A stretch of DNA of 64,000 bases from Acidobacteriota bacterium (GCA_965205505.1 CBDBHB010000009.1:2752001-2816000), one strand, 5' to 3'. Shown: positions 1 through 64,000, counted from the stretch's first letter. Translations and numbers: made by a program. The notes: generated by a model from the letters alone, not told the origin.

Positions 1-351
1 CCCGATCAGGTTGATCCGGCCACCGCGCAAGGCCGCAGTCGGCGGTTGCACGCGCTCGGTGCCGATCTGGAAACGAGCTTCCGGCGCGGCATGCTGGGCA
101 GCAAGGTCCAGGTTCTGTGGGAGTCAAGCGAGCCGTTCGGCGACGGCAACCGCTGGAGCGGCTTGACCGGCAACTACGTGCGCGTGCTCACCGATACGGG
201 GCCAGACGTCGATCTCCGTAACCGATCGATGGCCACCGAGCTGGTGGAGTCGCTGCCGGGTGCTCTCTATGGGCAGTGCGCGGCGACGCGCGGGCGTCTG
301 TACGAGGACGGCTCCGGCGTCCACCACAGGCCACTAACGTGCCGTGACTGA
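1..351 (+). CDS. mtaB: 3' end of a tRNA methylthiotransferase (MtaB-like, C-terminal TRAM-type region); partial at window edge
   Basis: Frame open from base 1: PDQVDPATAQGRSRRLHALG...GSKVQVLWE...WSGLTGNYVRV, typical of MtaB/MiaB-family C-termini. Confidence 0.7.
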   Translation, partial: PDQVDPATAQGRSRRLHALGADLETSFRRGMLGSKVQVLWESSEPFGDGNRWSGLTGNYVRVLTDTGPDVDLRNRSMATELVESLPGALYGQCAATRGRLYEDGSGVHHRPLTCRD

Positions 352-361
352 CGAGGAAGCC

Positions 362-2014
362 ATGAACATGCGCGTTGCGACCCTTACCCTGATGCTCACC
401 CTAGCCGGCGGCGCCTGTGCCCCCGCCGACGGTCCGGCGGAACTCGTGGACGCACCCACGAGCGCCGCGGAGCTCGGCCTCGCCAAGTACATCGAGGTCA
501 GCCTCGAGCCGGACCTGTCAGGTCTGAGCGATAACCAGCGAGCCATCTTGAGCCTGCTGATCGACGCGGCGCTGGCGGTGGACGAGATCTTCTGGATACA
601 GGCGTATGGGGACCGCGCCGAGCTGCTCGAATCACTCGACGCCCCTGCGGAGCGACGCTTTGCGGAGGCTAACTTCGGTCCCTGGGATCGGCTGGACGCC
701 AACACGGCGTTCGTAACCGGCATGGGCGCGAAGCCTGCAGGCGCCAACCTCTACCCTCCCGACATCACGCGCGAGGAGATCGAGGCGGCGGGCAACTCGG
801 AGCTTCGAGCCCTGTACACCTTGGTGCGACGCGACGACGCCGGCGGGCTGATCGCCAAGCCATACCACGAGGTCTTTTCCGATCAAGTGGGACGCGCCGC
901 CGCCAAGCTACGTGAAGCGGCGACGCTGGCCGACGACCCGGGGTTGCAGAACTACCTGGAGCTTCGCGCCACAGCTTTGTTGAACGACGATTATCGAGCT
1001 AGCGACCTGGCTTGGATGGACATGACCGACAACACAATCGAGGTCGTCATCGGTCCGATAGAGGTGTACGAAGACCAGTTCCTTGGCGCCAAAGCGGCGT
1101 TCGAGGCATTGATCTTCATCAAGGACCAGGAGTGGAGCGCTCGCCTAGCTCGCTACGCCAGCCTGCTACCGTCGTTACAACGCACCTTACCTGTGGCCGA
1201 TGCCTACAAGGCGGAAGAACCCGGCAGCGACGCCCAGCTCAACGCCTACGATCTGGTCTATGCGGGCGGAGACGCCAACGCCGGCGCCAAATCGATCGCC
1301 GTGAACCTGCCCAACGACGAGGTCGTCCAACTGCAGAAGGGCACGCGCCGGATTCAGATCAAGAACGGCATGCGCGCCAAGTTCGACGCTATCCTCGTTC
1401 CGATCGCGGCGGAGCTGATCTCGCCCGACCAGCGTGGGCACGTGACGTTTGACGCCTTCTTCGCCAACACGATGTTTCACGAGGTGGCGCATGGACTCGG
1501 CATCAAGAACACCATCGACGGTGGCGGCACCGTGAGGCAGGCGCTGGCCGAGCACGCGTCGTGGGTGGAGGAAGGGAAGGCGGATATTCTCGGTCTGCAT
1601 ATGCTCACCGAGCTAAACGCCAGCGGCGAGCTCGGCAACGCCGATCTGATGGACAATTACGTGACGTTCTTCGCCTCGATCTTTCGTTCGATCCGCTTCG
1701 GGCTCACGAGTGCGCACGGGCGCGCCAATTTGGCGCGTTTCAATTACTTCCGCGACCAGCAGGCGTTCGTGTTCGACGAGGCCACCGGTACCTATTCGAT
1801 CGACCTCGACCGTGTTCAGGCGGCGATCGCCGGGCTGTCGGAGAAGCTGCTGCGCCTGCAGGGTGATGGGGACTATGACGGCACGGCGGCATACTGGTCG
1901 GTAGCCGGGGTGATAGGGCCTGGCCTGCAGGCGGCCCTCGATCGGCTTGGCGAGCGTTCCATCCCGGTCGATATCATCTACCGCCAAGGGCCGGAGGTAT
2001 TGGGGCTCGATTAG
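362..2014 (+). CDS. Dipeptidyl-peptidase III (M49) family Zn hydrolase, probable lipoprotein
   Basis: Lipobox-like LAGGAC; GPWDRLD, GANLYP, IGPIEVYED, AVNLPND, HEVAHGLG and EEGKAD motifs. Confidence 0.85.
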   Translation: MNMRVATLTLMLTLAGGACAPADGPAELVDAPTSAAELGLAKYIEVSLEPDLSGLSDNQRAILSLLIDAALAVDEIFWIQAYGDRAELLESLDAPAERRFAEANFGPWDRLDANTAFVTGMGAKPAGANLYPPDITREEIEAAGNSELRALYTLVRRDDAGGLIAKPYHEVFSDQVGRAAAKLREAATLADDPGLQNYLELRATALLNDDYRASDLAWMDMTDNTIEVVIGPIEVYEDQFLGAKAAFEALIFIKDQEWSARLARYASLLPSLQRTLPVADAYKAEEPGSDAQLNAYDLVYAGGDANAGAKSIAVNLPNDEVVQLQKGTRRIQIKNGMRAKFDAILVPIAAELISPDQRGHVTFDAFFANTMFHEVAHGLGIKNTIDGGGTVRQALAEHASWVEEGKADILGLHMLTELNASGELGNADLMDNYVTFFASIFRSIRFGLTSAHGRANLARFNYFRDQQAFVFDEATGTYSIDLDRVQAAIAGLSEKLLRLQGDGDYDGTAAYWSVAGVIGPGLQAALDRLGERSIPVDIIYRQGPEVLGLD

Positions 2015-2050
2015 CGATAATCTGCCAAGGGATGGCAAGCCTATTGCACG

Positions 2051-2860
2051 ATGCTGAGAGATATGTGGAAAGCGCGTGACCTTCTGGGGGGTACTGAGCC
2101 CCGTGGCACAGATCCGATCGTGGACCGTGACCCGAACTCACCGATCGTTCGGCTACGTGGACTCGAGAAGTGGTACAAGTCGGGGTTCGGCCGCACGTAC
2201 GTGCTGCGCCGTATCAACGCAGACATCCGTCAGGGCGAGTTCGTCACCATCATGGGCCCGTCCGGGGCTGGTAAGTCGACTTTGTTGAGCATCGTCGGAA
2301 TGCTCGACGGGTCATGGGAAGGGGAGTACTACTTCCTGGACTATCCGGTTCATGACCTGAGCTCGAAAGAGCGAAATCGCCTTAATCGCGAATACATCGG
2401 CTTCGTCTTCCAGAGCTACCACCTGATCGACAGCATGACCGTCTACGAGAACCTCGACGTGCCGCTGTCGTATCGGAACGTCAAGCGTGCACAGCGCAAG
2501 AGCATGGTGGCGGACACCCTCGATCGCTTCAATATCGTCGGCAAGAAGGACCTCTATCCGAGCCAGCTATCGGGCGGTCAGCAGCAGCTGGTGGGCGTTG
2601 CTCGCGCCATCATCGGCAATCCCAAGGTACTTCTTGCCGACGAGCCGACCGGCAACCTGCACACCGCGCAGGGCAGAGAGATCATGGAGCTGTTCAAGCG
2701 CCTGTGTGAGGAGGAGGGAACGACCATCGTGCAGGTCACCCACTCCGAGATGAGCGCTGCATACAGCGACCGGATCATCAACTTGCTGGACGGCTGGGTC
2801 GTTGAAGACGATCCGTACAAAGCCGAGCACGCCGAGCCTGCCGAACCTGCCGAGTCGTAG
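2051..2860 (+). CDS. ABC transporter ATP-binding protein (LolD/MacB-like)
   Basis: Walker A GPSGAGKS, LSGGQQQ signature, LLADEPTGNL, VTH. Confidence 0.95.
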   Translation: MLRDMWKARDLLGGTEPRGTDPIVDRDPNSPIVRLRGLEKWYKSGFGRTYVLRRINADIRQGEFVTIMGPSGAGKSTLLSIVGMLDGSWEGEYYFLDYPVHDLSSKERNRLNREYIGFVFQSYHLIDSMTVYENLDVPLSYRNVKRAQRKSMVADTLDRFNIVGKKDLYPSQLSGGQQQLVGVARAIIGNPKVLLADEPTGNLHTAQGREIMELFKRLCEEEGTTIVQVTHSEMSAAYSDRIINLLDGWVVEDDPYKAEHAEPAEPAES

Positions 2861-2965
2861 GGCCGTCCGGTTCTGGAACGACGGTTTCCCAGAATCGGCA
2901 CAGCATTGGCGCTACGGCGCGGCGCACCGCGAAGCCAGCCGGGTGCGGCAGATGGGGCGGCCACT

Positions 2966-2982
2966 TTGGCACGCCGCTTGCT
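2966..2982 (+). promoter_or_regulatory. Sigma54 (-24/-12) promoter
   Basis: TTGGCACG-CCGC-TTGCT matches the YTGGCACG-N4-TTGCW consensus exactly; imperfect inverted repeat CCGGTTCTGGAAC / GTTTCCCAGAATCGG at ~2867-2898 is a candidate enhancer. Confidence 0.75.
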
Positions 2983-2992
2983 TCTTACTTCG

Positions 2993-3205
2993 GGCAAGAG
3001 CTCAGGTGACAGCGAGGACGCCAGCCCTGTTCCGATCATGGACGTAAAGGGGAGCGGCCTGGGGCTGAGGCTGGCGTGCCCGGTGTCACCCGAGCGAGTG
3101 AATACCCGGCGGTATCGAGGACGTCAGCCCTGTCCCGATATGGACGTAAAGGGGAGCGGCCTGGGGGCGATGGCTGGCGTGCCCGATACCGCCGGGTGTT
3201 TCTTT
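2993..3205 (+). ncRNA. Candidate structured small RNA with two tandem ~95-nt hairpin units
   Basis: Units 3000-3095 and 3104-3197 share a core and inner stem; outer stems differ in sequence but stay paired; sigma54 promoter upstream, GTTTCTTT tract downstream. Confidence 0.55.
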
Positions 3206-3365
3206 GCTCGGCGGAGGTCGACCGAGTACGGATTCACGAATCGGCGGTTCGATTTCCTGGATTATAGCCGACGAGAACTGTCAGTTCCGAATGGATCTGG
3301 TGGGCTGGCGTGCCAAAATGTCGCCGCCGGCCGCCCGACATGGCCAGACCCAGGAGGATTCGCTC

Positions 3366-3650
3366 GTGTGTCGAAACATCCGTCCGTTGTTCAATTTCAA
3401 GCCTGTGGCTACCGACGCCGAGGTTCGAGCCTCGGCGTTGCAATACGTACGTAAGATCAGCGGCATGCGGGCTCCGTCGCGCACCAACCACGCGGCGTTC
3501 GAGCAGGCCGTAGACGATGTTGCCGTCGTCTCGCAGCGGCTGCTGGCCAGCCTCGTTACGACGGTGGCCCCGAAGTCGCGTGAAGAAGAGCGCGCCAAGG
3601 CCCGTATGCGATGGGAGCGGCGCGCCGCACGCCTGCAAGCGAGCGGCTGA
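3366..3650 (+). CDS. DUF2277 family small protein
   Basis: GTG start after AGGAGGA; (M)CRNIRPLFNFKPVATDAEVRASALQYVRKISG. Confidence 0.85.
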   Translation: MCRNIRPLFNFKPVATDAEVRASALQYVRKISGMRAPSRTNHAAFEQAVDDVAVVSQRLLASLVTTVAPKSREEERAKARMRWERRAARLQASG

Positions 3651-3712
3651 TGGCCTGGCTGATCGCCGATCGTAGTCGGTCGCGCGCTGCCTGACGATGC
3701 GAGCCTGAGGGC

Positions 3713-4435
3713 ATGGCCGAGCTATCGTATTGCGTGTTCTGTGGCTCTCGGCACGGTGTTCGCCCCGCCTACGCCGCCGCCGCCGCTGCACTTGGCAAGG
3801 CGCTCGTCGGGCGCCGGCTCGGACTGGTATACGGCGGCGGTAACGTCGGTCTGATGGGCGTGATTGCCGACTCCGTGCTGGCGGCGGGAGGCCGGGTCAC
3901 CGGGGTCATCCCCCACGGGTTGGAGGTACGCGAGGTTGGCCACCCGTCTTTGAGCGAGCTTCTCGTGGTGGACTCGATGCACGAGCGCAAGCATCTGATG
4001 TCGGAGCTGTCGTCCGGGTTCGTCGCGTTGCCCGGCGGCATCGGCACCTTCGAGGAGTTGTTCGAGATCAGCGCCTGGGCGCAACTCGGGATGCACCGCA
4101 AGCCCGTAGCTCTCTTGAACGTCGCTGGCTACTACGACCGGCTCTTGGCGATGCTCGACCACGCGGTCGGCGAGGGCTTCGTCGAGTCTGAGCGGCGAGA
4201 GCAACTGATCGTCGACGACGAACCGGACCGACTACTGGACCGCATGGCCGGGTACGATGCTCCCAACGTGCCGCGATGGCTGGGCAGCAAGAAGACTGAG
4301 CTCGGTCGGCACAGGGGCGAACTTGATCCATGCGACGCTGTTGGCGACACTGCTGATATCTCCCCGCTCCAGAAGGGCCCTGCCCGCAAGCGCGATGCGT
4401 CGTCGCAGACGGGTCTGCCACGAGGTGAAGCGTGA
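3713..4435 (+). CDS. LOG family protein (TIGR00730-type phosphoribohydrolase); C-terminal ~45 aa may be read-through
   Basis: CVFCGS, LVYGGGNVGLMG, SMHERK, PGGIGTFEE. Confidence 0.92.
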   Translation: MAELSYCVFCGSRHGVRPAYAAAAAALGKALVGRRLGLVYGGGNVGLMGVIADSVLAAGGRVTGVIPHGLEVREVGHPSLSELLVVDSMHERKHLMSELSSGFVALPGGIGTFEELFEISAWAQLGMHRKPVALLNVAGYYDRLLAMLDHAVGEGFVESERREQLIVDDEPDRLLDRMAGYDAPNVPRWLGSKKTELGRHRGELDPCDAVGDTADISPLQKGPARKRDASSQTGLPRGEA

Positions 4436-6912
4436 AGAAGCTCCTCCGAGGTCTCTCGGTCCTGATCTTGCTCGTCTTGTTCGCCACACCTGCTCATGCG
4501 CAGGTCGGCTTTGGCCGGGTTGTTGCCATTGGCGACGACGAGGTGTTTGTCGGCGAGGCCGGCAATCGGGCGAGCTCTGGGTACGTTTATGTATATCGCC
4601 GAGACGGTAGCGACTGGACCGAGGTGGCAGCCCTCGCGGCCTCGGACGCCACTGACGGCGACGGCTTTGGCAGCGCGATCTCCGTTGGTGGGGAGCTGCT
4701 GCTGGTCAGCGCGGTCACCGAGGAGAACGGCGCTGTATACATGTTCCATCGCGACGGGCGCTCGTGGAACGAAGTCGGTACGCTGATGCGTTCGGGCGGG
4801 CTCGACAGCGACCGGTTTGGCGCCTCCATGTCGCGCGACGGAACGCAGCTGCTGGTCGGTGCTCCCGCCGCCGCCGATGGTTGGGGATCGGCTGTCGTGT
4901 TCGAGATGCAGGACTATCAATGGGTTCAGGTGGCGCGGCTGTCGGGAATGCGTCCGGAGGTCGAGCACGGAGCAGAGGAGGACCGCGACCGGGCGCATGG
5001 CGAGGCCGCCGGCGAACGTGCCGATAGGGGGGAGGATGGCGAGGGCGACGATGAGGCCGAGCCCCCGACACCCGAGCGCTTCGGTTCCGCCGTATTGATC
5101 AGCGATGAGTGGGCGGTGGTGGGCGCTCCCAATGCCAACAAGCGCGCCGGGCTCGCGTACGTGTTCCGCAACGGCGACGACGGCTGGAAGCAGGTGACGA
5201 CGCTAGGGGATTTCTCGGAGGAGAACGATCGCTTCGGCTCATCGTTGGCGATCAAGGGCTCCGAGCTGCTCGTGGGTGCTGTTGGTGCGGGTCAACTCGG
5301 TGCTGTGCGGCGCTTCCAATACGACGCCGAGAACGGCGAGCTCACGCGCGCGGCGAGCATGTTCCCGTTCGAAGGAACGGCGTTCGGCTTCGGCGCTGCG
5401 ATCGCCGTCCAGGGCGATGATGTGTACGTGGCGGCACCGCGGGCCAACAATGGCTCTGGCGTTATATTCCGCTACACCGACGACGGTGCCGGTAACTGGT
5501 CGGAAGTCTCCAAGATCGGTACCGGTGCGTTCGGCCCGCGATCCCGGTTCGCCGCCTCGATGGCAGTCGATGGAGACATCATCGTCGCCGGCATTCCCAA
5601 CGTCGACTTCGGTGCTGGCCAAGCGATGATCCTGACCCGCACCTACGGTGGCTGGGATCGCACTACGGTGCTCTCGGAGATCAAGGCGCTCGAGCGCATT
5701 ACCGGCGCCGCGGTGCCATGCGATGCTGGGCAGGTAGGCCATTTCGAGTGTGCCGGCGTCGACTTGCTTGCCTTCCTGCCAACGCACGAGATCGGTGGCG
5801 GGCGTGGCGTCGTCACCAACGATGTCTGGGGATGGACGGATCCCGACACGGGCCGCGACATCGCCATCGTCGGCCTCAGCACTGCCGCCTCGTTTGTCGA
5901 CGTCACGGATCCATACAACCCGGTGTACTTGGGCAGGCTACCGAGGACGGACGGGTCCAACACCAGCGTCTGGCGCGACATCAAGGTTTACGCCGACCAC
6001 GCGTTCATCGTTTCCGACAACGCCGGTGAGCATGGCATGCAGGTCTTCGACTTGAAGCGGTTGCGCGAGTTCGAAGGCGATCCGATTACCTTCATCGAGG
6101 ACGTGCTCTACACCGACATGAACTCGGCGCACAACATCGTCATCAATGAAGAGACCGCCTTCGCGTTCATCGTCGGTGCCAGTGGCGGCGGCGAGACGTG
6201 CGGCGGCGGGCTGCACATGGTGAACATCGAAGACCCGAAGCAGCCAGTCTTCGCAGGCTGCTTCCAGGACGTACGCACCGGACAGCGCGGTACCGGCTAC
6301 TCCCACGACGCGCAGTGCGTGACTTACCACGGTCCCGACGAGCGCTATGTGGGCCGAGAGATCTGCTTCGGCTCAAACGAAACAGCGTTGTCGATCGCCG
6401 ATGTCAGTGACAAGCGCGACCCGCAGGCCATCGGCATGTCGAGTTATCCGAACGTTGCCTACAGCCACCAGGGCTGGCTGACCGACGATCACCGCTACTT
6501 CTACATGAACGACGAAGGCGACGAGATGACGGGCCTCGTGGAGGGCACGCGGACGATCGTCTGGGATGTGCAGGATCTGGAGGACCCGATCGTGGCCTCC
6601 GAATACGTCTCGGACAATCCCGCAATCGACCACAACCTCTACGTGGTCGGCAACGTGATGTATCAGTCGAACTACGATTCCGGGCTGCGAGTGTTCGATG
6701 TCTCCGAACCGGAAGCGATCAAGGAGATTGGTTACATAGATACGGTGCCATTTGGTGATGACGGCCAGGGAATGGGTGGCTCATGGAGTAACTACCCGTA
6801 CTTCGGCAACGGTATCGTCGTGATCACCTCGATGAGCGAAGGCTTCTTCGTCGCCAAGGTGCGCGACGATGCCCTGCCTGCCGGGGCCTCGAGCGGATCG
6901 GAGAGGGAGTGA
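4432..6912 (+). CDS. Secreted choice-of-anchor B family protein with N-terminal FG-GAP repeats
   Basis: Signal peptide ending AHA-Q; repeated FG.....VGAP units; NDVWGWTDP, WRDIKVY, AHNIVIN, HDAQC, YSHQGWL, DHNLYV, SWSNYPYF. Confidence 0.85.
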   Translation: MKKLLRGLSVLILLVLFATPAHAQVGFGRVVAIGDDEVFVGEAGNRASSGYVYVYRRDGSDWTEVAALAASDATDGDGFGSAISVGGELLLVSAVTEENGAVYMFHRDGRSWNEVGTLMRSGGLDSDRFGASMSRDGTQLLVGAPAAADGWGSAVVFEMQDYQWVQVARLSGMRPEVEHGAEEDRDRAHGEAAGERADRGEDGEGDDEAEPPTPERFGSAVLISDEWAVVGAPNANKRAGLAYVFRNGDDGWKQVTTLGDFSEENDRFGSSLAIKGSELLVGAVGAGQLGAVRRFQYDAENGELTRAASMFPFEGTAFGFGAAIAVQGDDVYVAAPRANNGSGVIFRYTDDGAGNWSEVSKIGTGAFGPRSRFAASMAVDGDIIVAGIPNVDFGAGQAMILTRTYGGWDRTTVLSEIKALERITGAAVPCDAGQVGHFECAGVDLLAFLPTHEIGGGRGVVTNDVWGWTDPDTGRDIAIVGLSTAASFVDVTDPYNPVYLGRLPRTDGSNTSVWRDIKVYADHAFIVSDNAGEHGMQVFDLKRLREFEGDPITFIEDVLYTDMNSAHNIVINEETAFAFIVGASGGGETCGGGLHMVNIEDPKQPVFAGCFQDVRTGQRGTGYSHDAQCVTYHGPDERYVGREICFGSNETALSIADVSDKRDPQAIGMSSYPNVAYSHQGWLTDDHRYFYMNDEGDEMTGLVEGTRTIVWDVQDLEDPIVASEYVSDNPAIDHNLYVVGNVMYQSNYDSGLRVFDVSEPEAIKEIGYIDTVPFGDDGQGMGGSWSNYPYFGNGIVVITSMSEGFFVAKVRDDALPAGASSGSERE

Positions 6913-7985
6913 AGCCGATGGCCCGGAGAATCGTCGGGTCGCTGATCGCGGTGACCTTGATCGTCGTCGTGTTGGCATGGTCGTCGAGCGCGTTGGCGGC
7001 ACCGTCAGGGCGGGTCTACGTGGCCAGTCAAGATGGCGCGGCGATCTCGGTGATCGACATCGAGACACAGCAGCTGATCGCCACGATCGACCTCACGTCG
7101 CTCGGCTTCAACCCCACCTCCAAGCCGCATCACGTGGCCGTCGAGCCCGACGGGTCGCACTGGTACGTTTCGCTCATCGCCGATTGGCGCGTGCTCAAGT
7201 TCGATCGCGACAACAACCTCGTAGGTCAGGCCGAGTTCGAAACACCGGGGTTGCTCTCGCTCGATCCGACCGGCGAGCTGCTCTACGTAGGCCGGTCGAT
7301 GGCGGCGGTGAGCCCGCCAACGCGCATCGGGGTGATCGATCGCGACAGCATGGCGATCGACGAGATCGACGTGTTCTTTGCCCGGCCACACGCGCTAATA
7401 GCGAACCCGAACGGCGAGGTGGTGTACACGGCGAGCCTGGCCGAGAACCGTATCGCGACTGTGGAGCCGGGCGAGGACGGACTGGAGCTTCTCGACGTTC
7501 CGGGTGGGACGCATACCTTCGTTCAGTTCGCCATCTCCCCCGCCGGCGACACGATGGTCACCGGTGGCCAGATCTCTGGTGAGATCCTGGTGTTCGACAT
7601 TAGTGATTCGCGTAATCCGGTCCTGCAGAAGCGCTTTGCGCTAGGTGGCCAGCCTTGGCACCCGGTCTACTCGGCCGACGGCTCGGTGGTGTATTTCCCG
7701 CAACGCACGGCAAATACCGTAGCGGTGATCGACACGAGCAGCTGGGAGTTGGTGGATCAGATCAGCGGCGGGGGGCTCTACGAGCCACATGGTAGCGCCA
7801 TCTCAGGCGACGGCCGCTGGCTATTCGTATCCGGCCGCAACACCGCAGGTGAGTACGGTGATGTCGTCGAGGACGCCAAGCCTCCCGGAACGCTCAATAT
7901 CATCGATACGGAATCCCGGCAGGTCGTGAAGGTGCTCGAGGTGCCAGCGTATGCTGCTGGCGTCGGTGCATCTGGCAGTCGCTGA
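6909..7985 (+). CDS. Secreted YncE/YVTN-like beta-propeller protein
   Basis: Signal peptide; repeats VYVAS...ISVID, PHHVAVEPDG, PHALIANPNG, PHGSAISGDG; overlaps previous stop (GTGA). Confidence 0.85.
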   Translation: MKPMARRIVGSLIAVTLIVVVLAWSSSALAAPSGRVYVASQDGAAISVIDIETQQLIATIDLTSLGFNPTSKPHHVAVEPDGSHWYVSLIADWRVLKFDRDNNLVGQAEFETPGLLSLDPTGELLYVGRSMAAVSPPTRIGVIDRDSMAIDEIDVFFARPHALIANPNGEVVYTASLAENRIATVEPGEDGLELLDVPGGTHTFVQFAISPAGDTMVTGGQISGEILVFDISDSRNPVLQKRFALGGQPWHPVYSADGSVVYFPQRTANTVAVIDTSSWELVDQISGGGLYEPHGSAISGDGRWLFVSGRNTAGEYGDVVEDAKPPGTLNIIDTESRQVVKVLEVPAYAAGVGASGSR

Positions 7986-8070
7986 TCGACTCGGCGCCCT
8001 GGGAGCGCGCACCGGGCTGCCCGGGCAGGCATGGCAGAATTCGTCGTCTTCAAACAACCGAGGTACGTCC

Positions 8071-10487
8071 ATGAGAAAGGCCGGCGCTGCCCTGTCAATG
8101 ATCGCCCTGATCGCGACCGCCACGCCTGCCCTGGCCCAGCTCGGATACGGATCTGCCGCGGCGATCGGCGCCGCCGACGTCTTTGTCGGCGAGCCGGCGA
8201 ACTTGATCGGGCCGGGGGTCGTCTACGTCTATCGGCCGGCCAACGGAGGCTGGCAGCAGGTACAGGAATTGCTTGCCTCGGATGCGAGCGATACCGATGG
8301 GTTCGGCCGTTCGATCGCGGTCGACGGCAACCGGTTGCTCGTGGGTGCAGACTCCGTTGGTGCGGCGTACCTGTTTCGCCAGCAAGCGGGTGCTTGGGAG
8401 GAAACGGCGCGCCTCGCTCCGCATAGCGCCGGCGCCGGCTTCGGTGCCGCGGTGGCGCTCGGCGATGATCTGATCCTTGTCGGCGCTCCCGGCGGCAACG
8501 AAGGTGCAGGGAGCGTGTCTATCTTCGAGCCCGCCGGCGAAGGATGGGCGTTGGCAGACGTTATCGAAGGTGACGGAACGGACGCCGCCTCGGGAGCACC
8601 AGAGGGTTTCGGCGCAACCGTAGCGCAAGCTGGCGATTGGATCTTCGTTGGCGCGCCCGGCGGGCGCGTGGATATGTTCCTCCGCGGTCAGTTTCAGCGG
8701 AACCCGCCGCACGGGAGCGTCTACGTGTTTCGTCGCGACAATGACGGCTGGAGCCGTGTCGACAAGCTCGAATCTCCTCCACAGCGCGCCGCTGGGGCGA
8801 TGTTCGGCTCGAGCATTGCTTTGAACGAAACCGAGGCGCTGATCGGTGCAGTCGGCACCGACGACTTCAGCGGCGCGGTCTACCACTATCGCTATACCCA
8901 AGAGGATGCGAGCTGGACCGTGGCGGGTAGCCTGGCGCCGTTCGATGCCCCCGCCGGCGGTATGTTCGGTATCGATATAGCGCTGGGCGAGGACGAGGCT
9001 CTCGTCGGCGCGCCGGGCGCTGGTACCGGACGGCTGGAGGGGCGCGTCTATCGCTTCAGGCGCGGTCGAACGGGCGAATGGGCCGCCGCCTCGAAGCTCG
9101 GTACCACAGGTCTCAGGTTCGGCTCCGCATACGGCGCCGCGCTTGCCGCGAAGGATGATCTGGTCGTTGCCGGGCTCCCGGGTGACGATTATGGTGCCGG
9201 TAGCGCCGTCATCATGAGCCGGTTGGCGGACGGCTGGGACCGTTCGCACGTGCTGAGCGGAGCACGCGGTCTACCCGCGATCACCGGCGGAGCGGTGGAG
9301 TGCGTCGACGGCCGCGCCGGGATCTTCGAGTGCGACAACGTCGACCTGATCGCCTTCCTCCCGGTGCAGGCCATAGGTGGAGGGCGCGGCGTGACCACGA
9401 ACGACATCTGGGGCTGGACCGATCCGCAGACCGACCGCGACTACGCCATCGTTGGCATGCGCGATGGTACTTCCTTCGTCGATGTGAGCGATCCGTACGT
9501 CCCCGTCTTCGTCGGCAAGCTGTCGAAGTCAGCCGACTCCCCCGCCAGCCTGTGGCGTGACATCAAGGTCTACGCCGATCACGCCTTCATCGTTGCCGAC
9601 GCTTCCGGGCCGCATGGGGTACAGGTCTTCGACCTGACTCAGCTACGAGAGTTCGAGGGCACGCCACTCGTCTTTAGCGAAGCGGCGCACTACAACGGTG
9701 TGAACTCGTCACACAATATTCACATCAACGTCGATAGCGCCTTCGCGTACGCGGTGGGCAATAGCTCCGGCGGGGAAACGTGCGGCGGTGCGCTGCACAT
9801 GATCAACGTCGAGGATCCACGCAACCCGATCTTCGCGGGATGTTTCGAGCCACAGGCGGGCAGCCCGCGCGGCCCCGGTGGTACGCACGATGTGCAATGC
9901 GTCACCTACGAGGGCCAGATGAGCGCTATCGAGGACGGGAGGTGTGCTTCAGCTCCGACGGACGGGCTTTCGGCATCGGCGACGTCACCGACAAACGCAA
10001 CCCGCGAGTGATCGCCCTAGCGATCTACCCGAATCTAGCGTACACGCATCAGGGCTGGCTCGACGGGGAGCACCGCTACTTCTATATGAACGACGAGGGC
10101 GATGAAATCGCCGGGCTCGTCGTTGGCACACGGACGCTGATCTGGGACGTGCAGGATCTGGAGGATCCGATCCTCGTAGGCGAGTACACCACCGACAACC
10201 CCGCCACCGACCACAACCTCTACATCGTCGGCGACGTGATGTACCAGTCGAATTACCGCAGTGGTTTGCACGTGCTCGATATCAGCGAGCGCGAGCAACC
10301 GCGGCCGCTCGGTTTCTTCGACACCGTACCGTGGGGCGACAACGACGGCATGGGCGACATCCTGTCCGGGGCGATCGGCTCGTGGAGCAACTACCCGTTC
10401 TTCGACAGCGGCGTGGTGGCCGTAACTTCCGGCAAAGAGGGTCTGTTCATCCTCAAGGTGCACGACCCCGACCGGTACCGCCCCTAG
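8071..10487 (+). CDS. Second choice-of-anchor B/FG-GAP paralog, with a frameshift near 9913
   Basis: Colinear with 4432..6912; ORF 7951..10011 gives ...HDVQCVTYEG and ORF 9780..10487 continues GPDERYRGREVCF...; one extra base restores the frame. Confidence 0.85.
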
Positions 10488-10638
10488 CAGGCCGTGGTGA
10501 AAGTGTGGTGGGTCTGGCGACAGGGTCTTGCGAAGTGGAGGCAAGGAGAGAGAGGAGAAGGCGATGGTTACGCCATCGTTGACGAGGAACGACGCAGCAT
10601 ACGCGCGCAACCCCCTGTCGCCCGATCACCACGGCCTG
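10488..10638. mobile_element. MITE (151 bp) with 13-bp TIRs and CTAG flanks
   Basis: CTAG(10484-87)-CAGGCCGTGGTGA...TCACCACGGCCTG-CTAG(10639-42); the left end recurs at 63451. Confidence 0.75.
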
Positions 10639-10648
10639 CTAGCACTGG

Positions 10649-11257
10649 ATGACGGGCGTAGTGGCTGACAACGGCGGACAACATGCGTCCGGGCAGCGTG
10701 CGGGGGGAAGCGGTGCGCCGAGCGCAGCTCGGCTGATCGAGCGGCTGGTGGCTTTGGGTACTACCCACGTCGTCGGTATTCCGGACAACGACACCGCGCA
10801 GGTTTTCGAGCGCCTGTGCGGTCACCCGACGATCCGGCTGCTGAGCGTCACGCGAGAGGGCGAGGCGTTCGCCATTGCTGCGGGGCTATGGATCGGCGGC
10901 CAACAGTCGGTGGTGATCATCCAAAACACCGGGTTGCTCGAGAGCGGCGATAGCCTGCGCGGCACCGCCGGGCGCATGGGGGTTCCATTGCTCTGCCTGG
11001 TGGGCTATCGGGGCTACGCGAAGATGCTCGCCGCCAAGCTGGCAACGCTTCCCCGACCGTACGATGCAGCGACGCTGACGCGCGCCGACGTCGACTCGGT
11101 GGCCCTCCTGACCGAGCCTACGTTGGCCGCCTGGGGCGTGCCGTTCTGGCGGCATGACTCGGACATCGACACCGATAAGGTGGTGCCACACGCTTTCGAG
11201 ACGGCTGCGCAGCAGTCTCAACCCACCGTTGTGCTGCTGACGCGCGGGTTCACGTGA
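10649..11257 (+). CDS. TPP-dependent decarboxylase alpha subunit (sulfopyruvate/phosphonopyruvate decarboxylase-like)
   Basis: HVVGIPDN, VTREGEAFAIAAGLWIGG, IQNTGLLES. Confidence 0.8.
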   Translation: MTGVVADNGGQHASGQRAGGSGAPSAARLIERLVALGTTHVVGIPDNDTAQVFERLCGHPTIRLLSVTREGEAFAIAAGLWIGGQQSVVIIQNTGLLESGDSLRGTAGRMGVPLLCLVGYRGYAKMLAAKLATLPRPYDAATLTRADVDSVALLTEPTLAAWGVPFWRHDSDIDTDKVVPHAFETAAQQSQPTVVLLTRGFT

Positions 11258-11847
11258 TGCTCACGAAGGACGAGCTGCTCGCCCCGCTCGCACGGCTGCG
11301 CGAGGATCGGATCGTGGTGACGACGATGTCCGTGGTGCGCCCATGGGCACGCCATTCGCAGAGCGAGCTCGATTTTGCGTCGGCAGATAGCGCCATGGGG
11401 CACGCGGCAGACCTGGCGCTGGGTTTGGCGCTGGCGCAGCCGAAGCGCGGTGTGGTCTGCCTCAACGGCGACGGCAGCATGCTGATGAGCTTGGGTACGC
11501 TGGCGACGATCGTCGACTCCGGCGCCACCAACTTGACCCTTCTGATCGTCGACAACGGTACCTATGAGATCACCGGTAGTCAGCCGCTGCCGGCACAGGG
11601 GAGGATTGACTTCGGTGCCCTGGCGCGTGCCGTCGGTTTCCGCAGGACGTACGCCTTCGAGGACGCCGACGAGTACGAGCAGCAGTTGCCGGAGGTGCTG
11701 GCCGGCGTGGGGCCAGTGCTGGTCTCCGTTCGCGTCGAGCCGGGCACCGAGGGGCCGCTGGCGCGGAGGCCATCAGCATCGTCGCACTACCTGCGCACGT
11801 CGCTACGCGAATCGGCCCGGCGACTGCGCGAGATCCTGAGTGGCTAG
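11254..11847 (+). CDS. TPP-dependent decarboxylase beta subunit
   Basis: SAMGHA...GLALA; TPP motif GDGSMLMSLG...DNGTYEITG; coupled to the alpha gene. Confidence 0.85.
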   Translation: MMLTKDELLAPLARLREDRIVVTTMSVVRPWARHSQSELDFASADSAMGHAADLALGLALAQPKRGVVCLNGDGSMLMSLGTLATIVDSGATNLTLLIVDNGTYEITGSQPLPAQGRIDFGALARAVGFRRTYAFEDADEYEQQLPEVLAGVGPVLVSVRVEPGTEGPLARRPSASSHYLRTSLRESARRLREILSG

Positions 11848-11996
11848 GAAGTGTGGTGGGTCTGGCGACAGGGTCAGCGTACCGCGGTCAGGGTGCGGTT
11901 TACGCTAGAGTTGGACGCGCAGCGTCGCTCTCGCCTCGAACTGTACGGAAATCGCGTGCTCCCTACCGCTTCGATTGCTGGCAAGACCCACTACTC
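11848..11996. mobile_element. Degenerate MITE related to the 10488 element
   Basis: After CTAG (11844-47), AAGTGTGGTGGGTCTGGCGACAGGGTC is identical to 10501-10527; imperfect inverted end GCAAGACCCACTAC at ~11981-11994. Confidence 0.55.
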
Positions 11997-12011
11997 GGGG
12001 ACTTCCGCGTC

Positions 12012-13925
12012 ATGAGACGGTTCGGCGGAGCGCTCGCTATGCTGATCGCTGTCGGCGCAGCGAGCATGCTCGGCGCGACCGGTGCGGTCGACCGGCAAGA
12101 ACCTGGCGGGGATGCGTTTCGAGTCGAGTTTGGCGGAGGATCTGAGACGGCGCGCTCCGAATTCGAGCGTGACGTCTACGCCTTCGAGGTTCTCGACGCG
12201 GATGGCAGCCCCTACGCGCACCCCTTCCTAGGCGGCCTCAACCTGCCACGGCCGCAACTTGCCGATATTGACGGCGACGGCGATCTCGATCTGTTCGTGC
12301 AGGAGTACACCGGTGCTGTGATGTTCTTCGAACAGACGGGCACGCCCACGGAACCCCGCTACGTATGGCGTACGGATGCCTACCAGGGCGTCGATATCGG
12401 CGAGTGGTACCTGTTCGTCGACCTCGACGAGGATGGTGATCTCGATCTTCTAGGTGAGGAGCGGTTTAGCCTTGTGCGTATGTACCGCAATGAAGGCGAC
12501 CGCACGGCCCCGCGCTTCGAGTTGCTGGCGGAGCGCCTCATGGACGACAAGGGCGAACCGGTTTTTGCCGACCGCCAGAACATACCAAAGGTTGCGGATC
12601 TGGACTGTGACGGCCGGCTCGATCTCATGGTGGGCCGGGTCGAGGGTACGATCTCTCGCAACGAGATGGTCGGTCTGGACGAGCGCGGCGCACCGATATT
12701 TCGTCACCTGGAGGATCGTTTCCAGGGCATCGAGATCATCGGTCAGGTGTTGGGCGGCCCCACGTCGCGAGCGTCTGGCGCCGGATCTCGGGGAACACTT
12801 CACGGCGCCAATACGATGGCCTTCGTGGACTTCGACGGCGACGGTGACCTGGACCTGTTCTGGGGCGATTTCTTCGAGCCCGGCCTCTTGCTGATCGAGA
12901 ATCGGGGCTCCTGTCGAACACCGTCGTTGCGCTCGAACCCCACGCCGTTTCCGCCCAACGACCCGGTGAAGACGAGTGGCTACAATGCCCCTGCCTTCGG
13001 CGATCTCGATGGTGATGGTGATATCGATCTGCTGGTGGGCGTGTTGGGCGGAGCGTTCAATCCCAACAACACGACGATCGATAACTTGCTGCATCTGGAT
13101 CGTACCGGCACACGACGCCTGGAGCTTCAGACGCGCCGCTTTCTCACTCAAGTCGACGTCGGCAGCGAGAGCTTTCCGGCGTTCGCCGACATCGACAGCG
13201 ACGGCGATCTGGATCTTTTCCTGGGCAACAAGATCGAACCCGGCGACACGCGGGCCGGCCGCCTGTTCTTCTTCGAGAACATCGGTACCACGACGCAGCC
13301 ACGCCTGCAGTTTCGCGGGCCCATCGAATCGTTTGCCGGCGTCTACCACTATGCCCCGGCATTCGGTGACCTGGACGGCGACGGCGATCTCGACATTCTG
13401 ATGGGTAGTTGGGGCGACGAGCTACAGCTGGTGCGCAACGAGGGGAGCGCCGCTCGTCCTGATTGGGCGGTTGCCGATCCACAGATCGTCACGCTCACGC
13501 GAGGGCGCAACGCGGTCCCCGCTCTCGGGGATATCGACGCCGATGGTGACCTGGATCTGTTCGTCGGAGAGTCTTCGGGCGAGTTGAACTTCTACCGCAA
13601 CGTCGGATCGGCGACGGCGCCACGCTACGAGCTGGTCGACGACAAGTTCGAGGGAATCGACGTGGGGCGGCGCAGCGCCCCGACGCTTACCGATCTCGAC
13701 GGTGACGGAGATCTCGATCTGGTGGTTGGCTCCGAAGCCGAGGGACTTGTCCTGTTCCGTAACGTCGGTACACCTCAGGCGCCGCAGTTCGAGGCTGATG
13801 GGGCCTTCGGTCCTGCGGGACATCCGTTCGCCACGCCGGTTTTCGCCGATCTCGACGAGGATGGCACACTCGACCTGTTCGTCGGCGGTGTCGGCGGTGG
13901 TATCGAGGCGTACCGGAGGCAATAG
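12012..13925 (+). CDS. Secreted FG-GAP/VCBS repeat protein
   Basis: About ten P.F.D.DGDGDLDL..G repeats; N-terminal signal peptide from ATG 12012. Confidence 0.9.
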   Translation: MRRFGGALAMLIAVGAASMLGATGAVDRQEPGGDAFRVEFGGGSETARSEFERDVYAFEVLDADGSPYAHPFLGGLNLPRPQLADIDGDGDLDLFVQEYTGAVMFFEQTGTPTEPRYVWRTDAYQGVDIGEWYLFVDLDEDGDLDLLGEERFSLVRMYRNEGDRTAPRFELLAERLMDDKGEPVFADRQNIPKVADLDCDGRLDLMVGRVEGTISRNEMVGLDERGAPIFRHLEDRFQGIEIIGQVLGGPTSRASGAGSRGTLHGANTMAFVDFDGDGDLDLFWGDFFEPGLLLIENRGSCRTPSLRSNPTPFPPNDPVKTSGYNAPAFGDLDGDGDIDLLVGVLGGAFNPNNTTIDNLLHLDRTGTRRLELQTRRFLTQVDVGSESFPAFADIDSDGDLDLFLGNKIEPGDTRAGRLFFFENIGTTTQPRLQFRGPIESFAGVYHYAPAFGDLDGDGDLDILMGSWGDELQLVRNEGSAARPDWAVADPQIVTLTRGRNAVPALGDIDADGDLDLFVGESSGELNFYRNVGSATAPRYELVDDKFEGIDVGRRSAPTLTDLDGDGDLDLVVGSEAEGLVLFRNVGTPQAPQFEADGAFGPAGHPFATPVFADLDEDGTLDLFVGGVGGGIEAYRRQ

Positions 13926-13970
13926 CGCCGACCGGAATCTGCATGCGGTGACGCCGTAGGGGGCGGTCCA

Positions 13971-15110
13971 ATGGCCCTCTATCCCCGTGGAGCGACAGTG
14001 CGCGGTATTCAGGTGTTTCTGGTCGTCTGTGTGGCAGTGCTCGGCATGGTGAGCCTCACCGCGGCTCCGCAGGCGCCCTCATACGCTCGGGAGTCGGTCG
14101 CGGTGGGGGTGGATGCCGCCAAAGCGATCGTTCGCAGCTTGAGCTTCAAGCGCCTCAAGCGCAACGTGCGCACCCTGGCCGGGTTTCAGACCCGGTACTG
14201 GAGCACGGAGGGTAACGAGCGCGCCCGCGACTGGCTCCACGCCGAGCTCAAGGGGTACGGCTATGCGGTGGAGCGGCACCGGTTCATAGCCGCCGGCCGC
14301 AACGGCAACGAGACTCCGAAGGAGATCGACAGCGTTTACGCTACGAAGGTCGGCACCGTAAGGGCTGGCCAGATGTATATCGCCTCGGCCCATATGGACA
14401 GCACCAACTTCGACAGTGGCGACCGGTCGTTTGCCCCAGGTGCGAACGACGATGCGTCGGGAACCGCTCTCGTGCTCGAGCTAGCGCGGGTGTTCTCACA
14501 CCCCGACGTAGTAACCGACGTCTCCATCCGCTTCACCTTCTGGAATGCCGAGGAGATTGGCCTGGTGGGCTCCCGGGCATACGTCGAAGATCGGCTGGCG
14601 CTGCAGGGCGTGGAGTCGCCGCCCGGATCTAGCGCGTTTCCGGAGCCCGAATGGTTGGGGGTGATCCAGCACGACATGATGCTCTACGACCATGGCATGC
14701 CGGTCGCTGCCACCGGGTTGCCGGCCGACCGGCAGATCCCGTCTGCCGACGTCGACATCGAGTACGACGCCGACTTGCCGTTTGGCGGTGGCGCCTTGAG
14801 GCTCGCGGCCGCGTGGCTAAGCGCCAATGCGACGTACGCGACGACCCGTTACCCAGCCGAGGTAGGGCAGTTCATGCAGAGCACCGACTCGGTTTCTTTC
14901 TCGCCCGATGTCGCTTCGATCAGCGTTCGCGAGAACGAGCGGCGTGACGTGATAGGGCGCGGTAGCGATCCGCATTGGCACAGAAGTAGCGACACGTTCG
15001 ATACGTATCGTAACGAGGACTTCCGCCTCGGCTTCACGGCGCTACAGATGAGCGCCGGCGCTCTTTCGGAGCTTGTGGTAGCGCGGCTACTCGAAGGTGC
15101 CTTGCCGTAG
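13971..15110 (+). CDS. M28 family aminopeptidase, secreted
   Basis: SAHMDS, GANDDASG, NAEEIGLVGS, HDMM, HWH. Confidence 0.88.
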   Translation: MALYPRGATVRGIQVFLVVCVAVLGMVSLTAAPQAPSYARESVAVGVDAAKAIVRSLSFKRLKRNVRTLAGFQTRYWSTEGNERARDWLHAELKGYGYAVERHRFIAAGRNGNETPKEIDSVYATKVGTVRAGQMYIASAHMDSTNFDSGDRSFAPGANDDASGTALVLELARVFSHPDVVTDVSIRFTFWNAEEIGLVGSRAYVEDRLALQGVESPPGSSAFPEPEWLGVIQHDMMLYDHGMPVAATGLPADRQIPSADVDIEYDADLPFGGGALRLAAAWLSANATYATTRYPAEVGQFMQSTDSVSFSPDVASISVRENERRDVIGRGSDPHWHRSSDTFDTYRNEDFRLGFTALQMSAGALSELVVARLLEGALP

Positions 15111-16274
15111 GAGGGCTCCGTGCTGCATGAACAACTCGCCGCCGGCGACCACAGCTTGCACGTCGAGCTCCGAATCAATCAGCAGCAGGTCGGCGTCCGC
15201 ACCAACGGTCAAGCTACCCTTTCCAGGGAGGCGGAGAATTGCGGCCGGGTTCGCGGTCACGGCGGCGAGCGCTTGCGATAACTCGAGCCCCTCGTTGCGG
15301 ACGGCGTCGACGATCTCACGCCAGATCTCGCCCGGCTTGCCGCTGGTCAGGCCCACGAGCTCGCCGTGAGCATCGAACTCGGGGAGCGAGCCACACGCGT
15401 CGGAGCTCATCGTGATGTGGGCGTTCGGTACGCCGGCCTCCAGCAGCTCACGGAGGGCACGTGAGGGCTTGACGTCGTCTGCCCCGAGACCACGCCAGCC
15501 GCACGCGGTGATATCGACCGGCGCCTCGATGCCGTACTGCTTGGTCTGGTCGAAGCAATGCGGGTTACGGTTTATGTGCGTCGGGTAGAATTGCGCAAAG
15601 CCAAGCTCGGAGCTTCGTACTGCCTCCTGAACAACGCTGAACGGATCCTCGGCATCGCCGAGGTGCAAGTGCACGAGGCCACACTTGCCGCCCAGCATGC
15701 CACCTCGGCGCGCCTCCTTGGCGAGACGGACCAGATCAAGGGCAGTCGGGTTGGAAGAGCGGTGGTCGGCGATAGCGATCTCGCCTACGCCGATAACCTC
15801 CTCGATAATCGCTATGTCGCGTGCCACGTCTCCAGTGAGGGTGGGTGGCGGCAGTTGGTACGAGCCGGTCCACATCCAGGCCGACACCCCCTCGGCGCGC
15901 AACCCCTTGGCCTTCATCAGCAAGCTGTCGAGGCTGCGCGTCACACCGTCTGTGCCCAGCAGCCCCACAACGGTGGTAATCCCGGCCTGGATCATCCAGG
16001 AAAGCGGCATCTCGGGTGTTCGTGTCGCTGGCCCGCCCTCCCCGCCGGCGCCGGCGATGTGGATATGCCCGTCGATCAGCCCCGGGACGACCTTCTGGCC
16101 GCCGGCGTCGATCACTTGCACGTCGACACCGCCAGGCGGCTCCAGATCGTTGCTCAGGCCGACGATCCTGCCGCCAGCGCACAGCACGTCGCGGACACCG
16201 AGCGGCTCCGGCGCGTATACGTCGCCGCGACGAATCAGAAGGGGCGTAGGGCCGATACGCCGCGCACAAGGCAC
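15087..16274 (-). CDS. iadA: Isoaspartyl dipeptidase (beta-aspartyl peptidase)
   Basis: PGLIDGHIHIAGAGGEGGPATRTPE, GITTVVGLLGTDG, GEIAIADHRSS, PTHINRN, SSDACGSLP. Confidence 0.92.
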   Translation of the reverse strand: MPCARRIGPTPLLIRRGDVYAPEPLGVRDVLCAGGRIVGLSNDLEPPGGVDVQVIDAGGQKVVPGLIDGHIHIAGAGGEGGPATRTPEMPLSWMIQAGITTVVGLLGTDGVTRSLDSLLMKAKGLRAEGVSAWMWTGSYQLPPPTLTGDVARDIAIIEEVIGVGEIAIADHRSSNPTALDLVRLAKEARRGGMLGGKCGLVHLHLGDAEDPFSVVQEAVRSSELGFAQFYPTHINRNPHCFDQTKQYGIEAPVDITACGWRGLGADDVKPSRALRELLEAGVPNAHITMSSDACGSLPEFDAHGELVGLTSGKPGEIWREIVDAVRNEGLELSQALAAVTANPAAILRLPGKGSLTVGADADLLLIDSELDVQAVVAGGELFMQHGALLRQGTFE

Positions 16275-16283
16275 AGAATCACC

Positions 16284-19200
16284 TCAGTCCGGGTCGTATC
16301 CGAGGTTCGGTCGGAGGCAGCGTTCCGACTCCTGCGGTGTCAGCCCCTTGCGCGCCGCATAATCCTCTACCTGATCCGCGCCGATCTTCCCGAGCGCGAA
16401 GTAGCGCGCCCGGGGATGGTTGAGATAGATACCCGAAACGGACGCAGCGGGGGTCATGGCGCAGGTTTCCGTAAGGACGATTCCGGTTCCCGCCTCGACA
16501 TCGAGGAGTCGCCACAGAGTGCGTTTCTCCGTGTGGTCCGGCTGCGCCGGATAACCGGGCGCCGGGCGGGTGCCGCGATAGCGTTCGGCGATGAGGTCTT
16601 CGGTCGAAAGTGCCGCCTCGTCGATGCCGCACGCGGCGCGCGCGCGCGCATGCAGCCGTTCTGCGAGCGCCTCGGCAAGCCGGTCGGCAAGCGCCTTCAC
16701 CATGATGGCGTTGTAGTCGTCGTACTGCGCCTCGTATTCCGCCACGATCGGTCCGATTCCCTCGCCTGCCGTCACGGCGAAGGCGCCGACATAGTCGGGG
16801 ATGCCGGTCTCCGACGGCGCAATGAAGTCGCTGATCGATAGATAACCAGCGTCGTCGCTCTTGCGCCGCTGCTGTCGCAGCCCGTGCAGCACGGCGCGCA
16901 CCTGAGTACGAGTCTCGTCGGTGAACAACACAATGTCATCGCCGTCGGCATTGGCGGGGAAGAAGGCGCTCACCGCGTGGGCACGAAGCCGATTGTCCTT
17001 GATGATCTCGTCGAGCAGCGTGCGCGCGTTGTCGAATAGCTCCCGCGCTGCCTCGCCCACCTCGGGATGGTCGAGGATACGCGGGAACACGCCCTTGAGC
17101 TCCCAGGTATGGAAAAACGGAGTCCAGTCGATGAACTCCGCAATCTCCGACAACGGGATATCGCGTAGGATCTGGCGCTCGAGGCTGATCGGCTTCGCGA
17201 CGTCCGCGATCCTCCACTCGAACGCCAGCGCTCGTTGGCGCGCGTGACCCAGCGTCACCAGGTTGCTGACGGTGCCGCTGGCGAAGTCGGCGCGTACTCT
17301 CTCTTGCTCGCGTTGCAGCTGCTCGATGAGCCCCGGACGCCTCTCGTCGCTCGTAAGACCACCGACGACGCCCACCGCTCGGGAAGCGTCCTTCACGTGA
17401 ACGGTTGCGCCGGCGTAGCGTGGCGCGATCTTCACCGCCGTGTGTTTGGTCGAAGTGGTAGCGCCGCCGATCAAGAGCGGGATTTCTAGCCCGGTTCGCT
17501 CCATCTCCGACGCCACGTGCACCATTTCATCGAGCGACGGCGTGATCAGGCCCGACAGCCCGATCATGTCGGCATCGTGCTCGCGCGCCGTAGCAAGAAT
17601 CTTCTCGGCCGGAACCATCACGCCGAGATCGACAATCTGGTAGTTGTTGCACCCCAGCACCACACCGACGATGTTCTTGCCGATGTCGTGCACATCCCCC
17701 TTCACGGTAGCCGTGACGACTGTTCCAGCCATCCGGCGGCGCCCCTCGTCGCCGTCGTCCTCCATGAACGGCTCAAGATAGGCGACGGCGCGCTTCATCA
17801 CGCGGGCGCTCTTGACCACCTGAGGCAGGAACATCTTTCCGACGCCGAACAGGTCGCCGACGACGTTCATGCCGTCCATCAGCGGGCCCTCGATCACGTG
17901 CAATGGCCGGTCGTACTGCTGGCGCGCCTCCTCTACGTCGTCCTCGATGTGATCGACGATTCCCTTGACGAGGGCATGTCGCAGCCGTTCCTCTACCGGC
18001 TCGAGCCTCCATGCCTCCTCGGCTGTCTCATCCACAGTCGTTCCGAGATGCTTCTCGGCCGCTTCAACGAGGCGATCGGTGGCGTCCTTCCGACGGCAGA
18101 ACAGAACGTCCTCGAGCAGCTCCAAGAGCTCTGCATCGATGTCGTCGTACACGTCGAGCTGGCCGGCGTTGACGATCCCCATATCGAGGCCCGCCTGGAT
18201 AGCGTGGTAGAGGAACGCGCTGTTCATGGCGCGGCGCACCGGCTCGTTGCCACGGAACGAGAAGCTGAGATTCGAGATGCCTCCCGACACCTTGGCCAAA
18301 GGCCAGCGCTCCTTGAGCGCCCGGGTCGCCTCGATGAAGTTGATCGCGTACGCGTCGTGCTCCTCCATGCCGGTGGCGACGGTCAGGATGTTCGGATCGA
18401 AGATGATGTCCTGCTCTGGAAAGCCGACTTCGTCGACCAGGATGCGTCCGGCGCGCGATAGCACCTCGATTCGATCATCGATTCCGGTGGCCTGCCCAGT
18501 CTCGTCAAACGCCATGACCACGGCGGCGGCTCCGTGGCGGCGCACGCCGATTGCCTTGTCACGGAACGCCTCTTCGCCATCCTTGAGCGAGATCGAGTTG
18601 ACTACGCACTTTCCCTGAACGCAGCCGAGGCCCGCCTCGATGACCTCGAAGCTCGACGAATCGATCATGATCGGCAGCTTCGCTATATCGGGCTCGGCCA
18701 TGATCAGGTTCAGGAAAGTCTTCATTGCCGCGACCGAATCGAGCAGCCCCTCGTCCATGTTGACGTCGACGATGTTGGCCCCACCGGCAACCTGATGGCG
18801 GGCAACCTCGAGCGCGGTCTCATAGTCGCCCGATTTGATCAATCGGCGGAATCGCGCCGAGCCTGTAATGTTGGTGCGCTCCCCGACGACCACGAAGTTA
18901 GTGTCGGGAAAGATCGTCAGTGCCTCCAGCCCCGAGTAGCGCGAGTAGGGCGGCGGATCGCTCGGCACGTGCGGCGGCACGCCGGCGATGGCCTCGCTGA
19001 TGACACGGATATGCTCGGGCGTAGTGCCGCAGCAACCGCCGACCAGGTTCAGCCATCCGGCGCGCGCGAACTCGCCGAGTACCTCGCCCATCTGTTCCGG
19101 AGTCTCGTCGTAGCCGCCGAACTCGTTAGGTAGGCCGGCGTTCGGATAGCAACAGATATGGCAATTGGCGATCGCTGCCAGCTCCTCGACATAAGGTCGC

Positions 19201-19958
19201 ATGGCCGCCGGGCCCAACGCGCAGTTGATCCCCACCACATCCATATTTGCATGAGCTACGGAATTCCAGAACGCCGCTACCGTCTGCCCCGACAGCGTCC
19301 TGCCGGAGGCGTCGGTGATGGTCACTGAAACGACCAGCGGCACGCGCTGTTGGCGCTCATCCAATAGCTCCTGGATGGCGTACAGCGCCGCCTTGGCGTT
19401 GAGCGTGTCGAAGATTGTCTCGACCAGCAGAAGGTCGGCGCCGCCGTCGAGCAACCCCTCGGCTTGCTCCCGGTACGCACGGCGGAAGTCCTCGAAGCTT
19501 GCTGCTCTGAAGCCGGGATCGTCAACGTCGGGCGAAAGCGAGGCAGTGCGGTTGGTAGGGCCCATCGATCCGATTACGAAGCGTGGCTTGGACGGGTCGC
19601 GCTGCGTCCAATCGTCGGCGGCCGAGCGTGCCAACCGCGCCGCGGCCGAGTTGATCTCGTAAACGTGCTCCTCGAGTCTGTAATCGGACATCGAGATCGA
19701 GGTGGCGTTGAAGGTGTTGGTGGAAATGACGTCGGCGCCAGCGGCGAGAAAACCATGATGAATCTCGGTAACGACGGCGGGCCTGGTCAGACAGAGCAGG
19801 TCGTTGGCGCCGCGTAGCTCTCGAGAGTGGTCAGCGAAGCGCTCGCCGCGATAGTCGGCCTCGGTGAGGCCATACGACTGGATCATCGTCCCGGTGGCAC
19901 CGTCGAGCAGCAGAATACGCTGGCTGAAGAGCTCGCGCAGGCCCTGCGAGGTGAGCAT
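16284..19958 (-). CDS. metH: B12-dependent methionine synthase
   Basis: [41 protein letters not shown]...SGLITPSL...[18 protein letters not shown]. Confidence 0.98.
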
Positions 19959-20114
19959 CAGAGACGTCCGGGTCGGCGGAGGAAGAGAGCGCCACGGCTG
20001 CGCTCCGACGGCGCAGCGCTGCCGCGAGTGTAGCATTGGGTTGGCGGCCCAAACGGCCGCCCTACGCTCCCTCAGACGCACCTTGGGAAGAGAGCTAGCG
20101 TTACTCGACTAGGC

Positions 20115-22319
20115 TCAGCGATTCTTTTGACCGGGCTGCAGGCGCTGCAACATGCCTTGCATACGCGGTTGATCGGGCAGCAGCGTGAGTGATTGCTCGA
20201 TGAGCTCCCGGGCACGATCGGACTCTCCGTCGGCGAGGTACTCGGCAGCAAGGGAGTTAAGAAGCTCCGGGGTGTCATCGGCGCCGCCGATACGGGCACG
20301 CTCGTAGTAGCGAACCGCGTCCCGATGCTCTCCGAGCCTTGCGGCCACCTCAGCGAGTTGCAGCAGCAACGCCTGATCGTTGGGGGCCTTCGACAGGCGC
20401 GGCTCGAGCAACTCCCGGAGCTCCGGCAGTCTCCCGAGCTCGGCCAGCAGCTCACCGACGAGGATGATGCCGTCGGCTGACCCGGCGTCGCGTTGCAGCG
20501 CGCTCTGCGCCATCGCGAGCGCCTCCTCAGGCCGCTGGCTGATGCGCAGCTGCCGAGCTCGAGTAAGCAGCGATCCCGGGTCCGTAGCCGGGGGTAAGGT
20601 GGCTGCGTGGGCTTGCGGCGACCGATACTCATCTTGGGTGCTGATTCGGACTGGCAACGGCGCCTGCCGCCAGCCATCGATGGCCAGCTCGACGTCGACG
20701 CTGTAACGGCCCACGGCAACGCCATCCAGCGGTATGGCTGTGAGCTGGTTGAGCACGCCGTATCGATCCTTCCTTCGCAATGGCAACGTCGTCGCCTTGC
20801 GGGCGGTGACGCCGCCGGCCGCATCGCGCAGGGTATACGTAGCCGCGAGGGGTTCGGTGCTGTTGGCCGGCGCGTAGACCTGATGAAAGACCCACAGTGT
20901 GCCGCCGCTCGGGAAAGGTCCATCGAAGGCGGGTAGCACGAAGTTGCGACCAATCTGGAAGGCGTAGTGGCTGCCGAAGCGGTCGTAATCGGAGCCCATG
21001 TCTTCGTGCTCGGCCACTAGAATGGCCGGACTTGCGGAGAGCGTAGAGGGCGACGGCGACGGAACGGCGACGCGCCGCTCGTCACGCCCGAACTCGCGCG
21101 TCACGTTGTTCTCGATCATCAACCCGAGCACGTAGTCACCCGGAACTGCGGGGATCCGGTCGAGATAGCTCAGCGGACCCTGGGCGAGCTGACGAGCCTC
21201 GGTTGCCTCCAGTGCCACCTCGACGGTACGCGCTGGTTCGCCGCTCAACACGTGGGCGCCTGATCTGAGCGACGAGCTGACGTCGAAAGTCAGGTAGCTG
21301 GCCGCTTCTGCGGCGCGCAGGTTCAGACGCGCGGCGGGCGCTCGTACGGCGTAGTGCAAGAAGGGCAACCCTGAGGGGTCCAGCAGACCGATCGCCAGTG
21401 CCTCCAATGGCAGGGTCTCGAAGCGAACGTTCGAATCGGCCGATCCCGTCAGCACAGGGTACGCCCAATCGGCCCTCGGCATGACGCGGTTCGGCAGGTC
21501 GTCGATCTGCGCAAGCAACATCTCCGACCGCAAGGGGGACAGGTCCGCTCCAATGCCGGTCGCCGGGATCAAGCTGATCGCTGCGTTCGATAGCTCGGCG
21601 TCGACCAAATCGAGCGCCATCAGAAAACCGACCTGGTCCCCGTACTGCGTGGGCCGACCGCGCGAGGTGCGCCCTTCGGCAACCATTGCATCGCGCGCGT
21701 AGTTGTGGCCGGACGGGTTCAGCAGGCTTTCCGGACGATCGGCCACCGGGCTGTACAGGCGATAGTCACCGAAACCGCCGCGGCGAAAAAACAGAACATA
21801 GAAGAAGGGCGGCAGCCCGAGCTCCGGCGAAGATGCGTAGGTCCACAGCTCCATCGGGTAGGCGAGCTGCGTGCTGGGAAATCTGAGCACGCTCTAGGGC
21901 TCGCCGAGCAATATATAGATGCGGCCTCGATCACCGAGCCAGCCCGGGGTAGGGGAGCCGCGGCTAAACTGCATGGTGACGAACGCGAGGCGCCCGCCGT
22001 GCTCTTCGCGATACTCGTTTGACCGCGTCCCCGGGGTAGGGTCACGATTGAGCCAGAACCCCTCGATGAAGCGGTCGCGCTGAGCGTCGCTGCTCAAGCG
22101 GAGGAACACTTCGCGCTCGGTATCCGTTATCAGCCAGCGGACGTCGCGCTCGACCCACGAGCGATGGTGTTTGGGCAGCTCGTCGAGCTCCAGCGCCGGG
22201 AACGCCTCCAGGTCGACGGGCGGTTGTTGGAAGGTGGCCTCGGCCGGCCCTGACGCCAACTGAACGGCGGCAAGCGCGGCGAACAACACGCATGGTGCAG
22301 GTCGGCTCATGACTCTCAT
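20115..22319 (-). CDS. GWxTD-domain/TPR protein interrupted by an in-frame TAG at 21894-21896
   Basis: W...DVRWLITDTER..F..L.....RD.FI..FW..RDPTPGT..NEYREEH, GWLGDRGRIYILLGEP*SVLRF...ELWTY; the downstream ORF is in the same frame; C-terminal TPR-like helices. Confidence 0.8.
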
Positions 22320-22370
22320 GCTACCTGAGGGCGTATCCTTGCTGCTGGCCGGGCGAACCTGTCGGATACG

Positions 22371-23456
22371 CTACGCCACCATGGAGTCTTCGTCGTGGTC
22401 GGGAGCCACCGGATGTAGCAAGGCGCGGGCCGCTTGGCGCGTCGCGCCGACGGCGCGGGCCGGCAGGGCGGTCAGGCCGGCGTAAGAGGCCACTCGCCAG
22501 TCCCACTGCTGCCTCAGGCTGCGCAGTAGATGCCGGCGCGCGTGCTGGTAATTGCTGTCGTAGTAGAAGCTCATGCCGGCCCACGCGTGGGCCGTGGCCC
22601 GCAGCTCGCGAAGCTCGCGGTCGGACCAGTGCAACAGGTGCCGATCGTGCTCGATCACCGGTTCGATGGTCCGCAGATAGTTGACCGCCATATGGTGTTG
22701 CAGGCTGGCGCATGTCAGCTGGTCGTCTCGCCCGGTCATATAGGTGATGGTCGCAAGGTCGATTAGCGCAACCTGGGTTTCGCGACACGTACGTAGGTGG
22801 AAATCGAAGTCTTCGCCGGTCGGACGCAGCTGTTCGTTGAATGGGCCAACCTGGTCCACGACGGCGCGACGCAGGAGCACTGTCGATGTGTGCACCAGGT
22901 TTCCGGCGAGCATGGCCGAGAAGATCGAACCGCTGTACACCCGTGCTCCGCGGACTGGAGCGTTTGATCTCGGGGCTAGCTCGTCCAGTGGAGCTACGGA
23001 GCTGAAGAGCTCGGCTTTCGGAAAACGCTGATAGTTGTCGTACATCACTGTCAGGTAGGTGGGGCTCTCGGGGCTCCCGTCCGCTCGAATGGCCTCCATC
23101 TCGGTCCACAACATGCCGACCTCGGGGAGCGCCTGCATCACGTCGAGCTGCAGGCGCAGCTTGAACGCCTTCCAGGCATCGTCGGAGTCGAGAAAGGCCA
23201 TGAAGTCGCCGCGCGCCAACTTCAACCCGGTGTTTCGCGCCGCCGCTACGCCGCTGTTGGCGCACCGTACGTAGCGAACGCGGTGATCGTCGGCGTAGCG
23301 CGACATGAGATCGGGCGTGCCGTCGGTCGAGCCATCGTCGACGACAATGAGCTCCCAATCGGAATGGGACTGCGCCTGCACGCTGTCGACCGCGGCGCCC
23401 AGGCAGTAGCCGCGGTTGAATGTCGGCAGAACGATGCTAAGCAGCTCTGAACGCAT
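22371..23456 (-). CDS. GT2 family glycosyltransferase
   Basis: SIVLPTFNR, VVDDGSTDGT, NSGVAAARNTG, FLDSDD, GEDFDF. Confidence 0.93.
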   Translation of the reverse strand: MRSELLSIVLPTFNRGYCLGAAVDSVQAQSHSDWELIVVDDGSTDGTPDLMSRYADDHRVRYVRCANSGVAAARNTGLKLARGDFMAFLDSDDAWKAFKLRLQLDVMQALPEVGMLWTEMEAIRADGSPESPTYLTVMYDNYQRFPKAELFSSVAPLDELAPRSNAPVRGARVYSGSIFSAMLAGNLVHTSTVLLRRAVVDQVGPFNEQLRPTGEDFDFHLRTCRETQVALIDLATITYMTGRDDQLTCASLQHHMAVNYLRTIEPVIEHDRHLLHWSDRELRELRATAHAWAGMSFYYDSNYQHARRHLLRSLRQQWDWRVASYAGLTALPARAVGATRQAARALLHPVAPDHDEDSMVA

Positions 23457-23799
23457 CCACGGTCGTCCTTTCCAGGGGCGGCAGAAGCTGCAGCAAGAGA
23501 GGCTGCCCGCATCCTCGTACAAGAAGAGGCTACCGGCGTCGCGTGGTTCCATGCATGCCTTTTCGCTGCCCTGCCCCGGCTTGACCGGACAGGAGGTGCC
23601 GCGACAGTTCAGCAGTGGCGGCGTAGCGATTCCGTACCGAGTCGGCTAGCCTCGGCCGATACCGGCAGCAGGCGGCCGGTCGGGGCAACAGCGGCGAGGT
23701 GGGCCCTCGATGGCGGCGCTCGAACCGATAGCATCGGTGCCTCGCGTTGGGACAGCGGCGGCTGAGGCACACGCCCCGCAAGACGGACGATGGGATGCG

Positions 23800-24921
23800 A
23801 TGAGAAAGCTGAATTGGGGTTTGATTGTCGGTGGTTGCTCGGTGGTCGCCGCCGTTCTGCTTCTTCCGAGCGCCGGGCGCGGGCAAACGATGCTCCGAAC
23901 GCGGAACGTCGTGCTGGTCACTGTGGATGGTCTGCGTCACCAGGAGCTCTTCGCCGGACTGGACCGCGCTCTTCTCAACGGCGGTCAAAAGATTGGAATC
24001 GAGGATCCCGAGGCTCTTGCGGCAAAATTCTGGGATGAGTCGGCGCGGGGTCGGCGCGAGCGGCTGATGCCGTTTTTCTGGACCACGCTTGCACCTCGGG
24101 GAATCGTTCTCGGGAGCCGAGCTGACGGGAGTATGGTCTCGGTGAGCAACCCGTATCGCGTCTCGTATCCCTGCTATGCGGAGATCCTCACCGGTCAGGT
24201 GCAGCCCGACGTGACCGGCAACATCCCGATTCAGGTCCCCCGGGAGACCGTGCTCGAGTTCGTCCGCCGAGAGCTCGAGCTGGAGGTGAGCGGAGTCGCT
24301 GCGCTCACTTCATGGAATCACTTTCCGTACATCGTCGAGCACGAGCCGGGATCGATTACCGTCAACGCGGGTGGACCATTCCTCGAGGGGATGCAAAACG
24401 AGGAGATTCGTCGCCTTGTATCGCTAGAGGAACGAACGCTGTCTCCTTGGAGCTCGGTGCGGCAGAACGCCTTCACCGAAGGCCTGGCGTTCGCCTACCT
24501 AGAGGAGTTCCAGCCGCGCTTTCTGTATCTCGCGCTCGATGAGACCGACGAGTGGGCACACGGGCGACGTTACGACCGTACCGTCGAAGCGATCCGAAAC
24601 TTCGATGAGACGCTGCGGTTGCTATGGGAGCTCCTGCAGTCGATGGACGCATATCGCGACAAGACGACCCTGGTGATCACGACGGACCACGGCCGCGGTC
24701 GGACGCCCGATGATTGGACGTCACACGGCAGAGATGTTGCGGGGGCCGAGGAGATCTGGATCGCTATCATCGGGCCCGATACCACTGCCCGGGGGATCGT
24801 GCGCGCTCACGCCCCGTTGCAGCAGACTCAGATCGCCGCGACGATTCTCAGGTTTTTCGGCCTGGATCCCGGCAATTTCAATCCGCAGGCGGGCGAGCCT
24901 ATCGCGCTCGCCCTGCCCTGA
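23800..24921 (+). CDS. Alkaline-phosphatase-superfamily protein, secreted
   Basis: VTVDGLR, SYPCYAEILTG, ETDEWAH, TTDHGRG, WTSHG. Confidence 0.85.
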   Translation: MRKLNWGLIVGGCSVVAAVLLLPSAGRGQTMLRTRNVVLVTVDGLRHQELFAGLDRALLNGGQKIGIEDPEALAAKFWDESARGRRERLMPFFWTTLAPRGIVLGSRADGSMVSVSNPYRVSYPCYAEILTGQVQPDVTGNIPIQVPRETVLEFVRRELELEVSGVAALTSWNHFPYIVEHEPGSITVNAGGPFLEGMQNEEIRRLVSLEERTLSPWSSVRQNAFTEGLAFAYLEEFQPRFLYLALDETDEWAHGRRYDRTVEAIRNFDETLRLLWELLQSMDAYRDKTTLVITTDHGRGRTPDDWTSHGRDVAGAEEIWIAIIGPDTTARGIVRAHAPLQQTQIAATILRFFGLDPGNFNPQAGEPIALALP

Positions 24922-24931
24922 AGTGTCTTCA

Positions 24932-26263
24932 TCATGCGCTCATCCGCCTCCGGAAGTAGGCGGCGCAGCCAATCATCATGAGCGGAACAAACACCATGAC
25001 GACGTAGCTCGTGTACTCCAGCAATGTGACCCAGGGCAGCTCTTGCTGCGCGAAGGACTGGTACACGTCGTGCCCCAGGTAGGTCGCCACGACGCTGAGA
25101 TAACCGAATGAGTCTCCAAGCGAGATGAGGAAGGCGGCTGTCGCGACGGTGTGAAGTGAAGCGAGCAGTCGATCCATCAGGATGCTCTGATACGGGACGA
25201 ACGCGACATAGAGACCAATGCCGTTGAGCACATAAAACGTCTTCGGGCCGAGCCAATCCATCTTGAGCATGACGGTTGACCCGCCGAGCAGCACGGCCCC
25301 GACACCGACCAACGTCAGGTTTGCCCAGACGGCGCGGCGGTTGTCGCGAAAAAACCAAAGAAGGCACAAGACCGCGATCACCGTCACGCCCACATAGCTC
25401 TCTATCGATACGAAGTCCGAGCTGCTTACCGTGTGCCCGAGGTCGCGGAGTATTTGGTCCATGAAGTCGTCCCGGATATTGCGGTACGCCATGAGGCACA
25501 GATAGCCCAGGGTCAGCATCACGACGCCAGGGAAGAAGGTGCGGACGAACTCGTTGCGGTCGTCACGCGTCATCGGGGCTCGCTTGGTCCGCTGTTCGAT
25601 GTCCGCGGCGGTGGGCGGCGGTACATGCCAGAGCATGAACATCGATAGCAGCAGGAGCGGCACAAACAGCATGCCGGTGACGGCGGGCATCCAGAACTCG
25701 GGGACATGCCACACGTCCATCGTCCATTGGCCCGCGCCCTTTGCCCAGCCAGAGGCAAAGACGACGCTGACGCTCATGCCCAGTCCGAGGAACTCGGTGA
25801 TGCGCCGACCCTCGACGATGCCGAAGAGCATCGACCAAACCATGCCCAGCGGCAGACCGTTGAAGAAGAGAAAGAGCACGTTGTACGGCGCCGGGGTCAT
25901 GCCGAACAGAACCAGCATCGCCTCGGCGAGGAAGATCAGTCCGATCACGATCGGCACGCGTTTGCCCAGAGGCGCCTCGGAAGCAAACTTGATGCCGAGA
26001 AACTTGGAGCACGTGTAGCCGACAACCTGACTGATCACCGCGATGGGCTTGTAGCCAAAGGCGACGCCGAGCAGCGTGATCGGCTCGACCGCCTCGTAGC
26101 CGGTCGCGGTGAAGGGCCGGCGGAAAGCGTACATGCTCATGTAGCCGGCGAACGCGGCGGTCATCGCGTAGATCGTGAGCACGAACTCGGATTGGCGATC
26201 GATCCACGCGGTCAAGGCTGGTATCGGCGATGACCCGGCTGACCTGGTGTTCTGATCCGGCAT
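24932..26263 (-). CDS. DUF5690 family MFS-like membrane protein
   Basis: YMSMYAFRRPF, GYTCSKFLGIK, NGLPLGMVWS...EGRR, YRNIRDDF, DSFGYL; many hydrophobic segments. Confidence 0.8.
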   Translation of the reverse strand: MPDQNTRSAGSSPIPALTAWIDRQSEFVLTIYAMTAAFAGYMSMYAFRRPFTATGYEAVEPITLLGVAFGYKPIAVISQVVGYTCSKFLGIKFASEAPLGKRVPIVIGLIFLAEAMLVLFGMTPAPYNVLFLFFNGLPLGMVWSMLFGIVEGRRITEFLGLGMSVSVVFASGWAKGAGQWTMDVWHVPEFWMPAVTGMLFVPLLLLSMFMLWHVPPPTAADIEQRTKRAPMTRDDRNEFVRTFFPGVVMLTLGYLCLMAYRNIRDDFMDQILRDLGHTVSSSDFVSIESYVGVTVIAVLCLLWFFRDNRRAVWANLTLVGVGAVLLGGSTVMLKMDWLGPKTFYVLNGIGLYVAFVPYQSILMDRLLASLHTVATAAFLISLGDSFGYLSVVATYLGHDVYQSFAQQELPWVTLLEYTSYVVMVFVPLMMIGCAAYFRRRMSA

Positions 26264-26334
26264 GGAACGCTCCGAGGGCGAGGTACCGTATCGCTGCGCC
26301 CGCGGGCGTTCGGTGAGCAAGGCGGCTCGCCAGG

Positions 26335-27525
26335 TTATTGGCTAGCTATGGCCCGCCCGACCCCGCGAGGGTCGAACCCCATCTCCTGCACCACGCTGTC
26401 GATCGCCAACAGCAGCGCCTTCATGTCGCACGGATAGAGACGTCCTATATTGCCGATGCGGAAGCACGACGCCCCGGTCACCTTGCCGGGATAGATCACC
26501 ATGCTGCGATCGGAGAGCTTGTCGTAGAACGTCTGGAAGTCGTAGCTCGGATGATCGGGGCAGTGGTACGTAGTGATGATGTGGCTCATCACTTCGCGCT
26601 CGAGGAACGGGACGAAGCCGAGGTGATCCATGCCCTCGAGGAGGGTGCGGTGGTTTGCCATGTAACGGGCCCGCCGAGCAGCGACGCCCCCCTCAGCGAA
26701 GAACTCACGCAGTGCTTGTCGGAATGCCAGTAGCACCTGATTCGGTGGTGTGAAGCGAAATTTCCCGCTGCTTTCGAAGCCGCGCCACTGGTCATGGAGA
26801 TCCATGGAATGGCTACGTGCCCAGGCGCCCTCTCCAGCCTGCTCGAGCAGATCGCGCCGTGCAAGGATGAAGCTGAACCCGGGTACTCCCTCGATGCTCT
26901 TGTTCGAGCCGGAGATCAGCGTATCGATGCTGATGCCGCGCATGTCGATGGGATATGCGCCGAAGGTGCTCATCGCGTCGACGAGGAATCGTCGTCCAGC
27001 GTCGCGAATCACATGTCCGATCGTTTCAATATTGTTGTACAACCCGGTGGTCGTTTCACAGTGAATGATGCCCACGGTATGGATGCTCGGGTCGGTTTCG
27101 AGCATGTCGGCTACGATCTCTCCCCTGGCCGGCTCATTCTCGGCGAAACGGATCGGCACGACATCGATGTCGAGCATCCGGGCGATCGTGATCATGCGCT
27201 CGCCGTATGCGCCGTTGGAGACCACAGCGAAGCGGCCTTCGCGGGGAATCAGGGAACCGACTGCCGACTCCACGCCGAAGGTGCCGCTCCCCTGCATCAA
27301 GACGCACTCCCAGCCATCGGAGACGGTGACGTCGCCGACTTCGAGTATGCCGTCGCGGATCTCTTTGACCAACGTTCGCAGCGGTGCATCCCAGGCGCCG
27401 ATGTCGTGACACATCGCGTGCTTCACAGCGAGCGATGTGGTCAACGGCCCGGGCGTGAACAGGCGCGGGTCGAACGTGCCTGGAAACGCTTCGCCGTGCG
27501 ATTCTCGAGATGGTGGGATGGCCAT
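26335..27525 (-). CDS. phnW: 2-aminoethylphosphonate--pyruvate transaminase
   Basis: LFTPGPLTTS, LMQGSGTFGVE, NGAYGERM, HCETTTG, VDAMSTFG, SNKSIEGVPG, FRFTPP, IYPGK..FRIGNIG. Confidence 0.93.
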   Translation of the reverse strand: MAIPPSRESHGEAFPGTFDPRLFTPGPLTTSLAVKHAMCHDIGAWDAPLRTLVKEIRDGILEVGDVTVSDGWECVLMQGSGTFGVESAVGSLIPREGRFAVVSNGAYGERMITIARMLDIDVVPIRFAENEPARGEIVADMLETDPSIHTVGIIHCETTTGLYNNIETIGHVIRDAGRRFLVDAMSTFGAYPIDMRGISIDTLISGSNKSIEGVPGFSFILARRDLLEQAGEGAWARSHSMDLHDQWRGFESSGKFRFTPPNQVLLAFRQALREFFAEGGVAARRARYMANHRTLLEGMDHLGFVPFLEREVMSHIITTYHCPDHPSYDFQTFYDKLSDRSMVIYPGKVTGASCFRIGNIGRLYPCDMKALLLAIDSVVQEMGFDPRGVGRAIASQ

Positions 27526-27663
27526 CGTGCCGCCGCGAGTCGATTCCTGAGGATGCGTCCGCATTCTACAAGGGGTGAGAGCGTCCGCCGGGCAGCGGGC
27601 GACACCTGGCCGGCGAGCGCCTCGACCCCACCCGGTCGTCTTGAATCGCCTGGCGCCGCAGCG

Positions 27664-29292
27664 CTACTCGTCGGCAGACCGGGGCTCCGAGCAAGCCTCA
27701 TTGCCGGCCGCATCGATTGCACAGACACGATAGGAGGCGCCCGATAGACTCGGCGCGGGTATCTCGGCGAACCACAAGTACTCGCCGTACCAGGCCATGG
27801 GGACCTCCCTGTCGGTTCCCGACTCGACCCAGCGGAGCGTTACTGATTGCCAGTCGTGCGGCATCGTCGGGCTCTTGCGGTCGTGGATACGGGCGTGGAC
27901 CCGGAGAGCCCCGTCCCGCCGTAGCTGGCTGCGCACGCCGCCGATGAACGGCGCTGCGGTATCCGGATCAAGGCCGCTGCCGAGAAAGATCTTCTCTTCG
28001 ACGGCAGCCGGATTCTCGCCCTGTCCGTGGACGACGTCGAGACGATCATCGCCGTCGAGATCGGCCAGCATAAGCGACAGCGTGCCGGCTGTCTCGGGAC
28101 CAGAAAAGACCTCCTGGGCCATCGTGAAACGACCAGACCCGTCGTTGATCAGCAGGCGGTCGGCGCCGGTGAGTGATCCGACGACGAAATCGGCATCGCC
28201 GTCGGAGTCGTAGTCGAGAAATACTGCGCTGTTGTCGTCTTCGCCGACATTCTCGCTATCCGGCCATAGCGTCTCCGTGGCATCCGTATACGCTTTGCCG
28301 GCGTCGTTACGGAAAACGTGTTGACGACGCATCATGTTCACCTGTCCGACGATCTCTCCATCGTTGATCGTGACCAGGTCGAGGAAGCCGTCGCCGTCGA
28401 TGTCCATGGGCTCGAACTCGTAGTTGTTCGAGTGCCTGGGTAGGCCAACGAGGTCCTCTTCGAAGTTGCCGGTCCCGTCATTCACGAAAAGGCTTCCACC
28501 GTAGCAACGCTTACACGATACGGCGATGTCGAGGTCGAAGTCGTTGTCGAAGTCCAGGAACTCCAGGTCCCAAGAGAAGCCCAGCAGGGTCTCGGGCATG
28601 CGGGCAGCGGTAACGTCTGTGAAGTGGCCTGCGCCGTCGTTGAGCCACAGCTGCGTGCGGCCGCCGAGGTTATCCATGTTGTTACCGGCACCCCAGTCGG
28701 CCAAGACGACGTCAAGGTCGCCGTCGCCGTCCACGTCGCCGAGCTCGAGGTCGCCGACGCTCGCTGGGCGCTGCGGCAGGTGGGAAGAGGTGACCTCCCG
28801 GAACGTTCCCCGACCGTCGCCGAGATACAGGCGACTCTGGGTCTGGAAGGTGGTCCCGACCAGGATGTCGACAATGCCGTCGCCGCTGACGTCGCGAACC
28901 TTGATCACCCGAGCAAAGTCGCCGCGTGCGCCAAACACCTGCTCGGTGACCTCTTCGAACGGTTGCCCGGGACCGCGATTGAGAAACACTCGATTCAATT
29001 CCGCCTGTCCCGGTTCCGAGTAGTTGCCACCATTGGCGAACAGCAGATCGACGCGCCCGTCGCCGTCGATGTCGGCGAGCTCCACACGGTTCGTCCATTC
29101 TGCAGTTTCGGGCAAGAGCCGTTCCGTCGCGTCGACCCAGAGGGCAGTCGGCAGGCTGTCGCTTCCAATGGGGTCGGACCCGCGCGGGCTATCTGCCGCT
29201 GTTCCACATCCGACACTCAATCCTGCGAGCAGACACACGAGTAGCAGCGGTGTCAGACGGCTGCGGGAGTGGCACTCGAACCGGAGTTTCAT
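27664..29292 (-). CDS. FG-GAP/VCBS repeat lipoprotein
   Basis: Lipobox LSVGC; repeated D.DGDG..D....N.G.G.F. Confidence 0.88.
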   Translation of the reverse strand: MKLRFECHSRSRLTPLLLVCLLAGLSVGCGTAADSPRGSDPIGSDSLPTALWVDATERLLPETAEWTNRVELADIDGDGRVDLLFANGGNYSEPGQAELNRVFLNRGPGQPFEEVTEQVFGARGDFARVIKVRDVSGDGIVDILVGTTFQTQSRLYLGDGRGTFREVTSSHLPQRPASVGDLELGDVDGDGDLDVVLADWGAGNNMDNLGGRTQLWLNDGAGHFTDVTAARMPETLLGFSWDLEFLDFDNDFDLDIAVSCKRCYGGSLFVNDGTGNFEEDLVGLPRHSNNYEFEPMDIDGDGFLDLVTINDGEIVGQVNMMRRQHVFRNDAGKAYTDATETLWPDSENVGEDDNSAVFLDYDSDGDADFVVGSLTGADRLLINDGSGRFTMAQEVFSGPETAGTLSLMLADLDGDDRLDVVHGQGENPAAVEEKIFLGSGLDPDTAAPFIGGVRSQLRRDGALRVHARIHDRKSPTMPHDWQSVTLRWVESGTDREVPMAWYGEYLWFAEIPAPSLSGASYRVCAIDAAGNEACSEPRSADE

Positions 29293-29503
29293 GGGCGCTA
29301 CCAGAGATGGAGGCTTGAGGATTCGTGGAGCGTATCGCTAGAACGTGCGCGATCCAATCGCGGCAGCCGCTCGAGCCTGCTCGACCGGCAGGGTATCTGG
29401 TGAGCTGTCTGGGTGTCATCGCTGCGGCGACTCTGGGTCATTACAATGTTGTCGACCATCCCGGTACCCAGGCCGACCGAACCGGCAGGAGCCTTCAACG
29501 ACC

Positions 29504-30145
29504 ATGCGTGCACCTGTCATCCACGACGTCTCGATACCGTTGCAACCGGGGGTGACCACCTGGCCGGGCGATGTCGATTTCGAGATGCGCGACGAGATGC
29601 GCATCTCGGCTGGCGACGAATGCAACGTGACGAGCATTTGCATGAGCGCGCACACCGCGACTCACGTCGATGCGCCCTGGCACTTCGTCGACGACGGCAG
29701 CACGGTCGAGGCGCTCGATCTGTCCACGCTCATCGGTCCTGCGACGGTCGTAGATCTGGGCGACGCCAGCGTGGTTACCCCGGAGGTGCTCGTCGCGGCG
29801 GGCGTGGCGCCGAAGACAGAACGCTTGTTACTGCGAACGAAGAACTCGGAGTCATGGCACGACGCCCGAGCCGACTTCAAGCGCGACTACGTGGCATTGG
29901 ACGCTGAAGCCGCCCGCTGGGTGGTGGAAAGCGGCATTCGTCTGATCGGTGTCGATTACCTTTCGGTTCAGCGTTTCGACGATCCACCCGATACGCATGA
30001 AATCCTGCTCCGGTCTAGTGTGGTGATCGTAGAAGGACTGGATCTATCGGGTGTCGGCGCGGGTCGGTACCGGCTCGTGTGTCTGCCGCTGAAGATCGTT
30101 GGCAGCGACGGCGCACCAGCGCGCGCCGTGCTGATCGAGGAGTAG
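29504..30145 (+). CDS. Cyclase family protein (kynurenine formamidase KynB-like)
   Basis: WPGD, HTATHVDAPWHF, GVDYLSV, IVEGLDL, PLKIVGSDGAPARA. Confidence 0.9.
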   Translation: MRAPVIHDVSIPLQPGVTTWPGDVDFEMRDEMRISAGDECNVTSICMSAHTATHVDAPWHFVDDGSTVEALDLSTLIGPATVVDLGDASVVTPEVLVAAGVAPKTERLLLRTKNSESWHDARADFKRDYVALDAEAARWVVESGIRLIGVDYLSVQRFDDPPDTHEILLRSSVVIVEGLDLSGVGAGRYRLVCLPLKIVGSDGAPARAVLIEE

Positions 30146-30173
30146 CCGACCCATTACCGCGGCTGAGGTGCTC

Positions 30174-30401
30174 TCATCGATCGACGACGAAGTTGCTCAT
30201 CGCTTGCCGCAGCTCATCTCCGCCATTCTCGAGCACTTGGAGGAGAACCTGCCGGGTCTGTTTCGTGTCGAGTTTGTTCGAGTACCCACATCCGTCGCAA
30301 ACGAAGCTCATGGCCGCCTGGAGCCGAGCAATTGGCTGCCGAAAGCCGCCGCCGCAGTTGAGGCAGGCGATCGAGATTTCATGCAATAGGCGCTCCGACA
30401 T
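30174..30401 (-). CDS. Small Zn-ribbon protein (CxxC...CxxC)
   Basis: GGAGG RBS; CLNC and CDGC pairs followed by an amphipathic helix. Confidence 0.65.
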   Translation of the reverse strand: MSERLLHEISIACLNCGGGFRQPIARLQAAMSFVCDGCGYSNKLDTKQTRQVLLQVLENGGDELRQAMSNFVVDR

Positions 30402-30697
30402 GGTGGGTCCTCCGATGCTGGCGATTCCGAACGCTCGCCTACATAGACGCTAGCACGGTGGGAGCGATCGCCAGAAGCACAGAGTTGTGGGTCACCAGTC
30501 ATCTGTTAATAGCGATGAGTCGCCACAGGCCACCGCGTTGCGGTCGTGCTCAGAACCAAGTAGGTCAGTGGGGCCTGGTATGAGACTCGATGGCTCGAAC
30601 GGGATCGTTCGCCCCGACGATTGACATAACCTACGGCCCACCCACGCACTTAGCGGTATCGTGACGTTCACGCCCAACGGTCGAGAGGGAGGTTGGC

Positions 30698-31669
30698 ATG
30701 CGTCGATTGAGTGGTCGCTTGTACAACGGATTCAGTAGAGTACCGCAGACGCTCGCTCTACTGCTCGCGGTTACGCCGTGTGCGCTCACCGTACCGCTGG
30801 CCGCGACGGGCCACTCGGTCGTTGCCCAACCGACAGCACGTGTGGCGATCGTGTCGGCCGTGCCCCTGGAGATGGACCAGCTGCTGGCGGAGGCCGACGT
30901 CGAGTCAACGCGGGCCATCATCGGCCGAATCCATCACGTCGGGGTGCTTCGCGGTGTCGACGTGGTGCTGGTGCTCAGCGGCCGCGGCATGATCAACGCC
31001 GCGATGCTGACGCAGGCGCTAGTGGACCACTTCTCGGTGCGAGCGATCATTTTCTCAGGCGTCGCGGGCGGGGTGAATCCGGGGCTGTCGATCGGCGACG
31101 TCACCGTGCCTGCCCAGTGGGGGCAATACCAGGAGCACTTGTTCGCGCGCCAGACGCCCGATGGCTGGGATGTCGGCGGCCGTCCGGTGGAGTTCAGCAA
31201 CTACGGCATGATGTTCCCGCGCTCCCAACGGGTCACACGGAAAGACGGCGAGCCCAAGGTCGAGGAAACGCGCTTCTGGTTTCCCGCCGACCCGAACATG
31301 CTCGAAGTGGCGACCCAGGTCGCGTCGGACGTGAAGCTGGCTCGCTGCGATCGGATGGGCGACTGCCTGGAAGCCGCGCCGAGAATCGTGGTCGGTGGCA
31401 ACGGGGTCAGCGGCGCAACGTTCGTCGAGAACGCCGCCTACCGCCAGTGGGTGTGGAAGACGTTCCAGGCCGACGCCCTCGACATGGAGAGCGCCGCGGT
31501 CGCCCACGTAGCGTACGTGAGCCGGATCCCGTTCCTGGCCTTCCGCTCGCTGTCGGACCTCGCCGGCGGCAACGATGCCAGCAATCTGCGCGTGTTCCAG
31601 AGTCTCGCCGCAGGCAATTCCGCGCAAATGCTACTGGCGTTCCTCGAGCACTGGAACGATTCGTTATGA
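30698..31669 (+). CDS. MTA/SAH nucleosidase family protein (PNP_UDP_1) with N-terminal signal-like segment
   Basis: SGRGMINAA, FSGVAGG, IGDVTVP, DMESAAVAHVA, RSLSDLAGG. Confidence 0.88.
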   Translation: MRRLSGRLYNGFSRVPQTLALLLAVTPCALTVPLAATGHSVVAQPTARVAIVSAVPLEMDQLLAEADVESTRAIIGRIHHVGVLRGVDVVLVLSGRGMINAAMLTQALVDHFSVRAIIFSGVAGGVNPGLSIGDVTVPAQWGQYQEHLFARQTPDGWDVGGRPVEFSNYGMMFPRSQRVTRKDGEPKVEETRFWFPADPNMLEVATQVASDVKLARCDRMGDCLEAAPRIVVGGNGVSGATFVENAAYRQWVWKTFQADALDMESAAVAHVAYVSRIPFLAFRSLSDLAGGNDASNLRVFQSLAAGNSAQMLLAFLEHWNDSL

Positions 31670-31687
31670 AGCTGAGCCGATGCCCTG

Positions 31688-31858
31688 TTAGGTGGCGCGC
31701 CGATTCTGCCCGGATCGCCGATCCTTCTCGCCACGCCTGTCTCCTCGTCGGCGATCAGGGAAGTCGATGGGACTGTCTTCCTTACGGCGACTCTCCCCAC
31801 TTCGCCTGTCAGGAGAGTTGCGCCGTTCGCTTACTTTTCTTCGTTCTTTCGCTGTCAT
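31688..31858 (-). CDS. 56-aa Arg-rich protein built of (D/E)RR repeats
   Basis: MTAKERRKVSERRNSPDRRSGESRR...DRRRGDRRGEKDRRSGQNRRAT. Confidence 0.6.
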   Translation of the reverse strand: MTAKERRKVSERRNSPDRRSGESRRKEDSPIDFPDRRRGDRRGEKDRRSGQNRRAT

Positions 31859-32130
31859 GTGATACCGCGCTCGCTCGCTGTTTCCGTGCCGGTCACCCAA
31901 ACGGCGGCAAGGCTCGTCGATCGACTCCATGCCGGTTCGGTACCCGAGCTTCGATTACCTCGGTTTTACAGCATGGGCGACAGAATCTTCCACCGCAAGG
32001 CAGCAGGGTTCACCCAAGATGCGGCGGAAACAGAGCCGGTTTGTCCACCTTTGGACAAACGCGAATAGCTGGGCTGCGAGGAGCACCGTTGCACACGGTG
32101 CTGCTGCACGACGGGGTGTCAGCTTTCACT

Positions 32131-32496
32131 CTAGCCGGTACGGCGGGCGATGATGAGTTTGCCGGGCCGGTCGAGCGCATCCATGTAGTTGTGATCCTCG
32201 ATGTGGTCAACGGTCCATATGCCGTCGGTTTCAAGGCCGGTGATGTGGCTGGCGTAATCGTCGTCGTCGAAGGGTTCGGCATTCATGAAAATCACAACCG
32301 ACCCGCCTGGTACCGGCATGCGGATCAGTTCCCTGATTGCCTCCGGCCCGAGGTGGCCAATGCCGAAGCTGCCGACGGAAATGACCGCATCATAGGCACC
32401 ATCTTCGATGGCAGTTTCTTTTTCTACGTTTTGCCAGATCAGGTTGCGATAGACGTCGGTCTTTTCGGCTTCGGCGAGCATGTTCCTTGATATTTC
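32131..32496 (-). pseudogene. C-terminal half of a class I SAM methyltransferase
   Basis: EISRNMLAEA...YDAVISVGSFGIGHL...PGG; motif I (GxGxG) absent upstream. Confidence 0.65.
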
Positions 32497-32690
32497 TCTT
32501 GCTCATCTGAGTTGCATCCCGTTTGCGGCAGACTACCGGGGGCGGGGATTTCGTAGGAGCCTCATTCGCGGGCCGGATTCCATAGCGCAACCAGAGGGGC
32601 TGGGTGAGCGCCTGAAGCCTATCGCCGGAGCGCGCGAAAGTCGCCAGGTGGCTCGCGAGGTCATCGTCAACCAGCGAAGTTCTTGAGCGG

Positions 32691-33080
32691 CTAGGCGGCT
32701 CCGGTCCAGAGCGAGTAGCCGAGCGCGGCGGAAACGACGATCATGATCGCGCCCGGGACCCGGAACAGGCGTGAGTTGTCCGGCCCAATGCGCACCATCG
32801 AGCGCAGGCCCACCTCCGGGAGGACGAACGTGACGATGGCCTTCAGCACCATGCTCCAGCCGAGCAGGGTGACTGCCATCGGGTATCCCGACCAGACGTT
32901 GTGGAACGCGACGATCAATGTCCCCGTCACCAGGCTCCGGAAGCCGTTGGCGAAGGCTCCCGGCCGCCCGAGACTGTGCAGGTAGGCGAAGAATTCGGCC
33001 CAGGCGTGATGTTGGAGTACATGAGAGAGACCCAGGACGAGGAAGTTGACTGCAACGAAAGCTCGGATGCCCTGCTCCAT
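32691..33080 (-). CDS. Small membrane protein (about 4 TM)
   Basis: Hydrophobic 129-aa ORF with HNVW...VTLLGW...K. Confidence 0.65.
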   Translation of the reverse strand: MEQGIRAFVAVNFLVLGLSHVLQHHAWAEFFAYLHSLGRPGAFANGFRSLVTGTLIVAFHNVWSGYPMAVTLLGWSMVLKAIVTFVLPEVGLRSMVRIGPDNSRLFRVPGAIMIVVSAALGYSLWTGAA

Positions 33081-33512
33081 TTGTTTGCGGCTCCATCGTT
33101 TGGCTTGGCTGTCGTCGGCGAAGTCGCTGCCCGAGCCGGCCCAGTAGGGCCGTGCTCGTTAACGTCGAGCGCCAGAGGCTATCGTTCTTCACCTCGTGGC
33201 GGTACCCAGAGTCACAGCTCAACCAGCTTGGAGCCGTGCTCTGGCCGGTGACGGGGAACATCCCGCTAGCGTTGACCGTCTACTGTGACGTCGTAGTCGG
33301 ATTGGGCAGCGAGGCCAAGCTGAGGGACGTCGAGCCCGCCGAGGAATGCCCCTCGAACAGAAGCTCCGGAGTTCCGTGGCTGAACGCGGAACCTTCCGTG
33401 GGTACACTTGCCGGGTCCCGGCGAAAACATCCAGCTGCCGGAACGCCAAATCGCAGGCCAATACCGTGCAAGCAAAATGACTGATCCGAGAACCAAACAT
33501 GGGAGGCGACAA

Positions 33513-34421
33513 ATGACTTTGGGAAGGCACAATCGTATTCGCGAGCTCTTGTTTCTGGTTTTCTTGCTGCCAATGGCTAGCGGCGCAATTGCTCAGGAGC
33601 TGAAAGTCTACATATCTGCAGACATGGAAGGCATTGCCGGAGTTGTTGCTGGGAACCAACTTTCACCGGGAGGATTCGAGTACAGCCAGTTCCGCGAATT
33701 GATGACTGCGGAAGTCAACGCCGCCATTGAGGCCGCACGCGATGCCGGCGCTACCGAGATTCTGGTTAGCGATTCGCACGGAAACGGCCTGAATCTGTTG
33801 CTGAATGCGTTGCCGCAGGACATCGAACTCGTTCGTGCCTGGCCGAGGCCGCTCGGGATGATGGAGGGAATTGACGAGAGTTTCGGCGCCGCAATTCTTA
33901 TTGGTTACCATGCGAGCGCGGGCAACATCGACGGTATCGCCGCCCATACGGTATCCGGCGGCGACTTGTTATCCGTAAAACTCAACGGGATGGAAATGAC
34001 CGAAGGCGGCATGAACGCACTGATCGCCGGTCACTTCGGGGTTCCCGTGGTGATGATCAGTGGCGACGATGCCGCGGTACGCGAAGTGTCCGACATGTTG
34101 GGCCCTATTGAGGGAGCCGTCGTCAAGTGGCACTACAGTCACACTTCGGGGCGCACCCTGATGCCGGAGGCTGCACGAGCCCTGATCAAGGAAAAAGTCA
34201 AAGCCGGGCTGAGGCGTCGGCGGCAGCTTGAACCTTTCAGAATCGAAGACCCGCTTGCTCTCGATATGACGTATAAGAACGACAAGGCGGCGGAAATGAT
34301 TGCTTATCTCCCAAACGTGGAGCGTATCGATAACCACACCGTACGCTTTGTTGGGAGTATCGTTGAAATAAGCATGTTCATCGAAATGGCGTTGGGCTAT
34401 CCGCCGACAATGAATCGCTAG
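33513..34421 (+). CDS. M55 D-aminopeptidase (DppA-like) with signal peptide
   Basis: [36 protein letters not shown]; GGGAGG RBS. Confidence 0.92.
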
Positions 34422-34425
34422 CTAG

Positions 34426-34525
34426 TGTCCTGAGTTGCATATTGTGGCGAGCGCGACCGAGCCGGATCCCAGGAGGCGCGACGACAGCGATGCAATGAGC
34501 ATCGTCGAGGAGCGCCGACGCCGGA
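34426..34525. mobile_element. Truncated MITE of the family seen at 63600-63983
   Basis: CTAG-TGTCCTGAGTTGCATATTGTGGCG...; GTTGCATATTGTGGCG occurs inverted at ~63674-63689; the body resembles the interior of the 63713 element. Confidence 0.55.
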
Positions 34526-34678
34526 GGCGGCGGCTCGGGCCTCCTGCTCAAAGCGGGCGAGGCGCTCGGGATCAGAGGCGAACTCGGCGGGCAGTACTTT
34601 GATGGCCACCTTGCGGCCCAGGCGCGTGTCCTGCGCCAGGTACACCTCGCCCATACCGCCAGCACCGAGCTGCTCGGT
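34526..34678 (-). pseudogene. Hanks-type Ser/Thr kinase N-lobe fragment
   Basis: [51 protein letters not shown] (Gly loop, VAIK, alphaC Glu). Confidence 0.9.
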
Positions 34679-34702
34679 CGAGCTGCCGCCCCGCCGTAAC
34701 CG

Positions 34703-35032
34703 CTAGAGATCTTCCCAACAGAGAAAGATCTCGTCTTTGACCTTTGAATAAACTGCCATGTGAACCGATTCCCCCGGCTCCCTGCGGGGAAGAATATGCT
34801 CTACAGCCCGGTCACACTGGGCGCGGTCTCGAAACGACATGATGAAAAAGTACTCGTGATCGCGTTCCCTATCAGTGTCCATGATCGGGTGCCTCTGCCG
34901 ACGACCGATAGGACCAGTGCGGTACACAAGTTCGAGCTCCTCGAGATGAGTCGTAAGGTCGGCAAGTGACTGCCGAAACTCGTCGATAGAAACCTCTGGC
35001 TTGAGATTGAAGCAGGTCAGCATATGAAACAT
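34703..35032 (-). CDS. DUF6614-like small alpha/beta-barrel protein
   Basis: GGAGG RBS; MFHMLTCFNLKP...EYFFIMSFRDRAQCDRA...VHMAVYSKV. Confidence 0.65.
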   Translation of the reverse strand: MFHMLTCFNLKPEVSIDEFRQSLADLTTHLEELELVYRTGPIGRRQRHPIMDTDRERDHEYFFIMSFRDRAQCDRAVEHILPRREPGESVHMAVYSKVKDEIFLCWEDL

Positions 35033-35313
35033 CTGGCGCCTCCACTCCTCAGCTCTATGCGACATGGGCTGCGAACCGTCGAGGGCCGCCGCGGCCTCGC
35101 GCTCGAATCGAGCCACCCGCGTAGCGCCTGCAGACTATCGCTGGGGCAAGCGAGGGTCCACGGGAGAAGCCACGACTATCCGCTCCGACGGCACCGACGA
35201 CAAGCTCTTGCCAGCACCGATTCTATGAGTTACGAAGTGGCCCAAACACTTGGGGCAGGGTTACTGTCCGGTGAGCGCAAGACGGCGCTCGATCCAAAAG
35301 CGTTGCATGCCAC

Positions 35314-36828
35314 ATGACGACTAGAGAGCATTCGAGTAGGACGGCGTTGCTGTCCGCAACGTTGTTGCCGCTGGGCTTGGGGCTGTCCCTTGCACTCTTC
35401 TCCTGTACGCCGTCGGCCCAAGAAGGCTCCGAGAGTGTGCGAGCGGCCGAAGACGACCCGATGTCCGACGGCGCACAGAACGTGCGGCTTGTGGGCTACA
35501 ACGATCTGCAGGGCCGCGAATCACTGCAACTAGTGACCCGCTCGGACCGGCAGAACGGAAACTGGCTCTATGTCGGTCACCAACCGAATGGACGCGGTGG
35601 CGACGAAGAGGGGCTGTTGAATCCCATCACAGGGGAGTTGGAAATCAATGGGACGTCATTGATCGACATCTCGGACCCATCCAGCCCAACCACGATGTGG
35701 CACATTCCTGGTGTTTCGAAAGCGAATCACCGCTCGGTTTCGGTCGTCTATGACTACACGCACGACGGAGAAGGCAAGGACTATCTCGCCCGCAGCCTAG
35801 ACACAGGTGACGAGTTCAGGTTCCAGATCTTCGATATCACCACCAGAAGCTCGGACCCCGCGCAGATTACTCTCGTGGCCGAGATCACCGGTACGCCCCC
35901 GGACTCGTGCGGCCCTGGTTGCGGCGGCCCTTTCAAGTATCGAGCGCACAAGGGCTATTGGTCGCAGGACTCGGGCTACTACTACACATCATCCGGGGAG
36001 CCCGGCTTCCGCAACACTTCACTCCAGATTTGGGACCTCAGGGACCCGAGAAATCCGAAATTTGCAGGCCGGGCGTGGCTCCCGGGCATGAAGGAGACGG
36101 AAGACGAAGCGCTCTACGAGGGCCAGTACGTGCACCATCCGATCGTCGACGAAGCCAACAATAGGATGTACATCGGCTTCCGCGGCTCCGGTTGGATGGG
36201 CGCGTGGGACATCTCCGAGCGCTCGAACCCAAAGATGGTCTGGAGCTACGATACGTCGCCGCCAGGGCGGGGTCCTCACACCCTTACGCCCGTCGTCTAT
36301 GACGATCTCACCCAATACTTCAAAAGCGACGCGCTACCCCGCAACTTCCTGTTCGTTACCGACGAAGCAGGCACCGCCGACCTGACGCCCTGCGAGGATG
36401 GCGTCCGTGCGAAGTCCTACATGTTCGACGTCACCGTGGAAACCCATCCGATGCCGGTCTCGACGTTTCAGGTGCCGACCGGTAATTTCTGTGACAAGGG
36501 TGGGCGCTTTGGTCCCCACCAGCACGCTGAGCAGCGGAACGGCCGCATCAACCGCCACGAGGACAGAATCGCCTGGATAGCCTATTTCAACGCTGGCGTC
36601 CGTGTCGTCGATCTCTCGGATCCCTACCATTTGACGGAACGCGGTTACTACATTCCCGAAACGAACGAGAACTCCTACCCTATGTCCGCGGGGCAGGAAA
36701 CGGCGATTCAGATCAATGACGTCACGCTCGACCACCGCGGTCTTGCCTACGCGTCGGATCGCGTAGGAACGGGCATGTTCGTCTTCGAATACACCGGTCT
36801 TAAGCCAGGCTCGCAGCCGCAGAGCTAG
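35314..36828 (+). CDS. LVIVD-repeat lipoprotein
   Basis: Lipobox LFSC; VGYNDLQGR, IDISDP, WDLRDP, GRFGPH, AYFNAGVRVVDLSDP. Confidence 0.8.
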   Translation: MTTREHSSRTALLSATLLPLGLGLSLALFSCTPSAQEGSESVRAAEDDPMSDGAQNVRLVGYNDLQGRESLQLVTRSDRQNGNWLYVGHQPNGRGGDEEGLLNPITGELEINGTSLIDISDPSSPTTMWHIPGVSKANHRSVSVVYDYTHDGEGKDYLARSLDTGDEFRFQIFDITTRSSDPAQITLVAEITGTPPDSCGPGCGGPFKYRAHKGYWSQDSGYYYTSSGEPGFRNTSLQIWDLRDPRNPKFAGRAWLPGMKETEDEALYEGQYVHHPIVDEANNRMYIGFRGSGWMGAWDISERSNPKMVWSYDTSPPGRGPHTLTPVVYDDLTQYFKSDALPRNFLFVTDEAGTADLTPCEDGVRAKSYMFDVTVETHPMPVSTFQVPTGNFCDKGGRFGPHQHAEQRNGRINRHEDRIAWIAYFNAGVRVVDLSDPYHLTERGYYIPETNENSYPMSAGQETAIQINDVTLDHRGLAYASDRVGTGMFVFEYTGLKPGSQPQS

Positions 36829-36956
36829 CCGTCGCCGAAGGCGACAGGTGGTTCTCCGCTCCACTTCGACGGTTTCTACGCTCGGCCGGACCCGGAGGAG
36901 CCGTGGATCCTTCCGGCACTCGGCGGCTTCTTTGGCTTCAGCGAGAGCGACCCCTC

Positions 36957-37733
36957 CTAGCAGCCGGCGATGATCCGGAAGTTATCGAATGCCACCCAAC
37001 GATCGGCACCCGCTGCGCCGTAGCTCGTTTCGACTCCGATCCGTAGACCGCTCGCGACCGGACGTTCGATCCTGCCGTATTCGATCCAGGGGTCTGTCTG
37101 CCCGCGCCGATAGAAACTGGTGACTATCTCCGCGTCGATGCGCATGCGCAACGAAACCGGGGCGTCCCGCTCATAGGAGACGTTGTAGTGATCGTCGTGG
37201 GACTGGCCGTCGATCTCGCTCACGACCTGCAGGATCACGGGCGGGTCGCGCCTACCGAGGAAAGACTCCTTGTTCACCCGTACGTAGTTGTCATTGTCGA
37301 GATACAACATGATACCGGCGTTCTCGTACAGGCTCTCGGGACGGTTCCGAAGATCCACGTCGATACACAGTCGATCCTCCGATGCCGGAACATCTCGAAC
37401 CAGCAAGTTCTTGACGCCGTCGTCGTCGAGGTGGATGCCGCCAGGCTGAGTAAGGATATGAAGTTGGCCGTTCTCCAGTCGCCATCCGCCGTCGGTATCA
37501 CCGACCCACCCCCATCCCGCTTGCATGGTTCCGTCAAAAGTCTCGAAGAATAGGATCCGCTCCTGCAGCGCAGCTGCCATCGACCCGGTTCCTGTGAGAA
37601 GGGAAACGACGGCAACGATAGCGGAGGCTGAACCCCAACGCGTACCCGGGCGGATATTTGGTAGAATCGGCGGGAGGTCTGCGATGCGGCTCGCGAGCAT
37701 TAGCTGGCTACTGATCCGCTGGCACGGTCTCAC
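36957..37733 (-). CDS. Concanavalin-like beta-sandwich protein (DUF1349/GH43 C-terminal-like); start uncertain
   Basis: FFETFDG...W.W, YENAGIMLYLDNDNYVRV, AFDNFRI. Confidence 0.65.
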   Translation of the reverse strand: MRPCQRISSQLMLASRIADLPPILPNIRPGTRWGSASAIVAVVSLLTGTGSMAAALQERILFFETFDGTMQAGWGWVGDTDGGWRLENGQLHILTQPGGIHLDDDGVKNLLVRDVPASEDRLCIDVDLRNRPESLYENAGIMLYLDNDNYVRVNKESFLGRRDPPVILQVVSEIDGQSHDDHYNVSYERDAPVSLRMRIDAEIVTSFYRRGQTDPWIEYGRIERPVASGLRIGVETSYGAAGADRWVAFDNFRIIAGC

Positions 37734-38350
37734 TGCCCTGCTTCTCGGAACCCCGCCCCGGGTGGTTGCTCCGGAAGCGGCTCCACGAACCGAAACTCGC
37801 CCTCGAACACGCTCCGGTCACCGTTTGGAGCCCAGCGGCCCCAGACCGCCCGCACCAGATCGTCTGTCAGGTTCACCATCCGGTGCATCGTATTCGGGGC
37901 GATGTAGACCACCTCGCCGGGCTCGGCGAGGAAGGTCTCATTGCCGAGGGTCCACTCGGCCTGCCCGTCGATGACGACGTAGAACTCCGGTACCGGGTGC
38001 ACGTGACCGGCGTAGATCGCCCGTGGCGCGAGCTCCCAGAGGCCTACCTGCAGATCGTCGTCGGGAATCGAGACGCCGCCAATGACCACATTTCAGCGCG
38101 TGGTGCTGCCCAGTGACGGCCCCGCAGATGCCGGCCCCTGCCCTGAGAACCAGACGTTCTCCCAGCCAACCTGTGCCGAGTTGATGTGCGCTGGCGGCGC
38201 CGAAGTCTCTGACGCCGGGTTCGCCAGGTAGCCATCCGCGGTTCGCAGTGCGAAATCCTCGGGGACGACTTGTCCGGTGCTCGGAACCGCCAAGAGTAGG
38301 GCCGTCACGGCGACGGCGACTGGCGGGACGGACACACGCATCAACCTCAT
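37730..38350 (-). pseudogene. Secreted cupin protein (DMSP-lyase DddW/DddQ-like motif) with in-frame TGA at 38093-38095
   Basis: AAGGAG RBS; signal peptide; ...GSTTR*NVVIGG in one frame; cupin motifs HVHPVPEFYVV and IAPNTMH. Confidence 0.7.
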
Positions 38351-38642
38351 AGTGCTCTCCTTGAGCCGTGGCACCGGTGAACTTGTTAGTCTATGTGCGG
38401 CGGTTTGGCGGGCGCGGGAAGCGTATCGTCAGCGCCGGTGAGAACCAACGGCAGGAGGAGGGGGGACGATACGGGCCGGCAGCGAAGTAGAGGAAATAGC
38501 CCCAACGTGGGAATTTTGAACACCACGCGGAGTATGTGGCGCGGCTAGCGAGGGCCGGGTAGGGAGCTGGTAGCCCTGTGTTCTCGCGAATCCTGGCGGG
38601 GTACCCTCGGCGCGACCGCAATGGCTGAAGCGAGGAGGACGC

Positions 38643-39815
38643 ATGGATCCCCTGACCCGCCGGACGATGATGCAGTGGGGGCTCGCGGGCTTGCCGCTGG
38701 CTGCCGCGTCACCGCTGGAACCGATCGTGACCCCAGGGCAGAACGGCAGCGCGGACCTCGAGCGGCTGCGCAGCCTGGTAAGGCTCACCGGCGACGGACC
38801 GTCGATGACGCCTCCCGAGTACGTCGATCTGTTGCAGCGGGTTTCTCGCGAAGACGGGATCGAGACCGACAACTACTCTCGGGGCGGCGTCGTGGCCGCG
38901 CTCGAAGAGCGCATGGCGGTGCTGCTGGGCAAGGAGCGCGCAGTGTTCCTGGCCACCGGTACGCTGGCCAATCATCTCGCGGTGCGCCTTCTCGCCGGAG
39001 GCGACCAGCGCGTGGCAGTGCAGCGCGACAGCCACCTGTACAACGACTCGGGCGACTGCGCCACGGTGTTGAGCGGTCTGAACATGGTGCCGCTGGCCCA
39101 CGGGCGAGGTACATTCACCGTAGAAGAGCTCGAAGAGCTCCTCGAACGAACCGGCTCCGGGCGGGTAACGACCGGACTCGGAGTGATCTCGATCGAATCG
39201 CCGATCCGCCGACGCTTCGGCGAGACGTTCGACGACGGAGAGATGAAGCGCGTCTGCGCATGGGCGCGCGAGCGCGGCATTCGCACCCACCTGGATGGCG
39301 CGCGCCTGTTCATGGCTTCCCCCTACACCGGAGTCTCGCCGCGCCAGTATGCCGCCCGCTTCGACACCGTCTACGTGTCGATGTGGAAGTACCTCAACGC
39401 CATCTCCGGCGCCATCCTCGCGGGGCCCGCGGCGCTGCTCGACGATCTGTTCCACACGCGCCGCATGTTCGGCGGCGCCATGCCCGGCGCCTGGCCGTTG
39501 GCCGCGGCGGCGCTGCGCTCGCTCGACGGCTTCGAGGAGCGCTTCGCCGCGGGCGTAAGGGCCGGCGAGGAGCTGATCCGGGCGCTCGACGCCACCCCGG
39601 GTTTCGCGGTGCAGCGTGTCACCGGCGGCAGCAACCGCTTCTGGCTGTCGGTCGACGGCGACTCGGCGAGGTTGGTTGAGCGGGCGGCCGAAGCCGACGT
39701 GTTGCTGCCGTCACCGGGACGGGACGGCCGTCTGCTGCTGACCGTGAACGAGACGCTCGCACGCCGGCCGACCCGATATGTGGTCGAGGCGATCAGCGCG
39801 GCTGTGGCCGCCTGA
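38643..39815 (+). CDS. Low-specificity threonine aldolase family PLP enzyme with Tat-like leader
   Basis: TRRTMM leader; DNYSRGG, ATGTLAN, HLDGARLF, SMWK. Confidence 0.85.
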   Translation: MDPLTRRTMMQWGLAGLPLAAASPLEPIVTPGQNGSADLERLRSLVRLTGDGPSMTPPEYVDLLQRVSREDGIETDNYSRGGVVAALEERMAVLLGKERAVFLATGTLANHLAVRLLAGGDQRVAVQRDSHLYNDSGDCATVLSGLNMVPLAHGRGTFTVEELEELLERTGSGRVTTGLGVISIESPIRRRFGETFDDGEMKRVCAWARERGIRTHLDGARLFMASPYTGVSPRQYAARFDTVYVSMWKYLNAISGAILAGPAALLDDLFHTRRMFGGAMPGAWPLAAAALRSLDGFEERFAAGVRAGEELIRALDATPGFAVQRVTGGSNRFWLSVDGDSARLVERAAEADVLLPSPGRDGRLLLTVNETLARRPTRYVVEAISAAVAA

Positions 39816-40100
39816 GCGATCGAGGTGGCGCTTCGGAGAGCTGGATGAGCGCCAGAACGTCCCGTCAGCGCAGACGAAGTCCAAGGAAGCCGAGTTGGTC
39901 CACCGGGCCAAGAAGAAGCCGAAGGTCGATGTCTGTCACATCCCTCTGGGCAATCCTGGCAACGTTCACGTCATCAGCATCAATGAGAATGCGGGCCTTC
40001 TAGGGACGCTTAAACAGATATATGACTGGTGCCCGTCTTGCATCATGGACGAGCGGAATCGAAGGGTCGTGAGGTGGCTCGCGAGGCGCGACTGAGCGCG

Positions 40101-40148
40101 CTACGGGTCCGTCGGCACGAGCCGCTTCAGCTCGTCGAACCAGTTGAG
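40101..40148 (-). pseudogene. Kinase C-terminal scrap (LNWFDELKRLVPTDP*)
   Basis: 40108-40148 is identical over 41 bp to 44652-44692. Confidence 0.75.
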
Positions 40149-40306
40149 CGCGCAAGTGGATCTATGTGACCGGCCTTTGCATTGGCGGCGAGATTCATGA
40201 ACTATGCCCGGGCGGCAAGTGCAGTCGAATACTAGTGGGACAGCGGTCGTGCCCACCGGCTCACCCTAGGTGCCGGATGTGTCCCCTTTTCCTTGGAGGG
40301 CTCCAG

Positions 40307-41602
40307 ATGGTGCGTCGAATAGCTTTGGGCCTCGTCGCGATATGGCTCCATGCGACTCCAGTGTCCAGCCAGGTTGTCGCGATCAAGGCAGGACAGGTAG
40401 TGAATACCGAGTCCGGCACGACCGCGACAAACCAAATCATTATCGTCGAGTCTGGTGTCGTTAAGGCTGTTGGCCCGGGTCTTCCAATCCCTGACGGTGC
40501 GGAGCTTGTGGATCTCTCCACCTCGACCGTCCTCCCGGGACTATTCGATGCCCATACGCATCTTTGCATGAACGTTCGTCCTGGACGCGACGCGGGCAAT
40601 TACTACTTCACCACTCTGCAGGATTCCGATGCAGCGCGGGCACTCGATGGTGCAATAAACGGCCGGTCGATGCTCAATGCAGGCTTCACCACCGTTCGTG
40701 ACATCGGCAATGAGGGGGCGTACGCGTGCACGGAGTTGCGCCGTGCCATTGAAGCGGGGCGCATTGTTGGCCCCACCATGATCAATGCCGGCCGGATCAT
40801 CGCCCCGTTTGGAGGGCAGTTCAGCCTCCAGCCAGACAGGCCAAATCTCGGTGAGCCCGAGTATTTCTTCGCCGATACGCGGGACGAAATGGTCAAAGCC
40901 ATCCGCGAAAACGTCCATTACGGCGCGATGGTGATCAAGATCGTGGTCGATGATCAGGACTACATTTACTCGCCTGATGACATTAGGTTTATGAAAGAGG
41001 AGGCGGCTCGCGCCGGTCGGCGGTTGGCCGCGCATGCCTGGACAGCCAAGGGCGCTCACAATGCGGCTGAAGCAGGGGTTACCTCGATGGAGCACCTGTG
41101 GGCGATCGAGGATGCTGACCTCGAATTGGCAAAAACGAATGGTGTCACTGCTGTGTTCACCCCGTTCCCGGACGAGGAGTGGACCGCCTGCTGCCAGCAG
41201 CACTATCCGGGATTTGTATTGGAGAGGCCCACGGCTGAGGAAATGGCTGCAGTGCATGCCCAGCAGATCGACCGCATCAGCAGTGCCCTAAGGATCGGAA
41301 TTCCGATGGTCTTCGGCTCCGATGCCGTCACTGAGCTACCCGGGCATACGCGTGGGACTCTGGCCATGAGCCGCATCGACATGTTTACGGAGGCAGGGAT
41401 GACGCCCGTTCATCTACTCCGGTCAATGACGACAGGGGCCGCGGAACTATTGGGCGTGGCCGAAGTGCGCGGAACGATTGCTCCGGGAATGGCGGCAGAC
41501 CTCATCGCGACACCGCGCAATCCCCTTGATGACATCCAGGAACTGAAGCGCGTGTTCTTTGTTATGAAAGACGGCGTGATCGTTCGTCAGGGTCCATCTT
41601 GA
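40307..41602 (+). CDS. Amidohydrolase family protein (Xaa-Pro dipeptidase-like), secreted
   Basis: PGLFDAHTH, GFTTVRDIG, VIK, AAHA, SMEH, FGSDA, G..ADLIA...NPL.DI. Confidence 0.9.
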   Translation: MVRRIALGLVAIWLHATPVSSQVVAIKAGQVVNTESGTTATNQIIIVESGVVKAVGPGLPIPDGAELVDLSTSTVLPGLFDAHTHLCMNVRPGRDAGNYYFTTLQDSDAARALDGAINGRSMLNAGFTTVRDIGNEGAYACTELRRAIEAGRIVGPTMINAGRIIAPFGGQFSLQPDRPNLGEPEYFFADTRDEMVKAIRENVHYGAMVIKIVVDDQDYIYSPDDIRFMKEEAARAGRRLAAHAWTAKGAHNAAEAGVTSMEHLWAIEDADLELAKTNGVTAVFTPFPDEEWTACCQQHYPGFVLERPTAEEMAAVHAQQIDRISSALRIGIPMVFGSDAVTELPGHTRGTLAMSRIDMFTEAGMTPVHLLRSMTTGAAELLGVAEVRGTIAPGMAADLIATPRNPLDDIQELKRVFFVMKDGVIVRQGPS

Positions 41603-41617
41603 ACCACTAGGCTCACC

Positions 41618-41851
41618 CTATCGAATGAGGGTTACGGTCTTGGCGAGCTCGACGATGCGATCCCGCGAACCGGTCAACGCTCTGGCGGTCGCAGGCCAAT
41701 TCGCGCCGACGAGTTCGCCGTTTTGTTTCACGCGCTCGCCAGCGACCCAAACGTCCGTGACGTCCGCAACCCCGGTATTGAAAACGACAGCGGCGACCGC
41801 GTCGGATACGGGATGATGGCTGATGGAGTCCGCAGCGATGAGCATCAAATC
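41618..41851 (-). pseudogene. C-terminal fragment of an amidohydrolase
   Basis: DLMLIAAD...DAVAAVVF....DVTDVWVAGERVKQNG. Confidence 0.6.
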
Positions 41852-42335
41852 CTCGTGGTTCCGTAGGGAGGAGGGTCGACAGACGGGGCTAGACCTCCCG
41901 CGGCTCCACGCCAGCCAGCTCAGCCGCCTCTAGAAGCAACGCTAGCTGCTGCTCCGGTTTGGCTGTCGGTGTCAGGGCCCAGGTTGACCAGTGACAGGTC
42001 GGTGAGTGTACGGATGTTGCAACGGTGCACATGTACCAGCGAGTTCATTATCCCCCTTGCGCTCTAGATTGTCTTGGCAGAATGAGCCGCGCGTTGCTTC
42101 TGCAGACGTTACGATCAGAGGCAGGCAGGAGACCGGGAAGAAGCCCGTCGCAGCGGCCTATCGAGGGAGTCGCCCAGGACCAGGATCAGCGGCTAGCTTT
42201 GCGGGCGGGCATGAGAGAGGGCGTGTGGTTCTAGAGGCACCTTGCATCCCAGGCGTGGCAGTTCCTGACCGGCGCCGCCGGTGTGTTCCCAGCCTCGCGT
42301 GCCGAAACACCCCTGATCGAACTGATGCGCCGCGG

Positions 42336-44219
42336 CTATTCCACCACTGGCAAAATGACAACTGATGGATACTCCGGCGAATGGTGCACGATGTTACGTG
42401 CCGGTATGCCCTCGGTCTCGTCGTAGTTGTTGCCGCCGGTATTCATGTTGCGATCCCAGCGCGGGAAGTTGGAGCTGGACACCTCCAGCCTGATTCGGTG
42501 TCCTTTACCGAAGTAGTTGCTGGTGGCTTCAAGGTCCAGGTGGATTTCATACACCTCGCCTTCTTCCATCCACACCTTGCGCCTCAGATCCTCCCGGTAT
42601 CGCATGCGTATCACGCCTTCCTGCACGTTAAACGCCCGACCATCGGGATAGACGTCGACCAGCTTCGCAGTGAAATCGGTGTCTTTCGCATCGGAGGACA
42701 CATACAGGACGACCTCGAGGAATCCCGTGACTTCGATGCCCTCCTCTAGCGGTGGCGACGAATACACCAGCACGTCATTGCGCATTTCGATCGCCGACTG
42801 ATCGTAGCCGCCCGCGGCAGCCTCCAGACCGGTACAACACGCCTGCCCGCCGCGCCCGAGCACGGGGGTTGCGGGGTCGTAGACGAACTCGTCCGACGCA
42901 TCCCCTGTCGGCATCGACCGCGACAGGGTCCCGTCGCCGAAGCGACTGTTCGCGCGGCCTGCGCTGTCCAGGTACCACTCCTGGTAGGCGGTCCCCTCGA
43001 CCGGCCAGGCATCGGCTCCGCGCCACTCGTTGGCGCCCATCAGGTAGTACTGCACCCGCGGCATCTCGGTGATGCCGTTGTCGACGCCCTTGAGCCAGTA
43101 CTCGAACCACGTCAGGTAGAGGTCGACGAAGTCCATGCGCGCATCGCCGAGATCGGGCTCGCCGACCACCGTGTTCTCTGTTGCCGACGCCCAAGCGCAA
43201 TGCTCGCTCGGCGCCAGAATGACGAACTGATTGTCGCGCGCCCTCTGGCTCAGCGCGTTGGCCCGTATCTGATTGAACAGCTTCAATACGTTGCCCGGCC
43301 CGTAGTCGTACCAGGAGTCGATGTACAGGGCGGGCGTATCGAACGCATCGTCGGGTCGCACCAGGTCGTTCAGGCTGTCGAAGTAGTCCGACTCCGGGGT
43401 GCTCGGCGCGTAGTCCTCGTAATCCGTGTAGGGCATGCCGGCTTTGCGAACGATGTCGGCGACGGGCAGCGTTTCGTAGATCGCCATGATCTCCTGGCGG
43501 CTCAACCCGCCTCGCGGCGCCCTGAAACCCGTGCTAAATAACCCCGACTGCTCCGACTGGAACCACTCCTGCCGGTCCATCCACTCGGGCGGTCCGTGAA
43601 AGACCTTGCTGCCGGCGTCGAGAAACCAGCCCGCGGTCTCCGCTAGCTCCATCGCGCCCCCGTTGAACGAGGCGAACGGGCGCCCGCCGCTGTCGTACGA
43701 GGCGGTGCTGGCCTGCGGAATCATGGCGACGTGATTCGGGTGCTGTGCCGCGGCGAGCACAAGTTGCACGTCGCCCGAGTAGGAACAGCCGAACGTCCCG
43801 ACCTTTCCGGCGGACCACGGTTGATCGATCAGCCAATCGATCGTGTCGTAGCCGTCCTCCCTGTCCGCGTTCTTGGACTGATAACGGCCCTCCGACTCGT
43901 ACCGCCCGCGCGTGTCCTGGACGGCGACGACGTAGCCCTGCTGCACCAGCAAGGAAAGCATGCCCTCGGTGCGGTACCAGTTCTTGCCGTACGGTGTCCG
44001 GATCATGATGACCGGCACCTTGTCCTCGACTCCCGCCGGGAAATAGAGATCCGTCGACAGCCGTATGCCGTCGCGCATGGGTACGAAGACGCTGTTCTCC
44101 TTGCGGATCTCCGTCGTGATCTCCGGCCGGGGTGGAGACTGCGCCGAGGCAACCAGCGGGATGATGAGAATCACGCCGAGCAGTATTGCTGTAACGGACT
44201 TGTGCCCGTTCTTGTTCAT
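42336..44219 (-). CDS. CocE/NonD family serine hydrolase (S15), secreted
   Basis: VPMRDGIRLSTDLYFP, RTPYGK, DTRGRYESEG, GCSYSG, SWYD, YDPATP, RNDVLVY, DTDFTAKLVDV, SSNFPRWDRN. Confidence 0.93.
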   Translation of the reverse strand: MNKNGHKSVTAILLGVILIIPLVASAQSPPRPEITTEIRKENSVFVPMRDGIRLSTDLYFPAGVEDKVPVIMIRTPYGKNWYRTEGMLSLLVQQGYVVAVQDTRGRYESEGRYQSKNADREDGYDTIDWLIDQPWSAGKVGTFGCSYSGDVQLVLAAAQHPNHVAMIPQASTASYDSGGRPFASFNGGAMELAETAGWFLDAGSKVFHGPPEWMDRQEWFQSEQSGLFSTGFRAPRGGLSRQEIMAIYETLPVADIVRKAGMPYTDYEDYAPSTPESDYFDSLNDLVRPDDAFDTPALYIDSWYDYGPGNVLKLFNQIRANALSQRARDNQFVILAPSEHCAWASATENTVVGEPDLGDARMDFVDLYLTWFEYWLKGVDNGITEMPRVQYYLMGANEWRGADAWPVEGTAYQEWYLDSAGRANSRFGDGTLSRSMPTGDASDEFVYDPATPVLGRGGQACCTGLEAAAGGYDQSAIEMRNDVLVYSSPPLEEGIEVTGFLEVVLYVSSDAKDTDFTAKLVDVYPDGRAFNVQEGVIRMRYREDLRRKVWMEEGEVYEIHLDLEATSNYFGKGHRIRLEVSSSNFPRWDRNMNTGGNNYDETEGIPARNIVHHSPEYPSVVILPVVE

Positions 44220-44319
44220 CGTCCGGCCCCGGGGCATGAATCGCTGCGCCACCGCGGAGTGTACAGGTCTCCAGCAGGGAAGCGGCGGTCGCGGCGGACA
44301 GCGCGGCTCGACCGACTCC

Positions 44320-44650
44320 CTACTGTTGCGCCCGCATTGCCACAGCCTCGTCGTACAGGGCACACGCCTGCGCGCGCAAGCCGGCGCCGGCCCGCACCTG
44401 GTCGCCGAGCTCGATGTAGGCATCGGACTCCGGGTCCCATTCCGGCCACGTCTTCGAACCGTCACCGTCGGGTCACCGGTGGCGGCAAAACGTGTCCAGT
44501 ACCCGCCAACCGCCACCGCCAGCGCGGCGTCGGTCGTGTCCCATGGCATCCAGCCTGTCAGGAGTGTTGAACACGTGCGGGATCTCGGCGCCGTGGACGT
44601 CGCCCAGAGCTCCGCCGGGCTGCACGCGCCTGAAGTAATACAGCCAGGCC
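44320..44650 (-). pseudogene. Type-B carboxylesterase C-terminal fragment with two frameshifts
   Basis: AWLYYFRR...HGAEIPHVFN / YWTRFAATGDP / WPEWD...YIELGDQVRAGAGLR spread over three frames. Confidence 0.75.
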
Positions 44651-44706
44651 TTCCGTCGGCACGAGCCGCTTCAGCTCGTCGAACCAGTTGAGGACGACGT
44701 TTACCG
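44651..44706 (-). pseudogene. Kinase C-terminal scrap (VNVVLNWFDELKRLVPT)
   Basis: Translation; repeat of 40108-40148. Confidence 0.75.
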
Positions 44707-44837
44707 GTTCCTTCCTGAGCCGCACGATTGCCCTGCAGGAGTGGTTCCACGAGCAGAATGCCGGCTGCCAATGCAGCTGGTAGACGAGCCCTGCTCGACG
44801 CGCAGCCACGTCCTCACGCGTCGGTGCGGCGGGTGAT

Positions 44838-45419
44838 CTAGCGCAGCCAGCCTGGCGGGATGGCGCGGCGGCGAGCCTCACGACGCAGTCGCCGCTCCTC
44901 GTCGTCGAGCTCCTCGAGCCGGTCCTCGACACGCTGGATGCGCTCGTTGATGCCGGTGAGGTTGTAGTGCCCGAACGTCATCGCGCGGCGCATGCGCCGC
45001 AGCCCTCCGTCCAGTGGTCCGTCCAGTAGATCGCGCAACTCGGCGCGTTCGTCGCGGATCGCCATCCGCTTCCCGAACCAGTACTCGCGAGTCTTCTCGG
45101 CCAACGGCGTTTCGGCCACTGTTTCCGTATCCGCGGCCACGTCCTCGCCGGCAGAAGCCACCGGACGAACGGGCATCGGCGGCGACGGCACCGGGCCGAT
45201 CTCGTCGTTGTCCTCGACGCGGTCAACCAACTCCATGGACAGCGCAGCGGTGGCGCCGAACTGAGTGAAGATCACGCGACCGCCCTCGACGCGGGCCTCG
45301 TCCGTATGAATCATGCGGCCGGACTTCAGGTAGATCGTATCGGCCGTGGCCGGTGCGGCGAACAACAACGCCAGCGCGGCCATGGTCGATGCCAATCGAC
45401 AATGCTTGCCATTCAACAT
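44838..45419 (-). CDS. Secreted hypothetical protein with coiled-coil C-terminus
   Basis: GGAGG RBS; signal peptide ending ATA-D; DTIYLKSGR; ends ARRRAIPPGWLR. Confidence 0.7.
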   Translation of the reverse strand: MLNGKHCRLASTMAALALLFAAPATADTIYLKSGRMIHTDEARVEGGRVIFTQFGATAALSMELVDRVEDNDEIGPVPSPPMPVRPVASAGEDVAADTETVAETPLAEKTREYWFGKRMAIRDERAELRDLLDGPLDGGLRRMRRAMTFGHYNLTGINERIQRVEDRLEELDDEERRLRREARRRAIPPGWLR

Positions 45420-45496
45420 CAGGGCCTCCCGCGGTGACGCGGCGGTTCGGCCACCCCACCTCCGATTCAATCGGTTACACCCCGGCGCCGCAAGGG

Positions 45497-45825
45497 CGTC
45501 CAGCGTCGTATCGCGGGCTCGGTACATCTGCCCCATCCCGCCTTCACCGAGTGGGGCGAGGATTTCGTAGTGGCCGAGCGTCTTGCCGACCATCAGGAGC
45601 CTCCGGTCGGCACTAGCCGGTTCAATTCCTCGAAGCAGTTGAGGACCACGTTGAGTCGTGTTCCGGGTGCCGTGCCTGTCCGCTTCCACGAGATGCCGCG
45701 AGCCGTTTCCACGGCGACACGGAGAACATCTTCGTCACCAAGGAGGGCCACGCCAAGGTGCTGGACTTCGGTCTGGCGAGCTGCTCGGTGATCTCGTAGG
45801 GGCCTAGTTTGGTGCCGGGTTCCAT
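45497..45825 (-). pseudogene. Cluster of kinase scraps: start MEPGTKLGPYEITEQL, inverted ENIFVTKEGHAKVLDFGLA (+ strand 45722-45778), end LNVVLNCFEELNRLVPTGGS*, coupled start MVGKTLGHYEILAPLGEGGMGQMYRARDTTL
   Basis: Direct translation of both strands; TGATG stop/start overlap at 45591-45595. Confidence 0.85.
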
Positions 45826-45857
45826 CGCGCTCCCGAGGCACGGGTAGTGAGCGCCTG

Positions 45858-45888
45858 AAGCCTATCGCTGGAGCGTGAGAGGGTCCAC
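45858..45888 (-). promoter_or_regulatory. Sigma70-type promoter of the kinase gene; related copies near 29330-29360, 32615-32650 and 35130-35165
   Basis: Minus strand TGGACC-N17-TAGGCT; the other copies read TGGACC-N17-TAGTCT, GCGACT-N17-TAGGCT and TTGGAT-N17-TACGCT, with all spacers ending GCGA. Confidence 0.55.
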
Positions 45889-46093
45889 GGGAGAGGGCGG
45901 AAGGGGCTAAAGAGCGTCACACTTTGCAAAGCAAAGTAAATGATGAACAATGGTGGGAGACGGACGAATGAACTGCCTCGGCGGCGGATCGTCTGGACGT
46001 GCTACCCAAAGTGCTACCCAAGCTACTGAGGCGGACGTTGTCGAACTTCTTAAACGCTCGTAAAATGTTGATATTAAATGAGTAACAGAACAT

Positions 46094-46176
46094 GCCGGGG
46101 TGGCGGAATTGGCAGACGCGGCGGACTTAAAATCCGCTGGCCTTAGGTCATCTGGGTTCGAGTCCCAGCCCCGGCA
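46094..46176 (+). tRNA. tRNA-Leu(TAA), CCA not encoded
   Basis: GCCGGGG/CCCCGGC acceptor stem, TGGCGGAATTGGCAGACGC D-arm, GCGGA-CTTAAAA-TCCGC anticodon arm, long variable arm, GGTTCGAGTCC T-arm. Confidence 0.96.
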
Positions 46177-46293
46177 CTTGTTTAGAATCAGGTACTTAGA
46201 CAGCAGCAGTGGCAAGTGGCACCAGACCTGGATCGACGTGAACGGGGTGCCGTCCTACCTAAACGGCGGCTTCGAAGGCGGGCTCGCCGGCTG

Positions 46294-48968
46294 CTATGAA
46301 GGCGTACCACCGCGTAACGACAATGCCGGGTCATGACGGGTGGCGCGCCTCGCCGGCAGCGCTGCTGCTGCCGTTCCCATCACGACCACCACGATCGCCG
46401 CCGGCACGTACATCCGCAGGTCGAGTCGCTCGACGCCGAAGAGGCCGGCGTTGACGAGCGTGGCGAATCCGAGGGCCAGCGGCACGCCGAGACCGATACC
46501 GAGCGCGGCGAGGCGGAGTCCGGAGCCGAGGATCATGCGGTTGACCTGCTCGGCGCGGGCGCCGACGGCCATACGGATGCTTATCTCGCGGTAGCGGCTG
46601 TGGGTCTCGAGCATCAGGACGCCGTAAATGCCGATGGCTGAGAGCAGCACCGCGGCGCCGGCGATCACGCCGGCGAGCAGTAGAGCGAACCGTTGCGGGC
46701 CCACGGCGCGGTCGTAGTCGTCGCTGAAGGAGTGCAGTCCGGCGACCGCCAGATCTGCATTGACGCCGGCGACAGCATCGCGGATCGAATCGGTCAAGCT
46801 TGCCACCTGCCGGCCGCGCACCATGTAGCCGATTTCCCATCGCGGTGCCTGGGCCCAGGGCAAGTAGACCTGGCCGGTGGACGGCTCATCGATCGATCGA
46901 TCTCGCAGCGGCTCGGTGACCCCGACGATGCGTGCCGGGACGTTCTCGAAGTGATCGTCGCGCCAATGACTGACGATCACCCGACGTCCGAGGGCCTCGT
47001 CGTGGCCGAACAGGCGCTCGGCGAGCACGGTGTCGAGCACCGCGCGACCCGCTCACCTTCGGCGTCGGCGGCTGCGTCGAACTCGCGTCCCGAGATCAGC
47101 CGGGTGCCGAGCGTGTTGAAGTAGCCGGGCGTCACCATACGATGATCGACGATGCCCTGCTGGCTCGGATCGTCGGGACTTTCGACCAGCACCACACGGT
47201 TGGCCCAGTTGACCCAGCTGCCGAGCGGCATGTGTGATCCGGCGCCCACCGACTCCACGCCGGGAAGATCGAGAATCTCCTGCCGCACCTCGCGGACCAC
47301 GCGATCGCGCGTGGCTCCCTCGGCGAAGCCCTCCGATGACAGGCTGATCTTGAACGTCAGACGTTCCGGTACCTGGAAGCCGGGCTCCACCTGTTGCAGG
47401 TTGGCCACGGTGGCCGCCATTAGCGAGGTCCCTACCAGCAGAGCGAAGGTGGCGGCGATCTGTGCCACGCTTGCCACCCTCCGCATGCGGATGCCGAGCC
47501 TACCGGAACCCTCGCCGGGGCGGCCGAGCAGGAACCGCGACAGGTCCGAGCGCGACAGCAGCAGCACCGGCCCGACCGACAGGAACAGCACCGAGACGAT
47601 CGCGGCGCCGATGGCGAACAGCGCCACGCGGCCATCGGCGCTGACGTCGGCAAGGTGCTCGAGCGACGCCGGCCGTACCGTCCAAAGCAGCGATAGGCCG
47701 GCGGCGCCGAGTGCCATGCCTAGGGCGGAAGCGGCGGCTGCCAATAGCATTCCTTCGCCGATCAGCTGGCGGGCCAGCTGGCGTCGCTCGGCACCGAGGC
47801 ACGAGCGCACGGCGAACGCCGGTAGTCGGGCCACTGCATTGGTCACCATCAGGCTCGTGACGTTCGTCAACGTGAGGAACAGCAACAGCAGGGCTCCCGC
47901 CTGCACGCCGATGAGCGCCACGCGCAGGTGGCTCGTCCACTCGGTGTTCAGTTGGCGAACGTCGAACCAGACATCGGAGTCGGCCAGGTCGGGGCGCAGC
48001 TCGCGAAGATCACGGGCCGGCTTCTCAAGCGCAGCTTGCGCCGCGGCCGTGCTCAGCCCCGGCCTCAAGCGACCGACGACACGGAGGTAGTACTGGTCGG
48101 GATTGAGGTATTGCAAGGGAGGGTAGGGGACGAACGCGTCGAGATGCGTGGGGACGCCGTTGCCCGGCGGAAAGCGGAATTGGAATCGTTCTGGCATCAC
48201 CCCGACGATCTGGTGCGGCGTCCCGTTCATCCGCAGCGTCATGCCGAGCACGTTCGGATCGCCGCCGAAGTAGCGCTGCCAGAACGCGTGGCTCAGGAGT
48301 ACGGAGCCTTGCGCATCGGGGGCGGTCGGGTCGGCGGCGTCGTCGTCACGCAGCAGGCGGCCCATCGCCGGTGGCACCCCGAGGGTCGAAAAAAGCGATG
48401 CGGTCGATTGGCCGACCGATACCTGCTCGGGATACTCCCCCCCGGTGATTGTCGAGCTGCTCGCCCATAGTCCGCCGATGCTCTCGAACACGTCGCCGGC
48501 CTCGCCCAGCTTGTCGAGCTGGGCCGGTGACAGTGGAGCCTGTGAAAAGCCGGCGGCGCGCCAGTCGCCCCATACCACCACCAGGCGCTCTGGCTCGGCG
48601 TACTGGAGCGGTCGTAGCAGGACGGCGTTGGCGACGCTGAAGACGGCTGTGTTGACGCCCAGGCCGATCGCCAACACGAGCCCGCACATCGCGGTGAATC
48701 GTGGTTGCCGCACGAGCCCCTGCAGGGCCTGGGCTAGCTCCCAGGCCAGCCGCGCCCGCAAGGCTACTCTGTCTCGCTGCCGCGCCCGGTACGCCTCGGG
48801 GAGCGCCAGGAGGCTGTCGATTACCAGACGTGACGCTACGCGCAGCCGCGCCAGGCCCTGCTCCCGGCCGACCATTTCCGTCGCGGTGTGGAGCCACGGC
48901 TCCCCCAGCTCCTGGCGAAATCTACGGGGGTGAAGCCGCAGCAGACCGAGCAGGATCCATCGCATCAC
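46294..48968 (-). CDS. ADOP-type duplicated ABC permease (MacB/FtsX x2), frameshift near 47043
   Basis: LAIGLGVNTAVFSVANAVLLRPL, IVGVMP, QLIGEG, PGVESVG, VTPGYFNTLG; second ORF IGIYGVL...REISIRMAVGA...PARRATRHDP. Confidence 0.9.
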
Positions 48969-49306
48969 GACCCCGACCTCTCCAGGAGCTTCTTGGCGTG
49001 GGCTGCCCCCACGAGGCGCTCGAAGCTCTGTGCCTCCAGAGTTACCTGTCGCAGCCCCGCCCCGGTGAGGCGGTAGTAGCGGCGTCTGGGATCGGCTCCC
49101 GCTCCCGCGTCCGACTCCTCGATCAAGCCTTCGCTCAGGACGCGTTTGATGGCGTTGTAGAGACTGCCCGGCCCCAGTCGTACCTCGCCGTCAGTAACTG
49201 TTTCGATCTCATCGATGATCTCGAGCCCGTAGCGCTCCGCGTCGACCAAGGCTAGGAGCACGTAGAAAGAGGTACTGGAGAGTGGTTTCGTAGAACGCGC
49301 TGGCAT
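48965..49306 (-). CDS. PadR family transcriptional regulator
   Basis: YVLLAL...YGLEI...GPGSLYNAIKR...GLIEE...RRRYYRLTGAG; coupled to the permease. Confidence 0.93.
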   Translation of the reverse strand: MPARSTKPLSSTSFYVLLALVDAERYGLEIIDEIETVTDGEVRLGPGSLYNAIKRVLSEGLIEESDAGAGADPRRRYYRLTGAGLRQVTLEAQSFERLVGAAHAKKLLERSGS

Positions 49307-49355
49307 TCGAGAGAGCCGCTCCTTGTTTCCGGTGACGAGAAGGATGGAGAATCTA

Positions 49356-49381
49356 ATTCATTTCGATATATCGGAGTGAAT
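49356..49381. promoter_or_regulatory. Candidate PadR operator
   Basis: Imperfect AT-rich palindrome ATTCATTTCGA-TATA-TCGGAGTGAAT, 50 bp upstream of padR. Confidence 0.5.
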
Positions 49382-49529
49382 GATATCACGGACCCAGGCT
49401 GGTAGGCTCTGATGATTCGCCTGGTTCGGGCTGCACACAGGACGCCGCAACCATGCAGTGCTAGTCTCCTCCATCCTCGTGGTGATTCGGCTGGACGTCT
49501 TGATCACGGTGAACCTGAGGTAGGCCACC

Positions 49530-50498
49530 ATGGAATGCTCCCCAACAAGATCGCTGCGCGCTGCGACCCTGGTGCTACTTCTTGCATCGCTGCTGCACGC
49601 GGCGTGTGTCGGCAGTCCGGCCGGCGAGAGCGGAGATCGCGCCCCTCAGGCTCCGCCAGCCCGCGTTCACCAGCTGGCGGCAACCCCGGCAACGGTGGCG
49701 TGGGGCTACTACTGGGCCGAGGCCGAGCCAGTGCTACGGATCGAGCCGGGAGACATCGTCGAGGTCGAGACCCTGCTGACCTCGAGCCCGACGAGGCTCG
49801 AGGGGGCGGAGCCGGGCGACACCCTGGAGGTACGGGTGCTCTCCATCGACCTGGCGATCCCATACGCTTACAACGGCTGCAGCGGCTTCATACGGGAGAA
49901 TTGCGACGAGCAGCGGATGCGTATCATCCGGTTCGATGAGAAGCGCATGGTGGCGCCGTTTAGCGCTGGCATCGAGATCCCGTTACGACCCTTCTTCGGC
50001 AGCATGGGGGTGGCGCCGCCACCCGCTGCGGGTCGGATCAGCAGCAACCCGCCGTGGATCCACGCCGGCAACCTCGATAACAAGGAGTTGGTGGCCGGTA
50101 CGACCCTGTTCATCCCGGTGCACGTTCCGGGGGCGCTGTTCGAGGTGGGCGACGGGCACGCCGCCCAAGGTGACGGCGAGGTCGATCAGACGGCGATCGA
50201 GACCTCGCTCGACGGCAGCCTGCAGTTCTTTCTGCACAAGGGTGCGCGACTCGCCTGGCCGCGGGCCGAGACGCCGACTCACTTCATCACCATGGGCATG
50301 GACGAGAACCTCACCGAGGCGACCCGCATCGCCGTTCAGGAAATGGTCGACTTCCTGATGCAGACCCGGAGCCTCGAGCGCGGGGCCGCGTACGCCTTGG
50401 CGAGCATCGCCGCCGACCTGCACATTACCCAGCTCGTCGACGGCAATGTGGATGTTCACATGATGATCGCCAAGGAGATTTTCCCGGAGGCTCGCTAG
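49530..50498 (+). CDS. Acetamidase/formamidase family lipoprotein, apparently with an internal in-frame deletion
   Basis: EGAEPGDTLEV, PFFGSMGVAP, AGNLDNKEL, GDGHAAQGDGEV...AIE. Confidence 0.85.
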   Translation: MECSPTRSLRAATLVLLLASLLHAACVGSPAGESGDRAPQAPPARVHQLAATPATVAWGYYWAEAEPVLRIEPGDIVEVETLLTSSPTRLEGAEPGDTLEVRVLSIDLAIPYAYNGCSGFIRENCDEQRMRIIRFDEKRMVAPFSAGIEIPLRPFFGSMGVAPPPAAGRISSNPPWIHAGNLDNKELVAGTTLFIPVHVPGALFEVGDGHAAQGDGEVDQTAIETSLDGSLQFFLHKGARLAWPRAETPTHFITMGMDENLTEATRIAVQEMVDFLMQTRSLERGAAYALASIAADLHITQLVDGNVDVHMMIAKEIFPEAR

Positions 50499-50523
50499 CC
50501 TGTTAGGGCTCGCCCATCCACAA

Positions 50524-51768
50524 GTGTGCATGGAGCCAGATTCTCGAAGCGGAGGAACCGTGACCTGCCGGCATCCCAACGTGCTCGACGCAGATCCGCG
50601 GCCACTGTTCTTTTCAGTTGGGAACGCCGAAGCCCTCGGCTTGTCGCCGCCGGCCGCTCGCCATGGTGCGTCGGTGCGTACCTGGGTTCGAACGCTCTCC
50701 GGGATGCAGAAGGAGGCGATCACGATCAACGGCGCCGACGATGCCGCCTGGCGGTTCGTCAGCGACGAGGGGCCGTACCTTGCGGGGCACGATGTCGGCC
50801 CGTGCCCGCTTTCGTTCTTTACCACGGGGATGGTGGCTGCGTACACGAACGAGATCCTCGCCGCAGCACGGCAGCACGACGTTGAAATCCGAGATCTGCG
50901 GCTTGTCCTCGACAACTACTACTCGATGCAGGGCAGCGTGCTCCGCGGCACGATGACCGGCGGAGCGTTGGCGCCGGAGCTGCGTGTGGAGATCGACGCA
51001 GACGCGTCGGAGTCGGTCTTGCAGCGTCTCGTTGCGAAGGCGGTGCGAGCCGCGCCGGTTATCGGGCTGCTTCGCGGAGTGCACGAGAGCCTGTTCACGC
51101 TGAGTCACAACGGTGTCGAGATCGTGCCGGCGAGGGTGAAACAACTCCGAGGCGCGCCCCAGCCGGATCCGGCGGATGGTTTCTCTGAAGTCCGTATTGC
51201 GGGGGAGCCCGCCGGTGACCTGATCCGAAAGCTTGCCGAGGCCGAGAGGGTCGAGAACGAGCCCGGCGGGATCAACACCAGCCTCACCGAAAGTCAGGAC
51301 CGCCGGCTTCACTGCCGCGGCGTGTGCACTGTTCGTGACGATGGTGTGCGGCAGATCGACCAGACGCTGTTCAAACCGATCGGCTCGAGCTTCCGCTTTC
51401 TTTCTGAGGAGGATACGGTGTCCGGTTGCGGCCGCCGGGCCCCGGACGCCGCAAGCTACATCTCCGCCGGTATTGCCTTCTGCTTCATGACGCAGTTCGG
51501 CAGGTACGCAGACATCGTCAAGCATGAGCTCGGCGCCTGTCGGGTGGTGCAAGACACCTACTTCTCGCTAGCGGGAGCGAGCGGTGGGCCGGACTTCGCA
51601 GGAGTGGCAGATGCGGTCGAGACGCACGTCTGCCTGGAGACATCTGACGACGACGCGTTTGCCCGTACCGCGCTGGCCATGAGCGAGCAGACTTGTTTCC
51701 TACATGCGCTGTGCCGCACAGATCTCGACACGAGCGTCGACGTTCGGAGTGTGGCTAGTGGCCCGTAA
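50524..51768 (+). CDS. Tandem OsmC-like domain protein; start uncertain
   Basis: SDEG...GHDVGPCPLSFF and second SEE...APDAASYISAGIAFCFMTQ...EQTCFLH. Confidence 0.7.
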   Translation: MCMEPDSRSGGTVTCRHPNVLDADPRPLFFSVGNAEALGLSPPAARHGASVRTWVRTLSGMQKEAITINGADDAAWRFVSDEGPYLAGHDVGPCPLSFFTTGMVAAYTNEILAAARQHDVEIRDLRLVLDNYYSMQGSVLRGTMTGGALAPELRVEIDADASESVLQRLVAKAVRAAPVIGLLRGVHESLFTLSHNGVEIVPARVKQLRGAPQPDPADGFSEVRIAGEPAGDLIRKLAEAERVENEPGGINTSLTESQDRRLHCRGVCTVRDDGVRQIDQTLFKPIGSSFRFLSEEDTVSGCGRRAPDAASYISAGIAFCFMTQFGRYADIVKHELGACRVVQDTYFSLAGASGGPDFAGVADAVETHVCLETSDDDAFARTALAMSEQTCFLHALCRTDLDTSVDVRSVASGP

Positions 51769-51837
51769 CGACCGAAGGGTTAGTGCAGCGGATTCCTTGT
51801 AGAACCGGCCCCGCTAGGCGGGCCACAGGAGACACAT

Positions 51838-53451
51838 ATGCGAGCGATCCACCTTCTCATCGGTGTGCGACCGGCTTCGATCTCGCTCCTCGCCGCCCTG
51901 GTGGTCGGCCTAGTGCTCCCCGGCGCGTTGGCGGCGCAGACGCTGAGCCTGACAGAAGCGACCATCGCCGACATCAGCGCGGCACTCGACGCGGGCACGC
52001 TCACATCCGAGGCGCTCCTGCAGCAGTATCTGGCGAGGATTGCCGCGTACGACGAGCAGGGGCCGGAGCTCAACGCGATTCTCTGGCTGAACCGCGATGC
52101 CCTCGAGACGGCGCGAGTGCTGGATCGAGAGCGTCGCGAGAGCGGCCCCCGCTCCCGACTTCACGGGATCCCGGTGGTGCTGAAGGACAACGTGGATACG
52201 CACGACATGCCGACCACGGCGGGATCGGTGCTGCTTGCCGGGTCGATCCCGCCCGACGACGCGTTCATCGTCCGTAAGCTGCGGGCTGCCGGTGCGATCA
52301 TTCTGGCGAAGCTGAACATGAGCGAGTTTGCCTCGGGCGTTCCGATGAGCTCGATGGGCGGTTACACACGCAACCCACACAGCCTGACGCGTACTCCGTC
52401 CGGTTCCTCGGGCGGTACGGGCGTCGCCATCGCCGCCGCGTTCGGGCAGATCGGCATCGGCACTGATACGGGTGGGTCGGTGCGCGGCCCGTCAGCCGCA
52501 AACGGGATTGTGGGGCTGAAGACCACCCACGGTCTCGTGAGTCGGGACGGCATCGTGCCGCTGGGTCTCTCTTTCGACACCGCCGGTCCCATGGCTAGGC
52601 ATGTCTACGACGTCGCGGCGATGCTCACCGCCCTGGCTGGGGTGGATCCCGCCGACGACTCGACACGAAAGAGCGAGGGGAACGTCATGGCTGACTACAC
52701 CATGGCGCTCGATACCAACGCGCTCGAGGGGGCGCGAGTTGGTATCGCGCGCGGCTTTCTCGGGCAGGATCAGGAGGTCGACTGGATCATCGAGGCGTCG
52801 TTGCAGGCTATGCGCGACGCCGGCGCCGAAGTCGTCGACGTGAAGTTTCCCGAATGGCTCCTCGAGGCGCGCGGCGACATGTACACGACCATTCGCTGGC
52901 GAGAGTTTCGGGTCCAGATCGCCGAGTATCTGAGCACGCTGGGCGAGGAGTACCCGAAGACGCTCGCCGAGCTCATCGAGCGCTCGCAGAAGATTACCGC
53001 CCGCACGGAATACGGGGCGCAGCCAAACCCGACGCGTTGGGCACTGATGCAGAAGGAGGAAGAGAGCGGCGAGGTGACCGACAGTGAGTACCTCGCCGTT
53101 CGAGATCACGGACTGGCCCTCGTGCGCGCTATCGTCAACGGCATCCTCGCCGAATCCGAGCTCGACGCCATCGTCTATCCGACCCGACCAACACGCCCGA
53201 GTCTCGTGGAGGGCAGCAGCGGCGGCGGCGGGAGGTCGGTGACCAACATCGCCAACCTCACCGGGTTTCCCGATCTGACCGTGCCAGCCGGTTTTACCAG
53301 CAACCGGCTGCCGGTGAATATCTCCTTCCTGGGCGCCGCCTTCGCCGAAGCGCGACTGCTGGCGATTGGCTATGCGTTCGAGCAATTGACCAAAGCACGC
53401 CGCGACCCTCTGCATACCCCGGCTCTGCCGGGCGAAGGGATCGAGCAGTAG
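51838..53451 (+). CDS. Amidase-signature family enzyme, secreted
   Basis: LHGIPVVLKDN, PSGSSGG, GTDTGGSVRGP. Confidence 0.93.
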   Translation: MRAIHLLIGVRPASISLLAALVVGLVLPGALAAQTLSLTEATIADISAALDAGTLTSEALLQQYLARIAAYDEQGPELNAILWLNRDALETARVLDRERRESGPRSRLHGIPVVLKDNVDTHDMPTTAGSVLLAGSIPPDDAFIVRKLRAAGAIILAKLNMSEFASGVPMSSMGGYTRNPHSLTRTPSGSSGGTGVAIAAAFGQIGIGTDTGGSVRGPSAANGIVGLKTTHGLVSRDGIVPLGLSFDTAGPMARHVYDVAAMLTALAGVDPADDSTRKSEGNVMADYTMALDTNALEGARVGIARGFLGQDQEVDWIIEASLQAMRDAGAEVVDVKFPEWLLEARGDMYTTIRWREFRVQIAEYLSTLGEEYPKTLAELIERSQKITARTEYGAQPNPTRWALMQKEEESGEVTDSEYLAVRDHGLALVRAIVNGILAESELDAIVYPTRPTRPSLVEGSSGGGGRSVTNIANLTGFPDLTVPAGFTSNRLPVNISFLGAAFAEARLLAIGYAFEQLTKARRDPLHTPALPGEGIEQ

Positions 53452-53599
53452 TCGATACAGGAGCCCTACGGGCAACGCGCGCCGCGCTTGTTGACAGGCT
53501 GCCGTGGCGCGTGGTCGGATTAAATCTCGCCCGAGGGCATTGACCCGGTCGTGGTGGCCGGCAGCCCGCGTAGCACGACCTTGTCGATGGGGGCCGGGA

Positions 53600-54848
53600 A
53601 TGCGAGCGATTGGGAAGATCAGACCGTTGGTCATCGTCACGTTGGGGGCCACCCTGCTGTTGCACGGACCGGGCCTTCAGGCCGGCGCCCAAACGGGCGA
53701 GTACGTCGAGCTGTTCAGCATCGCGGCAAGCGCACGCGAACCGGTCCCCGCGAGCATCCTGGGTACCGCCATGCCGGGATCCGTGGAGCGCCTAGACATC
53801 GATCTCGAAGCGCTGAGATCGTCCTCGGGCGGATTTCCGCTGGGTACGTATGACGTTCCGACAAGGCCTCGTCAGCCTGCGTGTAGCGCGCGACGAGATG
53901 GAGTGGTCGAACGATCGGACGCTTTCGTGGTTCGGCAAGATCGAGAACGATGGAGGCTCGGTGCTCCTGTCGATACACCGCGACGCGGTGTTCGGGCGCA
54001 TCGAAACCGGGGCCGGAGTCTACAAGATCGAGCCGGCCGGCAGAGGCTACTGGCTGTACCAGCTCGATTTTTCCAGGGCGGCCCAGGTGGACTTCGGAGG
54101 AGTAGAGTCCCGGTTCCCCTACGAGGTTGACGGGGGCACCGACCGGGCTGCTCAGACGTCGGCTAAGACGACGATCACCGTGCTGATTGTCTACACGAAC
54201 GGCTTCAAGGCGGCCTACCCACGCTCTGAGCTGAAGGCACAGATTAATCTGCTGGTGAATACGGCGAACCTCTCATTCAAGAACAGCAAAGCAAAGATCA
54301 AGCTGAAGGTGGTCGGTAGAAAGCTGCATAAATACCCCGACGGCGGCGACCTCAATGCGGCATTGGATGACTTTGAGGATGGAGTAGGCGTCTTCCGCAA
54401 GGTTCCCGGGTGGCGGGACAAGTTTGCCGCCGACCTGGTCATGCTTCTTCGCGTGCTCAAGGAAGACAACACGAGTTGTGGGCTCGCGGAGTTCATGGCT
54501 CAGCTTAGCGCCAGCTTTGCTCCCCGCGGCTATTCGGTGGTGCAAGTAGGCCGGATTGATTTGGGCGGGGGGACGTTTAACTTCTGTCGCGATCAGACCG
54601 CTGCACACGAGATCGGCCATAACCTGGGATGCAATCACAATGACGGCGACATGGGTATCTTTCCGTTCTCCCTTGGCCATGTGTTCGGTGCGTTCGGCAG
54701 CGTAATGTCCACAAGAGGTGGTGTGACCACGGTGAGCCACTTCTCCAACCCCAAGGTGAAATATCAGGGGTTGAAGACCGGCACTGCGAAGCTCAACAAC
54801 GCCAAGTCTCTCAACTTGGTTCGCGAAGTGGCCGCTGATTGGCGATAG
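53600..54848 (+). CDS. Secreted reprolysin-like (M12B) metallopeptidase, frameshift near 53850
   Basis: Signal peptide and prodomain in ORF 53504; ORF 53850 has ADLVMLL, CGLA, HEIGHNLGCNH, Met-turn SVMS, FSNP. Confidence 0.8.
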
Positions 54849-54963
54849 CTCACGGGGTTTGTCCGCTCACCGAGCCGCTCGGGAGTTGGGGTTCCCCCAG
54901 CTACATGCGGCGTGACTCTGTGCGTATGCTGAGCCGGGTAGGCCGGATGGGTCCAGCAGTAGA

Positions 54964-56592
54964 TTGATGATCGAAACCATACGACCCCGGTTCGGAATCG
55001 GCTGGTTTGCCGTTGGGTGCCTGCTGCTCGCCGCGGGGGCCGGGGGCGCGGCGCGGGCAGCGCCGCAGGCCTCAGAGGAGCCGCCGCTCGATCTGATCAT
55101 CCGGGGCGGGCGTGTGTTCGACGGTAGCGGAAATCCCTGGATCCTTGCTGACGTTGGCATTCAGGGCGAGCGAATCGTCGCGGTGGGCGATCTTTCCGAT
55201 GCCTCGGCCGAGGTCGAGATCGAGGCTACCGGGCTCTACGTGGCACCAGGCTTTATCGATGTCCATTCGCATGCCCTCGCCGGGTTGATCACCGAGGATC
55301 GTAGCGCTGCCGCGACGCTGCTGTACCAGGGTCTGACGACGGTGGTGATCAATCCCGACGGGGGTGGCGGCCTCGATATCGGCGAGCAACGAGACGCCCT
55401 GCTGGCGCACGGCCTCGGCGTGAACGTCGCCCAGATGGTCGGTCATGGAACTGTCCGTGGCGCGGTGCTCGGCATGGAGGATCGCGCTCCGACGGCCGAT
55501 GAGCTGGCACAGATGATGGCGATCGTGCGCGGGGCCATGGAGGATGGAGCATTCGGGCTATCCAGCGGCCTGTTCTATACGCCGGGCAGCTATGCCGAGC
55601 TCGACGAGGTGATCGAGCTTGCTAAGGTCGTTGCTGAGCTCGGGGGCGCCTACGGCGCCCACATCCGCGACGAGGCCGACTATACGATCGGCGTCGTCGC
55701 CGCGGTCGACGAGGTTATCCAGGTGGCACGCGAAGCCGGCATTCCCGGTGTGGTCACCCACATCAAAGCGCTTGGGCCGAACGCTTGGGGTGAATCGGAG
55801 ACGATCGTCGAGCGGATCGACGCGGCCCGAGCCGAGGGCGTGGAGATGTACGCCGACCAGTATCCCTACGAGGCTTCGAGCACGGGGCTGTCCGCGGCCC
55901 TGTTGCCGCGCTGGTCGCAAGCCGGGGGCAGCGACGTGCAGGCGCGGCGCTTTGCCGACCGCGAAACCCGCGCACGCATTCGCCAGGCGATGGTCGACAA
56001 CCTGGCGCGGCGGGGCGGTGCTGATCGAATCCAGTTCACCGGCGGAGGTCCGGAGATGGAAGGCAGAACGCTGCAGTCGCTAGCCGATCAGCAACGAACA
56101 CATCCCATCGACGTGGCCATCGAGATCATCACCGGCGGGCTACCCGGCTCGGTCATCTCGTTCAACATGCACACCGACGATCTTCGCAGGCTGATGGTAC
56201 AGCCGTGGACGATGACCTCCTCCGACGGAGGATTGCCAACTTTCGGCGCCGGTAAGCCGCACCCGCGATCCTACGGCACCTACCCTCGCAAGATCCGCAA
56301 GTATGTGCTCGAGGATGGTTTCGTTACGCTACCGGCGGCGATTCGCAGCATGACCAGCCTTCCGGCGACCGCCTACCGCATCGAGGAACGGGGGTTCATC
56401 CGATCCGGGACCTTTGCGGATGTCGTGGTCTTTGATCTCGATCGGATAACTGACCGGGCAACCTATACCGACCCGCATCAGTACTCCGAGGGTATCGTCC
56501 ACGTTCTCGTCAACGGCGGCGTTGCACTGCGCGACGGTGAGCCGACCGGGGCGAGATCCGGCGTCGTGCTACGGCGGAACGGCGCGAAGTAG
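54964..56592 (+). CDS. N-acyl-D-amino-acid deacylase (D-aminoacylase family), secreted
   Basis: APGFIDVHSH, GLSSGLFY.PG, HIRDE, THIK, DQYPY, SSDG, PHPRSYGTYPR. Confidence 0.92.
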   Translation: MMIETIRPRFGIGWFAVGCLLLAAGAGGAARAAPQASEEPPLDLIIRGGRVFDGSGNPWILADVGIQGERIVAVGDLSDASAEVEIEATGLYVAPGFIDVHSHALAGLITEDRSAAATLLYQGLTTVVINPDGGGGLDIGEQRDALLAHGLGVNVAQMVGHGTVRGAVLGMEDRAPTADELAQMMAIVRGAMEDGAFGLSSGLFYTPGSYAELDEVIELAKVVAELGGAYGAHIRDEADYTIGVVAAVDEVIQVAREAGIPGVVTHIKALGPNAWGESETIVERIDAARAEGVEMYADQYPYEASSTGLSAALLPRWSQAGGSDVQARRFADRETRARIRQAMVDNLARRGGADRIQFTGGGPEMEGRTLQSLADQQRTHPIDVAIEIITGGLPGSVISFNMHTDDLRRLMVQPWTMTSSDGGLPTFGAGKPHPRSYGTYPRKIRKYVLEDGFVTLPAAIRSMTSLPATAYRIEERGFIRSGTFADVVVFDLDRITDRATYTDPHQYSEGIVHVLVNGGVALRDGEPTGARSGVVLRRNGAK

Positions 56593-56620
56593 ATTGGCGC
56601 GACACCACCCCCGAGAGCCG

Positions 56621-58330
56621 ATGGCCGGGTCCCCCATGGTCATACGCACGGACACTCCGTCGTACGAGACGCTCGAAGACGAGTTCAGATGGTGCGTCCC
56701 GGAGCGCTTCAACATCACCGAGGCGGTATGCACACGCCACGCTCGGTCGATCCCGGATTCCCCCGCGGTGATCGAGGACGATCCCGTGAACGGGCACCGG
56801 ATCGTCAGCTTCGCCGAGCTCGAGACACGGTCGAGTCGGGTGGCGGTAGGGTTGCGGGCCCGCGGCATCGGAACCGGCGACCGGGTCGCGATTACCCTGG
56901 AGCAGGGTGCCGACGCTCTGGCGGTGCACCTGGCGTGCTTCAAGATCGGCGCCATCTCGGTACCGATCGCATCGCTCTATGGCACTGAGGGATTGGCCTA
57001 TCGACTCAACGACTGTGGAGCGCGCCTGCTGGTTACCGACCTGGTCGGCGCAACGAAGCTGCACCCGCCAGCAGGGACCAGCCGACGGGAACGGCTGCCG
57101 GCGCTCGAACACGTCGCCGTTGCTGCCAGCGCAGCTGGGTTCCCGCCGGCCGCCGACCCGACCGCGATCGCCACGATACCCGGGGCTTTTCCGCTCGACG
57201 AGCTCAACGCGGCACGCGACGATCCGGCTGGGGCTCGGTGTGCGGCGAGCGGGGCCGACGACCCGGCGATCCTCTTCTACACATCGGGCACAACGGGACC
57301 CGCGGCGGGTGTGCTCCATGCCCACCGTGTGCTCATCGGCCATCTGCCAGGCTTCCAGATGGTGTTCGACCTAGCGCCACGCCCGGCAGATATCTTCTGG
57401 ACTCCGTCGGTATGGTCGTGGGTGGCATCGCTGGTTGAGTTGGTGCTTCCGGCGCTGTACTTCGGGTGTCCTGTCGTTGCGAGCGCCGAGCGGTTTTCGA
57501 TCCGGGGTGCGTACCGGATCCTCTCGGCGCACGGCGTCACGTGTCCTTTTCTTGCACCCGCAGCGTTGCGCCGCATGCGGGCGGAGCCCCCAGCACTTGA
57601 CGTGCAGTTCGCGCTCCGAGCCGTGATGACCGGCGGCGAGGTGTCTCCGCCAGAGGTCCTCGAGTGGACCCATCGGGCCCTCGGCGCCACCGTCAACGAC
57701 ATCTACGGCCAGACCGAGGTCAACCACATCGCCACCGGGTGCAGTGCCCTTTTCGAAACGCCGAATGGTGCCATTGGCAAGGTCGTTGCCGGACGCCGAG
57801 CCCGAATCGTGGATGAGGATGGCCAGGAGGTTGAACCGGGTGCGTTGGGCGAGATCGCCGTGCACCGTGACGACCCTGTCGTCATGCTCGAGTACTGGAA
57901 TCGGCCGGAGCAAAGCGCAGCGAAGTTTGGCGACGGCTGGATTCGTACTGGCGATGCGGGCTGCGTCGATGCCGACGGCTTCCTGTACTTCGCCGGTCGC
58001 CTCGACGACATGATCACGGCGAGCGGCTATCGCATCGGTCCAGAAGAGGTGGAGGGAGCGCTTCTGGCTCACGACGCCGTGATGGAGGCGGGCGTTGTAG
58101 GCCTGCCGGATCTCGACCGAGGTGAGATCGTGGCCGCGTGTGTGCGGCTCAAGCCTGGTTTCGAGCCCAGCGACTCGCTCGCCGTGGAGCTGCAAGACTT
58201 CGTCAAGACTCGGCTGGCGGCGCACGCGCGCCCTCGGAGGCTCGAGTTCGTGAGCTCGCTCCCCGCCACCTCGAGCGGCAAGACGCGCCGTGCGGAGATC
58301 AGGAGTCGGCTGCTTGCCGGGGACGCTTGA
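56621..58330 (+). CDS. Acyl-CoA synthetase (AMP-binding)
   Basis: YTSGTTG, YGQTE, TGD, GRLDDMITASGYRIGP.EVE, SGK. Confidence 0.92.
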   Translation: MAGSPMVIRTDTPSYETLEDEFRWCVPERFNITEAVCTRHARSIPDSPAVIEDDPVNGHRIVSFAELETRSSRVAVGLRARGIGTGDRVAITLEQGADALAVHLACFKIGAISVPIASLYGTEGLAYRLNDCGARLLVTDLVGATKLHPPAGTSRRERLPALEHVAVAASAAGFPPAADPTAIATIPGAFPLDELNAARDDPAGARCAASGADDPAILFYTSGTTGPAAGVLHAHRVLIGHLPGFQMVFDLAPRPADIFWTPSVWSWVASLVELVLPALYFGCPVVASAERFSIRGAYRILSAHGVTCPFLAPAALRRMRAEPPALDVQFALRAVMTGGEVSPPEVLEWTHRALGATVNDIYGQTEVNHIATGCSALFETPNGAIGKVVAGRRARIVDEDGQEVEPGALGEIAVHRDDPVVMLEYWNRPEQSAAKFGDGWIRTGDAGCVDADGFLYFAGRLDDMITASGYRIGPEEVEGALLAHDAVMEAGVVGLPDLDRGEIVAACVRLKPGFEPSDSLAVELQDFVKTRLAAHARPRRLEFVSSLPATSSGKTRRAEIRSRLLAGDA

Positions 58331-58405
58331 GCCAACCCCACCCGGCTCCGGCGTGCGGGCGGCTCGACCTTCGATCAGCTGGTTGCCGTGCGCTGCCTTT
58401 GTAGC

Positions 58406-59032
58406 TCAGGCCGGTCGGTAATCCGGGTTGTCCCACACGATGAGCACGGCCCAGTTACCGACCGCGTCGTCGCCCATGTAATCTGGGATAGCCGCCCGGG
58501 GCTGGAAGCCACGGGCGATCTGGAAGGTCAGCGTCCGATCGAATAGCTCGCCGGCCGAGACACGCCGGATGTACTCTTCGGCGCTCATCGACTCGATGTG
58601 ATCGGCGTAGCCGGGAATGACCCCGCCGGCCACGATGCCACGACGGTTGTAGGTGCGGACCACCTCCTTGCGCAGCCTGTACAGCTCGGTGCCGATGCCC
58701 TGGCTGCGATACTCCGGCAGCACGCTGATGTCGATGCCGTAATACCACCCGCCATCGGGATCGTGGTTGGCGCACTGGTGCTTGCCAGCGAGTTCCTCCA
58801 GCGAGTGGGCACCGGCGTCGAAGTCGAAATCGAGGAAGATCCCCAGACCCATGCCGACGGGCTCGTCGCCATCGAGCGCCACGAAGCCACCCTCCGGAAA
58901 CACCGTGCAATAGAAGCGGACGTCGTCCTCTGAGAGCAGGTCGAATCCACTGAGGTTGGGGAAAGCGCGGCGCTCGATCATCGCGCACGCTGCGGCGTGA
59001 CGGGGCTCGATGTGGACGTAGCGGATCACCAT
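58406..59032 (-). CDS. GNAT N-acetyltransferase (YkwB-like)
   Basis: FPEG.FVA, HDPDG.WYYGIDISVLPEYRSQGIGT.LY, GGVIPGY, DRTLTFQ. Confidence 0.85.
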   Translation of the reverse strand: MVIRYVHIEPRHAAACAMIERRAFPNLSGFDLLSEDDVRFYCTVFPEGGFVALDGDEPVGMGLGIFLDFDFDAGAHSLEELAGKHQCANHDPDGGWYYGIDISVLPEYRSQGIGTELYRLRKEVVRTYNRRGIVAGGVIPGYADHIESMSAEEYIRRVSAGELFDRTLTFQIARGFQPRAAIPDYMGDDAVGNWAVLIVWDNPDYRPA

Positions 59033-59036
59033 GGCG

Positions 59037-60164
59037 TCAGGCCAGGATCGGGATCCTGTAAAACTCGTTCATGCTGGGGAGCCCCCACACGGCCCATACG
59101 TCGGAGGTGCGCGGCCGCATGATGGCTGCGCCGCTGGATTCGAAGCGATAGGGATCCCTGGCCACCTGACAGATGGCACTCGGCTCGCGGGTGAGTGCCA
59201 TGAGGTCCTGCGGCATGATGTCGTGGTGGTCGAGAAGATCGATAGCTTTCCGCAGTCGGCTCATCGAGCTGTCCTGTAGGCAGGTGGGGCGCCGACCCTG
59301 TCCCGCGGTGGCGGCGGGCGTCAACGTATGGTTGGTGTGCACCAACGGATCTGCGTTCAGCTGCGTGACGGGCCGTTGCGTAGGCATCGCTTCGACGTTG
59401 TATCCGACGCCGCTACGGTCGAACAGCAGGAAGTTGTGGCCTCCCGCTAGGTTGGCTTCCAGGATTACATCGCGGGCATCGGTCGCCGTAGGTTGCATGA
59501 GTGCGTGGCGCACTACGAACGGCCAGGTGACTCCGATACGACCATCGGCAGCGGTGAGATTGTTGATTCCGACGCAGACGCCGAGCTCGTTGATGCCGAA
59601 CTGCCCGACGCACCCCGTGGTGGTGAACACCAGGGCGGCTGGACCGTTCTCGGGTGCGAGCCGCAGCAACAACACGTAGTCGGTCGCGCTGTCGTGCATG
59701 TCCCAGGTCTGGCCGAGGAAGCCGGCGCCGGCCGCTCGGTGGTCCGGCACGATGAACGCGGTGCAGTGGTCCTCCGTAGCAGCCGCGAGGGGCACATCTC
59801 CAGAGCTGTTTCGCACAATGTCGAGGAAATCGGTGAATCCTCCAACCAGCACGATCTCGGCAGGGGTAATTCCCGCACCTTCAGCGATGCCGACCATCTC
59901 TGTGTATAGCGCGGCGGAATGCGCCTCGTGGGCGGGAAGACACGCCCTGGCCAGGTCCAGAACGTCGGACCGGGAGCGTCCGCCCCACAGCGTGGACGAA
60001 AGCAGGTTCAAGCGATCCTGCGCGTAAGTGCGAATCTCCTCCGCGTGGGCCCGGCCGTGCGCGTATCCCATCGCCGCTGGCGACCCCACCACATCCAGCA
60101 CTCGAATCGGAGGGCGTTTCAAGATCAACCTCCAGCCAGGTTGCCCTCGTGGCTGCGGAGCCAC
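59037..60164 (-). CDS. C45 family autoproteolytic acyltransferase/hydrolase
   Basis: GYAHG, nucleophile context DH/CTAF, GQTWD, GINELGV, HTNH. Confidence 0.85.
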   Translation of the reverse strand: MAPQPRGQPGWRLILKRPPIRVLDVVGSPAAMGYAHGRAHAEEIRTYAQDRLNLLSSTLWGGRSRSDVLDLARACLPAHEAHSAALYTEMVGIAEGAGITPAEIVLVGGFTDFLDIVRNSSGDVPLAAATEDHCTAFIVPDHRAAGAGFLGQTWDMHDSATDYVLLLRLAPENGPAALVFTTTGCVGQFGINELGVCVGINNLTAADGRIGVTWPFVVRHALMQPTATDARDVILEANLAGGHNFLLFDRSGVGYNVEAMPTQRPVTQLNADPLVHTNHTLTPAATAGQGRRPTCLQDSSMSRLRKAIDLLDHHDIMPQDLMALTREPSAICQVARDPYRFESSGAAIMRPRTSDVWAVWGLPSMNEFYRIPILA

Positions 60165-60255
60165 TCGGCAGACTACGCCGTGCCACCGGCTTCCCTAGAA
60201 TAGATCGGCTCCCCAGTCACCGACAACGAAACGTGAACCCTGACCGGACCTACCT

Positions 60256-61926
60256 ATGAGCTTCCCTGCCGACTTCCAGATCGCTAGCTCGGCCACCTTG
60301 CGCCCCATCATCGATGTGGCGGCCGAGCTCGGGCTGGGGCCCGATGACCTCGATCTGTACGGATCTGACAAGGCCAAGATACGGAGGGCCACTCTCGAGC
60401 GCCTTGAGCCCAGGTCGAAGTTGGTGATCGTTACCGCGACAACACCGACCGCCGCGGGCGAGGGCAAGACGACGGTCAGCGTTGGATTGTCTCAGGCGCT
60501 GCGGCGCATTGGCCAGAAGGTCGCGACCGCTATCCGTGAGCCGAGCTTGGGGCCGGTGTTCGGGATCAAGGGCGGCGCCGCGGGCGGCGGCTACTCGCAG
60601 GTCCTACCGATGGAGGACATCAACCTCCATTTTACCGGTGACTTACATGCCATCACGTCGGCCAACAGCCTGCTGGCGGCGGCGATAGACAACCACATAC
60701 ATCAGGGAAACAAGCTCGGCATCGATCCGCGGCGCATCACGTGGCGGCGATGCATCGACATGAACGATCGCGCGTTGCGCCGAATCGTCATCGGCCTCGG
60801 CGGTCCGATGAGCGGTGTGCCTCGTGAGGACGGATTCGTGATCACCGCCGCCAGCGAGGTGATGGCGACGCTCTGCCTGGCTACGGATATAGATGATCTC
60901 GAGGTGCGTCTCGCTCGAATTATCATCGGTCCGGACCGCGAGGGCCGCCCGGTCTTGGCCCGCGACCTCGAGGTTACCGGTGCCATGACCATGCTTCTTC
61001 GGGATGCCATCAGACCGAACCTGGTGCAGACCATCGAGGGTGGCCCGGCTTTCGTACACGGCGGTCCATTCGCCAACATCGCCCACGGCTGCAACACGCT
61101 GGTTGCAACGCGCGCGGCCATGTCGCTGGCCGATATCGTGATCACCGAAGCGGGGTTCGGATCGGACCTCGGCTTCGAGAAATTCTGCAACATCAAGTGT
61201 CGTCTGGGTGGCATCAGTCCGCAGGCAGCCGTCCTGGTAACCACGATCAGGGCGCTGAAGCTGCATGGCGGTGCGGCGGCAAACGCGTTAACCACCGAGG
61301 ATGTCGCCGCCGTCGCGGCAGGCACCGCGAACTTGGACGCCCACATCGCCAACGTGCGCCACCATGGTCTGCCGCCGCTCGTTGCGATCAATCGCTTCGC
61401 GACCGATACCGACGCGGAGGTCGAGGCCGTTTTGGAGCATTGCGCCGCGAACGGCGTCCGTGCCGACACGCTGGAGATCCATTCCCGCGGCGGCGAGGGT
61501 GGCGAGTCGTTTGCCCACATGGTCGTGGCAGCGCTCGACAGCGGTGAGGCTGACTTCAAACACCCTTACGAGACGGACCTTCCGATTGCCGAAAAGATCG
61601 AGACGATTGCCACGAGCGTCTACGGCGCAGCGCGCGTCGAGCTGAGCTCGAAGGCGCGCAAGTCGATCGACTTTCTAGAGGCCAACGGCCTCGGACACAC
61701 GCCGGTATGCATGGCCAAGACGCCGGCCTCATTGACCGATGATGCGAGCCGCCTCGGTCGACCAACTGGCTTTGCGGTGCACGTGCAGGACGTGACGCCG
61801 TCGGCTGGGGCAGGCTTTGTGGTTGCCCATCTCGGCAACGTGATGACCATGCCAGGGCTCCCGAGGGTGCCGGCCGCGAATCGCATGCGCGTGACACCTG
61901 AGGGGGGCATCGAAGGCCTGTTCTGA
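60256..61926 (+). CDS. fhs: Formate--tetrahydrofolate ligase
   Basis: TPTAAGEGKTT, REPSLGPVFGIKGGAAGGGYSQV, VHGGPFANIAHG, TEAGFG, CMAKT, MTMPGLP. Confidence 0.97.
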   Translation: MSFPADFQIASSATLRPIIDVAAELGLGPDDLDLYGSDKAKIRRATLERLEPRSKLVIVTATTPTAAGEGKTTVSVGLSQALRRIGQKVATAIREPSLGPVFGIKGGAAGGGYSQVLPMEDINLHFTGDLHAITSANSLLAAAIDNHIHQGNKLGIDPRRITWRRCIDMNDRALRRIVIGLGGPMSGVPREDGFVITAASEVMATLCLATDIDDLEVRLARIIIGPDREGRPVLARDLEVTGAMTMLLRDAIRPNLVQTIEGGPAFVHGGPFANIAHGCNTLVATRAAMSLADIVITEAGFGSDLGFEKFCNIKCRLGGISPQAAVLVTTIRALKLHGGAAANALTTEDVAAVAAGTANLDAHIANVRHHGLPPLVAINRFATDTDAEVEAVLEHCAANGVRADTLEIHSRGGEGGESFAHMVVAALDSGEADFKHPYETDLPIAEKIETIATSVYGAARVELSSKARKSIDFLEANGLGHTPVCMAKTPASLTDDASRLGRPTGFAVHVQDVTPSAGAGFVVAHLGNVMTMPGLPRVPAANRMRVTPEGGIEGLF

Positions 61927-61933
61927 TGCCGGC

Positions 61934-63453
61934 GTGGGACATTCGGTAGTTGCCGGGAGCCGGAACGTGAGTGTAGGCGAGCTGCAAGATCTGCTTCGCG
62001 GCAGCGGCAGCGTGTTGGCTGCCGCGGCGGGCGTCGTTGCCGCGGCGAGCGCCGCGTTGCATGCGTTGCTTTTCAAACGCGACTCGCGTTCGGCACTCGG
62101 GTGGATCGCGGTCTCTGTGGCCTTCCCGCTGGTCGGGCCGGCGCTGTACTACGTGCTGGGCATCAACAGGATCCGCACGCGGGCCAAGCGCCTGCACGCC
62201 GATGCACCGGAGGAGGTCAAGCACCGGCCCGGGGTCGGGGCGCCGCCGGGCATGACTGGGAGCCGGTCAGCGGCCGTTGCCTACAAGGGCACCACAACAC
62301 CGGAGCCCCAGCTCGGCGACCTAGTTCGCCTCGGCCGGGTCGTCACTCGACGTTGCCTCACCGTTGGTAACACGGTAACGGTGTTGCACAACGGCGAGGG
62401 GGCCTACCCGCCGATGATCGACGCCATCCGTGGCGCGGAGCGGAGCGTTTACCTGGCGACCTATATCTTCGAGACCAACGCCACCGGCCTGGCGTTCGTG
62501 GAGGCCTTGTCGGCGGCAGTCTCGCGGGGCGTTAGCGTACGGGTGCTGGTGGACGGTGTGGGCGAGCTCTATGGCGGGCCACGGGCTTCCAAGGTATTGA
62601 TTCGAGCTGGCGTTCCGAGTGCGCGGTTTCTACCGCCTCGTTTGCTACCGCCGCAACTCGCAATCAACCTGCGTAACCACCGGAAGATCCTCGTAGCCGA
62701 CGGGTATGTGGCGTTCACGGGTGGCATGAACATTGGCGATCGGCATCTCGCTGATGACGATGATCCGCATCGGGTTACCGACATTCACTTTCTTCTCCGT
62801 GGGCCGGTCGTACGGCAAATAGAGGACGTCTTTCTGGAAGACTGGGAGTTCACTACAGGCGAAGCGCTAGAGCCGTCTCCGGTGCGCGAGGAAGTTGCCA
62901 ACGGCTCAACCTCGGCGCGCCTGGTAGTGGATGGCCCAGACGAGGATCTAGATCGCCTGGCGGCGATCCTCATCGGTGCGATTGGTGCCGCGCGCTGGCG
63001 AGTCTGGATCATGCGCCCTATTTCCTTCCACCACGCGAGCTCATAGCGGCACTAAAGGCGGCGGCGCTGCGCGGCACCGATGTCAGGGTGATCCTGCCAG
63101 CGAAAATCAACCTTCCCTACGTTCACTGGGCATCACGGAACATCCTCTGGGAACTGCTGCACTGGGGCGTGCGTGTGTTCTATCAGCCGGCCCCGTTCGC
63201 GCATTCGAAGTTGCTGCTGGTCGACGAGGAGTACGTCCAGATCGGCTCGGCGAACATCGATCCGCGCTCTTTGCGGCTCAACTTCGAGCTTTCGGTGGAA
63301 CTCTACGATCCTAGCCTGGCCGCCACGCTGGAAGCCTATGCCGAGGCGCTCATGGAGAAGTCGCGCGAGGTGAGCTTCGGCGAGTTAGACCAGCGGCACC
63401 TGGGCATCCGTATCCGCGATGCTCTCGCTGGCCTTTTTACTCCGTATCTATAG
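61934..63453 (+). CDS. cls: Cardiolipin synthase, frameshift near 63013
   Basis: N-terminal TM/PLDc_N; HKD motifs NHRKILVADG and HSKLLLVD; one extra A restores IMTPYFLP. Confidence 0.9.
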
Positions 63454-63708
63454 CAGGCCGTGGTGAAAGCGTGGTGGCCTCACGGCTGTTTCCACAGCGG
63501 GGTCATCTTTTCGTCCAGCAAGTACAGACTCGGCGATCCATCGCCCTGAATCGCCACCGCCGCTCCCGGCGCTCGGCCTGACGTAGGCGGTGCTCGATAC
63601 CCGCGATACGCTCTGCGATCTCCATCGGCTCAGATCTCCGTCGTCGAGACTCCTTGGATTCAACTCAGTCGCGCGCCACAATATGCAACGAACCTCTGTT
63701 ACAGGCCA
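63454..63708. mobile_element. Composite/degenerate MITE remnants
   Basis: 63451-63477 matches 10485-10511 with one mismatch; ~63640-63689 is an inverted match to ~34432-34485. Confidence 0.55.
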
Positions 63709-63712
63709 CTAG

Positions 63713-63983
63713 TGCTCCTGATCATAAGTACGGTGACGTTTGTGGCGCGCGCGAGCGGGGCGAATTGTAGGAGCGGCGACGAGGGCGATGCTGGGTGTAT
63801 CGTCGAGGCGCCGCGACGCCCAAGGTGGCCGGTCCCGCGGCCACCCGGAGGGCAGGAGCGATAGGCGGGCGATCTCGGCGTCAGGGCTCCTCGAGGATGG
63901 CTAAGGCATCGCCTTCCTCACCCTTCCTTGATCTCGCCCGCATCTCGCTCCTGCAAACGTCACCGTACTTATGATCAGGAGCA
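63713..63983. mobile_element. MITE (271 bp) with perfect 30-bp TIRs and CTAG flanks
   Basis: CTAG-TGCTCCTGATCATAAGTACGGTGACGTTTG...CAAACGTCACCGTACTTATGATCAGGAGCA-CTAG; no ORF. Confidence 0.85.
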
Positions 63984-64000
63984 CTAGTGTGACGATTGCG

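Follow-up and report, generated by a model that had tools for sequence, protein, structure and literature searches.

A putative hairpin RNA family, new to Rfam, behind predicted sigma54- and ECF-type promoters in Acidobacteriota

Results

Two long hairpins lie between an ABC ATPase gene and a DUF2277-LOG gene pair

The DNA analysed here, referred to as the window, is a stretch of 64 kb from an Acidobacteriota bacterium. Close to its left end, genes coding for an M49-like peptidase and an ABC ATPase (2051-2860) are followed by an intergenic region and, on its far side, by genes coding for a DUF2277 protein, a LOG-family protein and FG-GAP proteins. The original prediction had described the intergenic region as a non-coding RNA that is transcribed from a sigma54 promoter and presents two tandem hairpin units, and the repeats, stems, promoter and U-tract on which it was built were all found in place. 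The features of the region are as follows:

2867..2898, no strand assigned: inverted repeat CCGGTTCTGG / CCAGAATCGG, 10 nt, 90% complementary, with arms at 2867-2876 and 2889-2898 that are 12 nt apart
2967..2981, + strand: sigma54-type promoter TGGCACGCCGCTTGC (-24 GG, -12 GC), the sole exact TGGCAC-N5-TTGC match in the window
3001..3095, + strand: hairpin module 1 (lower stems P1/P2 and invariant apical part), covariance model R2 93 bits, E 1e-17; - strand 34.6 bits
3040..3064, + strand: core of module 1, GG-A-CGT [AAAGGGGA] GCG-G-CC, then TGGGG (from the family alignment)
3104..3198, + strand: hairpin module 2 (perfect 14-bp basal stem), covariance model R2 91.7 bits, E 1.9e-17; - strand 41.8 bits
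3142..3166, + strand: core of module 2 (from the repeat search and the family alignment)
3198..3207, + strand: U-rich tract GTTTCTTTGC, directly 3' of module 2 and terminator-like together with its basal stem
3223..3263, + strand: leader block with small hairpins CGAATC-NNN-GRTTCG, conserved in the window and the related loci L013 and L030
3303..3314, + strand: third copy of the 12-mer GGCTGGCGTGCC (motif count), with no full third unit and no model match
3366..3650, + strand: DUF2277 gene, the first gene past the RNA, GTG start, AGGAGG at 3352-3357; Pfam PF10041, E 2.4e-33, residues 1-78
3713..4435, + strand: LOG-family gene (TIGR00730 / PF03641), with FG-GAP / choice-of-anchor B genes next on the same strand

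The 64 kb contain exactly two copies of the 27-mer ATGGACGTAAAGGGGAGCGGCCTGGGG, one at 3038-3064 and one at 3140-3166, with a spacing of 102 nt; no further copy with up to three mismatches was found in the window, and none of 100 shuffles contained any match. In both units, a 42-nt core is enclosed by an inner stem, which is formed by ACGCCAGCC/GGCTGGCGT in unit 1 (3018-3026/3069-3077) and by ACGTCAGCC/GGCTGGCGT in unit 2 (3121-3129/3172-3180), giving the consensus ACGYCAGCC/GGCTGGCGT. The outer stems differ in sequence between the two units, with pairing kept in both: GGTGACA pairs with TGTCACC in unit 1, and unit 2 has the perfect 14-bp stem ACCCGGCGGTATCG/CGATACCGCCGGGT (3104-3117/3184-3197). 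When the + strand RNA was folded over 220 nt from position 2993, two long hairpins were obtained at -131.3 kcal/mol (z = -8.1; 0 of 200 shuffles folded as well). Each unit is a hairpin of approximately 95 nt with 35 bp, and the first one begins 20 nt past the sigma54 consensus. When the whole window was searched with a covariance model of the family and with filters disabled, these two units were found, the next best match scoring 17 bits.

Unit 2 is directly followed by GTTTCTTT at 3198-3205, and a simple terminator scan flagged 3179-3199 plus TTCTTTGCTC as terminator-like. A G+C-rich stem and a U-run, the pattern of an intrinsic terminator, are therefore both present after unit 2, where the full basal stem measures 14 bp, and termination at this place is predicted. 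Base-pairing is predicted between the 5' part of the leader block downstream of the U-tract and the ribosome-binding region of the DUF2277 gene, with covariation that is weak among three close relatives. We also considered a decayed third unit and rejected it, since the repetition is limited to the 12-mer at 3303-3314, for which 9-10 of 500 shuffles scored as high, and a third unit was found by neither of the two models. In the window, the 12-mer GGCTGGCGTGCC has three matches compared with 1.0 expected, a count that was reached by 7 of 100 shuffles. The copy at 3303-3314 could pair with 3018-3027, although the significance of this pairing is weak.

Sigma54-dependent transcripts start at a characteristic distance from the -24/-12 element, and based on this spacing the transcript is predicted to start near 2993. 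The stop codon of the ABC ATPase gene is just ahead of the inverted repeat at 2867-2898, which is located 70-101 bp upstream of the -24 element, in agreement with the repeat that had been noted approximately 70-100 bp upstream of the promoter. A matching palindrome, in which both arms are changed (TTCCGG/CCGGAA), is present in L030 and not clearly in L013. An activator could bind at the repeat, or the repeat could serve as the terminator for the gene upstream. A search for sigma70-type promoters gave none in the interval from 2600 to 3700, and a Pfam scan of the 49 window ORFs identified none coding for RpoN, an enhancer-binding protein, CsrA or Hfq. The DUF2277 protein has no NCBIfam family match.

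The hairpin recurs in related genomes and is new to Rfam

Homologues were collected in one scan of species-representative genomes using a pattern of the core, in which the third-codon positions were left free so that both coding and non-coding conservation could be caught. The scan returned 32 loci. In 19 of these, similarity to the window units extends into the flanks; the other 13 match in the searched pattern only. Several of these 13 pattern-only loci read ...KGSGLG... in frame, presumably a histidine-kinase ATP-binding motif. The 19 homologous loci come from 15 assemblies; 18 are titled Acidobacteria or Acidobacteriota and L020 carries the record title 'uncultured bacterium'. The near-identical loci L003 and L021, located at contig ends in the same assembly, were counted once. 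The 22 units that were aligned comprise those of the loci, the second units of the tandem loci and the two window units. There are one or two units per locus, and 16 of the 19 related loci possess a single one.

A search of Rfam 15 with the whole window at the gathering threshold yielded only a tRNA (46094-46176). Over positions 2700-3500, at E values of up to 10, weak matches to plant and animal microRNA precursors and to unrelated families were seen, all far below threshold, and none of 18 related loci gave a match. The hairpin RNA family is thus new to Rfam, in line with the original prediction, which had recognised no riboswitch or small RNA family in it. We found no description of the hairpin element in the open-access literature, nor the 20-nt core as a text string, and nothing on an Acidobacteria small RNA or RNA motif in connection with RpoN or sigma-54; a literature search for DUF2277 returned unrelated papers only.

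The region could instead code for a small protein or repeat peptide starting with MDVKGSGLG, a reading frame whose conservation in homologues would, according to the original prediction, speak against the RNA. Both 27-mers are indeed located in one frame of an ORF at 2906-3454, and a protein-database search with this ORF returned one 76-aa ORF of another genome, P0001, which a gene caller had predicted across a homologous tandem. Only the nucleotide-invariant part is conserved in P0001. The reading frame is not conserved as a gene: the ATG is missing in 4 of the 22 units, the frame past the ATG ranges from 9 to 140 codons, with a stop after nine in L007, L020, L024 and L025, and the two window units differ by a one-base indel just before the ATG. 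In addition, the would-be synonymous positions are as invariant as all others and the ORF at 2906-3454 has no Pfam match. A peptide is, in our judgement, extremely improbable.

A covarying scaffold carries an invariant apical end

According to the alignment, the consensus structure consists of a lower stem of 24 pairs (P1 and P2), a short variable internal loop, a stem P3 of 6 pairs, a variable bulge of 3-5 nt and, at the top, an interrupted 5-bp apical stem that is capped by the purine-rich loop AAAGGGGA. Among the 22 units, both sides have changed in 17 of the 35 pairs, and 16 of these 17 are located in P1/P2, so that the stem covariation proposed from the two window units is also seen between homologues. 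Pairing is kept in 94.7% of the 770 cells compared with 86.3% in shuffles, none of 500 shuffles reaching the observed value, and it falls to 39-46% when the partners are slid by 1-3 columns. Several P1 pairs show at least three pair types. The first P2 pair is A-U in all eight units of class B and G-C in all 14 units of class A (both classes are described below); many covarying cells reflect few events, and the signal is partly one split between class A and class B.

G-U cells are far more frequent than A-C cells in the 22-unit alignment (105 versus 15), and the units score 88-108 bits on the + strand as compared with 26-49 bits on the - strand. Based on the G-U excess and the model scores, we assign the RNA to the + strand. 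The earlier view of a non-coding, structured RNA element is supported.

The distribution of change along the hairpin is uneven. The internal loops vary in sequence and in length (alignment columns 33-35, 42-46 and 75-77). The apical segment GGACGTAAAGGGGAGCGGCC, which makes up the first 20 core nucleotides, is identical in all 22 units, the only difference being a single loop base of L013 unit 2, and the TGGGG that follows has changed in three units (L013 unit 2, L014 and L032 unit 1). None of the five apical pairs ever varies. Since the homologues were chosen by an exact core match, the invariance of the searched unit is partly given by construction; the second units of tandem loci were outside of this selection and therefore provide a fairer sample of core change, and the non-selected units, L013 unit 2 and L032 unit 1, carry one or two core changes each. 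The invariance extends to the would-be third codon positions that had been left free in the search pattern. In the adjacent ABC gene, by contrast, third-codon identity between the window and L013, L030, L017 and L032 is no more than 0.67, 0.64, 0.52 and 0.51, respectively. We conclude that the hairpins very probably constitute a real structured RNA family.

A long near-perfect palindrome whose copy number differs between relatives could also act at the level of DNA, be it as a REP/MITE-like mobile palindrome, as a cruciform or as the operator of a DNA-binding protein. The excess of G-U over A-C cells and the approximately 50 bits by which the + strand scores higher argue against this idea, as do the orientation of the hairpin and its distance to the promoter, which are fixed in all loci. 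There are only two copies in the 64 kb with filters off, blastn of 2990-3215 against 72,556 plasmids gave no match, and there are at most two loci per assembly among the exact-core matches, which is a lower bound. The check for dispersed copies that the original prediction had suggested thus spoke against such an element, and we regard a DNA-level function as highly improbable.

The same hairpin is found behind two types of promoter

The homologous loci belong to two classes. Class B is composed of the window, L013, L017, L030 and L032, which have the same upstream genes throughout. With one mismatch allowed, the sigma54 consensus has five matches in the window against 4.1 expected, so that a lone site proves little and it is the conservation in relatives that counts: a perfect sigma54 element is present 71-73 nt before the first core in all five class B loci, with a different inner N5. 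The promoter that had been predicted ahead of the RNA is hence conserved in all five orthologous loci, and the window RNA is likely transcribed in a sigma54-dependent manner. The DUF2277-LOG pair is located downstream of the hairpins in the window, L013 and L030. In L017 and L032, the FG-GAP gene is directly next, and its secreted product is the only protein encoded downstream, with no small ORF. Three class B loci have two units and two have one; the single unit of L030, in which the 5' arm resembles that of unit 1 and the 3' arm that of unit 2, is less well paired. The best 8-nt window after the last unit contains six T in the window locus and L013, five in L017 and L030, three in L032 and one to four in class A. 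A U-rich, terminator-like tail thus follows the last unit in four of the five class B loci and in none of class A.

Class A comprises 14 loci. In 13 of these, the motif AAC-N17-CGTC is found with exact spacing and ends approximately 8-12 nt before the hairpin, an architecture which we presume to be typical of promoters recognised by ECF sigma factors. The same pattern has three one-mismatch matches in the window versus 1.85 expected, none of them near the RNA. A divergent gene coding for an alpha/beta hydrolase is located upstream of the class A hairpins. Downstream, a conserved protein of approximately 105 aa is encoded in every class A locus with enough sequence, followed by an AAA_28 P-loop protein (Pfam match in L005 and L007). 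The 105-aa protein has no NCBIfam match and no Pfam match at the cut-off (L029 reaches 18.7 bits for Mei5_like, as compared with the 32 bits required), and no solved relative was found in the PDB for this protein or for DUF2277 (best E-value 0.23). Three assemblies contain one locus of each class, a distribution that is reminiscent of a regulon.

In the eight class A loci that form subgroup A1, the hairpin is located 25-130 nt upstream of the start codon and has no U-tract, and no second promoter was seen in these loci. The hairpin of L029, an A1 locus, ends approximately 25 nt before the ATG and is therefore certainly part of an mRNA leader there. In five of the six A2 loci, a sigma54-type promoter is present just 3' of the hairpin. 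Since the promoters of both classes are located just ahead of it, the hairpin is placed at the extreme 5' end of the predicted transcript everywhere, beginning a few bases past the predicted start in all loci.

With regard to the original prediction, a tandem, sigma54-driven RNA describes the window and not the family, in which 16 of 19 loci have a single unit and 14 loci have an ECF-like promoter. Of the outcomes that the original prediction had named as refuting, none was observed among those covered by the analysis. As judged from these arrangements, the functional unit appears to be the single hairpin and not the tandem, and the family does not seem to be tied to sigma54. Similarly, the single hairpins, the ECF-like loci and the A1 leaders make the proposed free-standing small RNA of approximately 210 nt only one possible product, the hairpin being the 5' leader of an operon in at least the A1 loci.

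The placement of the hairpin also fits a purely cis-acting 5' leader, which would protect the 5' end or attenuate the operon behind it and would neither act in trans nor be released as a small RNA. The hairpin starts a few bases past the predicted start in all loci, the A1 loci have no room for another promoter, with only 25 nt between hairpin and ATG in L029, no sigma70-type promoter was detected within 2600-3700, and a conserved block is predicted to pair with the ribosome-binding site of DUF2277. However, a plain stabiliser or terminator does not require 20-25 frozen apical nucleotides that are common to unlinked operons of one genome. The sigma54-type promoter past the hairpin in five of six A2 loci would allow the downstream gene to be expressed without the hairpin, and the U-tract after the last unit in four of five class B loci also speaks against a function restricted to the leader. 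We therefore consider a purely cis-acting role possible, though rather unlikely. As a separate observation, the conserved block after the U-tract, with its predicted pairing to the ribosome-binding site of DUF2277, favours a continuous leader over a separate small RNA gene in the window.

Discussion

The same hairpin recurs in related genomes, and it is therefore probably a new regulatory RNA. We propose, with moderate confidence, that it is a modular regulatory RNA composed of a scaffold stem and an apical end that binds a partner, and that the DUF2277-LOG transcript of the window begins with it. Transcription would proceed rightward from a predicted start near 2993, under the control of an activator-dependent sigma54 promoter, and would give a DUF2277-LOG-FG-GAP transcript with the tandem pair at its 5' end. 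The lower stem P1/P2 could serve as a scaffold that is free in sequence as long as it is paired and that buries or protects the transcript's 5' end; in the sigma54 loci, it might also function as a leaky intrinsic terminator in combination with the U-tract. Termination at 3198-3207 would additionally release a two-module RNA of approximately 205-215 nt. That such a released RNA acts in trans is conceivable, and we lean slightly against it.

The working end would be the apical 20-25 nt, to which a conserved trans-acting partner would bind, more likely a protein and otherwise a C/U-rich RNA. Binding of the apical hairpin to such a partner strikes us as an evenly balanced proposition. The sequence, its fold, the covariation, the strand and the conserved promoter motifs are shown by the analysis; transcription with its start and end points, and a partner of whatever kind, are deduced from them. 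The paired apical bases never covary, and the partner would therefore have to read both strands, as could be done by a protein or by longer base-pairing after opening or processing of the stem. The loop AAAGGGGA resembles a Shine-Dalgarno element, which makes C/U-rich RNAs or the 30S subunit candidate partners. One might further speculate that the module ties sigma54- and ECF-type regulons together, in that the same apical stem-loop at the 5' ends of both sets of transcripts is read or titrated by one global partner. The single partner could be an RNA-binding protein or the 30S subunit itself, and the sigma54-driven tandem of the window would represent a high-dose, releasable form. We consider such a link between the two regulons unlikely.

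Among known systems, the NrsZ RNA of Pseudomonas appears to be the closest functional analogue, by likeness of design and with no homology. NrsZ is described as an RpoN/NtrC-dependent RNA of approximately 226 nt with three similar stem-loop modules and a conserved loop motif; the number of modules ranges from one to six between species, and processing divides the RNA into its modules (PMC4253122). The two systems share an RpoN promoter, present here as an exact-consensus sigma54 motif in five of five class B loci, repeated stem-loop modules with a conserved loop and a variable number (one to six in NrsZ, one or two here), and a similar size (approximately 226 nt versus a predicted 205-215 nt). 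They differ in the loop, which is ACAGGCAG in the described NrsZ and AAAGGGGA here, with no NrsZ match in the Rfam scans, and in the modules, which have a 35-bp stem here and measure approximately 95 nt, about twice the length described for NrsZ. Furthermore, the module studied here is also found behind an ECF-like promoter as an mRNA leader.

The repeated, GGA-bearing hairpins are reminiscent of CsrB, RsmY and RsmZ, and a role as a protein decoy is conceivable. CsrA-type proteins recognise the loop motif A(N)GGA. CsrB and its relatives present many short hairpins with A(N)GGA loops, whereas one or two modules with very long stems are found here, in which the invariant GGA is located at the start of the stem and the loop contains GGGGA with no A two bases before the GGA. 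ATGGA, at the stem border, is absent in 4 of 22 units, and in the alignment GAGGA is confined to part of the sigma54-type loci, so that it is not a motif of the family. The CsrA sponge that the original prediction had offered as one possible function thus gained no specific support, given the one or two modules, the loop AAAGGGGA and the missing ATGGA motifs. Qrr, GlmY/GlmZ and CrcZ are activator-controlled, sigma54-dependent small RNAs, sometimes paralogous, with an invariant functional segment. The RNA described here differs from them in that it has no Rfam match, an unrelated structure and a host from another phylum. In type III toxin-antitoxin systems (ToxI-like), a promoter, tandem RNA repeats, a terminator and an ORF follow each other, and the elements at the window locus have the same order. 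However, the repeats are approximately three times longer here, the downstream gene codes for DUF2277 and not for a ToxN/AbiQ-type nuclease, and a small ORF is missing from L017 and L032.

Tandem aptamers occur in several riboswitch classes, glycine and guanidine-II riboswitches being examples, and the original prediction had listed a tandem-aptamer leader among its options. Each hairpin could accordingly be a small-molecule aptamer, present in tandem in the window and controlling termination at the U-tract. The strong conservation, the position in a 5' leader, the arrangement of two similar units ahead of a terminator-like hairpin and the nucleotide-related enzymes encoded nearby (LOG and AAA_28) are compatible with this idea. 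On the other hand, the module is a single unbranched hairpin, and its invariant bases are all confined to the small stem-loop at the apex. Both internal loops are variable, in sequence as well as in length, leaving no conserved unpaired core and no conserved junction, and no alternative, competing pairing was found that might act as an expression platform. In addition, most loci have single units, class A loci have no terminator, and the associated genes are heterogeneous, L017 and L032 having the FG-GAP protein alone downstream. A riboswitch is hence very unlikely, and the earlier suggestion of a tandem aptamer is weak.

Acidobacteriota are among the most abundant soil bacteria, and to our knowledge almost no regulatory RNAs have been characterised in this phylum. 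The modular regulatory RNA that we propose has a clear, testable design, combining two alternative sigma factor types, a scaffold that tolerates change and a working end of approximately 20-25 nt that tolerates none. With defined promoters, a defined scaffold and a fixed working end, the search for partners by pull-down and mutational tests should be straightforward. The RNA would also offer a first entry point to how the widespread, uncharacterised DUF2277-LOG gene pair is regulated and, if the module acts in trans, it would represent a second, independent design of the NrsZ type, that is, a sigma54-driven RNA made of a variable number of equal modules.

We also considered pairing of the loop in cis with a C/U-rich anti-Shine-Dalgarno sequence in its own leader, an idea suggested by the A1 loci, in which CCCCTGG is located ahead of a GGGGG ribosome-binding site. 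This was rejected, as RNAduplex energies against the downstream 300 nt were similar to those of shuffles (z -1.1 to +1.8, 18 loci).

Promoters and leader of the class B loci

In the window, the ABC ATPase gene that lies ahead of the tandem hairpins is preceded by a sigma54-type promoter of its own, and an inverted repeat is found upstream of the sigma54 promoter that precedes the hairpins (2967-2981):

Window 2033-2048: second sigma54-type promoter, TGGCAAGCCTATTGCA, directly 5' of the ABC ATPase gene, with one mismatch to the consensus
Window 2923-2947: perfect 6-nt inverted repeat CGCACC-N13-GGTGCG, 20-45 bp upstream of the -24 element

The promoter in front of the ATPase gene is present in all five class B loci, the group in which a sigma54 promoter precedes the hairpin. 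As the transcript start predicted from this promoter would leave the common ATG (MWK..., window 2063) nearly leaderless, translation of the ABC ATPase probably does not begin at the annotated-looking ATG at 2051. The inverted repeat of the window is not evident in the class B loci L013 or L030.

Between the hairpins and the DUF2277 gene, the leader contains a conserved block (GAGTACGGATTC..., window 3223-3263), which is predicted to pair with GGATTCGCTCG (3352-3366) at the start codon and ribosome-binding site of DUF2277. Within this block, small hairpins of the form CGAATC-NNN-GRTTCG show G-U/A-U exchanges between the window, L013 and L030. The leader also holds a third exact copy of GGCTGGCGTGCC (window 3303-3314), which is of weak significance, is conserved in part in L013 and could pair with 3018-3027.

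L030 possesses only one hairpin unit (L030:1950-2075), in which a 5' arm of the unit 1 type is combined with a 3' arm of the unit 2 type and the basal stem is poorly paired. The unit looks like the product of a tandem pair that collapsed through recombination.

Putative control elements and small protein of the class A loci

In class A loci, where an ECF-like promoter precedes the hairpin, the first gene 3' of the hairpin codes for a small protein:

L020:581-895 (example): conserved protein of ~105 aa

Ten sequences of this protein share 35 invariant positions, and the C-terminal end is always Ala-Ala. It has no NCBIfam match and no Pfam match at or above the family cut-off, and a search for a solved relative found none.

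In five of the six loci of subgroup A2 (L005, L012, L014, L028 and L031), a sigma54-type promoter is located just 3' of the hairpin and 5' of the small-protein gene, 73-104 nt past the core start. Two promoters belonging to distinct sigma classes are thus predicted for this gene, and just one of them puts the hairpin on the transcript. Class A loci carry direct repeats ~40-110 nt 5' of the hairpin, ahead of the ECF-like promoter (e.g. L020, L021 and L024; L005, L027 and L031); these are of the GCTTAC type with a spacing of about two helical turns in subgroup A1 and take the form of paired repeats, TTGACA/GTGACA...GTTGACAC, in A2. These repeats look like response-regulator sites. A1 leaders (L003, L007, L020, L022, L024, L025 and L029) also contain, downstream of the hairpin and ahead of the start codon, a CCCCTGG motif followed 8-12 nt on by a GGGGG-rich ribosome-binding site; the pair suggests a local hairpin in which the ribosome-binding site would be masked.

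At L029 (1-982; 3269-3544), the region ~1 kb past the class A hairpin contains a transposase gene of the Mutator family, and a sigma-70 region 2 (ECF-like) fragment is found past the hydrolase gene.

Matches outside the Acidobacteriota

The codon-degenerate core pattern also matches unrelated coding sequences with ...KGSGLG... (L001, L002, L008, L010, L015, L016 and other non-Acidobacteriota loci); the likeness of the element's reading frame to this protein motif is probably due to chance.
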